Part shown: piece after piece, positions 1 through 64,000 of the stretch
How positions within the stretch are numbered: the first letter of the stretch is position 1
How the letters are laid out: each line of letters opens with the position of its first letter
DNA from: a virus
Taxonomy: Duplodnaviria > Caudoviricetes
Length of the DNA stretch: 64,000 nt
Direction: 5' to 3' (one strand)
Virus record (IMG/VR): IMGVR_UViG_3300021387_001709
Coordinates: 1 to 64,000 of that record
Translations under genes and position numbers: made by a program
The notes under the pieces: generated by a model
Seen by the model: the letters and a program-made list of their open reading frames with translations, nothing else
What the model was told of the DNA's origin: nothing
Database searches by the model: none

Positions 1-1
1 G

Positions 2-106
2 ACTTCAGATAAAATCCATCAAAACCAAGAAGTTCATAGTATTCGTGGTGTCTGCATTACTATCAAAGCTACTGCTTACAAGAACCCCCCCCCCGTATCC
101 TGGTAA
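2..106 (+). CDS. Partial C5-MTase TRD-like mini-ORF, with a C10 tract at 85-94
   Basis: Frame 2 reads ..QNQEVHSIRGVCITIKATAYKNPPP, like the neighbouring TRD-like ORFs; 5' end lies outside the window. Confidence 0.5.
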   Translation, partial: TSDKIHQNQEVHSIRGVCITIKATAYKNPPPVSW

Positions 107-121
107 TGGAGGCGATGCCCG

Positions 122-310
122 ATGAAGAAGCGACAAATAACAGCAATATTTAAAAATATGGGAAGTTCCAATGAGGATAGAATTCCATCATGCACGTTTA
201 GCGATGTAGCCGTCACAATACTTGCTAGAGATTACAAAGGATGGGGTAATCATTTTGCCAATGGGGTTATTGAGGTTGAAAAACTTGAAACTTATGGAAA
301 AAATCAGTAG
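122..310 (+). CDS. C5-MTase TRD-like mini-ORF
   Basis: DVAVTILARDYKG resembles the variable-region TL.ARDYKG motif of phage C5 methyltransferases; GGAGG upstream. Confidence 0.55.
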   Translation: MKKRQITAIFKNMGSSNEDRIPSCTFSDVAVTILARDYKGWGNHFANGVIEVEKLETYGKNQ

Positions 311-464
311 TATTTTTATCGGCAATATTTACGGACATAAAGACGCTTATGCCGGCGCAGTGTTTGGAGTGCAAGGACTGTGTCCGGCAATCAAGGCGAA
401 TTCTGGTGGGAATACTCAGCCGATGATAGTGGTAGGGTATGAGAACAATGAAAGAACTAATTAG
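285..464 (+). CDS. C5-MTase TRD-like mini-ORF
   Basis: GNIYG..AYAGAVFGVQGLCPAIKANSGGNTQPMI; paralog of 439..642; TTG start after GAGGT. Confidence 0.55.
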   Translation: MKLMEKISSIFIGNIYGHKDAYAGAVFGVQGLCPAIKANSGGNTQPMIVVGYENNERTN

Positions 465-642
465 ATTAGGTAATATATACGGTTTCACCGGTGGATCGTA
501 TGCCGGCAATGTATATTCTCATCGCGGATTATGTCCTGCGATTAACACTGCCGGCGGTGGTAACCGTGAACCGATAGTAATTATTAAAGAGATAGACGAT
601 GAAGCTAATCAAACAAATAATATGCGCGTCGAGAGGACGTAA
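439..642 (+). CDS. C5-MTase TRD-like mini-ORF
   Basis: GNVYSHRGLCPAINTAGGGNREPIV matches the VYS..G..PTL.T..GGN..P.I TRD pattern. Confidence 0.6.
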   Translation: MRTMKELIRLGNIYGFTGGSYAGNVYSHRGLCPAINTAGGGNREPIVIIKEIDDEANQTNNMRVERT

Positions 643-787
643 CCCGGATAATCCGAATGATAGAAGTAAAACAGGCGGAGGTATTCTTGTGCAGCGCCTG
701 GAACTTGCTGAGGATGAACTTGCCCATACAATAACTTCGGTAGCTAAGGATAATTGGGTGTTTGAGATATATGGAAGAGAAGAGTGA
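599..787 (+). CDS. C5-MTase TRD-like mini-ORF
   Basis: ASRGRNPDNP..QRLE..AHTITSVAKDN, a pattern recognised from phage C5-MTase variable regions. Confidence 0.6.
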   Translation: MKLIKQIICASRGRNPDNPNDRSKTGGGILVQRLELAEDELAHTITSVAKDNWVFEIYGREE

Positions 788-968
788 AAACAAACCAATG
801 CCGATTTGTCTCGGCGGAATCGGCGAAATTAATTATGGCAAACAGTACCGCCTCGGTAATCGTGTTTATGACAGCAGAAGTGTTGCTATGGCGCACTGCG
901 CTAATCCTGTCGGTAATCTCGGCGGTTATACATATTTGTATTTGGTAGTAGAGGTTAATAATGAGTAA
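771..968 (+). CDS. C5-MTase TRD-like mini-ORF
   Basis: QYRLGNRVYDSRSVA..GNLGGYTYLYLV; paralog of 1389..1592. Confidence 0.6.
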   Translation: MEEKSENKPMPICLGGIGEINYGKQYRLGNRVYDSRSVAMAHCANPVGNLGGYTYLYLVVEVNNE

Positions 969-1386
969 ACAACTTTTTAAACTTGACAACCATTTATTGT
1001 ATTTTGATTATATATTGGAATATTTTGACTTATTTCATCCGATGTTCTATGTATGTAGGGACGATAATGATGAACGCTTTTTGGTTTTGAGAATGGATTT
1101 ATGTGAGAAGGAATCATACTTGATTACCGAAATTAGTCTAAACGATTTAAATAATATGCTATTAGGGAATATCACTATAAGATCGGCATTCCTTGATCGA
1201 CCATCATTCTACGAAGTTCAATGTCCAACAGAGAACTATTTAGATGACGTAGTAACAAAACATGAAATATCGGAGTTTCCCATAGAATATTTACCGGACA
1301 AAGATTATAAATATATTTTATATGATGACGAGCATAGAGAGTATCAAAAACGAATTGCGAAAGAATTGGAGAAAACCAATAGTTAA
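961..1386 (+). CDS. Hypothetical protein inserted among the TRD-like ORFs (possibly DUF6575-like)
   Basis: 141-aa acidic ORF with RBS; family call is a tentative resemblance. Confidence 0.5.
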   Translation: MSKQLFKLDNHLLYFDYILEYFDLFHPMFYVCRDDNDERFLVLRMDLCEKESYLITEISLNDLNNMLLGNITIRSAFLDRPSFYEVQCPTENYLDDVVTKHEISEFPIEYLPDKDYKYILYDDEHREYQKRIAKELEKTNS

Positions 1387-1388
1387 TT

Positions 1389-1592
1389 ATGAAAGAAATT
1401 GGACTAATATTTTTAGGTGGTCTCGAGAGTAGTTTGTGGCTAGATAATGGCAAGAAGTTATCTCGGAATTTCCGCCAGGGATACAGAGTATATGATAGTC
1501 GAGGATTAGCTAATACGCTGCCGAGTAGTAGCATTGGCGGTCTTGGCGGCAATAGTGGATTGTATTTAGTAGTAACTAAAGAAAGGAAATAA
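1389..1592 (+). CDS. C5-MTase TRD-like mini-ORF
   Basis: FRQGYRVYDSRGLANTLPSSSIGGLGGNSGLYLV, with the TL dipeptide typical of TRDs. Confidence 0.6.
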   Translation: MKEIGLIFLGGLESSLWLDNGKKLSRNFRQGYRVYDSRGLANTLPSSSIGGLGGNSGLYLVVTKERK

Positions 1593-1596
1593 TATT

Positions 1597-1872
1597 ATGG
1601 AAGAAACTAAGTATAGATACCGAATTCGAAAACTCACGCCAAAAGAATGTTGGCGATTGATGGATATAGCCGGACCAAATGATGAGTATTTTAATAGAGC
1701 AGAACAAGTCAATTCGAATTCACAGCTCTTTAAGGAGGCCGGAAACGGTATCGTCAGATCAGTACTCATGGGGATTTTCTCGCAGCTTGATATCGCCGGT
1801 ATCCGCAAGTGGAATGATATGAGTGATGAAGAAATTGACCGTATGTTGCATTATCAAGAAATAAGTGCTTGA
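1597..1872 (+). CDS. C5 DNA methyltransferase C-terminal subunit (motifs IX-X only)
   Basis: RIRKLTPKECWRLM (motif IX) and SNSQLFKEAGNGIV (motif X); own RBS AAAGGA. Confidence 0.85.
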   Translation: MEETKYRYRIRKLTPKECWRLMDIAGPNDEYFNRAEQVNSNSQLFKEAGNGIVRSVLMGIFSQLDIAGIRKWNDMSDEEIDRMLHYQEISA

Positions 1873-1921
1873 TTAATTATTAAATGTGTGGTAATGTATA
1901 GATAATCAATTAATTATTAAA
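1869..1921 (+). promoter_or_regulatory. Sigma-A-like promoter with two TTAATTATTAAA boxes
   Basis: TTGATT-17-TAATGT; boxes at 1873-1884 and 1910-1921. Confidence 0.55.
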
Positions 1922-1933
1922 GGAGACGATTAT

Positions 1934-2167
1934 ATGGCAGAACCCGGAACCCTAACCCAGGAGCATGTACTCCAGTGGACGAATACGATGATGGACTTAT
2001 ACACGGACAAACGCCTGATGACATTCGGACTGTTCCGAGATTTGTTTAACCATATTGAGTGGTACTACTGTAAGTATCCGGACGGTACAGTGGTAAAGCT
2101 GTCCGGCAATGTCCACGTAGCTATTGATGAGTTTAATAAGCGGTCGCCTAATAGTACCGCAATGTAA
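1934..2167 (+). CDS. Hypothetical protein
   Basis: AAGGAG RBS; follows the promoter. Confidence 0.6.
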   Translation: MAEPGTLTQEHVLQWTNTMMDLYTDKRLMTFGLFRDLFNHIEWYYCKYPDGTVVKLSGNVHVAIDEFNKRSPNSTAM

Positions 2168-2780
2168 GGTGGTGATTATCATTAGCAAATATAGCGGTCG
2201 TTGTGATTGTTACGATGTTCTTGTAGATATTCGTGAAGTCACAGATTTTTCTAAAGTAAAAATATATGCATATGGTAATTTCATTATTCCGCTACGAATT
2301 GACTCCCAGAAGGACTTGATGCCGTATTATCCGTACATAGTCGCAATAAGCGTTGGGAATAGTGACGGTACTCAAATTATCCATCTGAGTGAGAAATCCC
2401 ATGTGGATGCCGAAGAAGAAGACAATCTCACATGGGATCTCGATACCCTCAAACAGTACTATCGACGCCAGAAGCGTAAACATCAGCCGTTTGATAGCAC
2501 CGAAGCATTGAAGAAAATAAGCTTTTTCAGTGAATCTCCGGAAGTTGCTCCCGAGTACAAGAAGGAACTTGTTAATCGAGTTAAAGAACTTGGTGAAAAA
2601 GCTACTATAGAAGATATACACATTCCGTTTATGGATACCATGAGACAGCGGCTCTATGAAGACATGGTTGCTGCCGGATGGAATGATGACCGTGCTTATG
2701 AGTGGTGCTTTGGCTGGCGGAGATTATGGAATAGGACGAAAAACGCATTGTCAAAAAGTGAGGAAAACACTGGAAAATAA
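2124..2780 (+). CDS. Hypothetical protein (start uncertain)
   Basis: 218-codon ORF on the operon strand. Confidence 0.6.
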   Translation: MMSLISGRLIVPQCKVVIIISKYSGRCDCYDVLVDIREVTDFSKVKIYAYGNFIIPLRIDSQKDLMPYYPYIVAISVGNSDGTQIIHLSEKSHVDAEEEDNLTWDLDTLKQYYRRQKRKHQPFDSTEALKKISFFSESPEVAPEYKKELVNRVKELGEKATIEDIHIPFMDTMRQRLYEDMVAAGWNDDRAYEWCFGWRRLWNRTKNALSKSEENTGK

Positions 2781-2853
2781 ATTATTAAAAAATACAATGA
2801 AAATTGAATTTTATTGTATCTATACCGGTACTGCTTATTGTATCGGTATAGAA

Positions 2854-2980
2854 ATTGAATAATGTATCCAGAGAATTTCCGGTATCTTGCCTGAAATAAT
2901 CTGGTAATGGCTACGGGATATAGCCAATCAAAAATCCCCATATATTGTTGGCGGAACTCGACATTGAACGCTATGGGTAG
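2854..2980 (+). ncRNA. Omega/tracr-like scaffold RNA, copy 1
   Basis: Stems CCAGA/TCTGG and GGCTA-CGGGATA-TAGCC; anti-repeat TCCCCATATA (2935-2944) is the exact complement of repeat TATATGGGGA; ACGCTATGGGTAG; covaries with copy 2. Confidence 0.7.
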
Positions 2981-3119
2981 TATATGTCTCGTGTATATAG
3001 GGAGTATCCCCTGTACTCGTAGAGTGGGCATTTTTCCAGCGGACATGCCCCGTGTATATGGGGAGTATCTTGTACTCCTCTTCGGGAAAAAGTTGTTCCA
3101 TCTGTATGGAGAGTATCCT
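2981..3119 (+). CRISPR. Degenerate mini-array 1: three ~30-nt type I-E-like repeats
   Basis: Repeats 2981-3010, 3042-3071 and 3090-3119 (e.g. GACATGCCCCGTGTATATGGGGAGTATCTT); spacers 31 and 18 nt; first period 61 nt. Confidence 0.65.
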
Positions 3120-3237
3120 GAAAGAACTTGCTATGTTCCATATATAGAGAAAATTTATATGGTAAAATGGGTAGTATTCCAGTTTTGTATCATATAATGA
3201 GTGTTCTATAAATGACGATAATTTAGGAGAAAATATA

Positions 3238-4611
3238 TTGGCAAAGAAACAAATACCGACTCGTGTTCAAAAAATACTTATTAAAAATAATAGCAACAAA
3301 CTCGGAAAACCATATAAGCGTGATATAGAAAAATCTAATAATGACGGCATTACATATGGAGACTATTTCAATCAAATAGATGAACTGAGTTTAAAAACCA
3401 GAAATCTTTATAATGAAGCAAATTATGTTATTCGTCAGAAATTTTTTGAAACTTGCAAAGAAAAAGAAGCCGGGTTGCGAGACCATGCGGTTTGGCTAAG
3501 ATATAATGAACTCTATCCGATTTGCAGAGATCTTAATCCATATAATAAGAAACCGCTTAACGATTTTAAAACCGTCGGATGTAGCGGTATTGCACAACAT
3601 ACTCTGAAGATATTGGATAGAAATTGGAAATCATTTTTCGAATCTATTAAAGACTACAAAGAGAATCCAAATAAATATAAGAAAACACCTAAACCTCCGA
3701 GGTATATGAAGAATAATAAACGAGTTGTTGTTGAGTTAACCAGTAATGAGGTGAAAAACAAGGACGGCTACGTATTCTTTTCCTTATCTTCGTTTAAAAA
3801 TCTCAATAATACGTTTAAATTGCGAAATCCCGACGAACGTATTTATTCTGCGAGATTCGTCCCTGTCGGAACTGGTAAAAGTAAAGTTGAAGCTTATGTA
3901 TTTGAGATTATCCAGGTAGTTGATGTTCCAAATATAGAAAGCGTTCCTACCAGGAGAATTGCCGGAATTGATCTGGGAGTTAATAACTTAGCAACTATTG
4001 CAACAAACTGCGGAGTTAATCCGATTGCAATAAACGGTCGCCCATTAAAAAGTATCAATGCTTATTATAATAAGAAGCTTGCCACAATGAAATCCGAGTT
4101 GAAAAAGAAGAACGATAAAGATTGGTCAAAAAGATTAACTAATTTTACACAAAAACGAAATCGTAGGGTCGAAGATTACATTCATAAGGCTTCTGCAAAA
4201 ATTGTAAGTTGGTGCGTTGAAAATAATATCGATACTGTTGTGTGTGGTCATAACACTGATTGGAAACAGGAATCAAACATGGGAGCAACCAATAATCAGA
4301 ATTTTACATACATTCCCCATTCTAAATTGATTCAAAAAATAAAATATAAATGCGAAAACAATGGCATACGTTTTATAGAAACCGAAGAGGGTTACACCAG
4401 TGGCACGAGTTTTCTCGACGGAGAAGACCCCATCAAAGAAAATTACAATAAATCCAGAAGACTTCATCGTGGGATGTTTGTCTCAAATAGCAAAGAACTA
4501 ATCAATGCTGATGTGAATGGGGCTTATCAAATTATTAAAAAGGCATTTCCGGATGCGTATAATGTATGTGATGAATTCGGAAGACATCCTATAATTATTA
4601 ATATTGAATGA
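3238..4611 (+). CDS. tnpB: TnpB/Cas12f-like RNA-guided RuvC nuclease
   Basis: RuvC-I IAGIDLGVNNLA; VVCGHNTDWKQ in place of the canonical Glu, with ETEEGYTS (rearranged Glu clade); RuvC-III INADVNGAYQI; no Zn finger; no tnpA nearby. Confidence 0.9.
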   Translation: MAKKQIPTRVQKILIKNNSNKLGKPYKRDIEKSNNDGITYGDYFNQIDELSLKTRNLYNEANYVIRQKFFETCKEKEAGLRDHAVWLRYNELYPICRDLNPYNKKPLNDFKTVGCSGIAQHTLKILDRNWKSFFESIKDYKENPNKYKKTPKPPRYMKNNKRVVVELTSNEVKNKDGYVFFSLSSFKNLNNTFKLRNPDERIYSARFVPVGTGKSKVEAYVFEIIQVVDVPNIESVPTRRIAGIDLGVNNLATIATNCGVNPIAINGRPLKSINAYYNKKLATMKSELKKKNDKDWSKRLTNFTQKRNRRVEDYIHKASAKIVSWCVENNIDTVVCGHNTDWKQESNMGATNNQNFTYIPHSKLIQKIKYKCENNGIRFIETEEGYTSGTSFLDGEDPIKENYNKSRRLHRGMFVSNSKELINADVNGAYQIIKKAFPDAYNVCDEFGRHPIIINIE

Positions 4612-4727
4612 TGTAGTCGGAGTCAATCCGATAATCGCCACGGGATATGGCGTTTAAGTTAATACTTATAAATCCTCACATAACTAAATATTGGAATACG
4701 GAATATGTGCAGTACGCTATCGGTAGT
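4603..4727 (+). ncRNA. Omega/tracr-like scaffold RNA, copy 2, overlapping the tnpB 3' end
   Basis: Stems TCGGA/TCCGA and CGCCA-CGGGATA-TGGCG; bipartite anti-repeat ATCCTCACATA (4672-4682) plus ATACGGAATA (4696-4705); ACGCTATCGGTAG. Confidence 0.75.
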
Positions 4728-4898
4728 GTTTATTCCGTATGTGTGTGGGATGTCCTACTATATTGATAAAACTAAAAACGGTTTATTCCGTACATGTGTG
4801 GGAATATCCTAAGATGAAGGCGAAATCCAAAGAGGGATATCTTCAAATCAGAAGAAGTACCGTATTACCTAGTTTATTTCGTATGTGGGAGATATCCT
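4728..4898 (+). CRISPR. Degenerate mini-array 2: three repeats plus a probable half repeat
   Basis: GTTTATTCCGTATGTGTGTGGGATGTCCT (4728-4756), GTTTATTCCGTACATGTGTGGGAATATCCT (4781-4810), GTTTATTTCGTATGTGGGAGATATCCT (4872-4898); remnant GAGGGATATCTT at about 4832-4843. Confidence 0.75.
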
Positions 4899-4952
4899 TT
4901 GGTAGCCGATAACTAAATAATTATTTACTACCCATAGAAAGGAATGGTGCGA

Positions 4953-6068
4953 TTGGATCAGATTGATGTTAGTAAATTGCGAGTAGGATAGGTTTATAGT
5001 TATAAAGAATTGTGTGATTTAATAGGAGCCGAATATAAACAGGGGAATAGTAGAACTCTCCAACTCCAGGGTTTTGGGGAGAATGGTTTTCACCGTTTCT
5101 TTAATTTTGAAAAAATTGGCTATGGAAAATATAAGATAATCGAAATATATGAAACGCCATTATACATAAAAAACAACAGAGATGCCGGGAATTCATCCGT
5201 ATATTTACCATACATAGAATTGATAATGCTTCGTTATCTAGCTGCAGAATATGGGAGAGAAATAACTTTTAGCAGAAAAAGGCTCTGGAAGTTACTAGGA
5301 ATGATAAATGAAAAATATGGCTCTATAGAAAATGAAAAATTATTAGAATTAAATAAAGTAATAACATCTTATGAGATTGATAATTTTTATTTTAGAGCAA
5401 ACCATAAACTAGATAGAATATTAAAAACAGCGCTTAATAATCTATCTAATAGAAGTTTAATCGAAGCTATTCCAAAAACTATTATATGTAAGATTGTTAA
5501 CGGCTATGAAAAACATGTTGCGGCGACAGATGAGGAAATAGCAATAATTCTTTCAGTTAATAGGGAAAAATTAGATGAATTTAATTGTGAGACTATTTCT
5601 CAAGTTATTTTAAGAAAAAAACAAAAAGATTTTTTCAAAAAAGTAAATGATGAATTATATAAACGGTATGGTTGGAAATATTATTACAGAGCATACAAAA
5701 TTATATTTAATTACGAAGACATAAAAAGCTTTATACCTCGTCTCGAATTAAACTTAAAAGATGCAATTTCTGGATTGAATTCAAAAATTATCGATGTATT
5801 AAATTCCGAAGCTGAAAATTTATATAATAATAAATTGCAAGAATACAATAAAGGGATTGACGAAGCACAAGATGAAAACAGCTTTATGATTGCAATTAGG
5901 GCATGGCATTATCCGGAAAATTATGTTATTGCTCAGAAATTATTAGCAAAAGAACTAATAAGCATATGTGATCGAGACTCGGACTATGTCGATAATATTT
6001 TTGATAGTTCAGCAGAATATGATGAAATCAATAAAGAACTGGAAGAATTATTTTTGGTTGATGATTAA
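4953..6068 (+). CDS. Putative DNA-binding or replication-initiator-like phage protein, read through TAG at 4989
   Basis: Frame extends upstream to TTG 4953 behind AAGGA, giving ..SKLRVG(Q)VYSYKELCDLIG; function is inferred. Confidence 0.55.
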
Positions 6069-6069
6069 A

Positions 6070-6129
6070 GTTGACACTTTATGTGTACCATAGTAATACT
6101 TCTCTTATTGGTACGCTTAAAGTGACAAC
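6070..6129. repeat. 60-bp imperfect palindrome overlapping a TTGACA promoter
   Basis: GTTGACACTTT..GTACCA / TGGTAC..AAAGTGACAAC. Confidence 0.6.
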
Positions 6130-6447
6130 TTCATTTTACTCTATATATTTCCTACAAAAATCCACACTATCCCTCACCAAATTCACGGTACTCAAAAATA
6201 TAATCTGTCGATTGCCGCAGCGACTCCGTCACTGCGGGAAATATAAATATATTATTATAATATCCCCAAGGAGGCCACCCCATGTATGCAGAATGCATCA
6301 ATCCACCAAATGAACTATTTACTAGCGGAGAACTATACCAGTATTCCCAACCCGGCGAAGATTACGAAATCTATGTTAGCGACTATTACACACTGCTGTT
6401 ATCTGATGAGCAGTTTGATTATTACTTCCGACAAGTATGAGGAGAAA

Positions 6448-7885
6448 ATGTCTATGGAACGATTATCCGGCGAATACAATCGCGGTTTTACACAAGGACT
6501 GCTTGCCGTTCAGGACGTGCTCAAATACATCCAGCTGGATTTAGCCTACCACAAAAAACGACTTACCCCAAAGCTGATTGATGATCTCATGCAGTGTTGC
6601 ATAAAGAACCGAGAACGTCTTCGCGAGAGTATGAATGGATTTATTAGATATAATGGTAAAACAAATTCTTTTGAGTTCTATGAGCCGAATACAAGGAGGT
6701 AATCACAATGAATAAATCAAAATTTGCCGTAGGTGACAAGGTTGTCTGCGGCTATCCTAATGTTTTAAATCCGGCTATCGGCACGGTCATAAGAGTTACC
6801 GATAATCAGGAGGACGTGGTCGTAGATTTTGATGGATACCAAGAAACATTTGATTGCTATGGTCACAGTAAATTGCATGACATATGGTACTGTAGCCACA
6901 TTGATTTACTTACCCCAGCCATAGAACAAGACATCAAGGACAATTTGGCAATCGCCAAGTGTAAAAAGATGATGAAAGATACCGTATTAATCAATGCCGA
7001 TCAGGCAGCCAGAATAATTGCAATTCTTGAGGAGGAACACAATGAAAATCAATATTAATTCTTTCGGTGACGAACTTCAGACAATGGACATGTATCTGGG
7101 CGTAGACGATTACGTTGCCCTGTTTAAGAAACAAGTCGGATTTGGTACGCTTCTTCGTGTGTATGAGGAACTTGGCAAAATTATATCTAGTGACAAAGAT
7201 CGACTCCGTGAGTGGCTCGGCGGTGATTGGTATAAGTCAGTGATTGATACTACCAACAAAGTTGCTGATATTATCAATAGCAATAATATTACCGACAAAG
7301 AGATTCCCGACATTTATCCTCTCACTGTAGTTAGCGATCGCTACAATGGTACATACTCCGGCGGTAAATATACTGCGTGGGCGCTTTACCCCGAGGGTAT
7401 TCCGGAAGCTGTTTTTAGCGATGACAATACGTGCTGGAACTATTTCAGAACTACTCGTGATATTTATGGTCGAGGGGATACTCCCAATGAAGCAATCATC
7501 GATTTGGAAAAAAGGTCAAAGGAGAACGCAGACAATGAATGAAGAACGTCATAATGTCGTAGCCACTTGGTCCGGGCAGTACCCATGCTTGTGTAGCGGT
7601 ACCTGGACACTTACCATTGACGGTAAGGATTATACAGACCATATACCCCAGGAAATTATCAATGAACCGATGTATACATTTGGTACATATTCCCAGTGGG
7701 ATTTTGATGACGAATGGCGAGAGGAATTTGAAGATTACGAGGACGGTTTATCCTCAGTTGATTGGATAGCCGCTAATGACGAATGGTTAAGTACGATAAC
7801 CGATGATTATAACCTCAAACTCCAGATTTACTTCGCATTTAATGAGAACGATTTCCGCTACGGTAGTTGCGGCGGTTGTATATAA
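6448..7885 (+). other. Four translationally coupled hypothetical genes (6448-6702, 6708-7058, ~7042-7542, ~7535-7885)
   Basis: Each has a GGAG RBS and abutting or overlapping start and stop codons. Confidence 0.65.
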
Positions 7886-7897
7886 GGAGGATTCCCC

Positions 7898-8296
7898 ATG
7901 GTAAGAATTATTATTTGCGGTTCACGAGAATTTAATGATTATGCCAAACTTTGCCGAGTAATGGATAATATTGGGATCCATTCTATTGCTAACAACGATT
8001 ATGTCGAAATTATCAGCGGTCATGCGAGAGGAGCAGATATGGTCGGCGAAAAATTTGCCAATCAGTATGGTTATCCACTCAAGGTGTTTCCGGCTGATTG
8101 GAATACTTACGGTAAATCTGCCGGAATGATAAGAAATCGCCAGATGGCCGACTATGCTGCCCAGGCAGACGAAGCAATTGTGGTTGCGTTTCCAATCGGA
8201 GCAAGCCGGGGAACTCGCAATATGATTGACACATCCAGAAAGCATGGATTCGAAGTATATGTAATCGAGGAGAACGATGATGTCGAAGCCGATTGA
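7898..8296 (+). CDS. SLOG-family (YspA/DUF2493-like) protein
   Basis: IIICGSREF, IISGHARGAD, GKSAGMIRNRQM, SRGTRNMI. Confidence 0.85.
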   Translation: MVRIIICGSREFNDYAKLCRVMDNIGIHSIANNDYVEIISGHARGADMVGEKFANQYGYPLKVFPADWNTYGKSAGMIRNRQMADYAAQADEAIVVAFPIGASRGTRNMIDTSRKHGFEVYVIEENDDVEAD

Positions 8297-8941
8297 TTGG
8301 GAACTAATCGACCATTTTATTAATAAATATAGTGAAATTAAGAATGATAGTAATTCTAATTTCATGACGACAGTGAGCATGTTATATGCTATTATATTTA
8401 TTTTGGATTACTATCAAATAAGTAGATCGGACCTTGGAGAAGAACGCTTAAGTAAAATTATATAAGGAATACGGCAATGGTAAATAGAATTAAACGGTTT
8501 ATTAAACAGCTGTTATGTCACCATGAGTACCACATAATCCGCTGGCACTATACTCATGGGGTGATGAATAACAATCCTGCGTTTATCGAAGGATTAAAAA
8601 TATGTGCTATATGCGGTAAGCGGAAGTATTTTTATTGCTCCCAAAGTAGTAAACTTGGAAAGTATATAGTGACTTGCTTGCAAGGACGACAGTGGTAAGG
8701 AGAATTAGTATGATGAAGGTTAAAGATTTATTTGCGGGTATTCTATTACCGAGTGCAATTGTTCTACTGCTCATTGAAGACGGCGATTTTGTAGGCATAT
8801 TTGAAGCTAAAAACTATCCGGTGCAATATGCATGGTGGGAAGTAACCGGTGTATCCAGTGATTACTTCGAGGGTGATAGCCCGTTCAACGGATCGGTGGT
8901 TAAGGTATGGATTAAAGAATCGGATGAAGAAGAGTAATATC

Positions 8942-9136
8942 TCGGCGGTAGACAAGCACTCAAAGTCGAGAAGACAATGTTAGCCTCGGGAAAGGGACAC
9001 AGGGGAGAGACACCCCAGAGGGCATAGACTAAAAATTGTATTTGCGAATACCCCTCGAACTATGGTGCAACCCGGAAGAGGATGCGTGTGATTGAGGTGT
9101 GGGATAAACCGCGCCGACTGCACACCCGCCGAACCA
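8942..9136 (+). ncRNA. 195-nt tRNA-shaped RNA with encoded 3'-ACCA and expanded anticodon and T regions
   Basis: 7-bp TCGGCGG/CCGCCGA plus ACCA; TA then D-arm GAC-AAGCACTCAAA-GTC; GTGTG/CACAC stem; internal hairpins; intergenic and GC-rich. Confidence 0.6.
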
Positions 9137-9160
9137 GATAATTATAAAAGGAGAAGAGAT

Positions 9161-9985
9161 ATGCCTATACATGATGAAATTGGGACAAGAATGAAAAAGT
9201 ATTACGAAGAAATCCCCAAGACAAGATTAATGAGACGCTGTCCAGTGATCGTGAGAATTGATGGCAAAGCATTCCACAGCTTCACTAGAGGATTTAAGAA
9301 ACCGTTTGATGAAATACTAATCAAATCCATGCAAGAAACCATGAAATATCTCTGTGAGAATATACAGGGATGTGTTCTTGGATACCATCAATCAGATGAG
9401 ATTAGTCTTTTGCTAATAGACTACCAAACACTTAATTCCCAGGCATTCTTTGATTACGAGGTACAAAAGATTTGCAGTATTACTGCTTCGATGGCAACGT
9501 TGGCATTTAATAAATTTTTTTCTAATAACGTCCAAGACTTTGGATATGATTGTTGCGATGATACACTTGGAGAAGAAGTAAACACTGGAAGAGAAGAAGA
9601 CTATCATAGATTTGAAACTGTGTATATGAAGAAACTTCATAAAGCGATGTTTGATAGTCGATGCTTCAATCTGGTGAAGGAGGAATGCACAAATTATTTT
9701 TACTGGCGTCAACTCGATGCCACCCGTAACAGTATCCAGATGGTGGGACAGGCGAACTTCTCGCATAAAGAACTCCAGGGTAAATCTTGCAACGCTATCC
9801 AAGATATGTTGCACGAGCAGCGAGGAATTAACTGGAATGATTTGCCGACTTATCAGAAGCGCGGCTCTTGTTGTATTAAAGTCGAGGAAACAATAAATGA
9901 TGTTGTTCGTCACAAATGGGTTATTGACAATGAGATTCCGATTTTTACCGGTGATGGTAGACAATATATTGAAAAATTAATTTGA
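9161..9985 (+). CDS. tRNA(His) guanylyltransferase (Thg1-like 3'-5' polymerase)
   Basis: RMKKYYE, RIDGKAFHSFT, YHQSDEIS, FDSRCF, WRQLDATRNSI. Confidence 0.92.
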   Translation: MPIHDEIGTRMKKYYEEIPKTRLMRRCPVIVRIDGKAFHSFTRGFKKPFDEILIKSMQETMKYLCENIQGCVLGYHQSDEISLLLIDYQTLNSQAFFDYEVQKICSITASMATLAFNKFFSNNVQDFGYDCCDDTLGEEVNTGREEDYHRFETVYMKKLHKAMFDSRCFNLVKEECTNYFYWRQLDATRNSIQMVGQANFSHKELQGKSCNAIQDMLHEQRGINWNDLPTYQKRGSCCIKVEETINDVVRHKWVIDNEIPIFTGDGRQYIEKLI

Positions 9986-9993
9986 GGCGCATT

Positions 9994-10551
9994 ATGATTA
10001 GAGGATTATACAAATTTGCCGAGCGATGGTCAGAGTTTGGCTCTGTATATATCGTTTCAGATACACATTTTGACGACACCGACCGGGAACTTATGGGATA
10101 TACGATATCTACTGAACAACATGTTGACGTTATTAAACGTACTGTTCATAAGCCCGACACTCTCATTCATTTGGGGGATGTCGGCAATCCCGAATATCTT
10201 AGAGCAATCCGAGGATACAAAGTTCTGATTATGGGTAATCATGATGAATCAGCCAGTCGATTTAAGCCATACTTCGATGAAATCTACGAGGGACCGGTAA
10301 TAATCGGTCGCAAGCTGATTCTGTCCCATGAACCGGTGGATGTACCCTGGGCGTTCAATATACATGGGCATAATCACAATGACAGCGGTCTTACTGATGG
10401 ACGCCATCTGAATGTAGCTGCCAATGTTATTGATTACAACCCGGTAAATCTCGGTAAATTAATCAAGGACGGTTTGTTGGTTTGCGTTGAAGACATTCAT
10501 CGCATTACTATTGATAACGCTATTAAAAGAAATGAGGAGAAATTATTATGA
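9994..10551 (+). CDS. Calcineurin-like metallophosphoesterase
   Basis: SDTH, HLGD, GNHD, LSHEP, HGHNH. Confidence 0.88.
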   Translation: MIRGLYKFAERWSEFGSVYIVSDTHFDDTDRELMGYTISTEQHVDVIKRTVHKPDTLIHLGDVGNPEYLRAIRGYKVLIMGNHDESASRFKPYFDEIYEGPVIIGRKLILSHEPVDVPWAFNIHGHNHNDSGLTDGRHLNVAANVIDYNPVNLGKLIKDGLLVCVEDIHRITIDNAIKRNEEKLL

Positions 10552-11227
10552 AAGTTTTAACTACTGCAATGGAACTAATGTTAATTCAGGACGACCTTCT
10601 TAGACGAGAAAAAATTTATAGTATTGATTATGACATTATTATGTTTGATCAGATTTGGGGAAGTACAGCACTGGGGTTTCCGGGATTCGGTGGCAGTGCA
10701 ATGACAGAAGCTACCACATATGTGCTGATTCCGAAGAAGGAAGCTGATTGCGCTCATGTGTATTTTGGGTCGCAGTTCGCATACAAGGTTAACGGTCTTA
10801 CACAAACGTTTATGGATGATTTGAACAATCATTCCATGGCGAGCGTGATGGAAGCGAGTAGTCGATATGGTAGCCTAGAGAGTGAGGAGACTTTAGATGA
10901 AGATAGTGCTGACTGAAGAACAGTACGCCGAGTTGAGAAAAGACCATTATCTTGAGATAATTATTAACGAAGCTGCTAAACAGAATTTGTATTTTGAATT
11001 TAATGATAGTGGAGCATTCGACTACGGCGAAATTAATCAAAAGGGTATTCCGGGGTATCCGAGGGGATTTTATTTTGACGACGAAGATTTAAAAAAGATA
11101 ATTCCCGCCAAACCCACTGACCCGTCTTGGTATCACAATGAACCTCTGTGTCCTAACTGTGGGGCATATATGTTGTATAAGTTTGAATGCTGTCCTAAAT
11201 GCGGTCAGGCACTAGACTGGAGAGAGA

Positions 11228-11755
11228 GTGATTAATATGATGAGCGACGAGATAGCTACTAGCATTATATTCTTAGATGTTGACGGCGTTCTAAATTGCG
11301 ATTCCGCTAAAGCACTGGCACCGAGTGGAGCACTAGGTGTAATGGATTCCAAGGTCAAGTTGCTGAGGACAATTGTTGATCTTACGGATGCCAAAGTTGT
11401 TCTCAGTAGCGATTGGCGGTTATGTGAGCCAGGAAATCGTGATTATAAGTATCTAGAGAATAAACTGTGGTACAGAGGCGGTATCAAAATCTACGGTAAA
11501 ACTTCGGATATTGATTGGCGACGTCGAGGACAGGAGATACTTGCTTGGCTCAGTAAACATCCGCAAGTTACTTCATGGGTGGTGTTGGATGATATTATGT
11601 TTAGTGATTTTTCTCGTCCGGAGTTCGCTGGTCATCTGGTAATTACTGATTATAAGGTTGGACTCACGGATAGCAACGCTCTCAAAGCTATCAAAATATT
11701 GCGTGGTGAATATACTGAGGAAGGTGAAGACTATGACCCAGACGAATTGCCCTAA
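11228..11755 (+). CDS. HAD phosphatase (Swiss-army-knife RNA-repair type)
   Basis: IFLDVDGVLN, VLSSDWR, RGQEI, VVLDD. Confidence 0.8.
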   Translation: MINMMSDEIATSIIFLDVDGVLNCDSAKALAPSGALGVMDSKVKLLRTIVDLTDAKVVLSSDWRLCEPGNRDYKYLENKLWYRGGIKIYGKTSDIDWRRRGQEILAWLSKHPQVTSWVVLDDIMFSDFSRPEFAGHLVITDYKVGLTDSNALKAIKILRGEYTEEGEDYDPDELP

Positions 11756-12073
11756 TTGTGGAGCACCGATTGAGCCGTATAAGTATAGGTGCGATTATTG
11801 CGGAACTTATTATTTGGATTTAACCGCTTTTGATATGAGCGAGGATAGACCATACTACGTGAAGTTCCGTATACCCGGCGGAGTTCTTACAACTAGGGCA
11901 ATACCTGAAGTAAAAGATGTGGATGTATATCAAGATTCGGTTAATGCATTGGATTATGCCGGGAATAGGGTTGCAACATTTGTTAATTCCAGAAGCTGTG
12001 ACATCGGAGTTGTATTTCACGCGGTAATGGATCAGAATGATAGAACACTTTATAAAATCGATATTGATAATAA

Positions 12074-12141
12074 TTAATTATTAAATAGTGTTGACACGGA
12101 ATGTGGCGTGTGCTATTATAAGACAGTAGTTAATTATTAAA
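12074..12141 (+). promoter_or_regulatory. Sigma-A promoter bracketed by TTAATTATTAAA boxes
   Basis: TTGACA (12091)-17-TATTAT (12114) with extended TG; boxes at 12074 and 12130. Confidence 0.8.
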
Positions 12142-12144
12142 TAA

Positions 12145-12381
12145 ATGAGGAACATACACATGAAAACAAACTATAGAAAAAATGATGTAGTCCAGTTTAC
12201 CGAAACTCATAAATGGGTGGCTTCTCTCGGCATCATATCCGACATTCGAGAGCAAGATGGCGATATTTCATACCTGATTGGAGTTCCGGTTCCGCAGCAG
12301 GGTATCGCATATATTTGGTCTAGTGAACCGGACATTGAGTTCGAGTATGTCGGCAGAGCAATACTGGGAGAACCTGAGTAA
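12145..12381 (+). CDS. Hypothetical protein, paralog of 34608..34862
   Basis: Shared DVVQF.E.H.W..GII..GDI.Y.IGVP..AYI..FEY.G. Confidence 0.7.
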   Translation: MRNIHMKTNYRKNDVVQFTETHKWVASLGIISDIREQDGDISYLIGVPVPQQGIAYIWSSEPDIEFEYVGRAILGEPE

Positions 12382-12406
12382 CTAATAAAACAAAATTTTG
12401 ATTGTT

Positions 12407-12577
12407 TCTGCGGTGGCGGAATAGACATCCACAATCTGGGTAACAGGGAGGATGGTAAAGAAGTGGCGAAACGCCCTTCATTTGTAGACGCTTATACATA
12501 AGGCGCATACTCAGAACGACCAATGACGAGTTGTATTGCAATGGTGCTATATGTGGTGCAAATCCACATCCGCAGAA
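12407..12577 (+). ncRNA. tRNA-like RNA, family A copy 1, with insertions in the D-loop and anticodon region
   Basis: TCTGCGG/CCGCAGA; TGGCGGAATAG..GTAGACGC; T-arm ATGTGG-TGCAAAT-CCACAT. Confidence 0.7.
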
Positions 12578-13128
12578 TTGGAGAATATATGAAGTTAGGA
12601 ATAATTATTGCCGTTGCGATATTATTTATTGCAATTTCAATATATATAGTTAATGCATTCTGTTATTATAATGATAAAGAAGGCTATCAGACAATATCAT
12701 ACGATGAATTTATTAAATTAATGGCGGTTGCACCGGAAAAATGGGAAATTTCTGATTGGGCTAGTCGTGTATATTACAACAATACCATAATTTATATGAA
12801 AACGTACTTTGACGAACTGAGGTTGGCTCACGCAAAAAAGAAAAGTGATAAGTTAATTCTTCAGTCGGCTATGGATAAAAAACGAGCAGAGTTAATCAAA
12901 TCCTGGCAATCTGATATCGATAATTATCGTAGCGAATATATGGACGTTGTCAAAACGTATTTGGATGGGGACAAAATATTATGAAACGGTATAGGGTTTG
13001 TGTTCGACTCGAGGAAGAATACGATGATATCATTGCGGATTCCAAAGAAGAAGCATTCCTAATTGCAAGTGATGCAGCGATTAGTGGTGGCAGCTGGTAT
13101 TATTCAGTAGAGGAGATTGAGGACGATA

Positions 13129-13434
13129 ATGAATATCAATATTAAAGAAGCTGAGTTATATCAAGAAATTGAATTATTTGATGACGATAGAAAAATCGGT
13201 GAAGCAGAAGTTGACCTCAAAAACAAAATGCTATCCAGACTAAGCATTTTTCCGCCCTATCAAAATTGCGGCTACGGGCAGCAAGTTGTTAAGATGTTGC
13301 GTGAAAAATATGGATGTAATAATCTATGGGTTAATGCCGACAATAATCAGGCAATCCATGTTTATGAGAAATGCGGATTCAAAATGGTGAAGCCTACGAT
13401 GTATATGATGGAACTAAATATAGATGACGAATAA
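13129..13434 (+). CDS. GNAT acetyltransferase
   Basis: PPYQNCGYG, LWVNADNNQAIHVYEKCGF. Confidence 0.85.
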   Translation: MNINIKEAELYQEIELFDDDRKIGEAEVDLKNKMLSRLSIFPPYQNCGYGQQVVKMLREKYGCNNLWVNADNNQAIHVYEKCGFKMVKPTMYMMELNIDDE

Positions 13435-14384
13435 GGAGAAGGTTATGGTTAAAGTATTTACAACAAATAGCAACGGCAAAATTGAATTTACCAAAGATGA
13501 ACTTGAAAAGCTATTAAACGAGGTGTGGCAAGACGGATGTGATTCCAACAAATCGCTTTGGTGGACTTCGCCGACGACTCCTCAGCAGCTTGAACTTATT
13601 CGAGACAAAAATAAGGTGCCGATTACGTGCTAAAGGTGAATTATGAATAAAGAAGAATTATTAAAAGCAATAGACATTGTCAAGGCTAACAGTAAAAAGT
13701 ACCATTGGTATCTTCCGGAATATGTAGTAGAGTACATTGAAAATAATATCGATAATCTTGATGGATTTTGGTATCACAATGGCAAGTTGATGTGTCACGG
13801 AGATGAAATTATTTCGCTACCAAAATATACTGGACTTAAAGGGGGATTTCTCGTCTGTGATTAAATGGAATAGAATTGAAGCTGGTGATTATAGATCTGA
13901 CGATGAGAGATTTCATATTATCAAGACCTGGGATCGAATATATGGGAATCACTGGCAGCTGTATGATAGTAATAGCACAGATTATTATAAAGGATTATAT
14001 CAAGAGCGGACTTTATTAGACTGTAAATTAAAAGCAGAGACTATACTAGACAGAGACAATGAAAGGATTGTTTTATGAGAATTATTTTTCTCTTTCATAT
14101 GAGGGGACTAACATTGGAGTTATGATAAAATATTTGAGAATTGAATTTTTTAAAAACAACAAATTTGACAAAGTAAAAATAATCCCAGTTGAATCATACG
14201 ACCAGGACATAATCGGAAAACTAGTTTTACAGTACGGTAATGAGGTAAAAATATATAAATGCAATCAACGTGGCAATAATTATAGTAACAGACTTGTAGC
14301 TGTATATGGGATTGTATTATAGGTGATGTAATATGAAGATACACGTAGAGTTTTCTACGGAGATTTTAGCTAAGAGAGGGTTTT

Positions 14385-14780
14385 ATGAAAATTATTATAT
14401 TATGTTTGATGGTATTTCTTCATATAGTTGATGATTATTATCTCCAAGGAATTCTGGCGCAGATGAAGCAGAAATACTGGTGGGAGAAAAATGCACCAGA
14501 TCCGCTTTATAAAAACGATTATAAGGTTGCGTTGATTGAACATGCATTTAGCTGGACATTTATGATTATGCTGCCAATAACTGTGATGATGATTATCAAC
14601 AATAATATATTAATAATACCTTGGAGTATAACATTTGTTGTTAATTGGATTATCCATGGATGGGTAGATCATTCAAAGGCTAATATTCGAAATATAAGTC
14701 TTGTGGTTGATCAAGTAATTCATATCTGTCAGATTATTGGGACATGGGTTTTAATGACAGAGATAATGGAGGTTGTCTGA
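14385..14780 (+). CDS. DUF3307-like membrane protein
   Basis: H..DDYYLQ, IHGWVD..K, DQVIH and hydrophobic segments. Confidence 0.7.
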   Translation: MKIIILCLMVFLHIVDDYYLQGILAQMKQKYWWEKNAPDPLYKNDYKVALIEHAFSWTFMIMLPITVMMIINNNILIIPWSITFVVNWIIHGWVDHSKANIRNISLVVDQVIHICQIIGTWVLMTEIMEVV

Positions 14781-16411
14781 TGAGCATTTTAATTAGCGGA
14801 AGAGGAAAGAAGAATGACAGGATTAAAAGAACTTAAAGTAGCGTATGAATATATGAGTAAGGAATTCAGCTTCCTAGTCACAGATGTAATATTTGATGAT
14901 ACTGATGAAAGATATGAACTTGTTTTTAAATGGTTTGGGGTCGGACTTAGAATGAGTTTTAGATATGCATTTATTTTAGATACCGATCCTTATTACGATG
15001 ATATAATTTTTTATGGCGATCCATATACCCATTTCTCGATAGCTTGTTACCGAGCAATTACAAATTTTTTGGCAACGTTGCAAGCACATAGATCTGATAA
15101 AGATACAATGATGGCGTTTATTGATTATCTTAAGGAGCGATGCAATGAGTATAGTGATTAAAGGTATGATGATGCCCACGAGTTGTCTGGATTGTCCTAT
15201 ATACGACAATTATAATTATCATTGCAATCTGTATAGTTACGGCATCCCAGCAAGATATAATTATGATTCATCAAAAAGACCCGAATGGTGTGAACTCGAA
15301 GAACTTCCGGAACATCATGGCAGACTAATTGATGAAAACGAAGTCCGAATTGTAATGAATTGGCTTTTAACTCAGTCACAAAGGCCGGTATGGAACGATG
15401 TTTATAATGCAATACAAGAAATGAATGCAGTGATTGAAGCAGAAGGAGTGGATGAATGAGTGTTTTAATCAAAGGAATGCAGATGCCAGATAATTGTGAT
15501 GTATGTCCTTTCTCAGGCTGGTCAAACCTACATCAAACATCATGCTGTAAACTCAAAGAGTATGAGCCGGGATTTCAAGATTATAGCATAGCTTATAGAA
15601 CACAAAGAAGTAATATTTGTCCACTTGTTGATATCCCAGAACATCACGGCAGACTGATTGATGCAGATACTCTAGTTGCGGAATCACTTGCGGATGGTGC
15701 TTATGGATATGTGGATACAAAAGAGATTTATGTCGCACCTACGATTGTTGAAGCAGAATAAGGAGAATATTATGACTGTTCAGGAATTATATGATTATTG
15801 CAAGGAGCGCGGAGTAACAGACTTCGAAATTTTTATAAACGAAATATCTGTTAATGGGTGTTTTATCGGTTATGAAAAGTTAACTCCAGATGAGATAGAT
15901 ATTGGTTATGCGGAAAAAATGATAACGCTCTAAAATGAGGAGATATACCAATGAAAATTAGAGAGCTACTTGAGCGAGAAAAATACATTGACGATACAAT
16001 CAATAAGTTTGCAAAAAGAACTCGTAATATAGAAGTAAGTATTATTGGACGGGATAATCCGAGTATTAACATTTCAGAAAATGATGCCAGACAAATAGCA
16101 ACTTGCCTAGATTGGCTCCAGGCAATATTTAAACAGAATATTGATAGTATTAGCGTATATGATGTAAGTATAAAAAATCTTCCGGATTATTAATGAGAGG
16201 TGGTCTAATGATAAGAAAAGATTGTATATATTACCATTGTGAACATGATATGGGAGCAAGTATTGATTGCTGCACATTGAAAGGATTGGGCAATTGTCCA
16301 TGTTCAAGCGATTGCAATGATTATGCGAATAAAAATGAAATATATTTACTTGGACTCGAAGTATTTAAGAAACGAAAAGAAGCTAAAGAACATACAAAAT
16401 GAAAGGGTTAT

Positions 16412-16618
16412 TTGATGAATCTTGAAATTTGTCCTTTTTGTGGTGGAGACTCTAAAATTGAAAAGATTAGTTATATAGATGGAAACTGCCATTATTTTGA
16501 TTGGAACATATCATGTAATTCTTGTCCTGCAACTATGCGAATCGCAGCCGACTGCTACTATGGTAGAGAATATTTTACAGAAGAAGAAGCAATCGGATTC
16601 TGGAATAGGAGAAAATAA
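16412..16618 (+). CDS. Lar-family restriction-alleviation-like Zn-ribbon protein
   Basis: L..CPFCGG, C..C, EEEAI..WNRR. Confidence 0.7.
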   Translation: MMNLEICPFCGGDSKIEKISYIDGNCHYFDWNISCNSCPATMRIAADCYYGREYFTEEEAIGFWNRRK

Positions 16619-19600
16619 TAGGAGGAATTTGATGGTTGTACGTAGTCATAAGATTTATGAATATGTATTTGAAGATGAGAAGGAACATCATGTTTGGCAT
16701 ATTCGTAGTTTTTTTAAATTTTCAGACGAACACTTAGAATATGAAAAGAAAAAACACGGGAAGTTAATTAACCAGTCTGAATGGACTGAGGAAATTGATG
16801 TTGAATGAAAGGATTTTCCGATGACGGTCAAACAATTGATTAATAAACTGCAAGAATTCCCAGAGGATATGCCAGTTGCAATTTTTCATGATATTAATCC
16901 TAGTGATATTGATAATCCTAATTTTATAGAAGTAAATGTATGTACATGGGAGCATAACAATTATCCTTACAATAAACCAAGTTTTGATTATGTAAATTTA
17001 GTATAAGTAGAGGATTATTTGATAAATGAAGATAAAAAGGGACATGGAAAAAGAATTCGAAAAATGCATTGAAGTAAATAGCCACGACTGTTATTCAAAA
17101 TTTGTTATAGATTATATGATTCGTTGGGCAGACATGATGGAAGAATGTATATCTAATGGCGAAAATATTAATGATATTGCGGAAAAGACATCGCATGAGG
17201 CTGACACGGATGGTATCACCGGTTTTATGTATGGATGTGCAGTCGATCTGTTATCTAGACTTTGGGAATATGGAGAAGACCTAAGAAAATGGCATAATAA
17301 ACGGTATGAATATGATGGAGATGGAGTTGCTAATCCAGCTGTTTTCACTGTTGTTAGATAATGAAATGATACTTTCATTGGGGGTAAAAAATGGAAAAAA
17401 TTCAATATGAGGGCAAAATTACATGTTCCGACACGAAATTGTTAAATTGGGTGCTTGAAATGCTTGAAAATAAAGGGGTTGAGATTGTCCAAACTTGGGA
17501 TGGTACTATGGATCACTACGTGGAAATTTTTAAAAAAATCCAATGAAACGATTCTTTCATTGAGGAGGAAAAATGCCAAATATTTTTAGCATTGTACAAC
17601 ACATTGATACAGAAATTTTGGACAGAAAAATTACTGCTTGGAATAACACACACAATTATAGCCCTATAATTTTAATGTCGCCGGATACATTGGCAGAAAT
17701 GCCAACATTCAATGATATGGGAATTTATGTTTCGAAAAGCACATGCAATAATTGTACAGGTCAAGTTGGCACATACGAGGGAATAAAAGTATTTAGTGAT
17801 CCAAGTATGAAATATGGTGATGTTGAAATGAGATAAAAATTCATTTTATGGTGGACATATTATGAGAGTAAAAATTGGAAATAAAATTATATGGTTTGAT
17901 ATTGCTATTCAACCTGGCGGGACCGATGATCACATTTATCTAGGTCATGCAAATGATAGAGAACATTATGTTATAGATTGTAAATCTACGGATTTGGCAA
18001 CCGCATTTTTAAATGATTTGTTGCAATATGGATTTGCTGACGTAAGTAATTTTGCTGGCAATGTTTTTGATTACTCCAATGATATTGATTGGAGATGAAA
18101 TGAGTTTTTGATGGAGGTATGAAAATGAAGTGGCAATATATTAAACGAGACAAAATCTGGAAGAAGCAACTTCATCATTATTGGTCAACTGTTACTGATG
18201 GATGGGGAGTATCTTCTGATGAACGGTTTAATTATAAGATTGATACATACTTATACAAATGCTTCTCATTTAAAAATGGTTTTTGGTATCAAGTAAAAGT
18301 CCCAAATTTTGTAGCTAATGATAAAAAACTGGGTACGGTTTTAGATTTACTATTTAGATATATTTACGTAGATGGCGGTACACCTTGTTATCAGAGACTG
18401 GAAGATGAACTTATGAGGAAAGGCTTGTGGAAACGATTGGGTAGTTGATAAAGTGGGTTTTTAGCGGATGAAATAGGTGTGTAGTAATATGTGTGGGACA
18501 AAAGATAAACCGTGCTGTACTTGCTTTTGTGGCGATGGCGGATGTCTTGCTTCTATGAGAGAGGATTTTTATATGCCCGCTACGAAAAAACAGATACGGG
18601 AACGATTAGAAAATGGTTCGTATCCAGAATACCTGGATGTTATGAAGACGTATTTGAAAGCACTGGAAATAGCAGCCGAACAAACAATGCCGTCATTAGA
18701 AGATATGAGTCGGATGAACCAAATTTTAAGAGAGCGATTATATTGCTGTGAGGATAATTAATAAATGAAATTCTATAAGAGATTAATCCAGCCAAGATAT
18801 GCCGTAGAAATGCGAAGATGGTTTGAAGAAATTCGGACAGAAAAAGATGGCATGATAAGTTTTGAGTACAAACCCAAAATGGCCTATATGGGATCATATG
18901 AGTTTAAAGACATTAAAGAATGGTTCCCAGAAGACCAAGAACCAAAATTAAGAGAAGCGTATGAAAATTTATGTGAGCGCCGCGACCAGAAATTGGTATT
19001 TGCGGAAAAATATGTACTAGCAGATGAAGATATTCCAATAGAAATTGTACGATGTAAAGATTGTGAACATTGGAAATTAAATTATTACGATGAGGTGGAG
19101 ACATGCTTCGAACATCGTAATGTAGATGGAACCGAGCAAGCAACTCGACCAGATGATTTTTGTAGCTAGGGGAAGAGAAGAACAAATGGTACTTAATGAA
19201 TTTGTTGAAGAATTAGATGTCGCAATCAAACAAGATGGACATGATATTTATTGTAATGCAGAAACTGCCAGTATGATCAAGGCTATAATGAGTGATAGTA
19301 ACTTGCTGCATAGGTTGATTAAATATATTGAAGACAGTAAAGTTTATTACTCAGATGGGAGCTTATGTTCTATAGGAGAATCCATTATTGGTGAACGAGT
19401 TTGCGATGATATTCTGAAGTATATCGATAAAATAAAAGGAGAACAAAACGACATTTGATCATGATTAATCAGATTGTTGAAGTTTATGAAGATGAATTTC
19501 TTGATGCGATAACAGACAGAGTTTTTAGAAAGTGTTTAACGTGTAACAAATATCTTGATAAAAAAGATCCACATATTATTGCATATAAAAACGGCATACC

Positions 19601-20711
19601 AGCATATTTTTGTGAAGAACATATAAACAATGCAAAACACTATTTGGATTGGTATCAAGAATTCGTAGAAGTATGTGAGTAATAAAAAGATTACTTTATG
19701 GTGGTAGCAATGAGTGATTTCAGATTAATAAATGCAACAAACGTTGAAATAGTAGATAACAAAGATGGCACTAAGAAATTATCGTGTTCCGTTCCGGTTA
19801 TTGATGATTATGGCAGCGTAAATTCAGCAATAGTTAATATTCCTAGAATGGACATGGATGGAAATATGTTAAATGTATTAGCTGATGATAATGACATAAT
19901 ATATGTATTGGAAATCCAAGATGAATAGAGGAGAAGATTATATATATGATCACAGCAGAAGAAATGAGAAACGAAATAGTTTCGCCAGAAGTGCGACACG
20001 ATATCGAGTTAATCGAGGAAGAATTGAGAAAAGCAATATCTTTAGGATTTGTGATGACAACTTTTCATGGACGAGGCTTTAAAGACCAGACCATTAAATA
20101 TCTGTTAGATAAAGGTTATCATTACATAGAACATGATGGAGTGTTTGGGGATTTTGATGTCACCATTAGTTGTAAACCTTATTATGTTGGCCCGTTTGAT
20201 CGTGAAATAACTTATGATGATTTAAGACTATAACGAATATAAAAAAAATATTTAATGAGGATGAAGAATGAACATTTTCTCATATCAATACGGTACGGTT
20301 TTCACTGGCAAACAAATCAAAGATTTTCTTAAAGAATGGGAATCCAAAGGACATAGCATGTATAGGTTACGCCAGTATGAAAGATGTGAAGATAACGAAT
20401 TATATAAATTCGTAGAATTACCTGGAACTGGCTCTGGAGAAAAATTTAAAGGATTCGTGAAGGTGAAATAAAAATATATGATATACAAAGTTGAAGCAGT
20501 TGGAATTAATGAACCTCGCAAATATATTGTATATTACAATTATGGGGAAAGAAGAAGAGAATTTATTGGTGTTGATAAGCTTCCAAAATCAGTAGAAAAA
20601 TTTATCCATAATAGCGGCAGGAAATTTGCATTAGAGTATACAACGATTAATAATCAGTTGATACCTAGAACAATTTGCTATGACAATGATTAATCTAAAA
20701 AGGATGATGTT

Positions 20712-21164
20712 ATGATATACAAAGAAGAAAAACGTGATTTATTCACCGTTGATGATAGCTATTACCTGGCGCATTGCATCAGTGCAGATTTTAAACTTGG
20801 CGCAGGAATCGCTGTAGAATTTGATAAACGCTTTAATTGTCGCAAGAGATTATTCGAAATGTATCCAGCGTCCAGAACTCCTTACTGGGATAAGCTCCAA
20901 GATAAATTCAAGGGGTTGTGTGTTATTACGGATCCCGTCTATAATCTAATAACAAAGCGCAACTATTGGAATAAGCCGACATTAGCAACCATGAAAAACG
21001 CGCTGCTTTGGATGAAAGAGGACTGCGAAATTCGCAAGATCGATAAACTGGCAATGCCGATGATTGGCTGCGGATTAGATAAATTACGCTGGGAAGATGT
21101 TTCTGCTCTAATCAAAGAAACGTTTATAGATACAAACGTAGAGATTCTGGTTTGTTATCAATAA
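20712..21164 (+). CDS. Macrodomain ADP-ribose hydrolase (TARG1/DarG-like)
   Basis: DLF, AHCISADFKLGAGIA, NLITK, LAMPMIGCGLDKLRW. Confidence 0.88.
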   Translation: MIYKEEKRDLFTVDDSYYLAHCISADFKLGAGIAVEFDKRFNCRKRLFEMYPASRTPYWDKLQDKFKGLCVITDPVYNLITKRNYWNKPTLATMKNALLWMKEDCEIRKIDKLAMPMIGCGLDKLRWEDVSALIKETFIDTNVEILVCYQ

Positions 21165-23977
21165 TATTGGAGGTATTGAATGCGTTTATATGAAATTGAA
21201 GCAGATTACAGGCCGAAAAATCCAAGAAAGCCTAAATATTATATCTGGGCTGATACAGTTAAAGATGCAAAATTGATTTTTAGCAACATAATCAGTTGGC
21301 TTACGATTTATAATGTTACTGCGATGAACGAAGAAGATGCTTGTGAAATATGTAATGAACCGGATAAACATATAATTATTGAATGAGGTAAAATTATGAC
21401 ATACGAAGAAAAGCGTGAACTGCGTTTACAAATTAGTCAGCTGCTTGCTGATGCTGGTATTAACCAAGAGACCCTTAAAGAAATGGCTCGTGAGGAAATT
21501 GAAAAAAAAAGCGAGCGAGCGATCAAACAAGTAGTCGAATATCGAGTAAAAGAGATATTACCAAGTATGCTACGACGAGAAATACAGTCTAATATCTATT
21601 CGGTAATTCGAGGAGAAATTCAGAACAGAATTATTCAGGTTGTATTAAAGGATTGCGAGAATGGATAAAGGATTACTGAAGTGCCCAGTATGTGGCAAAG
21701 AAAACAAATATGTAAGGTATTCCGAATGGGGATTTGGCACCGTTGAGCAACATTATTATTGTTCCAGATGCACATATTTTGTCGAGCAATGTTATAGCTC
21801 ATGTGTTGATGGTATTAGTACAGATTGCCCGGAAGAATATCTTGAGAGAGCCAAAGAGTTGAAATTGGATTTTTATAAACCGGAGGAGATACCGTAAAAT
21901 CATGATTGACTTCAGATTTGTAACGTCATTTAGAAATAATTTAACTGATGAAGAAGAAGCTGCTCTGGATCACTTATTAAATATGATGACTGCTATAAAA
22001 CAACAAATTCTTTTAAGAAGGGCAATGAAAGAAAAGTCAAATGTTTATGGGCTAAAAGATAATAAGGAGGAATTACCATGATTTTTAAAGATATTCATAG
22101 CGAATGTCAACGCTGCGCCAACTTAAAAGCCTGGAGCATACATATGAATGGTGACCATGATTATTGCTGCCGATGTAGACCTTCTGGATTCATTAGCAAA
22201 GATTTACACTGGGAACATTGTGAAAAATTTGAGGAAAAATTAGATGAGTGAATATATTAATAAAGATGATGCACTTGATATCCTAGATCAGCTTGAAGAC
22301 GCTATAGAAAATGGCGAACTGGGATTCTATTCTCAGGCCAGAACAATGATGGGTAGCCTTCCAAGTGAAGAGATTATACATTGCAAAGATTGTATATACT
22401 ATTGTAATGTTTTATATCAAGGTACTCAATTTGAATATGGTGATTGTGACGTAATAGACGAATTATATATTAAGGATAAAAAACCACATGATTTTTGCAG
22501 CTTGGCGAGGTTGAAAGAATGAAGATGGAAGATTATGCTAAAGAACCTTTTGATGAATTAATGAAGACTTTTAAGGACTCTGGTCAATATGATTTTCTTG
22601 AAAAACTTACCGAGGATGAACTTTGGAAAATATTTTTATTAATTACATTTTTAAATCTCTATGGGTCTTATTCCACGCAGCTTACTGCGGACAAAATACT
22701 GAGTCAAGATTTAGTTGGAATGCATGAATAGGAGAGATTAGCAATGGCTGAATTTGTTGGTAGCGAAGTTAAGTATGTTAAAGTTGGCGAACCTGTTGGA
22801 ATTGCTCCGCTTCCAAAACCAATTGCGACAGTGAAATTTGATGTAAGATCTCCTGGGATATATAAGGTTGAGGTACGACAAGATGGGTCGTGGATTGCAG
22901 TTAGAGAAAAAGGAAAAGTAGTATGAAATTTGAAGTTCCAGAGAATTGTGGATCGTGTTTAAGTATAGAACAATTCGGAAACAAATATATTTGTGGAATG
23001 CCGGTATCCAAAGAAAAAGAAATTCTTGATATCAGTTCTTTTGAAGTAGATATAAATTCTCGTCCGAATTGGTGTCCAAAAAATAAAGTTATTAATATTA
23101 TAAATAATTTGTCGGAAGAAAACAAAGTTTTGGTTGATAGAATGTGTGATGGATTTTCGGCAATGTTTGAGTTGATAAATAATCAGAGGAATGGGAATTA
23201 AATGGGCTTGCAAAGTCCAAAGTAATCTAAGGAGAATTAAACAATTAACAGAGGAAAAAAGTTGTTCAACATGTAAACGAGGAATGATATGCGAATAATA
23301 GATGCGAACACAGATTATTATGATTACCTTCAGAACATATACCGAGATAATTCTTTGGTGTTTGATCGGCGGGATTCGTTTGTATTAACTAAGAAGCTTC
23401 TTTGTGAGAACTTAAAAGTTAATAGATGGCAATCTACTGATTATAGCAATAAAAATTATCTATTACTTCAAATTTGTAATTCTTTTTGGTTATTCAGTGT
23501 AGATATAATCAAGTTCGATGATTATCGCCCATCTGATTATAATATAAAGTTGCTAAGATCATGGAAAAACTACGATAAGGCTAGGAAGCTGATTAGTTTA
23601 GACGTTATATACTTTGGTTTTATTCCCGGATATTATAAACTTAAAGATCCAGAGAAAATGATTGATTCACAAATTCAGGCAATCGATACTAATAACTATC
23701 AAATTTGGAGGAGTATAAATAGATTTTTTATTTATCCCGGTAATGATTCGAACAGAAAAATCGAGAAACATATTCCACTATTGAAAGCATGTGGGATTGC
23801 TGAATGGATTGATCCGCTTGATGTGTATCTAGCATTCGAGGAATATTTTTCTTTAGAAAAAAGTTCTTCCGAGAGGCGAGAACCAATTGGTAATACTGAT
23901 ATTGATAAAATTGAAAGCCATGGATTTGATGTTAAAACATCTTTTAGAGGGAAGAATAAGAATGAGTGATTAATAAA

Positions 23978-24049
23978 TAAATTATTAAATAGCTATTGCA
24001 ATATGATGCGGAGTGTGGTATTATAATAGAGTACTAATTAATTATTAAA
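23978..24049 (+). promoter_or_regulatory. Sigma-A promoter bracketed by operator-like boxes
   Basis: TTGCAA (23996)-17-TATTAT (24019); boxes at 23978 (1 mismatch) and 24038. Confidence 0.75.
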
Positions 24050-26167
24050 CATGGGAGATAACAATGAAGGAAGTTAATTTATATCAATGTGAAATTTGCG
24101 GGACACAATACGCATCGAGTAAAGCTGCGCAAGATTGCGAAAAATCTCATAAAACAATCGAGTCAATTGAGTCTGCTAAATACAGAAGTTTGAAGTCGAA
24201 TCCAGATGGATATCCAGATAAGATAACTGTTGTGTTTAGCGACAATAAACGAGTTACTTATCACAGATAACAAATTAATTATTAAAAACAAAGGAGAAAA
24301 ATATTATGAAAAATGTAACTGAAAAGAACACAAAACTGGTAGCACCCTGGACGGAATTTGCGAATCAGGTTGAAACAATGTTTAAAGAAGATAAGGACAT
24401 CAAGTTTAGTTATGACGACATGAGCAAGGTTATCACGCTGCGAGTGAATGGCAACGACAAGGCCGAAGCGCTCACAAAACTTCTTCCGACAGAGAAGCAG
24501 TTTGGCGCGATCACTGTAAAGGTTGACGTCATTCCAGCCAATAAACTTGGAGAGGACAAAATTGATTTGTTCTGTAAGGCATTCTCCGGCAATCCGGCAG
24601 TATCGAGCATTACTACGGTGGAAACTCTCTGGGGACCACTCAGCTTTGTGGTTTTTGCTCCGAAGGTTGTTCAGTATTATAATGATACACTTTTTGACCT
24701 AAACGGTATTCACACTACGATTTATCAGGATCTTGCCAAAGAGGTATTTGGTACTTTTGATGGGGTTTGCTATTGCACTGAAAAGGTTGAGGAGTAATGC
24801 GTACTGTTTGGACGATTACGTACATAGATGAAAACAATGAACCTCAAATAATGATATTTGACAATCCACTGGTAGCGAATGCTTGCTATCGTCACTTCTA
24901 TAATATCTATAGGAGTGGCGTGTGGATTGATGAGTGTGAGGTGTATGGAAGTTTTATGGTGGCTGGGAATAAGGAATAAAATGAGGAGTAGCTATGGATA
25001 AAACAATTTATCTTGTAATGTACGCATACTATAGTGATTGGCAAATATATGGTTATTTTACTACCAGAGATGAAGCAGAAAAATATGTTGTAAGTCACCC
25101 TTCAGAAGAATTAGATATTCATGAAATTAAATGTCTTGATAATCAAGCTGATTTATCAGGCGTATCAGTAAAATATGAGTTTTCGGTTGTATTCAAAATT
25201 GATGATTCAGAGCCTTGTCGTATATCTGAGGACTTTGACATATATCAGTCACCATATTTACGGAGTAATCATATTGATGGAAGATATAACTGGATAAGTG
25301 TATATGTGAATCTTAATAAAAGGGATAAAGATCTTGCGAAGAAAATTGCCCAGGATATTTTTTATCAATATATGAGCGAATGCGATGGACATAGTTCCTG
25401 GAAATCAATGGAAGAATTTAATAAAATATTATCTGCTGAAGAGGATGCAAGAAAAGCTGCCAAGGAAGAAGAAAAATTGCTGAAGAAAGAACTGGCGGAA
25501 CTTGAGAGATTGAAGGCGAAATATGAATAATATAATAATCTATTTAGCAATTGGGAATGTTGTTTTTATGTTGGGATATATAGTTGGTAAAATATGTGCT
25601 ACATATGAATACAATAAAACAAGTCTTAGATGAGAAGAATGATATGGACATTATAGAAGAGTTATATAGTATTATTATTAATGGAATTATTCATAGATTT
25701 CCATTAGAGACGTTTACTAATAAACGTGGGACATTTGAATTGATAGAATTAATGGCGGAAGAAATATGCGACAAACATATGGACAATTTTTATAAGTCAT
25801 ATTTTGATAAGTTTGCCGACGTTAAGGACTTTGAAAATTAGATTTTATTGGAGAATTTATGAAGAAGATTGATGAAGAAAATATGAGAAGACTTCATGAT
25901 TGGTGTGCTATGCACGGCATAATATACGTACAATGGTATCCATATGATAATTATTCTGGTTATTACATAGAGAATCCATCAAAGGATGCATTGGAAAAAT
26001 TCTATGAAAATGTTAACGCGTCTGATCCATATCATAGATCTTTTGTTTTAATATTGGGGCAATCTGAAACTCATAATAATCTGAATATGAGAACTATCGA
26101 TGAGTATATACGACATGATATATTGCCTTTTTTATTTTGTTGAAAACTAAGTTTTATTGGAGAATAC

Positions 26168-27259
26168 ATGGAAGATTTTTGTGTATATAGGCATATTTTC
26201 CCAAATCAAAAAAATTATATAGGCATAAGTTCTAATGTATTTGACCGCTGGGGGAAATTTGGGGAAGGATATTCTGGGCAACCAGTTTATGCAGCCATCA
26301 AGAAGTATGGATGGAAAAACATTAAACATGAAATACTGGCATATGGATTGACAGAAGAAGAAGCCAAAGAATATGAACAATATTATATTGAAAAATATAA
26401 TAGTCTTATAGATTTAAATGGATATAACTGTACACTTGGCGGAGATAATATTAGTCAATCCCAAATAATCATATATAAATTTGATTTATCTGGAAAATTG
26501 GTAGATAGGTATTGTGGTCTTAAAGAAGCTGCCGAAAGTGTCGGTACTAAATATATAGGTTCTATAGCTAGTTGTTGTTCTCGCCGTAATCGAACCGCTT
26601 ATGGATATGTTTGGAGATATGAACACGATATAGATTTTTCGGTAGATATTCCAGATCATATATATAATAAAACAAGAAATATTTCTGTATATAATAATAA
26701 TAACGAGTTAATTAGTACATTTGATAATTATATTGAAGCTGCGCGGCATTATAACTTTAGGCAAGAGTTTGTACTATTATGCGCAAAAAGGAAAAATAGT
26801 TATAAAAATTTATTATTTAGATTCGCTGATGAAAAATTTGAACCCTATATGCCCAAAATGGGACATAAAAAACCCATAGTGGCAATTGATAAATATTCAC
26901 ATAAAATAGTAAAAGAATATAATAGTATTTCAGAAGCAAGTAGGGAACTCAACATTTCTTCCACGCTAATTGGAAAAGTATGTAAAAAAGAAAAGAAAAC
27001 TGCCAAGGGATATATATTTAGGTTTTTATCCGAATATAATCCTAATGAAAAATATGTGGGAAGTAGAAGTTTTAGGCTAGTAAGAAAATATAATAATAAT
27101 GATTTAGTTGGAGAATATAATGGAATTGTTAATGCTGCGAAAGAAATATACAACAGTGGAATAACAAAAAATTCTTTTCTTTATATTCAGACAAAAATAT
27201 CAAAAGCTATAAGGACATCTACAAATGCATATGGCTATAGATGGGAATATGCAAGTTAA
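26168..27259 (+). CDS. Free-standing GIY-YIG homing endonuclease with NUMOD1-like repeats
   Basis: VYRH..NYIG, NGYNCTLGG; repeated Y.S..EA and TA.GY.W/F units; very AT-rich. Confidence 0.85.
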   Translation: MEDFCVYRHIFPNQKNYIGISSNVFDRWGKFGEGYSGQPVYAAIKKYGWKNIKHEILAYGLTEEEAKEYEQYYIEKYNSLIDLNGYNCTLGGDNISQSQIIIYKFDLSGKLVDRYCGLKEAAESVGTKYIGSIASCCSRRNRTAYGYVWRYEHDIDFSVDIPDHIYNKTRNISVYNNNNELISTFDNYIEAARHYNFRQEFVLLCAKRKNSYKNLLFRFADEKFEPYMPKMGHKKPIVAIDKYSHKIVKEYNSISEASRELNISSTLIGKVCKKEKKTAKGYIFRFLSEYNPNEKYVGSRSFRLVRKYNNNDLVGEYNGIVNAAKEIYNSGITKNSFLYIQTKISKAIRTSTNAYGYRWEYAS

Positions 27260-28655
27260 TTATTAAATAAGAAAGGAGAAAAATTCACGATGAAAAATCA
27301 AAACAACCACTACCTTCGTGAACAAATATGATAAGTATGATTAGTTTAGGAAATATTGTAATAACTGAATTTACGAATGCGGAACTTTATAGAAACTTAG
27401 ATACAGATAGCGACACGCTGTATTTTGAGGGTATAGCCGAAGCCGATGATTCTGACGAAAAACAAAAGATGGTATTGGGTAGAATTCCAAATTTTGGCAC
27501 AAAATCTCATTCCCCAATAAATGATTGTGATTTGCAGAGACTACAAATAAAAAAAGAATATGAAAAGTCTGTCGGCATACAGTACGATAATGAGGCACTT
27601 TTATATACTTTAGAACAATTGAGCTCTGCTACCCTAGGAATAGACGAAATAAATAATAAAGAATTACCAGATAATATTTCAATAATAAAGACTAAATATA
27701 ATGTTATTGAGAAGAATGGACTTCATAATGTTCAAGGGGTATCGTGGCTGCCGATGAAATTAGGAGAACATAAAGTAGACAGTGTTATATATAACAATGA
27801 TGACGGAACCGTACTAGAATATTATCCAGCCCATATAATTATTAAAAATAATGATGCAAACAATAAGGAGTAAATATGGCAATTAGATTAGGGGATCAAG
27901 TAATAGATGAAGTACATCATGTGCTAGTTGATGGTAAAGATATTATAACCGTTGATAACACACCAATTCACTTTACCATCGAAGCAGAATGTCGCGATGT
28001 CACAGATGATAGCGGCAATATAATTAAAAAAAGATTTGTTTTGTCGAGATATGCTTTCTCCAATGAGCATGAGTATGTACAAATTCTTGCAGGAGATGAT
28101 AAACCTGCGCATCAATTATGTATTACCGGAACTGGATGGAGAAGCAGACCTCATAAGAAAAAACGTATAGCAAAGAAATGGGAAAAAAGATACGGTATGT
28201 CCTACGGATTTTGCTCGGTAAACAGATTTGTGCGAGGAGATTTGGTGATAAAGACACTAGATTAATAAAAATAGGTAACTAAGGGGTAAACATAAAAGTG
28301 GCAGAATTTATAGCTAGTAAAGAAAAGATTGTTAATATTGGCGATTCAATTATATTTGAAGATAATACCGATAGTAGATGGAGATTAATTATGAATAAAC
28401 CTAAATTTATATATACATTTAAGTTTGAAAATGATTTATGGAGATATTGTTATTATGATGTAAGTGCTGCCAAAGATAAAGCCATCGAAGTAGCTTTATT
28501 ATTTAATCCTGGTTTTGAGATTGAAGGACTATATTTTGACAATGATGGAGAAGATCTTCATCTGTTTTATGACGAAACTGAAGATGAGGGAGAAATTGTA
28601 ACTATTCATTCTTATAAGATGGAAGATTTTGATACCTAATAAAATAAGTATTTTG

Positions 28656-28776
28656 TCTGCGGTGGCGGAATAGGTATACGCTTAAACGTAAGAGCCTAAC
28701 AAACAGGAATTCCAGTTATGGCAAACCGATGATGGCGAATTTGGCTCATGTGAAGTGCAAATCTTCACCCGCAGAT
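28656..28776 (+). ncRNA. tRNA-like RNA, family A copy 2
   Basis: TCTGCGG/CCGCAGA; D-arm GCG-GAATAGGTATA-CGC; GAGCC/GGCTC stem with a large loop; T-arm GTGAAG-TGCAAAT-CTTCAC. Confidence 0.7.
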
Positions 28777-31236
28777 GTGAGCAATTTCATTAAAAGGTTT
28801 CATTTCCGCTCACTGACAAATGTAAGGAAAGAATTACCACAACCGAACGTGGATAAAAACATAATGGACGAATGAGCCTGGTTTCTCCGTGTACTAATCA
28901 GTGTCTGAAGCGGAGTGTAAAACGGCACAGATTATAAATAAACTTGTCTGTAAAGGAATTAATAATATGTTATTTACCGCGCACAAAGATGCAGCTGTTG
29001 ATTATGATGGTACTGAAATAAAAGAGTTCAATAAAGAGTTTGATTCTCCATTTGTTCCGTTCCCCGGTGGTGGACTTGACAGATATTGTTATGTGATTTA
29101 TCAAGGACTATTTGGTAAATATAAGATTAGACAATGCGAAGTTGTTGCGGTTTGGTTTACTAATATCTGGGGATGGCGCATGGATAATGGTTGGACGTTT
29201 ATTAGCGATGAACTTGATAAAACCGTATTCAGATATGACAAAGAAAATCTTAACAAAGCTATTGAGATTTGTGAAAAGAAAAATAGAATGAGGAAAGTTA
29301 AGGTCAAATATCTTTAAATAAGAAACAGCTAATAGAAATAAAATTTGATTGGATAAATCATAAGGAGACACAATATGAAGGTAGTTGAAAATATTGGTTA
29401 TATACTTGATGGTTTTGGTAATGTTATCGGGAGTGGCATGTTTAATATGAAAGTCCAGAGTCTTAATGATATCGCATCTGGGGAAAAAGATAAAGTAGTA
29501 TGTAGGTTTGACAGCGATAAAACACTTAAATGTACGATAGATGTAGATAGTGTCGATATAAAAAATATGAAAAGATTTATTCTTAATGGAAGTAATAACT
29601 GGCGCAAAATGCATGGTTTGCCGATGCAGCACTACAAAAGATATCCACATGAGAAAAAGTTGAGGAAAAAACAATGAAACATGAATTAGGATTTTGGTTC
29701 TGGTTTTATATCATAATGATAGCAAACGGCGTAATATCAATACTTATCGGCATAAAACTAGCAAGACCTTATAGTATTGTTCTCGGTGCACTTTTAATTA
29801 TTATTTATTCTTTTCTACTATGGAATTATAAAAACATGAATTAATGAATATAAATATAGGCATTAAAGAGATTTATGTATATAAATATAAACATTATCAA
29901 TATATAAGGAGATATTTATGGCTATTATAAAAACCGCCGATGAATGGGGCATAGAATATACTACTTCTAGAACATTCAATATGATTACCAGAGCCGAGCA
30001 AAGAGTAGCAAAGAAAAAAGAAGCTCTTGAAGATGTTCAGAATGAGTATGAACTTCTGGAGAAACAAGCGTTTGGATTGTATAAATCCAAAATTAATTAT
30101 ATTACCTTAGATCGCAACCTTATTAATACGGCTGCGAACTGGTTGCGCATGGTTAAAAAAAATGAAGATGACGACGGTAATAAACTGGATAAGCGCAAAA
30201 AATATAAAGAAAAAGATACGTTTAACTATATTTGCGATGTTATTAAAAGATATCTTGGCTTGGAAGATTTCGAAATTATAAATATATTTGATTATAATTA
30301 CGGTCAGGGTAAGCATATTGAGTTCTCTTCACATAATCATAATTGGTTTTTGAAAATTCCGCATCCGGATAAGGTTTCATTTAAAGAATACCAGGCTCGT
30401 GGCAGATATGCGTTTATGTTAATGTTATCTCATGAAGATAGTGAATGCTGTTCTAAATGTGTCGGATCAACATTCGAAGAAAATGAACTAAAAGATATTA
30501 TGAGCGCTGCCATTGAGAAATATTGCTCTGTGGATAATGATGGTGATTGATATGATGAGTTGGGATGAATTCCGGGATGAAATGATGAAGTATGATGGGC
30601 ATAACATTCGAGAAGAAAATAAAAAGCTGATAGAACGATACCCGTTCCTGAGGCCACACAATTCTCATTATGATTATGGCTGGACGAAATTGGATGAATT
30701 GCCCGAGGGATGGTATGCAGCTTTTGGACTTCAAATGTGTGAGGATCTGCGCAATATACTTATTGAAGGTAATTATCTTGACGAGTATGTAATCCTTGAG
30801 ATTAAGGAGAAATGGGGTCGGCTAGCATGGTATGATTGTGGCGTACCGGATAGTATTGCCGACAAATATGATGGGTGGCTCGCTAAATATGAAAAATTAT
30901 CTGAGGTAACTTGCATCTGGTGCGGAGAACCGGGCAAGATGGTAACCAGGGGCTGGCTTTACCCAATCTGTAAGAAATGTTTTGAAGAAAAACAAAAGAA
31001 TAAAGATTATGAGGAGTGGACACAATGAGAGATCCTAATAGACTAGATAGCTTTTACGAAGAACTAAAGAATATCCATAAGGAATATTTTCCGGACTGGA
31101 GATACGGACAATTATGCAGTAACTTCTTCGGATGGTTATCCGAGGTTAAAGGTATCAATCCGTTCTTTCCAGAAGAACCTAGAATGTTAGAATATTTGAG
31201 AGAATATATAGCACCAATGTCTGGAGAAAATTATAA

Positions 31237-31308
31237 TTAATTATTAAATATGTATTGCAAAAATGATAAACATGTGATATAGTATATCTATACTGATTAA
31301 TTATTAAA
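31237..31308 (+). promoter_or_regulatory. Sigma-A promoter bracketed by TTAATTATTAAA boxes
   Basis: TTGCAA (31255)-17-TATAGT (31278); boxes at 31237 and 31297. Confidence 0.75.
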
Positions 31309-32363
31309 CGAAGGGAGTACGCAATATGCCAAGGATGTATATCTGTAGGGATGTAATCATGATAGTCTGGCTTGGCTATGAATGGATTATCCCGAGATTT
31401 TTTCATAATAGGAGGAGCCGATGGTAACTTGGATTAAAATTTTATTAGTGCTGTTGATTACTTACAACGCGGTTTTTGTCTTCACATATCCTATTATAAA
31501 AACGCCGATCCGTTTCTGGGCTGATTTCTTTAGCATAAGAAATTTTCTGGGCCGGATTTACGGAATTGTACTTTTTGCATTGTCCATACCGGCAACAATC
31601 ATCTTCTATGTTGCCTTTTGGATACTGGTAATTATCACATGGATGGATATTTTCGGAACTAAGAAATCATATAGGGCGACAAAATTTGCGCAGCAGATCG
31701 ATAAGGAAGATGAGGAATGAAATATAAACCATATACACCGTTTTGCTATAAATTCCCACTAAAGTATAGATTGCTCCATCCGTTGGAACGCATTCAGGAC
31801 ATTGGATTAAATATTAAATATGCGTATCAACGAATTAAATACGGTTGGTGTGAGAAAGACACATTCGACATTGATACATGGTTTCTGAATGTTGTTCCTC
31901 AGATGCTAATGTATTTCCGAGATAATTTTCATAGTCATCCGGTGTTTATGCTGGATAATGGGGAACTTGACCCAGACAGCGAGCACCGTTGGAATATGAT
32001 ATTGGACGAAATGATTTCTTGCTTCGACGCTATTAACAATAACATTCTAAACATCGACAATTCTGTTGATAAATACAAAGACCGTGCATTTGAGTTACTT
32101 TCCAAACATTTTTGGAACTTGTGGGATTGAGGTAATTATATGATTAACGTAAAAGATTTTGAAGGGTGGACACCCGAAATTGAACTGGCTTCTGACAGCA
32201 ACAAAAATGGACGAGTTACACTGAGCGCATTGGTAGATTTAGATAATTCTAGTGTGGAATATGGTGTAGTCCATTATGTTAAGAACAAAAAGAAGTCGGT
32301 TCATTTTAATTATTTAGACGCTGCTGTTAACTATTATAACAACAAACTTTGAGGGGAAGAATT

Positions 32364-34283
32364 ATGACTACATATGCTGAAATGGTAGATTTAATTACCC
32401 GAGCCAAAGAAGCGTATTATGGTTCTGGTGAGACAATCATGTCCGATCAGGAGTATGACAGACTTGTTGCCAGAGCAGAAAAGCTTGGTTACGTAGAGAC
32501 CGTCGGTTCTGCTCCGATTGACGCTATTGAAAAAATTAAACACGAACATCCGATGTTGTCATTGGATAAAATTCACACTGTCAATGAGGTTAAATCATTC
32601 CTTAAATATGACAGTGTGGCAATGTGGAAAGCGGACGGATTGACTTGCTCGGCTACCTACATTGACGGTAAACTTACACGACTTGAAACTCGCGGTAACG
32701 GTACTGTTGGTAATGATATTATGCATCACGCAATGTCAATTGAAAATCTACCGATGACTATTAATAAGTCAGGAAAGTATGTAATTGACGGTGAGTGTGT
32801 TATTTTATATCCGGATTTTGAGAAGATTAACTCTAAGATTATTGATAGTGAAAAATATAAAAATCCGAGAAATCTTGCAGCGGGGTCGCTTAATTTGCTA
32901 GATGGTTCAATATCCGCAAAACGTCATCTTAAGTTCTTCGCCTGGGATGTTATTGAAGGCGGCGAGGGCGAACTCTTTGTGGATTTAGCCAAGGCTTATT
33001 CGTTGGGATTCGATATTGTTGATGCTACTTATCTTTATGCTAATAGTGACGCAGATCAGATTCAGAATGCTATCGATATGCTGAAGAAATCTGCTGAGGA
33101 TATGGGATTCCCGATTGATGGTATTGTGATTAAGTATGACGACTTAAATCTTAGAGATTCTCTTGGGGCAACGGCCCATCATCCACGAAATGCCCAAGCT
33201 CTGAAGTTTGCAGATGATTCATATCCTACTAAACTAATTTCTGTTGAGTGGCAAATTGGCAAGACTGCGCAGCTTACCCCCGTGGCTAATTTTGAGCCAG
33301 TGGAAATTGATGGTTCAGAAATTACTAAGGCCACGCTTCATAATATTACAATAATGAAACAGCTTGGCATTACTAACGGTTGTACTTGCTATATAAAGAA
33401 ACTCCACCAAGTAATCCCGGGTGTAGATTCAGTAGATGATGACGGCAACGGCGAAATTGAAATCCCCGAATTTTGTCCAATTTGTTCTGCCCCGACTCGC
33501 ATAGTCAAGGAGAATAAATCCGAAGTTCTTTATTGTACTAATGACGAATGCCCCGGAAAAACTCTCGGCAAATGGGTTACATTCGTGTCGAAAAAGGGTA
33601 TGGATATTGACGGACTTTCGGAGCAGACACTGGATAAATTGATTAACTTTGGCTACTTAACCAATATGTTTGAGAGCGTATATTCTCTTCATTTGTATAA
33701 GAACGAACTCTATAAGATTGACGGTTTCGGTAAGAAGTCAATCGACAATTTGTTAGCTGCAATCGAGTCAAGTAAGGAGTGCGACTTAGTTCACTTTATT
33801 ACCGCATTTTCAATCCCCGGAATCGGCGAAGGTCAGAGTAAACTACTGGCAAAATTCTTCAAGACATTCGATGCGTTCAGTAAAGCTTGTGACAACCAGT
33901 ATGATTTCTCAAATATCCCCGGCATCGGTCCGGTGCTTAGCCGAAACATTAATAAGTGGTGGATGCTGAACCATATGCAGATGATTGATATCGCCAACAT
34001 TGTATCGTTTATTGGCGATGATTTCATGAATAAGCCGGATGGGAATTATCCGCTGGTCGATGAAACATTTGTTGTTACCGGCTCTGTTCATCATTATAAA
34101 AATCGTGGTGAATTGCAGAAGGTTATTGAAGATCTCGGCGGTAAAGTGGTTGGTTCTGTTAGCAAAAACACCAGTTATCTGATTAACAATGATGCTACCA
34201 GTGATAGTAGCAAGAATAAAAAGGCTAAATCGCTCGGCATTCCGATTATTACCGAGGAAGAATTTTTGAAACTTATTAAATAA
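32364..34283 (+). CDS. ligA: NAD+-dependent DNA ligase
   Basis: HPMLSLDK, KADG adenylation motif, TRGNG..G, NPRNLAAGSL, IDGIVIK, Zn finger, HhH, C-terminal BRCT. Confidence 0.95.
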   Translation: MTTYAEMVDLITRAKEAYYGSGETIMSDQEYDRLVARAEKLGYVETVGSAPIDAIEKIKHEHPMLSLDKIHTVNEVKSFLKYDSVAMWKADGLTCSATYIDGKLTRLETRGNGTVGNDIMHHAMSIENLPMTINKSGKYVIDGECVILYPDFEKINSKIIDSEKYKNPRNLAAGSLNLLDGSISAKRHLKFFAWDVIEGGEGELFVDLAKAYSLGFDIVDATYLYANSDADQIQNAIDMLKKSAEDMGFPIDGIVIKYDDLNLRDSLGATAHHPRNAQALKFADDSYPTKLISVEWQIGKTAQLTPVANFEPVEIDGSEITKATLHNITIMKQLGITNGCTCYIKKLHQVIPGVDSVDDDGNGEIEIPEFCPICSAPTRIVKENKSEVLYCTNDECPGKTLGKWVTFVSKKGMDIDGLSEQTLDKLINFGYLTNMFESVYSLHLYKNELYKIDGFGKKSIDNLLAAIESSKECDLVHFITAFSIPGIGEGQSKLLAKFFKTFDAFSKACDNQYDFSNIPGIGPVLSRNINKWWMLNHMQMIDIANIVSFIGDDFMNKPDGNYPLVDETFVVTGSVHHYKNRGELQKVIEDLGGKVVGSVSKNTSYLINNDATSDSSKNKKAKSLGIPIITEEEFLKLIK

Positions 34284-35211
34284 GGAGGTAACGATGAAAC
34301 CCGTAGATATTATTAATACAATAACCAATCTCGAAGCAGATGAGGTTAAAGAACTCGCTGATATTCGCGCTACTAAGAATATTGATGACGAAACATTTGA
34401 TAAACTATATGCTCGTACAAGATGGTACATTCAGCATTCGTTCGAAACAGGATGGAATACTTGTTGCGATTTCCTTCTGTCGTGGTTCGAAGATATAAAA
34501 GCCAATCTTGATAAAGAGGATAATCCCGGTCTTCTTACCCTAGATCAGCTCGTTCGAGCAATTCACAAGTTCAAGCTTGGTGACAATAACGACGAGGTGG
34601 ACGAAGAATGAGTTGGTGGACAGAAATAGGCGACGTCGTACAGTTTAATGAAAAACATGACTGGCGCGGAGTAATAGGAATAATCACTGAAATCAAACAG
34701 ATTGACGGCGGTGATATTAAATATAGAATTGGAGTGCCGATGCTGAACGGGGGAGTTGCTTATATTTACTCTCTCGGATCGGCTACTGAATTTGAATACA
34801 TCGGCAAAGCAGCATTGTGGGTGGACGGTAAGATTATAGGGGGTGACTGTAATGACGGTTGATGTGACTTTTCATGGCAAATTATCTGTGAATGCCCCAG
34901 ACGAAAATATCGGTAAATCCCGAGCAGTCCAGATGTTATATGATAGGCTGAAAAATATCGATGGTTTTTCATATATTAGAACTGGTTTACCTACTTGCGA
35001 AGTAAGAATTTGCCGAGTCAATGATTGGGAAGGATTATATATCAATAATGAGATTGTCCTTCAGGATCATCATTTGGACGTTGGGGATGTACTTCATTGC
35101 TTGGAGAATTCCGGCAATATTAACTTCGTTAGTGAATGGTGCAACGAACAGCAAATTGAAGAACTTGGCGGATTCCCTCACTATTATACAGACTTGAAAT
35201 GAGGTAAAACA

Positions 35212-35448
35212 ATGATTAAACTACAGATTCAATTTGATAAAGTTAATAAATTATGCGCTATCTGTGAAGCTGCTCCGTTTGATGTAGATATTGTTTGCGG
35301 AAAATACGTTGTCGATGGTACCAGTGCTATGGGAGTCGCTTCTTTAATCGGTAGAACGGTCGTGGTTAATCCAGTGGCGGTGGATGACCAACACCAGATA
35401 TTTGATTTTTATGATAAATTGACTTCGATTGGAGCGTATCAGGCATGA
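35212..35448 (+). CDS. HPr-like small protein
   Basis: DVDIVCGKYVVDGTSAMGV resembles the HPr VD.KS.MG segment; no His15 motif evident. Confidence 0.55.
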   Translation: MIKLQIQFDKVNKLCAICEAAPFDVDIVCGKYVVDGTSAMGVASLIGRTVVVNPVAVDDQHQIFDFYDKLTSIGAYQA

Positions 35449-36050
35449 GCAATTTTTTTAAATCGATTATGGCGGGAATTGCAATCGGCATCGGCGGATG
35501 GGCATTTCTCGCTTCAGATAACAAATTAGTGGGATCTATTCTTTTTTCTATTGGGCTACTACTGGTTTGCACTATGGGTTATAACCTATATACCGGCAAA
35601 ATCTGTAAAGCATTTACAATCGGTGGTCCCAAATTTATTTTATTCCCGTGGATGCTGCTGGGAAATTTCTTCGGCACATTTATTGTGGCAATGCTGACCA
35701 GGGCAGGGCGTCCACTTCTGATAGATAAGGCAGCTGCTGTTTGCTCAGCGAAATTATCTGAGGGACTTGCGGTCATTCCTTTGGCAATTATGTGTAATGT
35801 AATGATTTATTATGCGGTTACAAGCTACGGTGAAAATCCCCATCAACTCGGCAAATATCTGGGGATTATCTTAGGCGTAACAATATTTGTATTCTGCGGC
35901 TTCGAGCATTGTGTGGCTAATGCCTACTACTTTTTTGTTGCCGGTTTCTCCATGGAGCATATACCATTCTTGATACTGAATGTTCTCGGCAATACAATTG
36001 GGGGAATCGTTATATATAGATTAGACACTTTATCAAAGATTAATTATTAA
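35445..36050 (+). CDS. Formate/nitrite transporter (FNT) family channel
   Basis: AGIAIGIGG, LYTG, LGNFFG, IMCN, GFEHCVAN, LGNTIGG. Confidence 0.88.
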   Translation: MSNFFKSIMAGIAIGIGGWAFLASDNKLVGSILFSIGLLLVCTMGYNLYTGKICKAFTIGGPKFILFPWMLLGNFFGTFIVAMLTRAGRPLLIDKAAAVCSAKLSEGLAVIPLAIMCNVMIYYAVTSYGENPHQLGKYLGIILGVTIFVFCGFEHCVANAYYFFVAGFSMEHIPFLILNVLGNTIGGIVIYRLDTLSKINY

Positions 36051-36713
36051 AGGAGTAAGTAACTATGAAGATTTTTAACATCAAAAACATTGAAGGCTTT
36101 TTCAATGTGGTCGATAAGTGCAAAGGCCAGGTTCATGTGGTGTCCCCGGAGGGCGATGATATTGTACTGACCAGTAAGCTGAGTAGGGTTGTTTTTGCGG
36201 TTATTAATGAGGAACAGATTAATAATCTGAATCTGGAACTCAAGTGTGAGAACCCCGAAGATACAATGCTGTTTATGGATTTCTTAGCGAGAGGATAATT
36301 ATGAGCGAGTATTATGTTAATGAAGAAAAAGGTACTGTTGTAAGTGTTTATGATTCGGGTGACTTGGGATTAAGTGATTTTGCTAAGAAAGTAGGAAAAC
36401 ATGTTCATGGTCCGAGGATTTATCGCAATATTATTGCGGATATTATTAACTCCAATATCTTTCCGATTTATCCGCAGTATATTCGCGGCGTCGCCAAACT
36501 TGGTGAGAATGATTCCTGGGATGAAACCAAAGGTAAGAAAATCGCCGATCAGAAAGTTGCACTGAAGAAGAATGATCGCATTGTTAAACAGGCGATTCTG
36601 GTTAAGAAGCACTTACTCAATATTGTTAAGGAACTTGATGTGATTATCAGTAAGTACTCTGAGAAGTGTGCAGCTATTGAAGAGGACTTTGATAGATACT
36701 ATGTGAAGGGGGA

Positions 36714-36926
36714 ATGATGATGGAAGTGATACTGTATAGTACTCATTGTCCAAAATGTAATATTTTAGAGAAAAAATTAGACATGGGGAATATTAAATAT
36801 ACGATAATTACCGATGCGGATGTGATGATTGAGAAAGGATTTAAATCTGCTCCAATTCTGGAGGTTGACGGAGTAGTAAAGACATTTAAAGAAGCTATTG
36901 ACTGGCTTGAGGAACTGGAGGATTGA
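36714..36926 (+). CDS. Glutaredoxin-like (NrdH-like) protein
   Basis: LYSTHCPKC, SAPILEVDG; immediately upstream of nrdD. Confidence 0.8.
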   Translation: MMMEVILYSTHCPKCNILEKKLDMGNIKYTIITDADVMIEKGFKSAPILEVDGVVKTFKEAIDWLEELED

Positions 36927-36932
36927 TGCTTT

Positions 36933-38909
36933 ATGGATATTCAGCTGAAATTAACTAAAGATTTTGAAAGATACTTAAATGAACTCAAGAATAAATATGG
37001 CGAAGATTTCGAATATATTAACGGTATTCATCCTAGCCAGTTAGACTTCTCTGAGTTCATTGATAATTTCGTGGATAAGGGTACTTTGGCTGATGCCAGT
37101 ATTGATCCGAATGCTAACGCCAACAATCGAGACATCCGTAGTTTTATGACAGAAAAGGCTAAAAGTGAAGATAAACTCTTTGGACTAAATAAAATATTCT
37201 CTACTATGAAGAAACAGTGGGGATTAAGAACCGCAAAACAGTGGTTCGAGCAAGAATTTAGTAAAGGGTTTTATCTGAATGATAGCACAACGGCATCGTA
37301 TTTCCCATATTGTTGGGCGAATGATTTGACAAGATTAGCTACTGAGGGATTATTCTTTTTGAATAACTACAACAACCAATCCCCAAAGCATTTAACGACA
37401 TTTGTAGACGATTTAATTGAATTTGTTTCCTTCTTGTCAAATAGACAGTCCGGCGCTGTTGGTTTGCCAAATGTCCTTATTTGGGCATGGTGGTTCTGGA
37501 AGAAAGACGTTGAAACTGGATACTTTATTAAAGACCCAGATTATTATCTCAGACAGCAATTCCAGAAGATTGTGTACCGTCTCAATCAACCGTTTTTAAG
37601 AATCGACCAGAGCAGTTTCACTAACGTATCAATTTTCGATAGACCGTATCTTGAGGGCATTTTCGGCGGTGTTGAATTTCCGGATGGAACATTTGCTATT
37701 GACCATGTCGAAGATTTAATAGAATGTCAGAAAGCATTCATGGAAGTTGTTGCCGAAATTAGGAGAGAACAGAATATGTTTACATACCCGGTTCTTACGT
37801 ACTCTCTTCTTAAGCGTAATGATTTTAAAGACGGCGAAATCGAAGAAATGATTAAAACAAGAAATTGGGATATTTTTGTCGATAAAGATTTTGCCAGATG
37901 GTGTTCAGATCATAATGTGGAATGGAATGATTCTAATTTCTTCTGTAGCGATAATGTTGGAGTATTGAGTAATTGTTGTAGGCTTCTCTCTGATACTACT
38001 AAGCTTGATGCATTTATCAATTCCATTGGTGGCACTGCTCTTTCCGTTGGGTCTTGTCGAGTTAGCACAATTAATCTTGTTAGAATTGCTTATGAGAGCG
38101 AGTTTGATAAGAAGAAATATATGAGAATTCTTAGACAGAGAGTTCTGCTTGATTGTAAAGCGCTGTATTCAATGAGACATATCCTTAAGAGAAACATCGA
38201 AAAAGGGTTACTTCCCAATTATCAGGATGGAGCTGTTGAACTTAGTAAACAGTTTTGTACAATCGGCGGAATCGGAATGTACGAAGTTATGGATTTATTT
38301 GGATTAATTAATACGGATGAATTCGGCTGTAAGTCCTACTCTGATGAAGCGGTAGAATTCGCTACGAAAATCCTCGATACAATGAATGAAGTCAAGGATA
38401 ATTTTGAGTGTGACTTTACGTTCAACATTGAAATGATTCCCGCTGAGAACTGCGCTGGGGTTATTTGTCAGGCAGATAATTTAATATATGAGCAGGACAA
38501 GTATTTCATTTATTCTAATCAGTGGATTCCGCTCATGGAGAAATGTACAATCCAGGAAAAATGTAGACTTGGTTCTTTGTTTGATGAAAAATGTGGTGGT
38601 GGATGTATTGCTCACATCAACGTCGAAAACAGATTTGCCAATAATGACGCAGCATGGGATATGCTGAATTATGTTGCAGCTATGGGAGTCATTTATTTTG
38701 CATTCACCACAAAAATTAGTGTTTGTAAGAATAAACATGCTTTTATTAGTGAGAATAAATGCCCTCAGTGTGGTGAACCTATTTCTGATACTTATGCCAG
38801 AGTTGTTGGTTTCTATGTCCCGATTAGTAGTTATCAGAAAATCAGAAAACGTGAATTTGACAAACGCCGTTGGATGAATGTCTTAAGCAACGATGGTATT
38901 ATGCAATGA
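36933..38909 (+). CDS. nrdD: Anaerobic (class III) ribonucleotide reductase
   Basis: PYC, QSGAVG, SNCCRL, PAEN, C-terminal Zn site and glycyl-radical RVVGF; no ATP cone. Confidence 0.93.
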   Translation: MDIQLKLTKDFERYLNELKNKYGEDFEYINGIHPSQLDFSEFIDNFVDKGTLADASIDPNANANNRDIRSFMTEKAKSEDKLFGLNKIFSTMKKQWGLRTAKQWFEQEFSKGFYLNDSTTASYFPYCWANDLTRLATEGLFFLNNYNNQSPKHLTTFVDDLIEFVSFLSNRQSGAVGLPNVLIWAWWFWKKDVETGYFIKDPDYYLRQQFQKIVYRLNQPFLRIDQSSFTNVSIFDRPYLEGIFGGVEFPDGTFAIDHVEDLIECQKAFMEVVAEIRREQNMFTYPVLTYSLLKRNDFKDGEIEEMIKTRNWDIFVDKDFARWCSDHNVEWNDSNFFCSDNVGVLSNCCRLLSDTTKLDAFINSIGGTALSVGSCRVSTINLVRIAYESEFDKKKYMRILRQRVLLDCKALYSMRHILKRNIEKGLLPNYQDGAVELSKQFCTIGGIGMYEVMDLFGLINTDEFGCKSYSDEAVEFATKILDTMNEVKDNFECDFTFNIEMIPAENCAGVICQADNLIYEQDKYFIYSNQWIPLMEKCTIQEKCRLGSLFDEKCGGGCIAHINVENRFANNDAAWDMLNYVAAMGVIYFAFTTKISVCKNKHAFISENKCPQCGEPISDTYARVVGFYVPISSYQKIRKREFDKRRWMNVLSNDGIMQ

Positions 38910-39388
38910 TAGATACAATTATTTTAAAAGGTATTATTGATGAGGACTTTGTTAACTACAGAGTCCCATCAATGGTACTTATGTTTCCAAAGTGTTCTTT
39001 TAAGTGTGGCACAAACTTTTGCCAAAACTCATCTTTAGTTAAAGCAGAAAATATTGAAGTCCAATTAAGCAGACTTTTTGAAAGATACATAAATAACCCA
39101 ATAACAAATAGTGTTGTATTACAAGGACTGGAACCATTCGATTCATGGGATGAGTTATTCTCACTGATTAAATATTTTAGGAATAATGATTGTAACGACG
39201 ATATTGTTATTTATACGGGCTATAACAAGTCTGAAATATTGGACATGGTGAATGATTTAAGTGTATTCCACAATTTAATTATTAAATATGGAAGATACAT
39301 TCCAAATCAAAAATCACATTTTGATGACATACTTGGAGTGAGATTAGCGTCAGATAACCAGTATGCAGAAAGGTTAGATAATGACTAA
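38906..39388 (+). CDS. nrdG: Anaerobic RNR activase (radical SAM-like)
   Basis: C.FKC....CQN, GLEPF, IYTGY, LASDNQY; follows nrdD. Confidence 0.85.
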   Translation: MIDTIILKGIIDEDFVNYRVPSMVLMFPKCSFKCGTNFCQNSSLVKAENIEVQLSRLFERYINNPITNSVVLQGLEPFDSWDELFSLIKYFRNNDCNDDIVIYTGYNKSEILDMVNDLSVFHNLIIKYGRYIPNQKSHFDDILGVRLASDNQYAERLDND

Positions 39389-39649
39389 AGGTGACATTTA
39401 TTATTACGCTAGAATTCACCCGGCTACCGGAATCTACGAAGTGGATGAACTCTGCATTCGCACTGTGGAGGATACCTACTTCGTAGGTACTGAAAAAAGG
39501 ACAAAGCAAGCGTTCCTATTTAACTATGATGAATTAGAAGAGACCGTCTTTTCGGACAGAACAAAAGCTCTTGCTCTAGTCAAAGCTGCGGAAGCCGAAT
39601 TCAAAGATAAGAAGAAATTTACTGTTGATTATGATGAGGGAGAAACTAT

Positions 39650-40159
39650 ATGAAAGTAGTTGGAAATTTTTTAAAGGTAAGTTTTGACCAATTTGTTAAA
39701 GATTGGGAAGATACATTCAATGTATCCGATAAAAATTATATAGCCGATATATATGAAAGTATTAAACTTCCGAAAAGAAGCACTGCTGGAAGTGCCGGTT
39801 ATGATTTTGTTTCACCGTTGCATTTTTGTTTGGAACCTGAGGACGAAATTAAGATTCCAACCGGTATCAGAGTAGAGATTAATAAACCCGGTTGGACACT
39901 GATGCTGTTTCCGAGATCTGGGCTGGGATTTAAATATCATTTAAAATTCGCGAACACGATTCCGGTAATAGATGGTGATTACGCTTACTCAGATAATGAG
40001 GGCCATATATTCATTAAGATTCGTAATGAAGGTTCCAAAACTATGGTTGTTGAAGCAGGTGACAAAATCGTCCAAGGGGTATTTCTTAAATTCGGCATTA
40101 CATCCGATGATAATGTCACAGCAACCAGAAATGGTGGTTTTGGTAGCACGGGGAGGTAA
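39650..40159 (+). CDS. dut: Trimeric dUTPase
   Basis: SAGYD, PRSGLG, VIDGDY, DKIVQG, RNGGFGSTG. Confidence 0.93.
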   Translation: MKVVGNFLKVSFDQFVKDWEDTFNVSDKNYIADIYESIKLPKRSTAGSAGYDFVSPLHFCLEPEDEIKIPTGIRVEINKPGWTLMLFPRSGLGFKYHLKFANTIPVIDGDYAYSDNEGHIFIKIRNEGSKTMVVEAGDKIVQGVFLKFGITSDDNVTATRNGGFGSTGR

Positions 40160-40160
40160 C

Positions 40161-40649
40161 ATGAAGATTATTAAACAGAATGGCGATAATAAATCTTCGC
40201 CTATTTCATTTCCTATTAAAGTAACTTGCGAACACTGCGGATCAATCATCGAATTGGAGAGTGAAGACGATTTACACGAGGGATATCTTGGAATGATGTA
40301 TTTTAAATGTCCTTGCTGTGAGAAAGAGGCTTGTGTTGACCACCCGGACCTTGATAAAAAAGTAACAATTGATAATCTGAATTTCCCGGATAATTTCTGG
40401 CATTTTGATTCCACCGACGGTGAGACGGTTCATGTACAAGACAAGGAAGTAACCGACTTTATTAAAGAAGCGATTCTTAAGTTACGAAAAAATAGATTTG
40501 ATGACGACTATGGTGATATGTTTTACACCGGTACCGGAGATACGCTAGTTTATGTTAAACGTTATCCAGGAGACGAAGAATACATGGTTGTCGTAGCACA
40601 GAATTACTATCAGACTGAGATCCCGTTCGAATTAGAAGATTATGCATAA
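40161..40649 (+). CDS. Zn-ribbon hypothetical protein
   Basis: CEHC and CPCC; GGAGG RBS. Confidence 0.6.
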   Translation: MKIIKQNGDNKSSPISFPIKVTCEHCGSIIELESEDDLHEGYLGMMYFKCPCCEKEACVDHPDLDKKVTIDNLNFPDNFWHFDSTDGETVHVQDKEVTDFIKEAILKLRKNRFDDDYGDMFYTGTGDTLVYVKRYPGDEEYMVVVAQNYYQTEIPFELEDYA

Positions 40650-41151
40650 GAGTATTTTTATTATTAATGGTCCGGCAACCGCCGGTAAAGATACATTTGT
40701 TAGTATGGTAAGTTCAATCGTGCCTACCATAAACTACTCATCCGTCCAGGTAGTGAAGGAAGCTGCTACACTGCTTGGATGGGCGGGCGGTAAATCCGAA
40801 AAAGATAGGAAATTTCTTTCCGATATAAAATTTTTATGTTCGGAATATTCAGACACTCCATACAAATCTATGGAGAAAAAGATATATGATTTTTTAGATG
40901 ACGATATCCATGAAATGCTATTCCTTCATATTAGAGAACGCGCTGAAATCGAGCGCATGGTAAAAGAATATCCAATGATTAGAACCATACTGGTCACCAG
41001 AAGCGGAGTTGCCCCAATCACGAGTAATTCCGCAGATGCTCAAGTATATGATTGGAGTTACGATTATGTCATTGATAATTCCGGAACACTAGGCGATTTA
41101 AAGTCAGTAGCCGTGAATTTTGTAAATGATATTAATAAGGAAGTGATGTAA
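40642..41151 (+). CDS. P-loop deoxynucleoside monophosphate kinase-like protein
   Basis: INGPATAGKDT, DRKFL, HIRE..E, YDYVIDNSGT. Confidence 0.75.
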   Translation: MHKSIFIINGPATAGKDTFVSMVSSIVPTINYSSVQVVKEAATLLGWAGGKSEKDRKFLSDIKFLCSEYSDTPYKSMEKKIYDFLDDDIHEMLFLHIRERAEIERMVKEYPMIRTILVTRSGVAPITSNSADAQVYDWSYDYVIDNSGTLGDLKSVAVNFVNDINKEVM

Positions 41152-41180
41152 CCATAGGTAGCGGTAACGAAGATGAGATA

Positions 41181-42383
41181 TTGCGCTTGCTTGCATCTGA
41201 TGCTACTATAGATACATCATATATCCAATCTCAGATTGATGAGATGAATAGAAGAAAGATGTATCTAAGCAATCACAAGTATGCAATTACGCAAAACAAA
41301 GATGGGAAGTGGTACACGTATTTGCCCGATCCCGTTAAGGGCAGAAAATTATATAAAAGAAGTTCGAGAAAAGAATTGGAAGATATTATAGTAGAATGCT
41401 ATAAAAATCTGGAGTCGCTAGGCTCAACGTTCGAAGAAGTGTATTTTCAGTGGAGAGAATATAAAGACAAGATGGTGTCCGATAATACGGCTGTCAGATA
41501 TGATACTGATTATGCCAGATGTCTGGAAGGTACGGACTTTGTGCATACGCCAATTTCGGTTATTACCGAAGATGACATATTGGTATTTATAAAACAGCAA
41601 ATAGAACGCCTAAAGTTACCGAAGAAAGCAGCCAAGATGTTATTCGGTTACATTCACAACACTTTGTTGTTCGCTTGCCGCCACAAGATGATTGACGAAG
41701 ATGTTATGAGGTTTATGAAACCTGGAGAATTTTATGAGTATTGTACTGTATCTAAACGATCACAAAAAGCCCAAACTATCAGCGATGAGGATAATGCCAA
41801 ACTTCAGGCACTGCTGAAGGATGACATACAAAACAATCCGACTTATATCCCTCCATATGCCGTGGTATTATCTTCGCTAACCGGAATGAGGGTCGGTGAA
41901 CTGGCAGCGTTAACTTGGGACTGCGTGTTTGAAGATCGTTTATTAATTAACAAATCAGAGAAGTATAATCGCAAGACCAAGACCTACTCCATTGAAGGTA
42001 CTAAGAATGGCAAATCTAGGGTATTTCCAATGACAAAAGAAATAAAAGAACTTCTTTATAACCTCAAGAAGGTCGAAACTGCCAATGGGTTCTTGAGTGA
42101 ATTTGTATTCTCGGGAGAATCCGGACGAATTCATACAAATGTAATAAGTAGCTGCATTAAGAACAAATGCCGGACTTTAGGTATTACAGAACGAGGAATC
42201 CACGCATACCGTAAAACACTGAACTCCAAAATGAGATGTAGCGGTGTCTCGGCAACGGTTGCGGCGAGTTTACTCGGTCACTCACCAGAAGTCAACGAGC
42301 AGTATTACACGTATGATGTGGCGGACTTCTCGACCAAAACAAGTATCATTTCCGAACTAAATAAGAAGGTTATGGGGGAATAA
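41181..42383 (+). CDS. int: Tyrosine integrase
   Basis: TGMRVGELAAL.W, K, HAYRKT, LLGHS, QYY; true start may lie slightly upstream. Confidence 0.92.
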   Translation: MRLLASDATIDTSYIQSQIDEMNRRKMYLSNHKYAITQNKDGKWYTYLPDPVKGRKLYKRSSRKELEDIIVECYKNLESLGSTFEEVYFQWREYKDKMVSDNTAVRYDTDYARCLEGTDFVHTPISVITEDDILVFIKQQIERLKLPKKAAKMLFGYIHNTLLFACRHKMIDEDVMRFMKPGEFYEYCTVSKRSQKAQTISDEDNAKLQALLKDDIQNNPTYIPPYAVVLSSLTGMRVGELAALTWDCVFEDRLLINKSEKYNRKTKTYSIEGTKNGKSRVFPMTKEIKELLYNLKKVETANGFLSEFVFSGESGRIHTNVISSCIKNKCRTLGITERGIHAYRKTLNSKMRCSGVSATVAASLLGHSPEVNEQYYTYDVADFSTKTSIISELNKKVMGE

Positions 42384-42448
42384 CGGGAATTATTTTTCCC
42401 CCATTTTACCCCAAATTTTGTTACCTTTTGTTACCTGAAAGGTTTCGC

Positions 42449-42477
42449 TTGACAACTATCAAAAAAAGTGCTATTAT
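42449..42477 (+). promoter_or_regulatory. Strong sigma-A promoter aimed at the tRNA fragment
   Basis: TTGACA-17-TATTAT with extended TG. Confidence 0.8.
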
Positions 42478-42523
42478 GCAAAATGTCCAAAGCCCAGTAA
42501 ATACAAGGGTTTGAGGAATATTT

Positions 42524-42569
42524 CGGGGTATGGCGTAGCTTGGTAGCGCGCTCGGCTGGGGGCCGAGAG
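42524..42569 (+). tRNA. 5' portion of tRNA-Pro(GGG), lacking the T-arm and 3' end (att core)
   Basis: CGGGGTATGGCGTAGCTTGGTAGCGCG, anticodon arm CTCGG-CTGGGGG-CCGAG; no TTCRA arm follows. Confidence 0.85.
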
Positions 42570-42733
42570 TCCTTCCCGAAACAGTTTCAAAAACGCTCAA
42601 ACCTCAGTAAAATCAAGGGCTGGCGCTCATTTTTGATACGGCACAAATTTGTTACATTTGTTACCTCGCTTCAGAAAGGCAAGAATTGGATATATGATGA
42701 AAGTTGTTTGTGCAATCTGTACAAACAAATCGT

Positions 42734-42765
42734 AAAAAAAGGGGACACCGATTTGGTATCCCCTT
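42734..42765 (-). terminator. Rho-independent terminator of the late operon
   Basis: Minus strand GGGGATACC-AAATC-GGTGTCCCC followed by T7. Confidence 0.8.
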
Positions 42766-42939
42766 AAATTATTTAGTTACATGTTGTTATCTTGTTGCGA
42801 TTTGTCATTATTTTGTCCAATTACGGGTAATTCCCATACCCTCATTTCTTGGAATTCAATTATCTTCTTTAAGTCCGGGATTTCCGGAGTCGATTTCGTT
42901 GCTCTTTGGATTTTGCCCCAGTTGAGCAGCAGTCTCCAT

Positions 42940-43380
42940 TTATCCATTAGCTTCACCGGGGCTTGTAATTACCTGAGTAGAAGCAATAACTTCCTCAGTA
43001 GTCTCCGGTTTATTGTTCTCTTTAACAATCTTTCTCAGCGTTTTAAGGCTTTCATTGATTTGTTCATCAATAAAAGCTATTATTTCTTCCTGGTTTATAG
43101 CCCTCGAAAGCACTGGGTACTTTTCGTATATAGTCTGTATAGTCTATGCGCGCTTCACCGCCCCGGCTTCGTTCCACTGGTCAAAGTCAATCTCTGCCTG
43201 AGTAATCATTCTCAGCATAGTCTCTCTAATTTGCTTCTTAGCAATCTCAATTTTCTCCTCGTCTGATTTGCCGAGAAATGCTTTTACCTTTTGGATGATT
43301 CCGATAATCAGTCCAATATAGACCAATATCTCAACATAATGTTCATTAATAAATCGTAAGAAATTCTCTAATCCTTTCAT
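42940..43380 (-). CDS. Holin-like protein (146 aa, 1 TAG read as Gln)
   Basis: N-terminal TM segment; AGAVKRA(Q)TIQTIYEKYP continues to TAA at 42940; in the lysis cluster. Confidence 0.7.
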
Positions 43381-43395
43381 ACATTATCCTCCTTA

Positions 43396-43647
43396 TTATC
43401 CTACTCCCGGTGGTAATTCATCATTTGTACCGTCATAGTTATTTTTTATTTTTGTTCCTTTAATATAGCCCAATATCCCAAATTCACCCAGTCCCGCTGC
43501 AAATACTGCGGCTATTAAAGAACTTGGTTCCATTAATCCACGCTCGACAATATCCAATATTCGAAGTGTGAATAAAATAAGCAGAATTGCAACCAGAATT
43601 ACCATCACATTCGAAAACTTAATTTTCTTCTTAATCTTATTAAACAC
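43396..43647 (-). CDS. Two-TM membrane protein (lysis cluster)
   Basis: Two hydrophobic helices. Confidence 0.65.
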   Translation of the reverse strand: MFNKIKKKIKFSNVMVILVAILLILFTLRILDIVERGLMEPSSLIAAVFAAGLGEFGILGYIKGTKIKNNYDGTNDELPPGVG

Positions 43648-43660
43648 TCACATCACTTCC

Positions 43661-44230
43661 TTATACTGGGAATCCATCGCGCATCCCCTCTTCATATTTT
43701 TCATTTATTAATTTCATAGCCATTGTTACGCGACCATTCTCCATTCCATTTTCTTGAAGTAATCCCTCATAAGATGAATAAACGTCCTCAATATGGTTAT
43801 ATGCTTCTATATCATATTTTCTGCCGTTTCTTACAGCATTTGCGAAATCTAATATATTCCATCTGATACTTTCTATCTCACGCTTATTATCTTCAAATTC
43901 TTTCTTTGTAATTTGTTCTTGTAATTTGTTAATAGCTTCCATTACTTGTGTCTAAGAATCTTCCATCCGCTAATTAAACTATTTGCGAGCTTCGCGAAAT
44001 TCTGCTTGTGCTTCTTTCATCTGATCCATTTCGTCCTTTAAACACGCTATATTTTCTTTCATTAAACGCCGTGATCTCATTGTTTTCGTCTCTATGCCCG
44101 TAATTTCTTGAATTTTCTTGACCAGCATATATACTGCCACCCCAACGGATGCAAGAACGACTAGAGAAATTACTAACGCACGTAAATCCAAGGATAGCGC
44201 ATATTCTAACATTTCAGCTTGTTCGGGCAT
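43661..44230 (-). CDS. Membrane-anchored coiled-coil lysis-cluster protein (189 aa, 3 TAG)
   Basis: Two ORF-track pieces join in frame via EARK*FN*RMEDS*TQVMEAINK; GGAGGTG RBS. Confidence 0.75.
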
Positions 44231-44245
44231 TAGTCTCACCTCCTC

Positions 44246-45874
44246 TCAACTAACTCTAGCAATATACTACGCAGCTACAAAACCATAAATATGTGAATTA
44301 ACACATATGTACAGCCATTCTGAACCATCGAGAGCAGTGACCTTATCACAAACCTCGACCTCATATCCTTTTTCTAACTGAGGCCATGCCACAATATTAG
44401 CATAAGAATACCCCGGACCAGACCTCACGTTAAGATTATTATCAATTGATTTACCGATGTACTGGACGGTTTTGGTGACAGTATATGTTCCATCGGCTCG
44501 CTGTTTGTTAATTGTCGGAGTTGTTGCAGCCGAAATTGGTTTAGCCGAAGTTGGTTTCGGTGAAGTTGGTTTGGTTGTTGTAGAAGTAGCTTGTTTCGCA
44601 TCGCTTCTTTCTTTAACTAGCTAATTAATTTTCTTCAGCGTTTTAGCACCGACAACACCATCAGCTTCAAGATTATATTTCTTCTGGAACTCAACAACGG
44701 CATTGTAAGTACGTTCGCCAAATTCGCCGTCTTCATCGAGGTGAGCATTCATCAGCCAGTTAAGCTTTTTCTGTATATTCTTAACCGCATCGCCGACATC
44801 TCCATACTGAATGTCGGAAGAAGATGTTGACGCGGTAGTTGTCGCGGTACCATTCCCGACGTATCGAAGTACTGCATTCCACGGATAGTTCCGGTAATCA
44901 CGAATGAGGATTTCTCGCCCGGTTTGATCGCCGGGTTGTCCGCCGGTTGCTTTTCCGAGTTCATTCACACTGGCTTCGACTTCTTTGCCGGCTCCGCAAT
45001 ACATAGCGACATGATGTACATGGTTAAGAAGAACATCTCCGCGCTACATACCGTTCCCCGTATTGAGATTGACGGTGCCGGTAACATCCTTAAAACCGTA
45101 CTTGATAAATGCCTAGTACATGTCGCCGGTATATGTAGCGCCACCTTTGGATTTGACCGGTACTCCGGCTTGCTCCCAGGCGGTAATCGTTAAGCTCGAA
45201 CAATCGTAATCCCCGCGCTCATTCCAACGATATGCCTGATCGTAACCGTGAGACGCATCTTTTGCTACTTTCTCCATAAATGAGATTGCTGATTCAATAA
45301 TTGCAGCTACATTGGAAGAACTCGATTGAGTAGTAGTTGTTGCGGATACGGGAGTTTCGGTATTCGCTGGTTTGCTAATATAGCCAAAAGCATCTGTATA
45401 TCCCGAAGCTCCATCCGGAAAACAAAAGAATGTCCAAGACGAACCATAGACATTCTTTACTTTGGTAACATCTTTTTTATACTTACTCCGATCTGTTGGA
45501 GTAAAACTAACTCCATTGTTGCTTGCACTTGCGATGTCTGATAAACAATCATATTCGTCCACGTAGGACGGGAGACTACGATTACCGTTGAGAATAACGT
45601 CCCTCACCGCATTAATTACAGACTGCGGAGCATAATTACCATTGATATACGGTTTATTAAATGATTCCGTTCCATACCAACCGGATTTCACCGTACAATC
45701 AAATGGGTTACTGTATTTCTTAGTTTGATACCGTTCATAATAGTTCAGCATATGTGACGCACATGCTCTTACTCCGGCATCATTGGAACCCTACTCGCGG
45801 TAACATATATTTGCCAGACCGCGAATTTGGGATTCTGTAAGGTTATATGATTTTCCTTTGTAAACTTCTGACAT
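44246..45874 (-). CDS. Multidomain endolysin: N-terminal hydrolase-like domain, NlpC/P60, PG-binding 1 and SH3b (542 aa, 5 TAG)
   Basis: DYDCSS..GM(Q)RGDVLLNHVHHVAMY; DGEFGERT..AV..FQK..L.ADGVVG; LNVRSGPG; one frame with only TAG interruptions. Confidence 0.88.
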
Positions 45875-45891
45875 TGGTTATCACCTACCTT

Positions 45892-48800
45892 TTAATTATC
45901 TGGAATCTGTCCAATATTTAATAAATATATACCGGGAGTACCACCGCTACTTGTTACTTTTACGCTCGTGGATGTTACAGTAATTGTCAAATTTGGGGCT
46001 TTCACTAAAGTGCTGCATGACTAATCATCCGGTCTTATAATAAATAACCCTCTGGCATTGCTATCGACGTTAGAAGCACCATGAGAACATATTAACAAAT
46101 AAACATTAGGAGAACTAATAGATGCAGCCGTATTAATTTTAAGCTTGGTGAAAAATGGAACATACCTTGAATCATGATTATGACTTGAAGATGCATAATT
46201 GCTATGAGTATGTCCCGCCGTGGCAAAATAAGAATCTGCTTTATATGCCGCCGAATTAAGTCCATGTACTTTAACAGATTTTCCGGCAATTGTAATATAT
46301 CCGTTGGTGTCTGATTCGACTACACTTATAGCATGTTTATGATCTCCTCTGGCATAATTAGGAGAACTCCCCGCAGATCCGCTTGTCCCAATAGCTTGTG
46401 GGATAGAAGTATATGGATCTATTATAGTGCCACCTCCACTACTACTACTATTCATAGCCTTCTCTAAGCATTGCCCCAAATTATATAATTTAACACCTGA
46501 ACTTGTTTCAGAGTGTGCTTTTACGTATACTCTGGTGGAAGTAGGGCTTGTTAATAAACACGCACTTGCCGATGTTCCATAACGTATCCAATTATTTAAG
46601 CTTGAATCTGATGAATCGCTTGGAATGTCATATTCCATAGCGCTTTTTACTGAAACAGCCGTGGCCGTTGCAGTTGACGATGATGAGTCTTGATATGTAA
46701 CGTTATAACCTCTGCTATAATTATCTAGTCTTATATTTCCACTTGTACTAATATCTGAACTAACCCTCAAGAAACCATTCATCCTAATATCTCCGGATCC
46801 GCTGGAGTCATAAATCTCTAATAACTCTTTGTTAGTTGATCCGCTCCTTACAATAAAACTATATGTTTCTATAGACACCGAATCAGCGATATTATAATCC
46901 CCACTTGGGTTCATTGTGCCATGTATTCGTATATTTTTTGCATATAACTCAGCTAAATTAGTGCCGCCATCTACCGGAACTCTTTCGAAACGCACTCCCA
47001 GTTCCGGACGAGGGTCTTTCCAATAAAACGTATCATTATTCAAATTTGCGAATATCATCCCAAAACCAACAGCTCTATGATTTGTCACAGAACCAGTAGA
47101 TTTATTTGCTCCGGCTCTAATAATTTCAAAATCTTCGCCGATTGTAGCCCCATCGTCAATCGGATCACCATGAATTTTATAACTCCTATAAGCTTTAAAA
47201 TCTTTTGCATATGCGGTACCCATATACGTCTAACCGCCGGCTGTTACGCCGAATCCCGGGCCAATGGCAAATCTTAAATTGCTCTGACTTTCGCCCCCTA
47301 TTTCACGGGCAAATACGGTTGAAGATAACCGTATATCTCCATAGGCCGGAGTAGAAGACGGGTTCTTATCCCCAGTAAATATCGAGTCGCCATCAATGGT
47401 AAACCCTCCAATTTTACCGCCGGTAGCTTTAATACTAGTGGTATATAAATCACCGCTTGTTGTAACGCCAAAAGTACTTCCGGCAGTTATTGCCCAGCCA
47501 CTGATAGATTCAGAACCGGCAATCCTCGCACTGCCTGCTGACCCATTCGGAATTAAATACACACCGCCGCTCGCTCCGAATGTACCTTTATATAAACTAG
47601 TAGAATTAATCATCCAGCCGCCAATATTACCGCCTGTTGCCTAGAGAGCGTGAGCGTAGACAACGCCCGTATTGCTTACTGCAAAATTATCGCCTATAGC
47701 AAATCTTAGCCCGGTGGTATTAGATGAGTCACCCGACAATTTTCTCGAAAAATCGTTCGTAGATAATGCCACAGCGCCGGAAGTAACTGCCCCAACAGCA
47801 GATCCACTGTAAATAGCAGTGCTATTGATTGTAAATCCGCCGATTTTACCACCCGTAGCGGTAATAGTTCCCTAGATATTAGCGGAATCAGCGTATAGCG
47901 CACCGTTAGTAGTAACTCCAAAACTGTCCCCTGCGGTAATAGCCCAACCACTAATACTACCTGAGCCGGCGATAGAAGCGGTACTTGATGAACCTCCGGG
48001 GATTAAGAATATACCGCTACTACCGAGTACCGCAGTGTTTCCACTATATAATTTGTCAGATGCGATTATCCAGTTACCAATTTTCCCCGCCGTGGAATAT
48101 ACTCTACCTACGTTATCTACGCCAAAGCTGTCATCTATAGCAATAGTCCATGTATTACCGGTACTGCCCCCGATTGTGACGTCCGCTTTACGATAACCGG
48201 TAGGACTCAAAATCATACTGTTAGTTTGTGCCAAATCTTTATACTTGATGTAGTTACCGGTTATATCCCAACCGGCAATTTTTCCGTAAGTTACATATAA
48301 ACCGCCATCAATATTAACGCCAAAAGTATTGCGAGAAGTAATTACCCATCCCGATTTATTAGCCGCAGAACCGCCAATAGCAGCCTGTCCGTTGTTAGCC
48401 ATGGTGCTGCCGGAGCCGCCTGGGATAAGAAATACACTCCCATTATCTGGGTCTGCAAAATTACCTTTTGATAAATGGCTGGCTGATATTTCCCAGCCTC
48501 CTATTATCCCTGCATCGGCAACGATATAACCTTCAAGCCACGCATTACCTTTAGTATAGAAGCCCCATTGATAATTTAATGTAGTATCAGTTCCGGTGGT
48601 TTTATTCCTATATTTTAGATTTCCAAGGTTACCCATTCTGGCAACGGGGTTCGCATCAGTACCGCCATAAACATCAACGTAAGATAATCTATTTTCTCCA
48701 TAAGAAGTCAATACTAAACCAATAGGGTATAAATAATCCCCGGATTTTACCTTATATAGCATTATGGCAAAATCTTTTAATTCGGCAGCCGGATATGTCA

Positions 48801-49557
48801 CACCCTAAGTCAATCTGTTTGCGTTGGCAATTATTGCAGTGATTTGCATTGTATGAGTAGATAAGTTGACTTTTGTCATTGTACCGTCACTTGCACCCAA
48901 CACACATGTGTCAATTGCCCCGCTAAGTTTAACTTTAGAACCGTTTCTCCAATTAGCACCTCCGGCAGTCCAATAATCCTAAACCGTAGAAGACCCGGTG
49001 GTATCTTTGATATTCGGATCGTATACGGTTAAAGTGACAGTAGTCCCACTTATACTAATAATAGTTACTGTGGTTTCTGTGCCACCGTAAACCGTGGGAG
49101 CCACCAATAATGTCCCTCCGAGATTCTAGATTGTCATGTGCTCGGCAACAGTAGACCATCGAAGACCACCAATAATATCTACATCTCCATCTATCCGTAC
49201 TTTATCTCCGAAATTGGAGGTGCTGTTTACTACAAGCTACCTCAACGTTGTCGTACCGGAAGTGACATCTAAGTTCGGATAAATTTTGAGAACTCCGGAC
49301 GAACTTTCGTAAATTTGGCTTGTAATAGCTGATTTGGTCGTATCATAATGAAAATTAATAGTGTGATTCGGGCTTTTTATGTCTAGGTTATATTTTATAT
49401 CAACTTCACCATTAAACGTCGAACCCCCAGACACGGTTAATGTTTCCGCCGCCAAATCGCTCATTGTCGTAGTTCCGCCGACTTCAATATCTGAAAAGTA
49501 CGCTTTTTGCAAAAAACGCGAAGCACCGTTAACAACTAAATTCTTTAAAATAGCCAT
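45892..49557 (-). CDS. Tail fibre/spike-like protein with G.IGGW.I repeats (1221 aa, 8 TAG)
   Basis: Four ORF-track pieces share one frame; only TAG stops occur before TAA at 45892. Confidence 0.8.
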
Positions 49558-49590
49558 ATAATCCCCCTTTCTCCTTTAGGAGAGGGGAAA

Positions 49591-50091
49591 TTATTCCCGC
49601 TCTCCAAGAATTGCGTCAATCATATTAAGCGTATCGAAGCCGACGCTTTCATCGATAGAATCAATATACTCATCGATATTGATACCATTATATTCATAGG
49701 TGTTCTGCTCTTTAAGGATGTCCTCTATTTTAGAATTAAATTCCTTAATCACGTTCTGGTACTCCTCAAGATACTCTTCTTTAACCTGAAGACCATCTTT
49801 CATAATTTCATTTCCGTCATCATCAACCACAGGATTACCTGAGTCGTCAAGTTCCGGGATTAATGTTTTGTCTGCATGAGTCTCGTCAAAGTATACATCA
49901 CGAATTTTCTGAAGTTCTCCTTCTCTAAACTCCTCATATGATTTAACATCATCTCTCATTTTTTCGATGGCACGTTTCAGATTCCACTTAATTTTGAGCG
50001 GAAGTTTGTCCATAGTTTCTTTATCATTAATAAGCTGATTATAAAATGCTACACAGTTGACGGCCTCAAGTACATACAAATTCTTCTTCAT
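49591..50091 (-). CDS. Acidic hypothetical tail-region protein
   Basis: 166 aa, AAGGAG RBS. Confidence 0.7.
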   Translation of the reverse strand: MKKNLYVLEAVNCVAFYNQLINDKETMDKLPLKIKWNLKRAIEKMRDDVKSYEEFREGELQKIRDVYFDETHADKTLIPELDDSGNPVVDDDGNEIMKDGLQVKEEYLEEYQNVIKEFNSKIEDILKEQNTYEYNGINIDEYIDSIDESVGFDTLNMIDAILGERE

Positions 50092-50181
50092 AATATTATT
50101 CTCCTTTTCTTCATAAATCTACATTCAAATTAATAAATATACACTGCTTATGCATAATTATACATAAACCATGTTTTGTCT

Positions 50182-51042
50182 TTATTCAGTTGCATCATCG
50201 TCTCCATAGACGATATTCATAAATTCATCGATAGCAGCACTACCGTCACCGCCGCCTTGCCCTGGAGTAGTTCCGATGTGCGGAAGATTTGCGATTGCCG
50301 CGCTATAAAGTTCGGTATATTTTTCGCTAGTCGCAGAATCAAAATCCATAGCAAAAGAATAACCAGCAACTTCATCCTTGGTAGTAGCACCGGTAATCAA
50401 TTCTTTTACCAGAGTAAGTCGGATATTGTTAGCGTTAACAAACTGCTGCATAGCAAGATATACCTTCATAAAATCATCAACCGAGTAGTTAACTCCGTTA
50501 TATGGTACGGTCGTGATTTCTCCGTCGCTGGAGATAATCACATTGTACAGATTCATAATAGCCATCTGGGCATCTGGACTCATTGAAAACAGTTTGCTTC
50601 CGTCCGATAATTCTATGTGTGTGCCAATTGTAATAGTATCAAGATAATCAGCATCAGCACGTTTAAGATAGTAGTTCTTAACCTCGGTAAGTGTCATGGT
50701 GTCGGGATCGACTACCGGATTGAGCTGGCGACTAATTCGTTCAACTTCTTCAACGATGTTAGCTTTTGTCAGAGTGACCGCCATAGTCTCGGCAAATTTG
50801 CCTTCGCTTTCGACAAATGTGCGTCCTAGGTAAGTAATTTGGTCAAAACCCGTAAAACAGGTGTACGTAGCTGCAGGTATTCCTTGATTTAAAATATCCA
50901 ATGAAATGATGTTTTCAAAGGCTGTCTTGACTGTTTCGAAATCGGAACTCTGGACATATAATGTGAGGTCGTTCCTAAATATATTTGCGTCCCAACGGGC
51001 CAGTCTAAATATTGTATCATTAACCTTGACTGTAATAATCAT
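50182..51042 (-). CDS. Tail-associated protein (possible fibre assembly factor)
   Basis: ATG at 51042 just after the upstream stop; function inferred from context. Confidence 0.6.
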   Translation of the reverse strand: MIITVKVNDTIFRLARWDANIFRNDLTLYVQSSDFETVKTAFENIISLDILNQGIPAATYTCFTGFDQITYLGRTFVESEGKFAETMAVTLTKANIVEEVERISRQLNPVVDPDTMTLTEVKNYYLKRADADYLDTITIGTHIELSDGSKLFSMSPDAQMAIMNLYNVIISSDGEITTVPYNGVNYSVDDFMKVYLAMQQFVNANNIRLTLVKELITGATTKDEVAGYSFAMDFDSATSEKYTELYSAAIANLPHIGTTPGQGGGDGSAAIDEFMNIVYGDDDATE

Positions 51043-51043
51043 A

Positions 51044-51712
51044 TTATTCCACCACCTTCCAGCCGGCTGGATATGCTGCCGGACTCCATACGTTGTTGTC
51101 AATAAGTGACTCATAAACTGTGCCCTCATAAGTTACCTTGTCACCGGTCATATACGGATTTCCGGCATCCGGCTGTGTCCACTCGGGAATTTCTTCAGTC
51201 GGTTCCGGAGTTGGTTCTGGTTCAGGTTCAGGAGTTGGTTCAGGTTCCGGAGTTGGCTCGTCGCCGCCCTCATCCTCGCTATCAACGACCTCGAAGTAGT
51301 TACCGACTAATGAAGCAGCAGTAGCATAAAGCGGTTGACCGCTGTCTCGGATACACAAATAGAGGATTCCGTCCTCGGTATAATAAAGATCCTTGTACAC
51401 CGTAAGATTTTCATTGTACGGAATCGGGTCATCAATAGCACCGCTATGGATTTCATCAATACGTTCCCACAGAGAAGCAGTAGCAGTGGACGGTTCCCAA
51501 CCGGTCTGAGAAGTATGCGCCTGACGGCACTTCCACAGTTCTACCTCATCCGCCGGCTTATAGCTTACACGCTTACCGACTTCATATGAGGTATCGGGTT
51601 TCCAGCGTTCCACAAATGTTGCCACAGACAATGCTGTCTGATCATCAAGAGTTTCAGTTACATATTCGAGAAGCTTGCGAAGCTCTCTCGCTTTATCCGT
51701 AATATTACTCAT
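51044..51712 (-). CDS. Protein with CBM5/12-like carbohydrate-binding modules and a Pro-Glu linker
   Basis: WKPDTSYEVGKRVSY..WKCRQAHTSQ; EPTPEPEP linker; WTQP..Y.TGDKVTYEG..YES. Confidence 0.78.
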   Translation of the reverse strand: MSNITDKARELRKLLEYVTETLDDQTALSVATFVERWKPDTSYEVGKRVSYKPADEVELWKCRQAHTSQTGWEPSTATASLWERIDEIHSGAIDDPIPYNENLTVYKDLYYTEDGILYLCIRDSGQPLYATAASLVGNYFEVVDSEDEGGDEPTPEPEPTPEPEPEPTPEPTEEIPEWTQPDAGNPYMTGDKVTYEGTVYESLIDNNVWSPAAYPAGWKVVE

Positions 51713-51726
51713 AGTTATTTCCCTCC

Positions 51727-51888
51727 TTAATCTCCATCTTTAAGATTATCTTTAATTTCTGTTAGAATTGCCTAGATGGCTTCTTTAATTTCCAGGTTTT
51801 CAGCTTTGAGATTGTCAATTTCACCATCTATATATTGTTTTGTTCTCTAAAGAGATGTCTGTAATTGATCTAATGTTGCAATTGCCAT
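51727..51888 (-). CDS. Small coiled-coil protein (53 aa, 2 TAG)
   Basis: Absent from the ORF track; fills the gap exactly with an RBS if TAG is sense. Confidence 0.6.
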
Positions 51889-51905
51889 TATTACTCACCT
51901 TCCTC

Positions 51906-53363
51906 TCATGAGAACACCTGGTTTAACATTGCAGTCACGGCGGCATTAGTTGCTATATCAGCAGCCGTAACATAATCAGATAAGTCAAGTTTAGTGTCCC
52001 CAATTTTCTCAAATGCACTTCCGGTATAAATAAATTCATAGTATATATTAGTAGTTTCTGCCATTTCATTCGATAAACTATTTGCCGGCTTTGGCACTAA
52101 GTAAATGACTCCGAGTTCACCGGTTAACGTTGGAACATATGTAGTTGTGTTATATTCGCCAGTGCCGCACACATGATAACGAGTACTGACAAGATTATCT
52201 ATTGCAGAACTGATCGCAGCATCTACTCCAAGCATAGATTGGATAGCGGATTTAGCTTCATCGGTATATTGACCTACGGCATTAGAAGAGGATGATTGTG
52301 TTGTATCTCCAGCAGCTTTGGCTAACCCATAAAATGTCGCAGAATGTTCGATAGACGGAGTAATTGGTTTATAATTATTTGTGCCTTGTTTGGCATGAGT
52401 GGTTAATGCCGGATCAGTTCTTAATAATCCATCATTACCAACTACAATGCCTCCGTCAGCATTTGATTTAACAACACCTAGTACAGAAGCAGTGGCCAAT
52501 GGTATATTCGCAACCCTATTCTCAAGAATAGACGTCCCATTAATCTGAATATTATCAACCTTCCTGGCTTCTCCAAATTCCCAGGAAGTTACTTTGCCGT
52601 TGGAAATCGTCTTTGGCATCATAGCTTTGCCAACATCCTCAGCGGTAGCAGTTCCATACTGGAGAACGGCTTCTTTAGTTGCTAATCTATTGGTAAGTTC
52701 AGAAGTAGTAGCATAATTGCTGTCATTGGTCAATTGACTATTTTTGGTCGGAATACTTGCTTCGAGAGTATCAAGTTCTCCGTCTACATACTGTTTGGTA
52801 GTATAGTCACTGTCATTAGTTAGTTGACTGGTTTTGGTCGGGATTGCCGATTCAACTCCGGAAATCTCATCATCAACATAACCTTTGGTTGTGTAGTCAC
52901 TATCATTAGTTAATTCACTCGTTTTAGTCGGAATAGTGCCGGAAAGTTCATCAAGCGCTTGAGTCATCTCTTGGGCGAGTTGATTATCTGCGTCATCAAA
53001 TTCTTGTCTGATTACAGTAGCAGTTTGAGATAGCGACTGGTTAACCTCGGCAATCGCATCACCGGTTGCTTTGGCATCGGCGGATTGCCCAGTGTTCTTC
53101 AGAGTAGCATCAACAAGTGGAATAGCAATGTTGACGCTCTTTTGGTCAATAGCTTGCGCATTGCCATTGACCCGAATTGATTCTATCAAATTCTCCTAGG
53201 CGCCGGACTCGATTGATTCCAATTTCACCACGTCGGCATCAGAATAGTTGTTATCGGACAATGACTTCCCGGGTTCTTTGTCAACCTTGGTGGCTAATTT
53301 CTCCTTCATGTAGGCAACCAGAGTACGGACTCCGTCCAAAGAAAGAAATTCTGGTTTTGCCAT
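51906..53363 (-). CDS. Fibre-like structural protein with IPTKTS.LTNDS repeats (485 aa, 1 TAG)
   Basis: KVDKEPGKSLSDNNYS..KLESIESGA(Q)ENLIE; three IPTK.S.LTNDS.Y repeats. Confidence 0.8.
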
Positions 53364-53382
53364 AATGTATCACCTTCCTTTC

Positions 53383-53706
53383 TTATTCGTTATTTAATAA
53401 ATCGTTGAGCTCCTCCTGGCTGATCTCGTCAGTCGGTAGCATAAATAATTCCTTTAGTTCGCCGGTTAATTCTATACCGTTGAGGGTTGGGAGATTAGTC
53501 AATAGTTCATAGTCGATTGTGTTGAGATCAATTAAATCTGTCCATGTGTCCTCATCTAAATATTTCCAGCGGAGCATAGTGCCATCGATTGATAGCTCAA
53601 CGGGGATACCGCGTAATGTTGCATTGCTGAGCAGCCCAGTAAGCGGTCTTGGAGAGGAGAGAGTACCACTTAACCCCATTGTTTGATTACTAGGCATCAC
53701 GGCCAC
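53383..53706 (-). CDS. Tail-region hypothetical protein
   Basis: LRWKY..W.DL, DYELLTNLPTLNG. Confidence 0.65.
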   Translation of the reverse strand: MAVMPSNQTMGLSGTLSSPRPLTGLLSNATLRGIPVELSIDGTMLRWKYLDEDTWTDLIDLNTIDYELLTNLPTLNGIELTGELKELFMLPTDEISQEELNDLLNNE

Positions 53707-54050
53707 CTCCTCTTATCGCCAACCTGAGGCGTAATAATAAACTTAGTAGGCGGAATGACAGTATCCACTTTCCCATTGTTAAGCACCACCTCAACATCAT
53801 AAAAATATGAAATATTTGGATCAAAATCTGTTTCTTCTGGTAATAGTCTTAATTCCAACGTATCTGTCGGAATTTCCTTCATAACAAGCGGTTCTTCTTC
53901 GTCGTCTGTACTTGTCTTAAGCGAAAATCTGATATAATCTCCAGGGTCTGGCTAATAAATATTGCCATCGGCATCGGTCAACTCAAGCGTTGTCCAGAGA
54001 CTATCACCGCGAGTACAACTAATCACGTTTTTCTTTATCCAACTACTCAT
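53697..54050 (-). CDS. BppU-like baseplate/tail protein (117 aa, 1 TAG)
   Basis: CTRGDS..Y(Q)PDPGDYIRFSLK..YFYDVEV..VDTVIPP. Confidence 0.65.
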
Positions 54051-54125
54051 ACATTAATCACCTCCATAAATCAAATAAGTCGGCTACCGAAAATATCATA
54101 TCTTCGGCAACTGACATCATAATTC

Positions 54126-54337
54126 TTAGCTTTTTTGTTGAAGTCTGGCTTTCGTATTTGTTATCCATTTATCCTAAGATTCTTCACTCCACTCGTTGAA
54201 ATTTTTTGGAATTTTTGGCTTTTCCTCATGCGCTTACCAAATCCGCGAAATGATAATTCTGTTATTTGTTTCCAAATATCCAACATATTATCCATTACTT
54301 CGAACTTGGTTTCTTTTCTGTCTTTCTTTAAAATCAT
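54126..54337 (-). pseudogene. Truncated, frameshifted Avd-like DGR accessory gene
   Basis: MILKKDRKETKFEV..QITELSFRGFG resembles Firmicute Avd-like N-termini; apparent 1-nt slip in an A-run; directly after the VR hairpin. Confidence 0.5.
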
Positions 54338-54357
54338 TATTTCTCCTTTTTCTCCCT

Positions 54358-54375
54358 CCACCCCTAAAGGGGTGG
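54358..54375. other. DGR-type GC hairpin downstream of the variable region
   Basis: CCACCCC-TAAA-GGGGTGG, 2 nt beyond the stop codon of the target gene. Confidence 0.7.
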
Positions 54376-54377
54376 GA

Positions 54378-55460
54378 TTATCCGATTAGTAGGAAGCGGG
54401 GCCGAACGCCAAAAGCGTAAGCTGAACCGTTGAAGTCGGCGCGACAGGAGTAGCCGACATGAGCCACGCCGACCGCCGAGCTAACCGAACGGAGCCACCA
54501 ATAGGCCCTAGTATTAGCAAAATCCCTTTGGAGAGCAAAAATCGCAAACTGGAACTTGTCAATTCCTACCTCATATCCGACATTTTGCCAATTATTTCCT
54601 CTTCCCCATATTTGTTGACCATAAACTTGAGTCTCATTCGGCAAATCGCAGATTGACTTGCAAGTTAGGCTCGTCTAATCGTTATCGGCGAACCACGCCC
54701 ATCCACTAGCTAACCCCGATTCGGTATCTGACGATGGATTATAACATAATATAGGCAACGGTTTTACATGGGAAGAACCAAAAGCATTGATCACTATAGT
54801 ATTTGCTGCCTTCATTATTACAGTCCTCATACGACTGTATTTATATCCACCCGCAGTTGTATGAGTGTTTGGCTCTTCCATGGTGGCATTCCACTTAAAA
54901 GCAGTAGCACCTTCCTAAAAAGAAACCGTAACCCCGGCATTAGCAGTATTGATAAAAGTCAGCGTGTCGCTAGTTCCATACAAAACCGTTCCCTCCGGGA
55001 TATTCATGTTGGATCTGGGCATCATAACAAGATGATGCACATTAAAATCTATGTCTCCACATCTAATATAATAATCAAAATCTACAATAGCATAACTATT
55101 AGCCCCAACTGTTATATAATCACCAAGGAATAAGTCCTCAAAAAGTGAATACCCATTAGTACCATTAATACGTTTCCATAATGAACCGTCAGTAAGATAG
55201 CTCGTAATATCTTTTCCGCGGTATACACTATTATGCCAACCTGCTAATGCTCCGGGCGTTCTCTCATTAAGATCGGACAATGCCGCCTAAACAGATTGCG
55301 TAGCTCCCGCTAAAGTAGAAGATGCGTATTGTTCAATTATTGCCTTTGCAAGAAGATTATAATTAATCTTCTATAGCGTAGAATCATTTTTACTGATAAA
55401 AACACTGTCTGCCGCTGTAATAGCAGAAGCAGACGGTTTTGTATTTATATTTATTCCCAT
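54378..55460 (-). CDS. DGR-target-like receptor-binding protein, CLec/DUF6273-like C-terminus (360 aa, 4 TAG)
   Basis: Three pieces join in frame; ends YWWLRSV..AHV..A..N.S..AFGVRPRFLLIG. Confidence 0.8.
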
Positions 55461-55487
55461 ATTTTATCACCTCAATAAAATAACCAT

Positions 55488-55790
55488 TTAATCGTATAAA
55501 TAATCCTTTGTGGAATCAATACCAATTTTGTCAGCAATTGCGGCGCATAAGTCGGTAAAACTAATACGATGAATCGCAGTACCGTCACTAACAATTACCG
55601 TCCATGTATCGGAAATGGACGTTGCGGTTGATACGGTGTTAATATCTTTTGCTCCATTGATTTCCGCATAAATTGGCTGGGCGAATCTAGCCGCCCCGGT
55701 CACCATCATATTCCCGGCATTAAGTTCTGTCGTCTATACAGAATCAGCCACAAGATTATTTAGCCGAACTGTTGTATTTGTATCTGCCAT
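55488..55790 (-). CDS. Small tail-fibre-related protein (100 aa, 1 TAG)
   Basis: ELNAGNMMVTGAARF matches ELNAGNLVVTGAGRF in the large tail gene. Confidence 0.65.
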
Positions 55791-55821
55791 TAATTATCTC
55801 CTCCAATAATGGCAATATATA

Positions 55822-56052
55822 TTACCATTCAATAAATCCATTCCCCATAATTGTTCCATTATTACCAATAGAGAAAATATCAAACCCCTCATAAAATCCA
55901 TGAGATAGATTATAGCCATCCATGTAACTGTCTAAAAGAGTTTCGCCGCCCTCGTCCAGAAGAGATACATTATTTTCATCCACTAATAAATATAATGAAC
56001 TTGAAATTGCAGGAGTGGCATGAACCACTCCCGTCTTATAAAAACTAGCCAT
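55822..56052 (-). CDS. Small tail-region protein
   Basis: GGAGG RBS, TAA stop. Confidence 0.65.
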   Translation of the reverse strand: MASFYKTGVVHATPAISSSLYLLVDENNVSLLDEGGETLLDSYMDGYNLSHGFYEGFDIFSIGNNGTIMGNGFIEW

Positions 56053-56062
56053 AGAATCCTCC

Positions 56063-57832
56063 TTATTCCTATAATTCGCCCTAGGTTAGAAGAGTTCCGT
56101 TGTTACTCAGACTGATGGGGGTATGATAGAGAGACTAAATATCTTCCAGAGAAAGAGCGGTGTTATATATTCTAAAATCCGACATTTGGCAATCACAATT
56201 TTGAAGTGTCTTTCCTATGACGTAATAATAATCCATAGAATTACTATCTGTAATTGTGTTAGTATACACAGATTTTCCATTCTAATACATTGTAATCATT
56301 CCTTTATTATAAGTAAAAGCATAATGTGTCCATTCACCTATGGAGTATGTCCAATTATAGTGATCGAACGGATACGTCGATCCTCCCTATCTAATAGTTA
56401 ATGTCATTATATCAGCCGTGGTTGCACTAATCGTAGCAGCTATACTATATGTTCCTTGTGCAGCATCTAAAGCTTTAGTATTCTATAGAAGGAACATTCC
56501 TTCCCATTTCTTTCGCCACGTATTAAATTTTCCCCACCAGGCAATCGTAAATTCATTGCTTAAGTGGATGGTGGAAGTATTATTAATAATATATGATGAA
56601 CCATCAAATGAGGAACTTGTAAAATATCGCGGTGTATCTCCAGATGTGGAGATAGTACCAACTTTAGTAGCGTTATTCCCAAAACCACTCACATCATAAA
56701 CTACGTTTGAATCCAACCCCATAGCGGAATACAACGAATCAGTGGTAGCAGGGGTCCAAGGAGTCAACTTATCTCCAACTTCCAACTTCGGATGCGAAAC
56801 CTTCACCGTCCCAGATTTAACGCCTTGAATATAAATACCAACCAAGTGATTTGCGGGCATCGTACCTAGCAAAGTTACTGTCTTACTCACGATTCCATGA
56901 AATGATCCAGTGAATGCCTCACAAACATTCGCTCCATTACTTAACGTTTCACCAGCCCACGCCCCAACATATTGACTGCCTCCGGCTGTCTTTGCAAATC
57001 CGTCAATTTCCATCCCGACTCTACGGTATGAAGCAGTAGCATTCTCATTCCATACCACATTATCCGCATCTACTCGGCACGAAGCAGTTACAACAGTTCC
57101 TTCTGGCAGAGATGAAGTGGTTCGCATTTTTGTATTTGAGCCTGTGGTAATGGATACGTTAGAGTTATTAACGTAGTTATCTGCGCCAAAGCCTTCTCTT
57201 GACAGCGGATAATGAAGTACCAACCCTTTAGATATCTCCTTAATTTCGCGAGGAGAGAGAGCGGTATCATAAAAACGGAAATCATTAATGCTACAGTCTG
57301 CACGCTAAAGATTGTTTTCCCGGGAACAAAGCATACAATAAGTATATGTATCTCCCAAAAAAGTAGGGACATTGCTATCAGTATATAACAATTCGCCATT
57401 CTTATACCATTTAAGAGTGTTTGTTTTATCTAACACAATAGCGATATGTGCCCATTCTCCTAATGCCGGAATATAATTGTATTTATCATATATCTATTTT
57501 TTAGACTCATTGATGTAATCATAAATATGGAATCCGATTGTGTTAGCGTTTGAATAACACATACCCACATATTCATTATTGCCATTAGAAAATGCAAATA
57601 CCCTATTCCAAGCTCCATTAAATGAGTTAACTTTAAGCCAAAGAGCTATACAAAATTCACTATTGATTGTAATTGAACTATTTAAATTAATAGAACCATT
57701 ACCACCACCGTTGTAACATTTTCCGACTTTCCCATTTTCCCACGTTCCGCCTCCAACCAATTGAGGCGAGACATTAAGCGATCCTTGGTTTTCGACATTA
57801 CCATTTAATGGAAGCCATAACTATAGTGCCAT
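56063..57832 (-). CDS. LamG/concanavalin-A-like domain tail protein (589 aa, 9 TAG)
   Basis: MAL(Q)LWLPLNGNVENQG; two W.H.A..DFR.Y.TALS LamG units; KLEVGDKLTPW module. Confidence 0.85.
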
Positions 57833-57902
57833 ATATCATCCGCCTCCTCCCAATTATATTTATTTTTCATTGTTATCAGTTCCTTTATTAAAACATTGGT
57901 CT

Positions 57903-57946
57903 TTTGCTGCAAATATTTATAGCTGAATATAAAAATCTGCAGCAAA
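57903..57946. repeat. Imperfect palindrome with 19-bp arms
   Basis: TTTGCTGCAAATATTTATA-GCTGAA-TATAAAAATCTGCAGCAAA. Confidence 0.7.
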
Positions 57947-58026
57947 TTTTGTACTCAGCTACAAACGAAATAATTTTATAACCCAGTAAATACAAGGATT
58001 ATATGCTTACGCAATATTCTCTGTTC

Positions 58027-58560
58027 TCACTTATTTTTATAGTAATCTGCCCATTTGCTATCGATAAAATAACAAGCTATATCCCTCTTTATATCCGTAC
58101 CACGGAAGAATATAAATGGGTTAACTACAAAACATTTTTTCATCTTATTAGGATCACGGTCGGACTATATGTCAATCTTTTTAATAATCTCTTTGTTAAT
58201 AAGAGAAAGTATAGTTTTACGAAAGCCACCATATTCCTCGTCTAGGATTTCACTCATTGTTTTTATATCTAATATTTTCCCATCACATCGGAGAACTCCG
58301 TCTTTATATGAAATAAATGGTATAAGCCCCATAACGACAGAATTCTCTCGCGTAGATAATTCCCGATGTAACTCTACTAAAGGGTTTACAAACATTTTAA
58401 CGAACCCCTCCTTTTTATTAAAATTAATAATATATTCTTCGGCATATTCGCTTGGGGTTGAATTTACAACTTTGTCACCAGTATATAAATCTTTTATTAT
58501 TTCGCCGTTTAAATCAACAATGTATCCAACCTTTTCTCTATTATCATCTGTATGACTCAT
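58027..58560 (-). CDS. RepL-like winged-helix protein (177 aa, 1 TAG)
   Basis: FVKMF, HTH-like region, and VVNPFIFFRG after the TAG. Confidence 0.65.
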
Positions 58561-58577
58561 CTGAATTCCTCCTTATC

Positions 58578-58757
58578 TTACTATCTATATTCTTTCATAG
58601 CTTGTCTAAGATTAGGAGAGTCTTTGAATATGAAAACATTTTTTCCCGTTTGGGTACCATTTTCTCTATCCATAGCGATGAGTACAAAACCTTTTGTCAT
58701 TAATGTCCCAGCCAGTCTCTGGCTGTGAATTACAATAGTTTTTGTTTCATCAATCAT
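58578..58757 (-). CDS. DUF5659-like small protein (59 aa; ends TAG-TAA)
   Basis: IHSQRLAGTLMTKGFVL..KNVFIFKDS. Confidence 0.65.
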
Positions 58758-58778
58758 TTATTATTTTCCTTTCTATAC

Positions 58779-61700
58779 TTAATTAAATACGAAATCCAAA
58801 CAGCCCAGTGTTTTGTTCATTACGAGCTTAACAGTGTTAGCAGCGTCAGTAGTCCCCGAGCCAATCGTAAGACTTCCAGGAACAGCCGTATTACCGGCAG
58901 CATCCAGTAACGTCATTTCGTGAACAACTGCATTTGACGTATTATATTGCCTAGCCTTAATCTATTCGCCAGAGCCGCCATCGTCGCCTGTGGCAATCTC
59001 TAAAACAGTATCTGTTTCACCCGTTCCGAGCACACGAATCCATCCTTCGTCATTTCGAGTAGCCGGATTAGAAAATGCTACTCCGTCGGCGAATAATCCG
59101 CCGCGAGGAGCAGTTGATATCTCAGTAACTTTACCTCCGGTAACTGTCATTTTGGTTGTTGATAAATAATAAGTTCCCGTAACCGCCCCGGTAAACGTTG
59201 CCCCACTAAGTTTAGCATAAGTAGAACTGATGGTATTCCCATCCCCATCTTGCGTAGCCTTAGTAGCAGTACCGGCAACGTTGGCAACCGTTAACGTATT
59301 GGTAGACGGATTATATTTGAAATCATCGTCATAGTTTCTATAAGTTTCTGCCGTACTGTCGGAGAACCATACGTGACGATCGGCATTAGTAGTACCAGCA
59401 ACTCCGGAAACGCTAGATGCGGTAGTTGCAGTGGTGGCATTCCCAGATATACTTATTCCCCATGTGCCGGACGCACCGGTACCATCTTTTTTAACGGTGT
59501 AAGAAGTATAATTATCGGAATCTATCATTGTTTTCCATGCAGTGGTATTATCCAATGCTTTCGCACTAAAGCTTCTATAATAAATATATCCATTAGAAGA
59601 AAAACCAATCTATGAATCATAATTTCCACCATGTCTATTTATTGTGATAATAGCATTTGAATTATCAGTTCTAGCAAATATACCAGTCGGATTACTAACG
59701 TTATAACTAAATCGTATTTTACCATCCCCAGGATGAGTAATCATAGCTGGGTCAGCTTCAAGAGTACCAGTAAACAATTTTGTTGTCGTCGCAATACTCC
59801 ATCCAGCCTACGAACTCGCCGACCCAGTAGTATCTCCGGTTAATGTAACCGATTGATTAGACGCAAACTTCGTTGCAGTTCCGGCATTACCAGTCACGCT
59901 AGTAATATTCGGTAATGTCAATGTAGTAGTACCTTTCGTCGTAATATGACCGTAAGCATCATATGTTACCGTCGGAATATTAAAGCTACCACCATTTGTA
60001 AGCGTTCCGGTAGCTGTTCCCGACGCAGTTCCGGCAGTAATCGCCGAGTTTGCGTGTTTAACGGTTGCAATACCTGTAGATTTATCAAGTGTAACAGATA
60101 TACCGTTTGAACCGACAATGTTGTTAGCTTCGATTGTACCGCCTGATGTTACGGTGATACTGTCAAGTTTGGATTTATCCTCCGGACTCATCCAACCCTA
60201 GGCTGATGTTGTAGCATTATCGGCAATTTCCGCAATCGACCAGCTGACATTACCAGACCAATCTATTGCTTTCGCCGTTTTTCCCACTGTAATAGTACGC
60301 GAATTTAATTTTCCGCTAAACGTCGTCGCCGTTACAGTTCCCGGAAAACTGGTATTACCGGAAGAATTTAAAAGATACGCTTCTCGGGCAACCGCACTAC
60401 TTGTATTATATTGTCTTACAACAATTGCTTCATTTGAGTCGTCTCCGACGGCTATTTCCAAAAATCCGCTGTTCGCGGTCTCTTCAACATGTCTTATCCA
60501 ACCTGAATCATTATTTGTATTCCCATTATAAGGATCTGCAAACGCAATACCATTGGAATAAATACGCGTTCCTCTTTTGCTTCCATTATATTTTAATTCA
60601 GTTGGCATACCGCTGGTTAATGAAAGCCTATTGTAATTTCCTCCAGCCGCGGAGTTCCCTTGCACCCAAATACCGCCGGATTGGGATATGAGTTCTCCCG
60701 TCATCGTTCCGCCGGACAACTTCAAATATGTGGAATTAATTGTATTACCATCGCCATCCTAGGTTGCTTTTGTTGCACTCCCGGCAGAATTGGCATAATT
60801 GACAGATTTATTAGCATCAGCAGTATTATCAACGTTGCTAAGTCCAAGTGTAGTCTTTACATTAGCCGCACTAATTGCCCTCAGTTCATATCCATCCCAA
60901 GCCGCGAACCACGGAGTCGCAGTCCAATTTGCTGTTAATCCAGATTTAGAATATGCGAATGTGGTAGCAGTACCATTACCACTATCAAATACCTTGGTTG
61001 ACCCACCGGTGATATTGCCGGTTAAATCCCCGTACAATCCATTGGTAAATCTTCCGGCACCCGTGACAACAAGATTCCCGGCGTTAAGTTCAACCGTATT
61101 AATAGTGTCGAAGTCATTATTATCGAGCTTGCGGTAAGTAGTTTTAATGGCATTTCCATCCGCATCATTAATCGCCGATCCCGCAGTAATAGAAGACTAA
61201 TTTACCCAAGTTGGAGCAGCATTCCCATTACTCTTAAGAAGTTGTCCGGAAGTCCCGGCAGTAATCTGGGATAATGCATTAGTGGCAGAAGCATAAACGA
61301 TTCCCCATTGTGTCCAGCTGGTTTTGCCAGTTCCACCGTAACCGACGCCAATTGTGCCGACAGTTACCGCAGCACTGCCGTCAAACGACTGACCATTAAT
61401 AGATAATGCGTTAGTAACCTTCTTAGCGACATTAGCGGTAGCATTAAGAGTACCGGTTACTGTAAGATTACCATTAACAATGCCGCCGGTAGTAGATATA
61501 TATTGTCCTTCAACGTCGCCGATTGCAGCATAACGTTTATTCAGCGGTTGACCCTGCTCATATATATTACCCTCATTATCCACTTGGAAAAAGTATGTCC
61601 ATTCCGAGTCCATAGTCGGTATATCATTTCCGGTATATTTTCGTCCGTAGAAAAAAGATTTGTTATATGTCGTCACTGCACTGTCAGTAGAGGATCTTGC

Positions 61701-63998
61701 ACTAAAATCAGTCGGAATTTTCATACCTACATCATAATAAGTGTTGGTAGAAGTATCTTTATAATATGTGGATTCTCCGCTATACTCAGCAGTACTCGTA
61801 TATTTTCGCGTTTGGATTGCATTATCATTAATTTGCCAATTTCCTGTTTGAAGATATGGGTTACCAGTTCCGACAAGAGCCGCATGGGTACCGATATTAT
61901 AATCTTCAACTTGCTCAATGCTCCAGTAAGAAGAACCTTCGCCGAATCGACCTGCCGTTCCGTATACCGTTCCGTTAAACCATGCACCGGGCTAAACAGT
62001 CGTACCTTGAGGAGCAACCTAGATAACGCCAAAATTCGGTGTCCAAAAGTTACCGTTTGTTAAATCCAGGAACGTCCCGTTCAGTGAATATGGAGAACTT
62101 AGATTAGATGATGCTCTATAGTTGTTAGACATAATGGCATCAGTAGCAAGTTGATTGGATGTAATCGTATTTGTGGCTATCCAGCCGCCCTAAATCGTCG
62201 TAGTATCCGACACCGCTCCGTCTGTCCATTTTTTAATCATGCTCAATGCGTTGGTTAAGCTTGTTCCGTTATTACCTACCCAATTTACAACTCCATACGC
62301 ATAACCATATGCATTATCCAATGTAGTTATTACTTCATATGGTGACTTTGGGGGATTGTATAATCTGGCATCGACCATCGCCCCCTCGGAATGCGGTTCA
62401 ACAAATTGCCCAATTACAATGTCTCTATTCTCAATCCATGACCAAGTATTGGCTACAGTCGGAGTCGGCGTTTCTCCATATTTCCAGCCGGAATCATACC
62501 AGACCAAATAAAGATCGCCGGATGTAGCCGTGACCGACGGCAATCTCAACACTAAATAAATTGTTTTATAGTACGGACATATTGTATTTGGGTCAATCAT
62601 CTTTTTGGCAACGGTAATTTTTCGCCCTTTATAATAAATATAGCCGTCAACATCGGCTGGTTCATTGTCTTCATTAAAACCGTGGATATAGCATTCTCCA
62701 TTATTAAATGTGGAAAATGCCGAATAATTTATCTTCATTGCCAAACCCTGGTCGGCTTTATCGTTGGCCAAAGTTGCGGACGCACTCGCAGAATTAGCTG
62801 TTGTTTCAATCGTATCTATCCTGGATTGTGTGGTAGTATCTAACATATTGAAAGTAACATTGCCGATAAGATCGACTTTGCTTGCCTAAATCGTTGCGTC
62901 TTCTTTAGATAAATTAATTTTGGAGATGATTTCATCAGCGCCGACTTTTGAGGCAACCGACAACGAAATACTGTCTGTTGTTTGTTTAATTTCGGTTTTT
63001 GCAGTATTTACCACATCATCCGCATATTTTTCCAAATCGCGCGGATTGATAGCATATTCAGAAGCCGTGGTAGCTTTTTCTACCATTGCATAGCCGTCAT
63101 CAAAATGACGATATGACACTCTCAAATATTTGACCCCTTCGGGGATAGTAATTTTATATGTTAGATGTTCTTGACCGTCAGCAGTAGTTTCAACTCCCGA
63201 ACCGGATGTCTTTCCATACTTACCAACTCGTCCGCCAACCGGTGTTCCGGTATTGTTACTATAGTATTGATATGCCAGCCACGATTCACCATCATCGGTT
63301 GTCGGAGTTGCCCATGACTGAATAACATATGACTCACCTTCTTTAACGGGAATAAATTGTGATGTGCGTTCATTCGTCGTTGGGTTCGGCGCGACAACCG
63401 CACCGGAACTGGCATGAATATATCCCGGCGCTTCATCCGCAATCACATATAGGTTATTGCCGCCGATTTTAATGTTATTAATTACCTTATCAACATCACT
63501 GAGTTTTGCATATGTGGAAGTAACTGTCTGTTGGAAAGAATCAGCAGTTTGCTTATTTTGTGTTACAGTATTCTGCAGCGTTTTAAATTCTTCTCCGTCA
63601 GCCTTTGTAGATAATTCAGATGATATGTCGGAAACTGTCGAAGTGATTCCGGTAATATCCTACTCAGTTTGGCTAACGCGACTTCTTATGTCGGCACCTG
63701 TCGTACCGTCATATGCATTGATAGAAGAGTTAATGTCGTCCTGCCAGATTTTTTGCGTTATCTTTTTGTTAACTTCATCCGCCAGATTAATCAAACCGCT
63801 AATCGTAGAACGATGAACAGCATCGGAATATGTCACGTTTCCGTCGGTCAATGTAATTTCATACCTTCCCCATAGATATTTACCGCTGGGAATTTCGTCG
63901 GGTTCGTCATATGACCATGAGCCGCCAGCGACCGCAGTGGGAGAGGAGGACAGATACCATTGCTCCTTATATGTGGTGACCCCAACACCTCGTTCGCC
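58779..63998 (-). CDS. Large tail fibre/host-specificity protein, 5'-partial (at least 1739 aa, 11 TAG)
   Basis: Eight ORF-track pieces in one frame with only TAG interruptions; WYLSSS..GGSWS..GKYLW antireceptor-type repeat; internal duplications. Confidence 0.88.
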
Positions 63999-64000
63999 GG

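Follow-up and report, generated by a model that had tools for sequence, protein, structure and literature searches.

Target recognition by C5 cytosine methyltransferases (MTases) is understood as a property of one polypeptide or of two fixed subunits at most. M.SPRI, M.Phi3TI and M.Rho11sI, together with M.H2I, are multispecific C5 MTases of Bacillus phages, and in M.H2I the target recognition domains (TRDs) are joined in one polypeptide by linkers of 2-3 residues. M.AquI and M.EcoHK31I are C5 MTases assembled from two separately encoded subunits, the split falling within or close to the variable region; the small subunit of M.EcoHK31I supplies a single motif (PMC3404938). M.SssI fragments split distal to the TRD ([1-304]+[304-386]) were inactive (PMC3404938), and tolerance of a break that separates the TRD from motif IX is accordingly not known.

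The locus described here can be compared with both types. Like the M.H2I-type multispecific MTases, it is phage-borne and presumably serves anti-restriction, and has the same catalytic motifs and, between motifs VIII and IX, a series of TRD modules. Unlike in that type, motifs I-VIII and motifs IX-X are located on separate proteins, each TRD has its own overlapping cistron in a different frame, and cassette content varies between close relatives. Its separate ORFs for motifs I-VIII and IX-X recall M.AquI and M.EcoHK31I. Those enzymes have two fixed subunits and one specificity, whereas the present one would have three parts, the middle part being drawn from six or more alternatives. Nor is the variable region shared between just two subunits as in the M.AquI type, since six further TRD cistrons lie between the N-terminal (N) and C-terminal (C) subunits. 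We found no description of a layout with separate TRD mini-genes in the literature.

Layout of the operon

The window, that is, the whole stretch that was analysed, comprises the first 64,000 nt of a 190-kb phage record. The first 1.9 kb of this record is the distal two-thirds of a C5 cytosine methyltransferase operon. Positions 2-1872 contain seven TRD units along with a 141-aa gene of unrelated type and the motif IX-X subunit of 91 aa. The TRD units sit between the ORF with motif VIII and the ORF with motif IX; the first of them ends the N subunit, and the other six are ORFs of their own, 56-67 aa long. In total, nine separate ORFs are spread over three frames, compared to the single polypeptide of multispecific phage C5 MTases. 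The features are as follows:

2-106, + strand: end of the N subunit (N2) with a fused TRD (TRDa); TAA stop at 104-106 as sequenced
85-94, + strand: C10 homopolymer, a candidate slippage switch; leaves the TRDa core in frame 2 and its conserved tail in frame 1
94-153, + strand: alternative homologous TRDa tail in frame 1; TAA at 151-153; 32-nt overlap into the start of u122
122-310, + strand: TRD mini-gene u122 (62 aa); GGAGG 8 nt upstream of the ATG
294-464, + strand: TRD mini-gene u294 (56 aa from the ATG at 294); frame open since 210
448-642, + strand: TRD mini-gene u448 (64 aa); alternative ATG at 439
599-787, + strand: TRD mini-gene u599 (62 aa)
771-968, + strand: TRD mini-gene u771 (65 aa)
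961-1386, + strand: non-TRD gene (141 aa) inside the array; weak similarity of the DUF6575 / YokE type
1389-1592, + strand: TRD mini-gene u1389 (67 aa)
1597-1872, + strand: C subunit (91 aa), limited to motifs IX and X; AAAGGAAA upstream of the ATG

Rechecking of the coordinates placed the ORFs where an earlier note on this DNA had put them. That note had described at least seven stand-alone TRD mini-ORFs. Seven TRD units are present; the unit at 2-106 is the end of the N subunit and not free-standing, and the ORF at 961-1386 is not a TRD. Neighbouring ORFs overlap by 17 nt (122/294, 294/448 and 599/771), 44 nt (448/599) or 8 nt (771/961), and gaps of 2 and 4 nt separate 961-1386 from 1389 and 1389-1592 from 1597, respectively. 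At five successive junctions, the frame steps by +1.

The earlier note had also predicted an ORF with motifs I-VIII upstream of the window. Such an ORF exists, although not outside the record: it is found at the opposite record end (189,038-189,811) and reads in frame into position 2, with N2 spanning 189,324-189,811 before crossing the record ends. The operon begins at this other end of a circular or permuted record, where a promoter-like site and a 67-aa zinc-ribbon ORF accompany the N subunit. The in-frame join at the record ends could conceal a gap of ~137 nt relative to the related locus L005.

Two sources of the multi-frame layout were considered and rejected. Sequencing or assembly error was dismissed because independent assemblies share the layout. 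Stop-codon recoding does not account for the fragmentation either: reading TAG as Gln adds only 9 codons to u122 and 2 to u294, the ORFs stay unfused, and ORFs of the early arm are hardly altered.

Catalytic subunits and TRD modules

The N part carries motifs I, VI (ENV) and VIII (QxRxR), and PF00145 matches positions 189,324-189,734 of the record (E-value of 2e-28). For comparison, the intact N subunit of L005 matches positions 2-209 of this profile (E-value of 8e-40). The claim that the 91-aa ORF holds motifs IX-X was borne out by its similarity to a PHROG DNA methyltransferase family (E-value of 1.9e-15) and to residues 438-493 of M.H2I (E-value of 7e-17). Its match to PF00145 positions 272-322 (E-value of 0.002) scores 18 bits, which is below the 22-bit family cut-off. 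The residues of motifs IX and X are invariant in an alignment of 32 relatives. Ten aa precede motif IX in the C subunit, which lacks a variable region.

Although none of the mini-ORFs had a match in Pfam or PHROG, most could be aligned to uninterrupted relatives in which the MTase is a single ORF. Five of them (u294, u448, u599, u771 and u1389) match the variable region between motifs VIII and IX of these relatives with E-values of 1e-8 to 1e-20, including 9e-10 for u294, 9e-11 for u448 and 2e-20 for u771; u599 matches 11 uninterrupted relatives there (E-value of 3e-13). Four also align with residues 247-383 of M.H2I. Here u1389 is 57% identical to residues 247-307 (E-value of 1e-20), followed by u771 with residues 270-307 (1e-9), u448 with residues 307-354 (5e-7) and u294 with residues 311-356 (2e-4). 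A 304-aa PF00145 protein (P0003) carries the u122 module fused behind motif VIII (54% identity, E-value of 3e-15). In the MTase of Dulem virus 39, the same module order is found within one 527-aa ORF, with which the N-part/TRDa reading (2-106) aligns up to residue 282. A profile search with u599 retrieved 2080 cluster representatives, fused as well as free. Both pairs of paralogues proposed earlier were recovered, at 44% identity for 294/448 (E-value of 3e-12) and 49% for 771/1389 (E-value of 2e-9). These sequence comparisons support the identification of the units as genuine TRD modules of a multispecific-type C5 methyltransferase.

Structure-oriented searches returned no methyltransferase. 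A PDB sequence search with u122 and with the u599 profile gave no methyltransferase match, and for the AlphaFold2 model of u599 (pLDDT 78, three strands), Foldseek found nothing in the PDB below an E-value of 2, which is uninformative. The 141-aa gene inside the array showed no TRD homology to the variable region of the uninterrupted relatives. Its Pfam match to DUF6575 (E-value of 0.001) lies below the cut-off, accompanied by a protein atlas lead at 0.92. This gene is 94% identical in L005 (dN/dS 0.06) and absent from L004.

Conservation and proposed use of the mini-genes

This layout is conserved in many related phages: ~45 split and 27 uninterrupted forms occur among 100 related loci. The multi-frame arrangement is retained in L004 (96% identical) and L005 (89%), whose cassette sets differ, and also in L006, L007, L008 and L019. 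A metagenome scan found no relative closer than L005. Compared to L004 and L005, dN/dS is 0.03-0.21 for each unit and 0.03-0.15 for the N and C parts. The individual values are 0.08 for u122 (versus L005), 0.03-0.20 for u294, 0.20-0.21 for u448, 0.06-0.14 for u599, 0.19 for u771, 0.14 for u1389 and 0.05-0.13 for the C subunit. Together with the TRD homology to uninterrupted relatives and M.H2I, these values exclude random decay, against which the earlier note had argued. They support the view that the mini-genes are separate cistrons under purifying selection, each in its own frame.

Three relatives bear on how the mini-genes may be used. In L029, L032 and L034, no TRD is reached before the end of the N subunit, the C ORF has at most 17 aa ahead of motif IX, and N and C are separated by four to seven TRD-like mini-genes. 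Since both N and C lack a TRD in these loci, only the mini-genes can supply one. The pooled pN/pS of the mini-genes of these loci is 0.22-0.31 versus L028 and L034, and 0.49 versus the more distant L032, with values of 0.16-0.20 for their N and C parts. The TRD-less N and C subunits of these three relatives, and the occurrence of module types both fused and free, favour a reading in which the TRDs act in trans. We infer that trans-acting, exchangeable TRD subunits are the best-supported reading of the mini-genes. With moderate confidence, we interpret the locus as the operon of a split, multispecific-type C5 MTase whose TRD subunits would be translationally coupled and act in trans.

The junctions between the mini-genes are of the ATGnnTAA overlap type, with lengths of 3n+2. 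An ATG was found in the short leader of 66% of 120 unique TRD-like mini-ORFs, compared to 21% of control frames (p = 3e-16), and SD-like words occurred upstream of 29% versus 16% (p = 0.007). Two observations count against the coupled, trans-acting reading: most mini-genes lack a clear Shine-Dalgarno sequence, and 24% of the TRD-like mini-ORFs, such as the L005 copy of u599, have no ATG, GTG or TTG in the leader. What the junctions have in common is an ATG close to a stop; downstream of one TRD type, this ATG often forms part of ATATATG. The junction sequences otherwise differ, and no conserved shift-prone sequence was found across them.

These junctions could also be taken as sites of programmed +1 frameshifting or hopping. 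Each shift would string a further TRD onto N, yielding nested polyproteins with motifs IX-X in trans, and the mini-ORFs would not be separate proteins. This fits the +1 step at most junctions, where the downstream frame opens a few codons before the upstream stop, as well as the fact that tandem TRDs in one chain work in uninterrupted relatives. It would also accommodate the 24% of TRD-like mini-ORFs without a canonical start codon. However, the +1 step is the automatic outcome of start/stop overlaps of 3n+2, and the junctions share no slippery or shift-prone motif. Shifting has no need of the roughly threefold enrichment of ATG exactly at the junctions, and hardly any full-length product would remain after five or more shifts in series. 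Compared to the short linkers of M.H2I, the mini-genes moreover have extra N- and C-terminal residues. Frameshifting is therefore unlikely.

Alternatively, the mini-genes could be a silent reservoir: only the TRD fused to N (or C) would be used, and the others would be stored for recombination into the expressed position. Exchange of this kind is consistent with several observations. TRDa is fused to N here and is a free mini-gene in L005, L006, L029 and L034, and L032 has a free version of the module that L004 and L005 carry on N. Cassette insertions and deletions terminate at junctions; those relative to L004 begin at 771 and end at ~1597, which are the start codons of a mini-gene and of C. 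Yet silent cassettes should drift, and every unit is under purifying selection. Neither N nor C has an expressed-site TRD in L029, L032 and L034, and the junctions are enriched for start codons. We thus consider a silent store about as improbable as frameshifting. The reservoir idea in the earlier note is supported in part, by the gain and loss of cassettes ending at mini-gene start codons and by a module that is fused to N here and free in relatives.

Under the preferred trans-acting reading, each mini-gene would be translated on its own through termination-reinitiation coupling. One TRD protein at a time would dock between N and C and rebuild the small domain. A single catalytic core could in this way methylate several targets and shield progeny DNA from several host restriction enzymes, while cassettes would be gained, lost, fused and split through recombination at the junctions. 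A parallel in logic is found in Type I HsdS subunits and hsdS shufflons, where a separate specificity subunit also serves a common catalytic subunit and alternative cassettes occupy one locus. Type I HsdS nevertheless belongs to an unrelated class (N6-adenine, gamma-class) with an unrelated fold and is switched through inversion or recombination of half-genes, whereas the mini-genes here would be co-expressed and translationally coupled.

If this reading is true, one enzyme core could protect a phage against many restriction enzymes, which would explain how large gut and rumen phages handle many host restriction systems. Specificity from small interchangeable proteins would alter the annotation of C5 MTase genes. 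Such systems are easily missed because neither Pfam nor PHROG recognises the mini-ORFs and the halves resemble pseudogenes. They might also provide programmable cytosine methylation with a natural plug-in scaffold.

Interruptions of the N subunit

The earlier note had missed three features: the non-TRD nature of one ORF in the array, the break in the catalytic part after PCQ, and the frameshift of TRDa at the poly-C tract. The break is an 8-nt insert, TAGTGCAT, which contains a TAG, lies between the Gln and Asp codons of PCQ-DLS (motif IV) and shifts the frame. The PCQ-xLS/xFS site is uninterrupted in more than 20 relatives. L004 carries the same insert as an in-frame TAGCAT, and its contig was the only match in an IMG/VR pattern scan for TAG-containing inserts after PCQ. 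The ~150 nt around the insert are nearly identical to L004.

The second interruption is the C10 tract at 85-94, the only G/C run of at least 7 in the 189,811-bp genome. The frame-1 tail that follows it matches the conserved end of the TRDa type in four relatives, and C8 or C11 would restore the TRDa frame. No homopolymer tract was found at this site in the relatives compared. As in phasevarion repeat loci, a homopolymer inside a coding region sets the frame of the specificity-bearing part; unlike in phasevarions, C10 removes only the last strand of one TRD and not the whole enzyme.

Because the N subunit is interrupted twice, the activity of this copy is doubtful, and the methylase in this record may be off or a switch variant. 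Whatever holds in the relatives, there is a substantial, though less than even, chance that this copy is non-functional, whether as a null allele, an off phase variant or a consensus with errors from a mixed population. The insert stands against more than 20 uninterrupted relatives, reading its TAG as Gln does not restore the frame, and the conserved TRDa tail is out of frame. The genome holds no second N subunit of the same family, only a compact, different PF00145-like ORF. Against loss of function, comparison with L004 gives ~54 synonymous and 15 non-synonymous changes in the two parts of the N subunit (N1 and N2; dN/dS 0.03-0.11), which show no other lesion. The TAG overlaps a GTG (TAGTG), a possible restart codon, and as the surrounding patch is near-identical to L004, the insert may be recent. 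TAG is read as Gln in the late genes of the phage, and a tRNA-like gene with a CUA anticodon was seen by eye, so that the in-frame insert of L004 could be read through as Gln; ARAGORN and Rfam did not report an amber suppressor tRNA.

A further way around the insert would be ribosomal skipping. Peptidyl-tRNA-Gln would leave the CAA before the TAG and land on the CAT ahead of Asp, so that both the 6-nt form of L004 and the 8-nt form would yield PCQ-DLS. In both phages, a stop codon directly follows the take-off codon, which shares two of its three bases with the landing codon, and tRNA-Gln(UUG) is phage-encoded. Inserts of two lengths, out of frame with one another, coexist, with both halves of the subunit under selection. 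Still, the take-off and landing codons are not an exact match, only two genomes carry the insert, and its flanking patch was perhaps recently exchanged. We regard skipping as highly improbable.

The TAG insert in a catalytic motif of a TAG-recoding phage, and the sole long homopolymer lying within a TRD, are hints of switching. Combined with the trans-acting reading, they would give a three-part C5 MTase in which the N core and the motif IX-X subunit would be completed by any one of several co-expressed, exchangeable ~60-aa TRD proteins, with parts gated by homopolymer tracts and the TAG-bearing insert. We give about an even chance to this fuller proposal, which would make the enzyme the first Type II cytosine methylase whose specificity subunits are detachable in the manner of Type I systems. 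Runs of G6-G8 were also found at other TRD frame breaks, in L005, L054 and L086.

Layout of the methyltransferase operon

Plus-strand ORFs are packed in a tight chain across window positions 2-1872, as follows.

2-106, plus strand: open-ended ORF
starts at 122, 294, 448, 599, 771 and 1389, plus strand: six ORFs of 56-67 aa (u122, u294, u448, u599, u771 and u1389)
961-1386, plus strand: 141-aa ORF
1597-1872, plus strand: 91-aa ORF

Adjacent ORFs in the array overlap by 17, 17, 44, 17 and 8 nt and are elsewhere separated by gaps of 2-4 nt, and the reading frame shifts by +1 at five junctions in succession. Window base 1 is the first base of the 189,811-bp IMG/VR record (G000), which is rated 98% complete. 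The earlier note had expected the C5 methyltransferase motifs I-VIII upstream of the window; such an ORF does exist, but within the same record. It occupies the final 0.8 kb of G000, and its frame continues unbroken from the record end to window position 2. This in-frame join implies that the genome is circular or permuted and that the assembly was cut within the methyltransferase operon. The join is 137 nt shorter than in L005, a locus of a related phage, which may reflect either a genuine in-frame deletion fusing a target recognition domain (TRD) to the motif I-VIII (N) subunit or a small assembly gap.

Upstream of the N subunit is a promoter-like site (G000 188,745-188,773). Immediately 5' of the subunit is a conserved 67-aa zinc-ribbon ORF (G000 188,823-189,026; L002:4824-5027) that is kept in the related loci L004 and L005, has four cysteines and weakly matches a Cas12f1-like TNB domain (E-value of 8e-4). 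We found no convincing terminator inside the TRD array. Directly downstream of the operon is a TnpB-like 457-aa ORF (window 3238-4611). No second N subunit of the same family was found in G000. A compact, different C5-methylase-like ORF of 233 aa (G000 184,254-184,955; L109:1477-2178) matches PF00145 over positions 1-126 (E-value of 1e-6), with atypical motifs and without a TRD array. Elsewhere, G000 186,688-187,929 (L002:2689-3930) encodes a predicted phage PARP-like ADP-ribosyltransferase of 413 aa, in which a WGR domain (PF05406) accompanies a PARP catalytic domain (PF00644).

Identity and conservation of the mini-ORFs

When aligned with 27 uninterrupted relatives, five mini-ORFs (u294, u448, u599, u771 and u1389) fall in the stretch that separates motif VIII from motif IX, with E-values of 1e-8 to 1e-20. 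The match of u122 to these relatives is marginal; a 304-aa PF00145 protein carries its module fused straight behind motif VIII. Matches were also found to M.H2I, a characterised multispecific enzyme of Bacillus phage H2. Residues 247-307 of M.H2I are 57% identical to u1389, residues 270-383 are matched by u771, u448 and u294, and residues 438-493 by the 91-aa ORF, in agreement with the earlier assignment of this ORF as the motif IX-X (C) subunit. The relative in Dulem virus 39 is a single 527-aa ORF with identical module order. By homology, the mini-ORF units are TRDs. The earlier proposal of one TRD per small ORF holds for all six mini-genes but not for ORF 961-1386, which lacks TRD homology and weakly resembles DUF6575 or YokE. 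Both paralogous pairs previously named are borne out by sequence comparison.

Every mini-ORF in its own frame has a dN/dS of 0.03-0.21 (Nei-Gojobori, versus L004 and L005), a range that they share with the N and C parts. The N parts of L004 and L005, both from other samples, are 96% and 89% identical to that of G000, respectively; these loci share the multi-frame layout with differing cassette (TRD unit) sets. The same layout in relatives from other samples rules out an assembly artefact. The split layout also occurs in the more distant loci L006-L008, L019, L028, L029, L032 and L034. Random decay, against which the earlier note had also argued, is excluded by this constraint and conservation. 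Among about 100 related loci, ~45 are split versus 27 uninterrupted. A profile search with the u599 type retrieved 2080 cluster representatives, and ~10 of the best 150 were at most 90 aa.

Junctions, translation and proposed action in trans

Family-wide, junctions are ATGnnTAA-type start/stop overlaps of 8, 11, 14, 17 nt and so on, and these lengths alone account for the +1 frame step. We compared 120 unique TRD-like mini-ORFs with control frames. An ATG within a short leader was present in 66% versus 21% (p = 3e-16), upstream SD-like words were modestly enriched (29% versus 16%), and 24% of the mini-ORFs lacked a canonical start codon. No common slippery motif was found at the junctions. This pattern fits termination-reinitiation coupling better than frameshifting.

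The C10 tract at window 85-94 is the sole G/C run of at least 7 in the genome. On its 3' side, the conserved end of the fused TRD type lies in frame 1, which differs from the frame of the TRD core; a C8 or C11 tract would restore the frame. G6-G8 runs also lie within TRD coding sequence of relatives (L054:3863-3925; L086:4880-4940; L005:4664-4680 and 6770-6800), and those of L005 coincide exactly with the frame change of two cassettes.

In L029, L032 and L034, the N subunit ends ahead of any TRD and no more than 17 residues separate the start of the C ORF from motif IX, so all TRDs there are mini-genes. These mini-genes are constrained, with a pooled pN/pS of 0.22-0.31 versus L028 and L034, and 0.49 versus the more distant L032. 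The TRD type fused to N in G000 is free in L005, L006, L029 and L034, and L032 has a free copy of the type that L004 and L005 carry fused to N. Cassette indels between G000 and L004 start at 771 and end near 1597, both at start codons. From these gene layouts, we infer that the mini-proteins would act in trans. The L029 locus also holds a natural two-cassette fusion, a 118-aa ORF with two u294-type TRDs (L029:5184-5540), and a TSDKIHQ-type cassette spread over two frames.

Homology links the system to the multispecific Bacillus-phage enzymes, but it lacks the single polypeptide that defines them. In that it would be built from separate chains it can be likened to M.AquI and M.EcoHK31I (PMC3404938), and its logic is similar to that of Type I HsdS subunits. 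M.SssI is reported not to have withstood being split distal to the TRD (PMC3404938), which calls for caution with a three-part model. A full-text literature search turned up no account of C5 TRD genes that stand alone.

Motif IV insert and TAG recoding

Eight additional bases, TAGTGCAT, separate the Gln codon of PCQ from the Asp codon of DLS in G000, whereas L004 carries an in-frame TAGCAT at the same site; PCQ-DLS is uninterrupted in all other relatives. The G000 insert leaves motif IV out of frame, and its TAG overlaps a GTG. Both halves of the N subunit flanking it are strongly constrained versus L004. A patch of ~150 nt around the insert is nearly identical between G000 and L004, from which the insert may be recent.

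The late minus-strand genes of the phage read TAG as Gln, while early-arm plus-strand ORFs are unchanged by this recoding. With TAG as Gln, minus-strand ORFs in window 42000-64000 extend to 542, 589, 1221 and >1690 aa, and each of them contains 5-11 TAGs in frame. The recoding is of code-15 type and limited to late genes. A minus-strand tRNA-like gene with a CUA anticodon (loop CUCUAAC; G000 112,930-113,001; L111:131-202) has a 7-bp acceptor stem and a 5-bp anticodon stem; ARAGORN and Rfam did not report it. Given the late reading of TAG and this gene, the L004 form of the insert could be read through late in infection. In another relative, the N subunit (L006:2-1561; also L031) holds an intein at the catalytic Cys of PCQ (PF14890, E-value of 6e-13, plus a weak LAGLIDADG match), two codons 5' of the G000/L004 insert.

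Follow-up and report, generated by a model that had tools for sequence, protein, structure and literature searches.

How does a phage come to carry a TnpB-like nuclease gene between two short repeat-spacer arrays, each preceded by the same structured element, and what would such a locus do? The question is raised by positions 2854-4898 of the window, the whole 64,000-nt stretch of DNA analysed here (positions 1 to 64,000 of IMG/VR record IMGVR_UViG_3300021387_001709, from a 190-kb phage). We consider it likely that the phage here encodes a CRISPR system of the TranC kind, type V-like and derived from TnpB, in which two guide modules serve a single effector. TranCs are intermediate between transposons and CRISPR systems (Jin et al., Cell 2025, doi 10.1016/j.cell.2025.09.004, as presented in PMC13565253, PMC13639567 and bioRxiv 10.64898/2026.03.27.714800).

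The tnpB-like effector gene (3238..4611, + strand), identified from its ORF and family profiles, encodes 457 aa. A ribosome-binding site, AGGAG (3225..3229, +), was read from the sequence 8 nt 5' of its TTG start codon. The product matches the NCBIfam guided_TnpB profile at 169 bits, as well as the OrfB_IS605 and TNB domains, supporting its assignment to the TnpB family. The preliminary description had called for a phylogeny against TnpB and Cas12 proteins, and our tree, a quick one in which the mistranslated L001 row was disregarded, groups the effector with IS607-type and phage TnpBs. Its putative catalytic residues, D245, E384 and D425, are conserved without exception across 38 relatives. 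Throughout this family an invariant Gly (G337) occupies the canonical RuvC-II Glu position and the invariant E384 lies directly before the YTS motif; zinc-finger cysteines are absent from the window effector, which has no CxxC motifs. The protein thus belongs, as first described, to a rearranged-RuvC clade lacking the zinc finger. An insertion of ~25 aa near the N-terminus is specific to the window clade, whose proteins are 454-461 aa long (415-432 aa in the wider family). The best fold matches of its AF2 model (pLDDT 86.9) were AsCas12f (TM 0.60-0.65), ISDra2 TnpB, ISFba1 TnpB, Fanzor2 and LaTranC, the last (9jfq) a distant match at TM 0.48 that a sequence profile search with the effector did not recover. 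Membership of Cas12f (type V-F) was rejected, the NCBIfam Cas12f2 score being 36.5 bits against a cut-off of 450 and the CxxC zinc finger being absent.

Both guide modules lie on the + strand and run from scaffold to array. Module A (2853-3180) is upstream of the gene. Its tracr-like scaffold (2853..2985), matched by our covariance model R1 at 2853-2929 (59 bits, E 1.5e-11), comprises a 5' motif (2856-2866), stem 1 (2868-2872 with 2900-2904, with an inner hairpin inserted), a TAAT linker (2905-2908), stem 2 (2909-2913 with 2921-2925) closing a CGGGATA loop (2914-2920), an anti-repeat (2934-2945) and a conserved leader-repeat junction (2969-2985). Array A (2986..3180), delimited from repeat family D1 and by comparison with the array of the relative L015, has three 25-nt repeats (2986-3010, 3047-3071, 3095-3119) and a degenerate copy (3157-3180). 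Its spacers measure 36 nt (3011-3046), 23 nt (3072-3094) and ~15 nt (3120-3134), indicating that the array decays toward the gene.

Module B (4602-4898) is downstream, and its scaffold (4602..4727; R1 58.5 bits, E 2e-11) begins within the last codons of the gene. It contains stem 1 (4617-4621 with 4627-4631), TAAT (4632-4635), stem 2 (4636-4640 with 4648-4652) with the same CGGGATA loop as module A (4641-4647), hairpin 3 (4656-4667), anti-repeat 1 (4672-4682) and anti-repeat 2 (4696-4705), the latter not conserved and absent from a 95%-identical relative. In the minimum free energy fold of this module both anti-repeats pair with repeat 1 and the repeat's 3' tail is unpaired. Array B (4728..4898, repeat family D2) has repeats of 29-30 nt at 4728-4756, 4781-4810 and 4872-4898, a 13-nt 3' half-repeat at 4831-4843, and spacers of 24 nt (4757-4780), ~20 nt (4811-4830) and 28 nt (4844-4871), the first being a 32-nt L015 spacer that has lost its 5' end. 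A repeat-finding program independently recovered both D1 and D2 as three-copy families. The spacer limits differ by a few nucleotides from those initially reported.

The ordered elements described on either side of the gene were all found at the positions first given, and their pairing was assessed across 13 such modules from relatives (11 in an earlier count). Stems 1 and 2 and the pseudoknot between the stem-2 loop and the repeat 3' end were 98.6% paired, compared with 26-44% for slid partners. Changes on both sides were seen in 13 of 16 pairs, and 4 of the 6 pseudoknot pairs were compensatory. The scaffold is thus paired beyond chance. The loop/repeat-end combinations observed were GGGATA/TATCCC, GGGCTA/TAGCCT, GGGGCA/TGCCCT, GGGACT/AGTCTT and GGATTA/TAATCT. 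These results sustain the proposals of compensatory stem changes, of loop pairing with repeat 3' ends and, as both scaffolds covary with their repeats, of two scaffold/array sets for one effector. Counts of 6-mers for loop pairing with G-U allowed were too permissive to discriminate.

The further proposal that each anti-repeat matches its own array held in part. The B scaffold pairs better with B repeats (duplex energy -18.2 kcal/mol, versus -12.9 kcal/mol with A repeats) whilst the A scaffold does not discriminate between repeats (-22.8 versus -21.6 kcal/mol). Anti-repeat pairing was statistically modest (z -0.8 to -3.8), and the weak diagonal of the scaffold-by-repeat energy matrix does not demonstrate that an anti-repeat is specific to its own array.

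Where the scaffold comes from was addressed by searching with R1, as had been suggested. In the whole 190-kb phage the model has two matches, both of them module scaffolds. Outside the window it matches relatives that took no part in model building (L001-L006, L009), at the 3' end of their tnpB ORFs, and it lies within the tnpB 3' end in ~40 of 80 Bacillota loci. These 80 loci came from a second scan of genome contigs, the first having been empty. The element was also recovered in IS607 copies. In three of these (L022, L023, L024) the pseudoknot strand is formed by the 6 nt directly preceding the point of flank divergence, and a Resolvase (serine recombinase) gene lies upstream of tnpB in L024. 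Since the pseudoknot strand occupies the final 6 nt of the transposon, next to the guide, each "repeat" corresponds to the detached 3' part of the ancestral omegaRNA. The scaffold is homologous to the omegaRNA that IS607-type relatives carry within the ORF, which supports the original proposal that the locus is an omegaRNA-to-CRISPR intermediate. A search of Rfam assigned the scaffold to no family, and RAGATH-18 matched neither the window region nor the loci of 14 relatives at E up to 1. The locus was rejected as an active IS607 element, as no serine recombinase tnpA adjoins it, tnpB is present in a single copy and arrays replace the flank-derived guide.

Comparison of relatives revealed that the spacers turn over. 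Between L019 and L021 the scaffolds are 100% and the genes 98.3% identical, yet the 30-nt spacers are unrelated. Window and L015 scaffolds are 85-92% identical (92% for module A, whose spacers are unlike those of L015), and their spacers are unrelated except for one common spacer. Homologous loci are thus far from having invariant spacers, the outcome that would have counted against the CRISPR interpretation. The common spacer is first in the window array and third in that of L015, consistent with spacer addition at the scaffold-proximal end. Spacers in relatives are of uniform length, and two repeat/spacer formats were seen, 29/32 nt and 36/30 nt, with pseudoknot coupling kept in both. Two modules also occur in L015, L010, L011 and L029; a single upstream module with 1 to 7 spacers is found in L019, L032-L036, L045 and L115. 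L007, L031, L034 and L035 carry a single guide. The scaffold/array module always adjoins the tnpB-like gene. In L025 the array is kept beside a frameshifted gene. In L010, L011 and L014 the cassette lies within different gene neighbourhoods. No close relatives of P0004 and P0005 were found in IMG/VR, and INPHARED held no near match to the phage genome.

The spacer search that had been proposed yielded no protospacer in INPHARED, 399 sampled Clostridia genomes, the phage's own genome or the relatives' loci. Searching with blastn-short against the 190-kb genome and the relatives' loci returned only self matches and the spacer common to L015. In INPHARED the arrays of the window, L010, L015, L029 and L036 gave no match or chance-level ones (E 0.2-0.7), and exact 24-mers of one window spacer and of an L034 spacer did not occur in IMG/VR. 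The Clostridia genomes showed homology to the tnpB gene only, their array matches being at chance level after multiplying by genome number. As first noted, transposition and adaptation genes are missing: no cas1 was detected in the whole phage, which has one tnpB copy and two scaffolds, and no recombinase gene adjoins the effector gene. The neighbouring ORFs (2124-2780 and 5010-6068) match no Pfam family. In the Eubacterium segne genome that carries L115, the one isolate host examined, there was no second array with the L115 repeat. With no Cas1 in the phage and no second array with this repeat in E. segne, uptake of spacers by a host integrase is conjectural.

We propose that each module would be transcribed as a single RNA, scaffold then array, and processed; the module A transcript may continue into the gene. 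A sigma-70 promoter scan gave nothing above shuffled expectation. The scaffold of ~125-135 nt would be the detached 5' body of the omegaRNA (stem 1, stem 2, variable hairpin and anti-repeat) and the repeat its detached 3' part, with the repeat middle pairing with the anti-repeat. Pairing of the repeat's last 6 nt with the stem-2 loop would rebuild the guide-adjacent pseudoknot, so that the next spacer would occupy the former place of the transposon's fixed guide. Repeat 1 would pair in cis, forming a natural single guide, and later repeats would require the scaffold in trans, like a tracrRNA. The guide-loaded TnpB (D245/E384/D425) would then cut spacer-matching DNA beside a TAM, perhaps that of rival phages or of further mobile elements. 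The uniformity of the 29/32-nt and 36/30-nt formats suggests that spacers may be taken up by host Cas1-Cas2. Extending this, we tentatively suggest that a phage-borne TnpB lineage, lacking the zinc finger and with a detached omegaRNA body, uses arrays formatted for the host integrase (29/32 nt, as in type I-E, or 36/30 nt), leaving spacer capture to host Cas1-Cas2 and keeping only effector and scaffold. The two-module lineages would carry partly orthogonal pseudoknot codes (L010, L029), so that a single nuclease could draw on two guide sets under separate regulation, one perhaps early and the other late in infection. This extension is possible but less likely than not.

The window phage's own arrays are partly eroded, and they may be a decaying relic: a system of the kind described whose arrays supply no usable guides, so that the gene alone survives. 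Spacers of 36, 23 and ~15 nt (A) and 24, ~20 and 28 nt (B) compare with 32-39 nt in L015, and array B includes the half-repeat at 4831-4843. The spacer common to L015 has lost its 8 repeat-proximal nucleotides through a deletion where it joins the repeat, and its guide would therefore shift away from the TAM. The L025 relative, with its array beside a frameshifted gene, fits the same pattern. We nevertheless hold a relic to be unlikely, as the effector ORF is uninterrupted, keeps the invariant catalytic triad and has a good ribosome-binding site, both scaffolds are fully paired with R1 scores equal to those of relatives, the first array A spacer is full length at 36 nt, and TnpB guides of ~16 nt are known to work (PMC13565253). 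A selfish homing element, whose guides cut cassette-free related phages so that the cassette spreads by repair, in the manner of transposon or intron-less homing, and is neither weapon nor defence, would suit the family's descent from IS607 TnpB, the differing gene neighbourhoods of the cassette (L010, L011, L014), the single guide of many relatives (L007, L031, L034, L035) and homing as TnpB's established role (PMC13565253). A fixed homing target would not, however, give rise to several unrelated spacers, uniform in length, with turnover between loci that are nearly identical, and no spacer matches the syntenic loci of relatives; homing is to our minds improbable.

That the mini-arrays instead serve the host's own Cas proteins, such as a type I-E Cascade, with the TnpB gene a mere neighbour, is prompted by the type I-E format of 29-nt palindromic repeats and 32-nt spacers and by known solitary viral mini-arrays (PMC11656645). 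Such a role would leave unaccounted for a repeat 3' end that covaries with the scaffold loop, a scaffold homologous to the omegaRNA embedded in tnpB, a coupling kept across both formats and a module that always adjoins a tnpB-like gene, and we give it very little credence. Least probable is a TldR-type RNA-guided transcription repressor. There is precedent for domesticated TnpBs in phages with guides beside them (bioRxiv 10.1101/2023.11.30.569447), but TldRs have lost their RuvC triad, whereas D245, E384 and D425 are invariant here, on which ground TldR membership was rejected; nor does any spacer match the phage's own genome or the 399 Clostridia genomes.

The window locus is in all likelihood a genuine and conserved member of the TranC kind, from which it differs in its two modules per effector. 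As that kind has already been published, the locus adds detail and a variant, not a new principle. With its relatives it shows at single-base resolution how the guide RNA of a transposon becomes a tracrRNA and CRISPR repeats: one and the same stem-2 loop pairs with the terminal 6 nt of the transposon in IS607 copies and, in the arrays, with the 6 nt that end each repeat. The relatives form a graded natural series, from ORF-embedded omegaRNA through free-standing scaffold with one guide and short arrays to two modules per effector, with effectors of 415-460 aa that are far from every solved structure. Array spacer gain without an own Cas1-Cas2, the pseudoknot code as determinant of which array a scaffold serves, and the value of very small nucleases as editors are now testable.

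Among known systems, the IS607 TnpB omegaRNA (reRNA) is represented by ISFba1, of RAGATH-18 type (PMC11061315, PDB 8iaz), in which the guide-adjacent pseudoknot is essential (PMC13639567). The IS607-type relatives of the window effector (39-40% identity) lie behind a serine recombinase gene, with the scaffold in the tnpB 3' end and the guide starting at the transposon end; unlike them, the window has no tnpA, a single-copy gene and arrays instead of one fixed guide. Cas12f uses a tracrRNA and crRNA with repeat paired to anti-repeat, as is predicted for the window, and gives the best fold matches, but identity is 13-16% and the window has no cas1/cas2/cas4, no zinc finger and a relocated catalytic Glu. 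In some TnpBs and Fanzors the RuvC-II Glu is likewise relocated, to just upstream of the YTS/zinc-finger region rather than ~50 residues earlier (PMC13565253), and the window effector resembles these with G337 at the canonical position and E384 invariant. Fanzors differ in being eukaryotic or giant-virus proteins that keep the zinc finger.

TranCs resemble the window in having a TnpB-sized effector nested among IS605/IS607 TnpBs and not within an established Cas12 subtype, an array adjoining the effector without adaptation genes, and a one-piece ancestral guide RNA split into tracr-like scaffold and crRNAs, a split that for the window is predicted from sequence. The window differs in its two scaffold/array modules, upstream and downstream of one effector, in a scaffold outside the ORF and in repeats of type I-E-like format. 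LaTranC (9jfq), the only solved TranC, is just a distant fold match, and TranC clades were otherwise compared by description. CauTranC9, a phage-borne TnpB-to-CRISPR intermediate reported in 2026 (bioRxiv 10.64898/2026.03.27.714800), is like the window phage-borne (Caudoviricetes), without expanded REC/WED domains and with a short array; its clade averages 414 aa and its spacers match phages (same source). The wider window family comes near it, with 415-432 aa and 36-nt repeats. Compared by description, CauTranC9 has repeats of 38 bp, whereas the window clade has effectors of 454-461 aa, repeats of 25-29 nt and two modules.

The source virus record in IMG/VR spans 189,811 bp, of which the window covers the first 64 kb, and was judged 98% complete. 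Its TnpB-like gene, a 457-aa ORF on the + strand (3238-4611), has a TTG start with an AGGAG ribosome-binding site ahead. The ORF scored 169 bits against the NCBIfam guided_TnpB model (cut-off 100) and matched OrfB_IS605 and the Cas12f1-like TNB domain in Pfam, whilst the NCBIfam Cas12f2 model, whose cut-off is 450, gave only 36.5 bits. Modules A (2853-3180, upstream) and B (4602-4898, downstream) lie on the + strand, each a scaffold followed by an array. The preliminary description had reported the same ordered elements on both gene flanks, and all were present in identical order and strand: a short conserved 5' motif, stem 1, a TAAT linker and stem 2 with loop CGGGATA, then, 3' of stem 2, an anti-repeat, a conserved junction and a short repeat-spacer array.

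Several further features were seen at the locus. A TAGTG-like conserved motif immediately 5' of repeat 1 in most modules (columns 196-200 of the module alignment, A7; window 2978-2985 and 4722-4727) could mark where the scaffold ends on its 3' side or anchor an integrase at the leader. Directly 5' of the module A scaffold, a 13-bp hairpin (2819-2852), kept in the related locus L015, could terminate the upstream gene or belong to the module A promoter region. A 15-nt inverted repeat (14/15 complementary) links the module A leader-repeat junction (2971-2985) with DNA just 3' of array B (4923-4937); it is absent from L015 and about at chance level for 2.3 kb. The ORF at 9092-9985 carries Thg1 and Thg1C domains (tRNA-His guanylyltransferase, 106 bits), uncommon among phage genes, and genes near the relatives' cassettes include an RNA ligase, a KTI12-like kinase and a DNA ligase.

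Relatives of the TnpB protein were collected and their DNA was then fetched. Two modules also occur in L015 (95% identical protein) and in L010 and L011 (64%), only the downstream module in L014 (65%), and two tandem modules, both upstream, in L029 (53%). A single upstream module with 1 to 7 spacers was found in L019-L021, L025, L032-L036, L045 and L115 (45-58%). A quick tree nests the window clade (5 rows, support 100) within a 14-row clade (support 99) together with L029, L031, L032 and L033, and sets the L019 group apart as a separate array-bearing branch. L032 has a second, inverted scaffold copy (928-982, - strand, 48.9 bits), head-to-head with its + strand module. Beyond this copy come hairpins and perhaps a single guide that runs into opposite-strand ORFs; the copy may be a solo scaffold or a remnant of another element. 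Both L011 arrays are closed by a strong hairpin (1482-1530 and 3186-3235), in which the 5' half of the final repeat is paired with its own inverted copy immediately 3'; the hairpin could act as a terminator or protect the end.

Covariation was assessed in 13 modules (11 in an earlier version), each cut at the end of repeat 1, counting stem 1, stem 2 and a third helix joining positions 2-7 of the loop to the final 6 nt of the repeat. The three helices were 98.6% paired with both-side changes in 13 of 16 pairs, values matched by none of 500 shuffles; with partners slid by 1-3 columns, 26-44% were paired. The third helix, a pseudoknot, showed compensatory change in four of its six pairs (loop/repeat-end examples: GGGATA/TATCCC, GGGCTA/TAGCCT, GGGGCA/TGCCCT, GGGACT/AGTCTT and GGATTA/TAATCT), and relatives with 36-nt repeats obey the same rule (GGTTTT/AAAAC, GGATTT/AAATC and GGGTTT/AAACC(C)). 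The compensatory stem changes and the guide-adjacent pairing of the GGGATA loop with repeat 3' ends, both proposed earlier, thus hold. The recurrence of modules and covariation well above the shuffled and slid controls therefore confirm the observation.

Module B folds into stems 1-3 and a long composite helix (z = -2.1). In this helix repeat 1 is paired with both anti-repeat 1 (4672-4682) and anti-repeat 2 (4696-4705), and the repeat 3' tail stays free for the loop. Scaffold tail-repeat duplex energies beat shuffles (z -0.8 to -3.8). The claim that each anti-repeat matches its own array stands only in part, because these energies favour the own array weakly and anti-repeat 2 is absent from L015. 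Rfam offered no family for the scaffold, RAGATH-18 included, in the window region or in 14 relatives' loci.

R1, a covariance model built on the core of stems 1 and 2 (the preliminary description had proposed such a model), found exactly two copies in the whole phage, modules A and B. Outside its building set it matched the tnpB ORF 3' end, the classical omegaRNA position, in the array-less phage relatives L001-L006 and L009 (E ~1e-5) and in about 40 of the 80 Bacillota genome loci. Three loci of 39-40% identity, L022-L024, display the ancestral state. In L024 a gene with a Resolvase domain sits immediately ahead of tnpB, the IS607 layout, and L023 has an upstream coding sequence matching it. 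In all three the scaffold lies inside the tnpB 3' end and its loop GGGTTA pairs with TAACCT, the last bases common to the copies before the flanks diverge. These bases form the element's right end, with the guide immediately after them. On this evidence the array repeat is the 3' part of the omegaRNA, now detached, and the scaffold corresponds to the 5' body. The forms in between are represented by L007 and L031, where the scaffold stands free upstream with a single repeat and guide, by L034 and L035, where a lone spacer sits between a complete repeat and a degenerate one, by short arrays and by two modules. Some Bacillota genomes (L086, L071 and L091 of Mitsuokella multacida; L042-L053 of a Clostridium sp. 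MAG) carry several copies of this TnpB family in which the scaffold lies within the 3' end of the ORF, suggesting that active IS-type copies coexist with phage-borne array-linked forms.

The effector was expected to have a rearranged RuvC and no Zn finger, and its sequence agrees. D245, E384 and D425 are invariant in 38 relatives, G337 is an invariant Gly aligned with the AsCas12f RuvC-II Glu, and no cysteines follow the YTS motif. Such an arrangement, with a relocated glutamate, has been described in Fanzors and in certain TnpBs (PMC13565253). The nuclease looks active, which argues against a repressor like TldR, a nuclease-dead TnpB. The AF2 model (pLDDT 86.9) best matched AsCas12f (TM 0.60-0.65), then ISDra2 TnpB, ISFba1 TnpB and Fanzor2, with LaTranC and Cas12p as weaker matches; identities were 7-16% throughout. 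Against solved proteins the family profile reached ISDra2 TnpB only (E ~1e-5).

Spacers turn over between relatives, a CRISPR-like behaviour. L019 and L021 share 100% identical scaffolds and 98.3% identical genes with unrelated 30-nt spacers, a pattern repeated in L034 and L115. In L025 (1459-2733) tnpB is frameshifted after ~318 aa; its scaffold and two-spacer array are intact, the spacers unlike those of L019 and L021. Between window and L015, scaffolds are 92% and 85% and genes 91.6% identical, and all spacers but one are unrelated. The shared spacer is first in window array B and third in L015, as spacer addition at the scaffold-proximal end would predict. Spacer length is uniform within lineages (30 nt where repeats are 36 nt, 31-33 nt where they are 29 nt), suggesting that an integrase with a ruler made the arrays. 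No Cas1 was found in the whole 190-kb phage, so a host enzyme would be the obvious candidate for spacer uptake; the Eubacterium segne genome carrying L115, the one isolate host genome examined, has no second array with the L115 repeat.

Relative to L015 the window arrays are eroded: spacers measure 23, ~15, 24 and ~20 nt, array B contains a half-repeat (4831-4843) and the shared spacer has lost 8 repeat-proximal nt. Such decay would fit a locus functionally dead in the present phage, but the gene and both scaffolds are intact and we consider this unlikely. No spacer targets were found in the phage's own genome, the relatives' loci, INPHARED phages, 399 sampled Clostridia genomes or, for exact 24-mers of two spacers, IMG/VR. 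By analogy with published relatives (bioRxiv 10.64898/2026.03.27.714800), the system might act against rival phages or other mobile elements.

With a scaffold homologous to an ORF-embedded omegaRNA and with spacer turnover, the earlier reading of a TnpB-to-CRISPR intermediate is supported in substance. Jin et al. (Cell 2025) defined such intermediates under the name TranC; according to PMC13565253, PMC13639567 and bioRxiv 10.64898/2026.03.27.714800, what defines them is the splitting of the reRNA into tracrRNA and crRNA, and lineages derive from IS605 and IS607 TnpBs alike. The last of these sources reports at least one phage-borne clade of ~414 aa, CauTranC9, and virus-encoded TnpBs adjoining CRISPR arrays have been noted in landfill viromes (PMC12607003). 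The window system fits the TranC kind. It differs in its two scaffold/array modules per single effector, in having both scaffolds outside the ORF, in the type I-E-like format of its arrays and in a protein lineage remote from every solved structure. The kind is already published; the window locus adds a variant with two modules for one effector.

Follow-up and report, generated by a model that had tools for sequence, protein, structure and literature searches.

The 195-base element at positions 8942–9136 (plus strand) of a phage genome is, judging from related sequences, a real gene for a tRNA-shaped RNA that lacks an anticodon, and not a chance arrangement of bases. By the same comparison, it belongs to a family of at least 72 predicted tRNA-shaped RNAs of ruminant-gut phages. 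The window, that is, the whole stretch of DNA analyzed, comprises the first 64 kb (64,000 nucleotides) of a 189,811-bp phage record in IMG/VR. Taken as a whole, the best explanation of the element, which we consider reasonably probable, is that it is the gene for a tRNA-derived, non-decoding RNA of a large phage RNA family. The usual view of phage tRNA arrays is that they supply translation with spare parts; in many large ruminant-gut phages, they would also hold a non-decoding RNA gene with a tRNA handling surface. We could not find the family described in Rfam or in the papers searched; the kind of RNA that it represents, tRNA-like non-decoding phage RNAs, is already known.

The predicted RNA gene and its parts

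All features that the original prediction had described were found in the sequence: the 7-bp acceptor-like stem with its ACCA tail, the U8-A9 junction, the GAC/GTC D-arm, the 5-bp T-like stem, and a multi-hairpin stretch in place of the anticodon arm, which amounts to approximately 118 nt of hairpins between the D-like and T-like arms. The element and the genes that follow it consist of these parts:

8942–8948, plus strand: 5′ strand (TCGGCGG) of the 7-bp terminal, acceptor-like stem; pairs perfectly with 9126–9132
8949–8950, plus strand: U8-A9 junction; T8 is invariant and A9 at least 90 per cent conserved in 36 members
8951–8967, plus strand: D-like arm with a 3-bp stem, GAC (8951–8953)/GTC (8965–8967), and the 11-nt loop AAGCACUCAAA
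8968–8983, plus strand: single-stranded A-rich linker, GAG-AAGACAAU-GUUAG, at the place of tRNA position 26
8984–9000, plus strand: 5′ strand of the long arm, made up of CCUC, internal loop GGGAAA, GGG, a bulged A, and CAC; pairs with 9065–9081
9002–9016, plus strand: distal hairpin 1, GGGG-AGAGACA-CCCC, with a covarying stem
9018–9057, plus strand: distal hairpin 2, whose stem GAGGG/CCCUC encloses the conserved AUAGACUAAAAAUU together with an inner hairpin, GUAUU-UGCG-AAUAC
9058–9081, plus strand: GAACUAU joiner and 3′ strand of the long arm, made up of GUG, bulge CAA, CCC, GGAA, and GAGG; partner of 8984–9000
9082–9085, plus strand: AUGC, which stands where a tRNA has its variable loop; in 36 members, UGC is invariant, with A at least 90 per cent conserved
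9086–9125, plus strand: T-like arm with a 5-bp stem, GUGUG (9086–9090)/CACAC (9121–9125), and a loop of AUUGA, a 20-nt hairpin insert (9096–9115), and GACUG
9126–9132, plus strand: 3′ strand (CCGCCGA) of the terminal stem; abuts the T-like stem with no base between
9133–9136, plus strand: ACCA tail, specific to the lineage of the window
9161–9985, plus strand: Thg1-like 3′-5′ nucleotidyltransferase gene (Pfam Thg1, E = 1.2e-30; also Thg1C), starting 24 nt after ACCA
9982–10551, plus strand: calcineurin-like metallophosphoesterase gene (Pfam Metallophos_2), located directly after the RNA in locus L081
11228–11755, plus strand: gene for HAD_SAK_2, an RNA-repair-type HAD phosphatase (PF18143, E = 3e-30), of the same cluster; present in L081

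The predicted single-sequence fold of the element is only moderately better than those of shuffled sequences (z = −2.75), and related sequences therefore had to decide whether the structure is genuine. A protein-coding reading was rejected, because insertions and deletions between close copies break the reading frame. No promoter or terminator stands out around the window copy, and the RNA is therefore probably co-transcribed with its neighbours.

Family members and the conserved frame

Relatives were collected with several complementary searches. A narrow covariance model (R1), built on three near-identical copies, found no match in 76 other Thg1 loci or in more distant phosphoesterase loci, a result that is partly due to the narrowness of R1 and that was rechecked with motif patterns. 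Four public runs from four studies, including bovine and goat gut metagenomes, contain contigs that match the element, and some rumen runs hold variants too. Many of the matching contigs diverge from the window flanks from approximately 8942–8949 and 9132–9141 outwards, and carry alternative inner parts. Scanning metagenomes with a core motif and then with a covariance model yielded the diverged members L099, L091 (the same as L101, L103, and L105), L093, and L095. A scan of IMG/VR with the T-like arm motif GCGTGTGATTG-N(1–31)-ACTGCACAC retrieved 36 contigs, all of them with full members. A further scan, with the D-like loop and linker motif AAGCATTAAAAGNC-N(2–4)-AAGANAAT, retrieved 58 loci; 43 were new, and 33 of those pass covariance model R2 at E ≤ 0.001. 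In a genome collection, the T-arm pattern gave 21 matches, which is about the number expected by chance (estimated by hand). Four are real, and each lies in a metagenome-assembled genome contig with a phage-type tRNA array; L148 and L160 were rejected as chance matches in coding sequence, and the window-type core pattern had no match in that collection.

The family thus assembled comprises 72 distinct sequences from uncultivated phage contigs, 98–322 nt in length (median 181). Members from the first search score 37–135 bits with R2, all but three of them at least 84 bits, and the window copy scores 98.7 bits. There is one copy per genome or locus searched, including the phage of the window.

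All parts of the frame recur across the family. It begins with the 7-bp terminal stem, U8-A9, and a 3-bp stem that closes a loop with the consensus AAGCAUUAAAA, of which AAGCACUCAAA is the window version. In 36 members, A13, A14, G15, and A21–A23 of the D-like arm are invariant; L004 and L093 have inserts within the D-like loop. The single-stranded linker follows as NNN-AAGA(A/C)AAUA-NN, and its core, AAGA.AAU, is likewise invariant in the 36 members. The long arm consists of a helix (P3a), a 4–6-nt bulge on the 5′ side (often GUAC), a second helix (P3b), whose end is GGG-A-CAN paired with NUG-CAA-CCC, and a variable tip. Downstream of the arm lie AUGC and a 5-bp stem, mostly GUGUG/CACAC or GCGUG/CACGC; among members retrieved with the D-loop motif, most retain the C directly 5′ of this T-like stem. 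The T-like stem runs straight into the 3′ strand of the terminal stem with zero bases between them, which gives a 7+5 arrangement.

The T-like loop is 10 nt long in the family, AUUGA|AACUG (AUUGAAACUG), with an optional hairpin at the bar, and is often split. The hairpin of the window copy is missing from most members and differs in others. Hence, the hairpin that had been noticed in the window exists (20 nt), and its interpretation as a replacement of the T-loop does not hold: it is an optional insert within a loop of the family.

The base of the long arm is conserved, and the tip ranges from a bare loop in members of 98–103 nt, through the three-way junction of the window, to more than 150 nt. 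The minimal members (L186, L118, and L119) have an arm of one short hairpin only, with tip loops such as UUAAAGUG or AACUUCA that lack U33, yet hardly a base differs in their D-like loop, linker, and T-like loop. In L081, a short GGGG/CCCC hairpin stands where the window has distal hairpin 2. A different kind of departure is found in L095, in which a plain 8-bp stem, starting at the base after a tRNA-Pro gene, carries the window-type three-way-junction module without D-like or T-like arms; this frame-less variant, too, keeps the linker core.

An exact 20-base motif sufficed to find the T-like arm in 36 contigs, whose members have a mean column identity of 39 per cent. Such exactness at this level of divergence points to sequence-specific recognition of the putative RNA by something conserved. 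The loops of the family are conserved more tightly than the surrounding genes.

Covariation of the four helices

All four helices of the frame covary strongly, and two samples drawn with different motifs agree. Specifically, in the sample picked by the T-arm motif (36 members), 98.7 per cent of cells are paired, and two-sided changes are seen in 14 of 20 pairs; none of 500 shuffles equals the family on any of the five measures, and the pairing of slid controls is 27–45 per cent. The T stem could not vary in this sample. It does so in the sample picked by the D-loop motif (30 distinct members), in which two-sided changes occur at every one of the five T-stem pairs and seven terminal-stem pairs, as judged from an alignment that was fitted to the model and leans towards it. 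Variants of the T-like stem in this sample include GCGUG/CACGC, GAGUG/CACUC, GUGAG/CUCAC, and GCUGG/CCAGC. For the terminal stem, two-sided changes at seven of seven pairs were found in both independent samples, and its 7-mers were placed by neighbouring motifs or by the model and never selected for pairing.

The inner helices behave in the same way. The D-like stem occurs as GAC/GUC, GGC/GCC, GCC/GGC, and AAC/GUU. In the long arm, GGG/CCC changes to GGA/UCC, and CAC/GUG changes to CAU/AUG and CGU/ACG; the 5′ and 3′ strands of the same member pair with −11.1 kcal/mol, compared to −7.7 kcal/mol for strands taken from different members (P = 3e-13). Distal hairpin 1 changes its stem to GAGG/CCUC or AAGG/CCUU with the loop unchanged (L106, L108, L123, and L134), and the stem of distal hairpin 2 becomes GGAAG/CUUCC in L099 and AAAGG/CCUUU in L091, L093, and L095. 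The proposal of a structured RNA with the outline of a tRNA is therefore borne out by covariation among homologs, which was present in each of the frame helices and in both samples.

Genomic context

Most family members lie among tRNA genes. tRNA genes are present in 54 of 71 loci, and all 596 tRNAs of the member loci are on the same strand as the RNA (0 on the opposite strand). The nearest tRNA is within 20 nt for 24 members and within 500 nt for 46; for example, L112 lies 2 nt after a tRNA-Met gene, L127 lies 1 nt after tRNA-Gln, and L119 lies 4 nt before tRNA-Leu. Because of this close spacing, the boundaries set by the terminal stem behave, at the level of gene layout, like tRNA gene boundaries. 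No conserved neighbouring protein gene was seen at the examined member loci, and the downstream genes of members located outside arrays are unrelated to one another. Rumen Bacillota are a tentative host assignment, drawn solely from metagenome bins.

The original prediction had drawn attention to the Thg1-like gene, whose family repairs tRNA 5′ ends, as a possible partner. The predicted RNA does end 24 nt before this gene (ORF start at 9161), and its metallophosphoesterase neighbour is 86–89 per cent identical in L004 and L081. In L004, the RNA is approximately 93 per cent identical to the window copy, with an extra 18-nt hairpin in the D-like loop, and the Thg1 protein is 71 per cent identical. 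The proposed linkage did not extend beyond this close relative. Among 78 viral contigs with a related Thg1 protein (49–75 per cent identity), the RNA precedes the gene in L004 only; conversely, a Thg1 gene occurs in one of 71 member loci (again L004), and it is a neighbour in 2 of 72 members. L081 has kept the RNA, with a different inner hairpin, 13 nt before the phosphoesterase gene, and has no Thg1 gene there. L126 and L002 share one contig, on which 12.7 kb separate the RNA from the Thg1 gene, and no such RNA was found at more distant phosphoesterase loci. On these counts, the Thg1-like gene appears to be a neighbour and no conserved partner, with no sign that the putative RNA serves the Thg1-like enzyme, so that family-level numbers correct a tempting tie. 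Given that the family resides mostly inside tRNA gene arrays, the position of the window copy beside the Thg1-like gene looks like a local accident; in the lineage of the window, the gene appears to have moved from a tRNA array into a cluster of RNA-repair-type genes.

The encoded CCA end, which had been taken as a defining feature of the element, is confined to 4 of 72 members: the window, L004, and L081, which form one clade, and the unrelated L169. By our own estimate, a single CCA clade among dozens of lineages would be the chance expectation. The discriminator position is not conserved either (T in 33, A in 26, G in 7, and C in 5).

Relationship to known RNAs

Database searches returned no known family. 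ARAGORN detected no tRNA or tmRNA at the element in the window, and Rfam 15, at gathering scores and at E ≤ 10, gave nothing relevant for the window element, a minimal member, L113, or the L105 insert, so that the element stands outside the families described in these resources, as had been suspected. Searches by blastn with the core and with a minimal member gave no true match in 50,697 GenBank phage records. No RNA-sequencing run was found to contain the element; one run labelled as metatranscriptomic (X20), which was flagged as probably DNA, holds two short variant contigs that we excluded as expression evidence. A description of the family was not found in the literature searched, with a comparison to the 10,006 candidate viral RNAs of PMC10690425 left aside.

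Family members resemble tRNAs (RF00005) in their 7-bp acceptor-type stem stacked on a 5-bp T-type stem, both of which covary; at the sequence level only, in U8, A9, a D-type stem at positions 10–12, bases of the A14/G15/A21 type, and the C before the T stem; and in the placement of their genes in tRNA arrays, on the same strand and with tRNA-like spacing. Unlike tRNAs, they have no anticodon arm, 7-nt anticodon loop, or U33, and have the linker and long arm instead; a 13–16-nt A-rich insert follows the D stem; and CCA, the discriminator base, and pair 3:70 are not conserved, with no tRNA match in ARAGORN or in Rfam at E ≤ 10. The elbow signature is also missing: the D loop AAGCAUUAAAA lacks G18G19, and the 10-nt T loop AUUGAAACUG takes the place of the 7-nt UUCRANY. 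An L-shape of the predicted RNA is only assumed here, because its loops lack the G18G19/UUCRA elbow signature. Overall, the family looks like a derivative of a tRNA that falls outside both the tRNA and the tmRNA families.

The family shares with tmRNA a large inner domain in place of the anticodon arm, enclosed by a tRNA-like acceptor/T helix. In contrast to tmRNA, pair 3:70 is G-C, A-U, C-G, or U-A and never G:U, and there is no tag frame and no canonical T loop. ARAGORN and Rfam do detect genuine tmRNAs within two of these arrays (L095 and L134) but none at the family element, and the suggestion of a mini tmRNA-like RNA is not supported.

Phage T4 offers the nearest analogues, its species 1 and 2 RNAs (rnaC, 139 nt, and rnaD, 119 nt). 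These stable, non-coding RNAs without assigned function are likewise encoded in a phage tRNA cluster, at its end and on the strand of the tRNAs. rnaC even ends in a T-arm-like hairpin, but that hairpin is a canonical GGUUCGAAUCC T arm, which is absent from the family. The T4 tRNA cluster also holds segB, a gene for a GIY-YIG homing endonuclease (PMC2330249). Model R2, run over the T4 tRNA region with filters off, reached at best 9.1 bits, on a tRNA gene; by this measure, the analogues are not homologs.

Other RNAs share individual traits with the family. In YrlA, the Ro-binding stem is built from the two ends of the RNA, with the tRNA-like part lying inside. Unlike YrlA and other bacterial Y RNAs, which are tRNA-mimicking partners of Ro60/Rsr, the ends of the family RNA form the acceptor-like stem, and there was no Rfam match to Y RNAs; no TROVE gene was present among the neighbours tested. 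A survey of jumbo phages lists Thg1 with other RNA-repair genes and names a tRNA-like partner only for Ro/TROVE (PMC7824862). ROOL and GOLLD are structured phage and prophage RNAs with no known function that often lie by tRNA islands, and ROOL was first obtained from cow rumen (bioRxiv 10.1101/2024.12.08.627333). They differ from the family in being 580–800+ nt long, not tRNA-shaped, and assembled into multimeric cages, and no Rfam ROOL or GOLLD match was obtained here. Within the genome of the window, two anticodon-less tRNA-Leu-shaped RNAs (at 12407 and 28656) similarly combine a tRNA upper body with variable folded inserts that replace the anticodon arm. Their 5′ half is of the GCGGUGGCGGAAUAG-type class II tRNA-Leu kind and their T loop has 7 nt, whereas a AAGCAUUAAAA D loop, an A-rich linker, and a 10-nt T-like loop mark the family.

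Proposed biogenesis and role, and alternative explanations

RNase P and 3′ tRNA-processing enzymes need little beyond a stacked acceptor/T helix. From what is established about these enzymes, we consider it likely that the RNA is transcribed with its neighbours, that these enzymes cut it out by recognizing the stacked 7+5 helix, and that CCA is added afterwards, except where it is encoded, as in the window. What the mature RNA would then do is a more tentative matter. It may act as a tRNA mimic that occupies a conserved host or phage tRNA-handling factor through its near-invariant D-like loop, linker, and T-like loop, a role to which we give appreciable weight while holding it to be somewhat doubtful; the variable arm would be an expansion or cargo. 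The near-invariant loops could equally serve catalysis or RNA–RNA contacts. A broader and more speculative generalization would make the family a class of tRNA-derived phage RNAs with a re-engineered elbow and core, which are delivered by tRNA processing, capture a conserved factor of the host or phage tRNA or translation machinery, and use the arm as an evolvable expansion slot. Homing-endonuclease ORFs of two kinds (GIY-YIG and HNH) interrupt the gene in other phages, a fate that conserved genes can meet, and this generalization, with the same rather low probability, includes the idea that strong conservation has turned the gene into a homing site for both kinds. If an RNA mimic indeed blocks or recruits a tRNA-binding factor, it would constitute a new kind of RNA-based phage tool against the host. 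The small size of the family RNA (approximately 100 nt at minimum), its clear covariation, and its fixed frame make biochemical testing easy.

The main rival to a mimic reverses the roles of frame and arm: the tRNA-like frame would be a carrier only, which provides processing and stability as a laboratory tRNA scaffold does, and the arm would be the working module (an aptamer, a protein-binding domain, or a ribozyme). The arm may be the working part, and the frame a mere carrier, because L095 bears the distal core without the frame, on its plain stem after tRNA-Pro, and arm tips do recur in conserved classes, such as the AGAGACA hairpin with the AUAGACUAAAAAUU junction of the window, L099, L091, L093, and L095. 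However, a mere carrier would not need the 22 bases of the T-like arm that are invariant across diverged phages, and in the minimal 98–103-nt members, the arm is short and the frame loops and linker are nearly unchanged. We consider this carrier role unlikely. Action in cis has a considerably smaller probability still. A leader, riboswitch, or tRNA punctuation that sets the 5′ end or expression of a downstream mRNA, in place of a stable trans-acting RNA, would fit the short distances to the next gene (24 nt to Thg1 in the window, 13 nt to the phosphoesterase in L081, and approximately 20 nt to an ORF in L099) and the probable co-transcription suggested by the lack of an outstanding promoter or terminator. 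Yet tRNA genes flank most members, which have no downstream ORF, the downstream genes that do exist are unrelated, and punctuation requires the acceptor/T helix only, not the invariant loops and linker.

A role as substrate, decoy, or cofactor of the Thg1-like 3′-5′ polymerase or of the RNA-repair cluster, as the original prediction had envisaged in part, appears very improbable. Besides the 24-nt spacing, this explanation could draw on the metallophosphoesterase and HAD_SAK_2 phosphatase in the same cluster, on the order of RNA, phosphoesterase, and HAD_SAK_2 genes that is kept in L004 and L081, and on the encoded ACCA, which is found in exactly the window, L004, and L081 (the first pair of L081 being C·A). 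These three linked cases form one recent clade and hence represent one event, against which stand 77 of 78 related Thg1 loci without the RNA, 70 of 71 member loci without Thg1, the 12.7-kb separation on the L126/L002 contig, the persistence of the RNA in L081 without Thg1, and the more distant phosphoesterase loci that lack the RNA. The least probable explanation, to which we assign hardly any weight, is a mobile DNA element or target cassette of homing endonucleases, whose copies would be similar through recent transfer and not through RNA function. Near-identical copies with unlike flanks do occur in many metagenomes, and some copies carry the inserted GIY-YIG and HNH ORFs; but compensatory changes maintain four helices at 39 per cent mean column identity, which selection on DNA alone fails to explain, each genome or locus searched has a single copy, and no terminal repeats or target duplications were seen. 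The tRNA-derived, non-decoding RNA remains our preferred reading.

Other sequence resemblances

Several further identities were considered for parts of the element. A resemblance to the raiA motif RNA was dismissed after the Rfam raiA model gave no match at E ≤ 10 over 8800–9300. A stop-codon mimic formed by UAG, UAA, or UGA at positions 8–10 was also rejected, as U8-R9-R10 is the plain tRNA consensus. The idea of a group I intron was prompted by AGACUAAA and by the inserted endonuclease ORFs; AGACUAAA resembles an R element by eye only, and the idea was given up, since neither the window element nor the L105 insert matched Intron_gpI at E ≤ 10. In members without an insert, the T-like loop equals the 8-nt handle AUUGAAAC (CRISPR-DR9, E = 7.6). 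A crRNA-handle mimic or RNA anti-CRISPR was nevertheless rejected, since the AUUGAAAC handle is split after AUUGA by inserts in the window and in many members. Finally, the GGG-AAA-GGG-ACACA-GGGG succession recalls a G-quadruplex, yet its tracts take part in covarying helices.

Insertions within family RNA genes

Two kinds of insert carrying endonuclease-type reading frames interrupt genes for the anticodon-less, tRNA-shaped family RNA, each at a different place in the fold (L-numbers denote contigs or loci with family members).

L105 about 5140-4100, minus strand: interrupted family RNA gene; same sequence in L091, L101 and L103
L120:8787-8954: intact allele of the L105 gene
L179 931-1159 and downstream, minus strand: family member with split T-like loop
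L198:859-1088 and downstream: family member with split T-like loop

In one phage (L105), approximately 870 nt break up the gene directly 3' of the D-like hairpin, whereas in L120 the flanks are identical and the gene is unbroken. The insert carries a GIY-YIG homing-endonuclease ORF, which is open only if in-frame TAG codons are read through, and Rfam identified no group I intron in it. The junction would fit ...GUCAAU/insert...CUG/AAGAAAAUAAAGC, and the end of the insert bears AAUCUGGUGUGCAG, the exact complement of the last 14 bases of the family RNA.

In L179 and L198, approximately 520 nt interrupt the T-like loop after AUUGA, at the position where other family members have a hairpin. Past the insert, the loop continues as ...AUUGAAACUGCACAC, followed by the terminal strand. 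We read the insert ORF (MAQIKNYSGYEFFEDGRVYSYK...) as a putative HNH-type endonuclease-like protein.

The T-like loop, AUUGAAAC (e.g. L118:9552-9572), is identical in sequence to the 5' handle, 8 nt long, that many type I and type III crRNAs carry, and its comparison with Rfam CRISPR-DR9 gave an E-value of 7.6. In many family members the motif is divided by inserts, and for this reason we judged the likeness to be a chance match.

Neighboring motifs and RNAs

In two phages (L108 and L113) the family RNA is immediately preceded by a second conserved motif, AUCGAAGCnAGUUUCUnAACAGCCCUCUUCGAGGC, which has no match in Rfam, and a third phage (L184) has a variant of the motif within its T-loop insert.

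L108:5037-5085, plus strand: motif
L113, just 5' of the family RNA, minus strand: motif
L184, within the T-loop insert: motif variant

Of the tRNA arrays that include the family RNA, two also have phage-encoded tmRNAs, and many contain a CUA-anticodon tRNA (labeled 'tRNA-Pyl' by ARAGORN), which fits TAG-recoded phages.

L095:398-691, minus strand: tmRNA, tag ANDYALAA
L134:673-985, plus strand: tmRNA, tag ANYEYRMAA
L105:3286-3361, L111:1426-1501, L112:2643-2718, L119:1467-1540, L133:4966-5055: CUA-anticodon tRNAs

Further features of the window

Besides the RNA at 8942-9136, the window phage encodes two anticodon-less RNAs shaped like tRNA-Leu that belong to a different family. Its non-decoding tRNA-shaped RNA genes thus number at least three and represent two families.

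12407-12530: tRNA-Leu-shaped RNA
28656-28776: tRNA-Leu-shaped RNA
7898-8296: YspA/YAcAr SLOG-domain gene

The SLOG-domain gene precedes the family RNA by approximately 650 nt and forms one same-strand gene run with the Thg1-like, phosphoesterase and HAD_SAK_2 genes.
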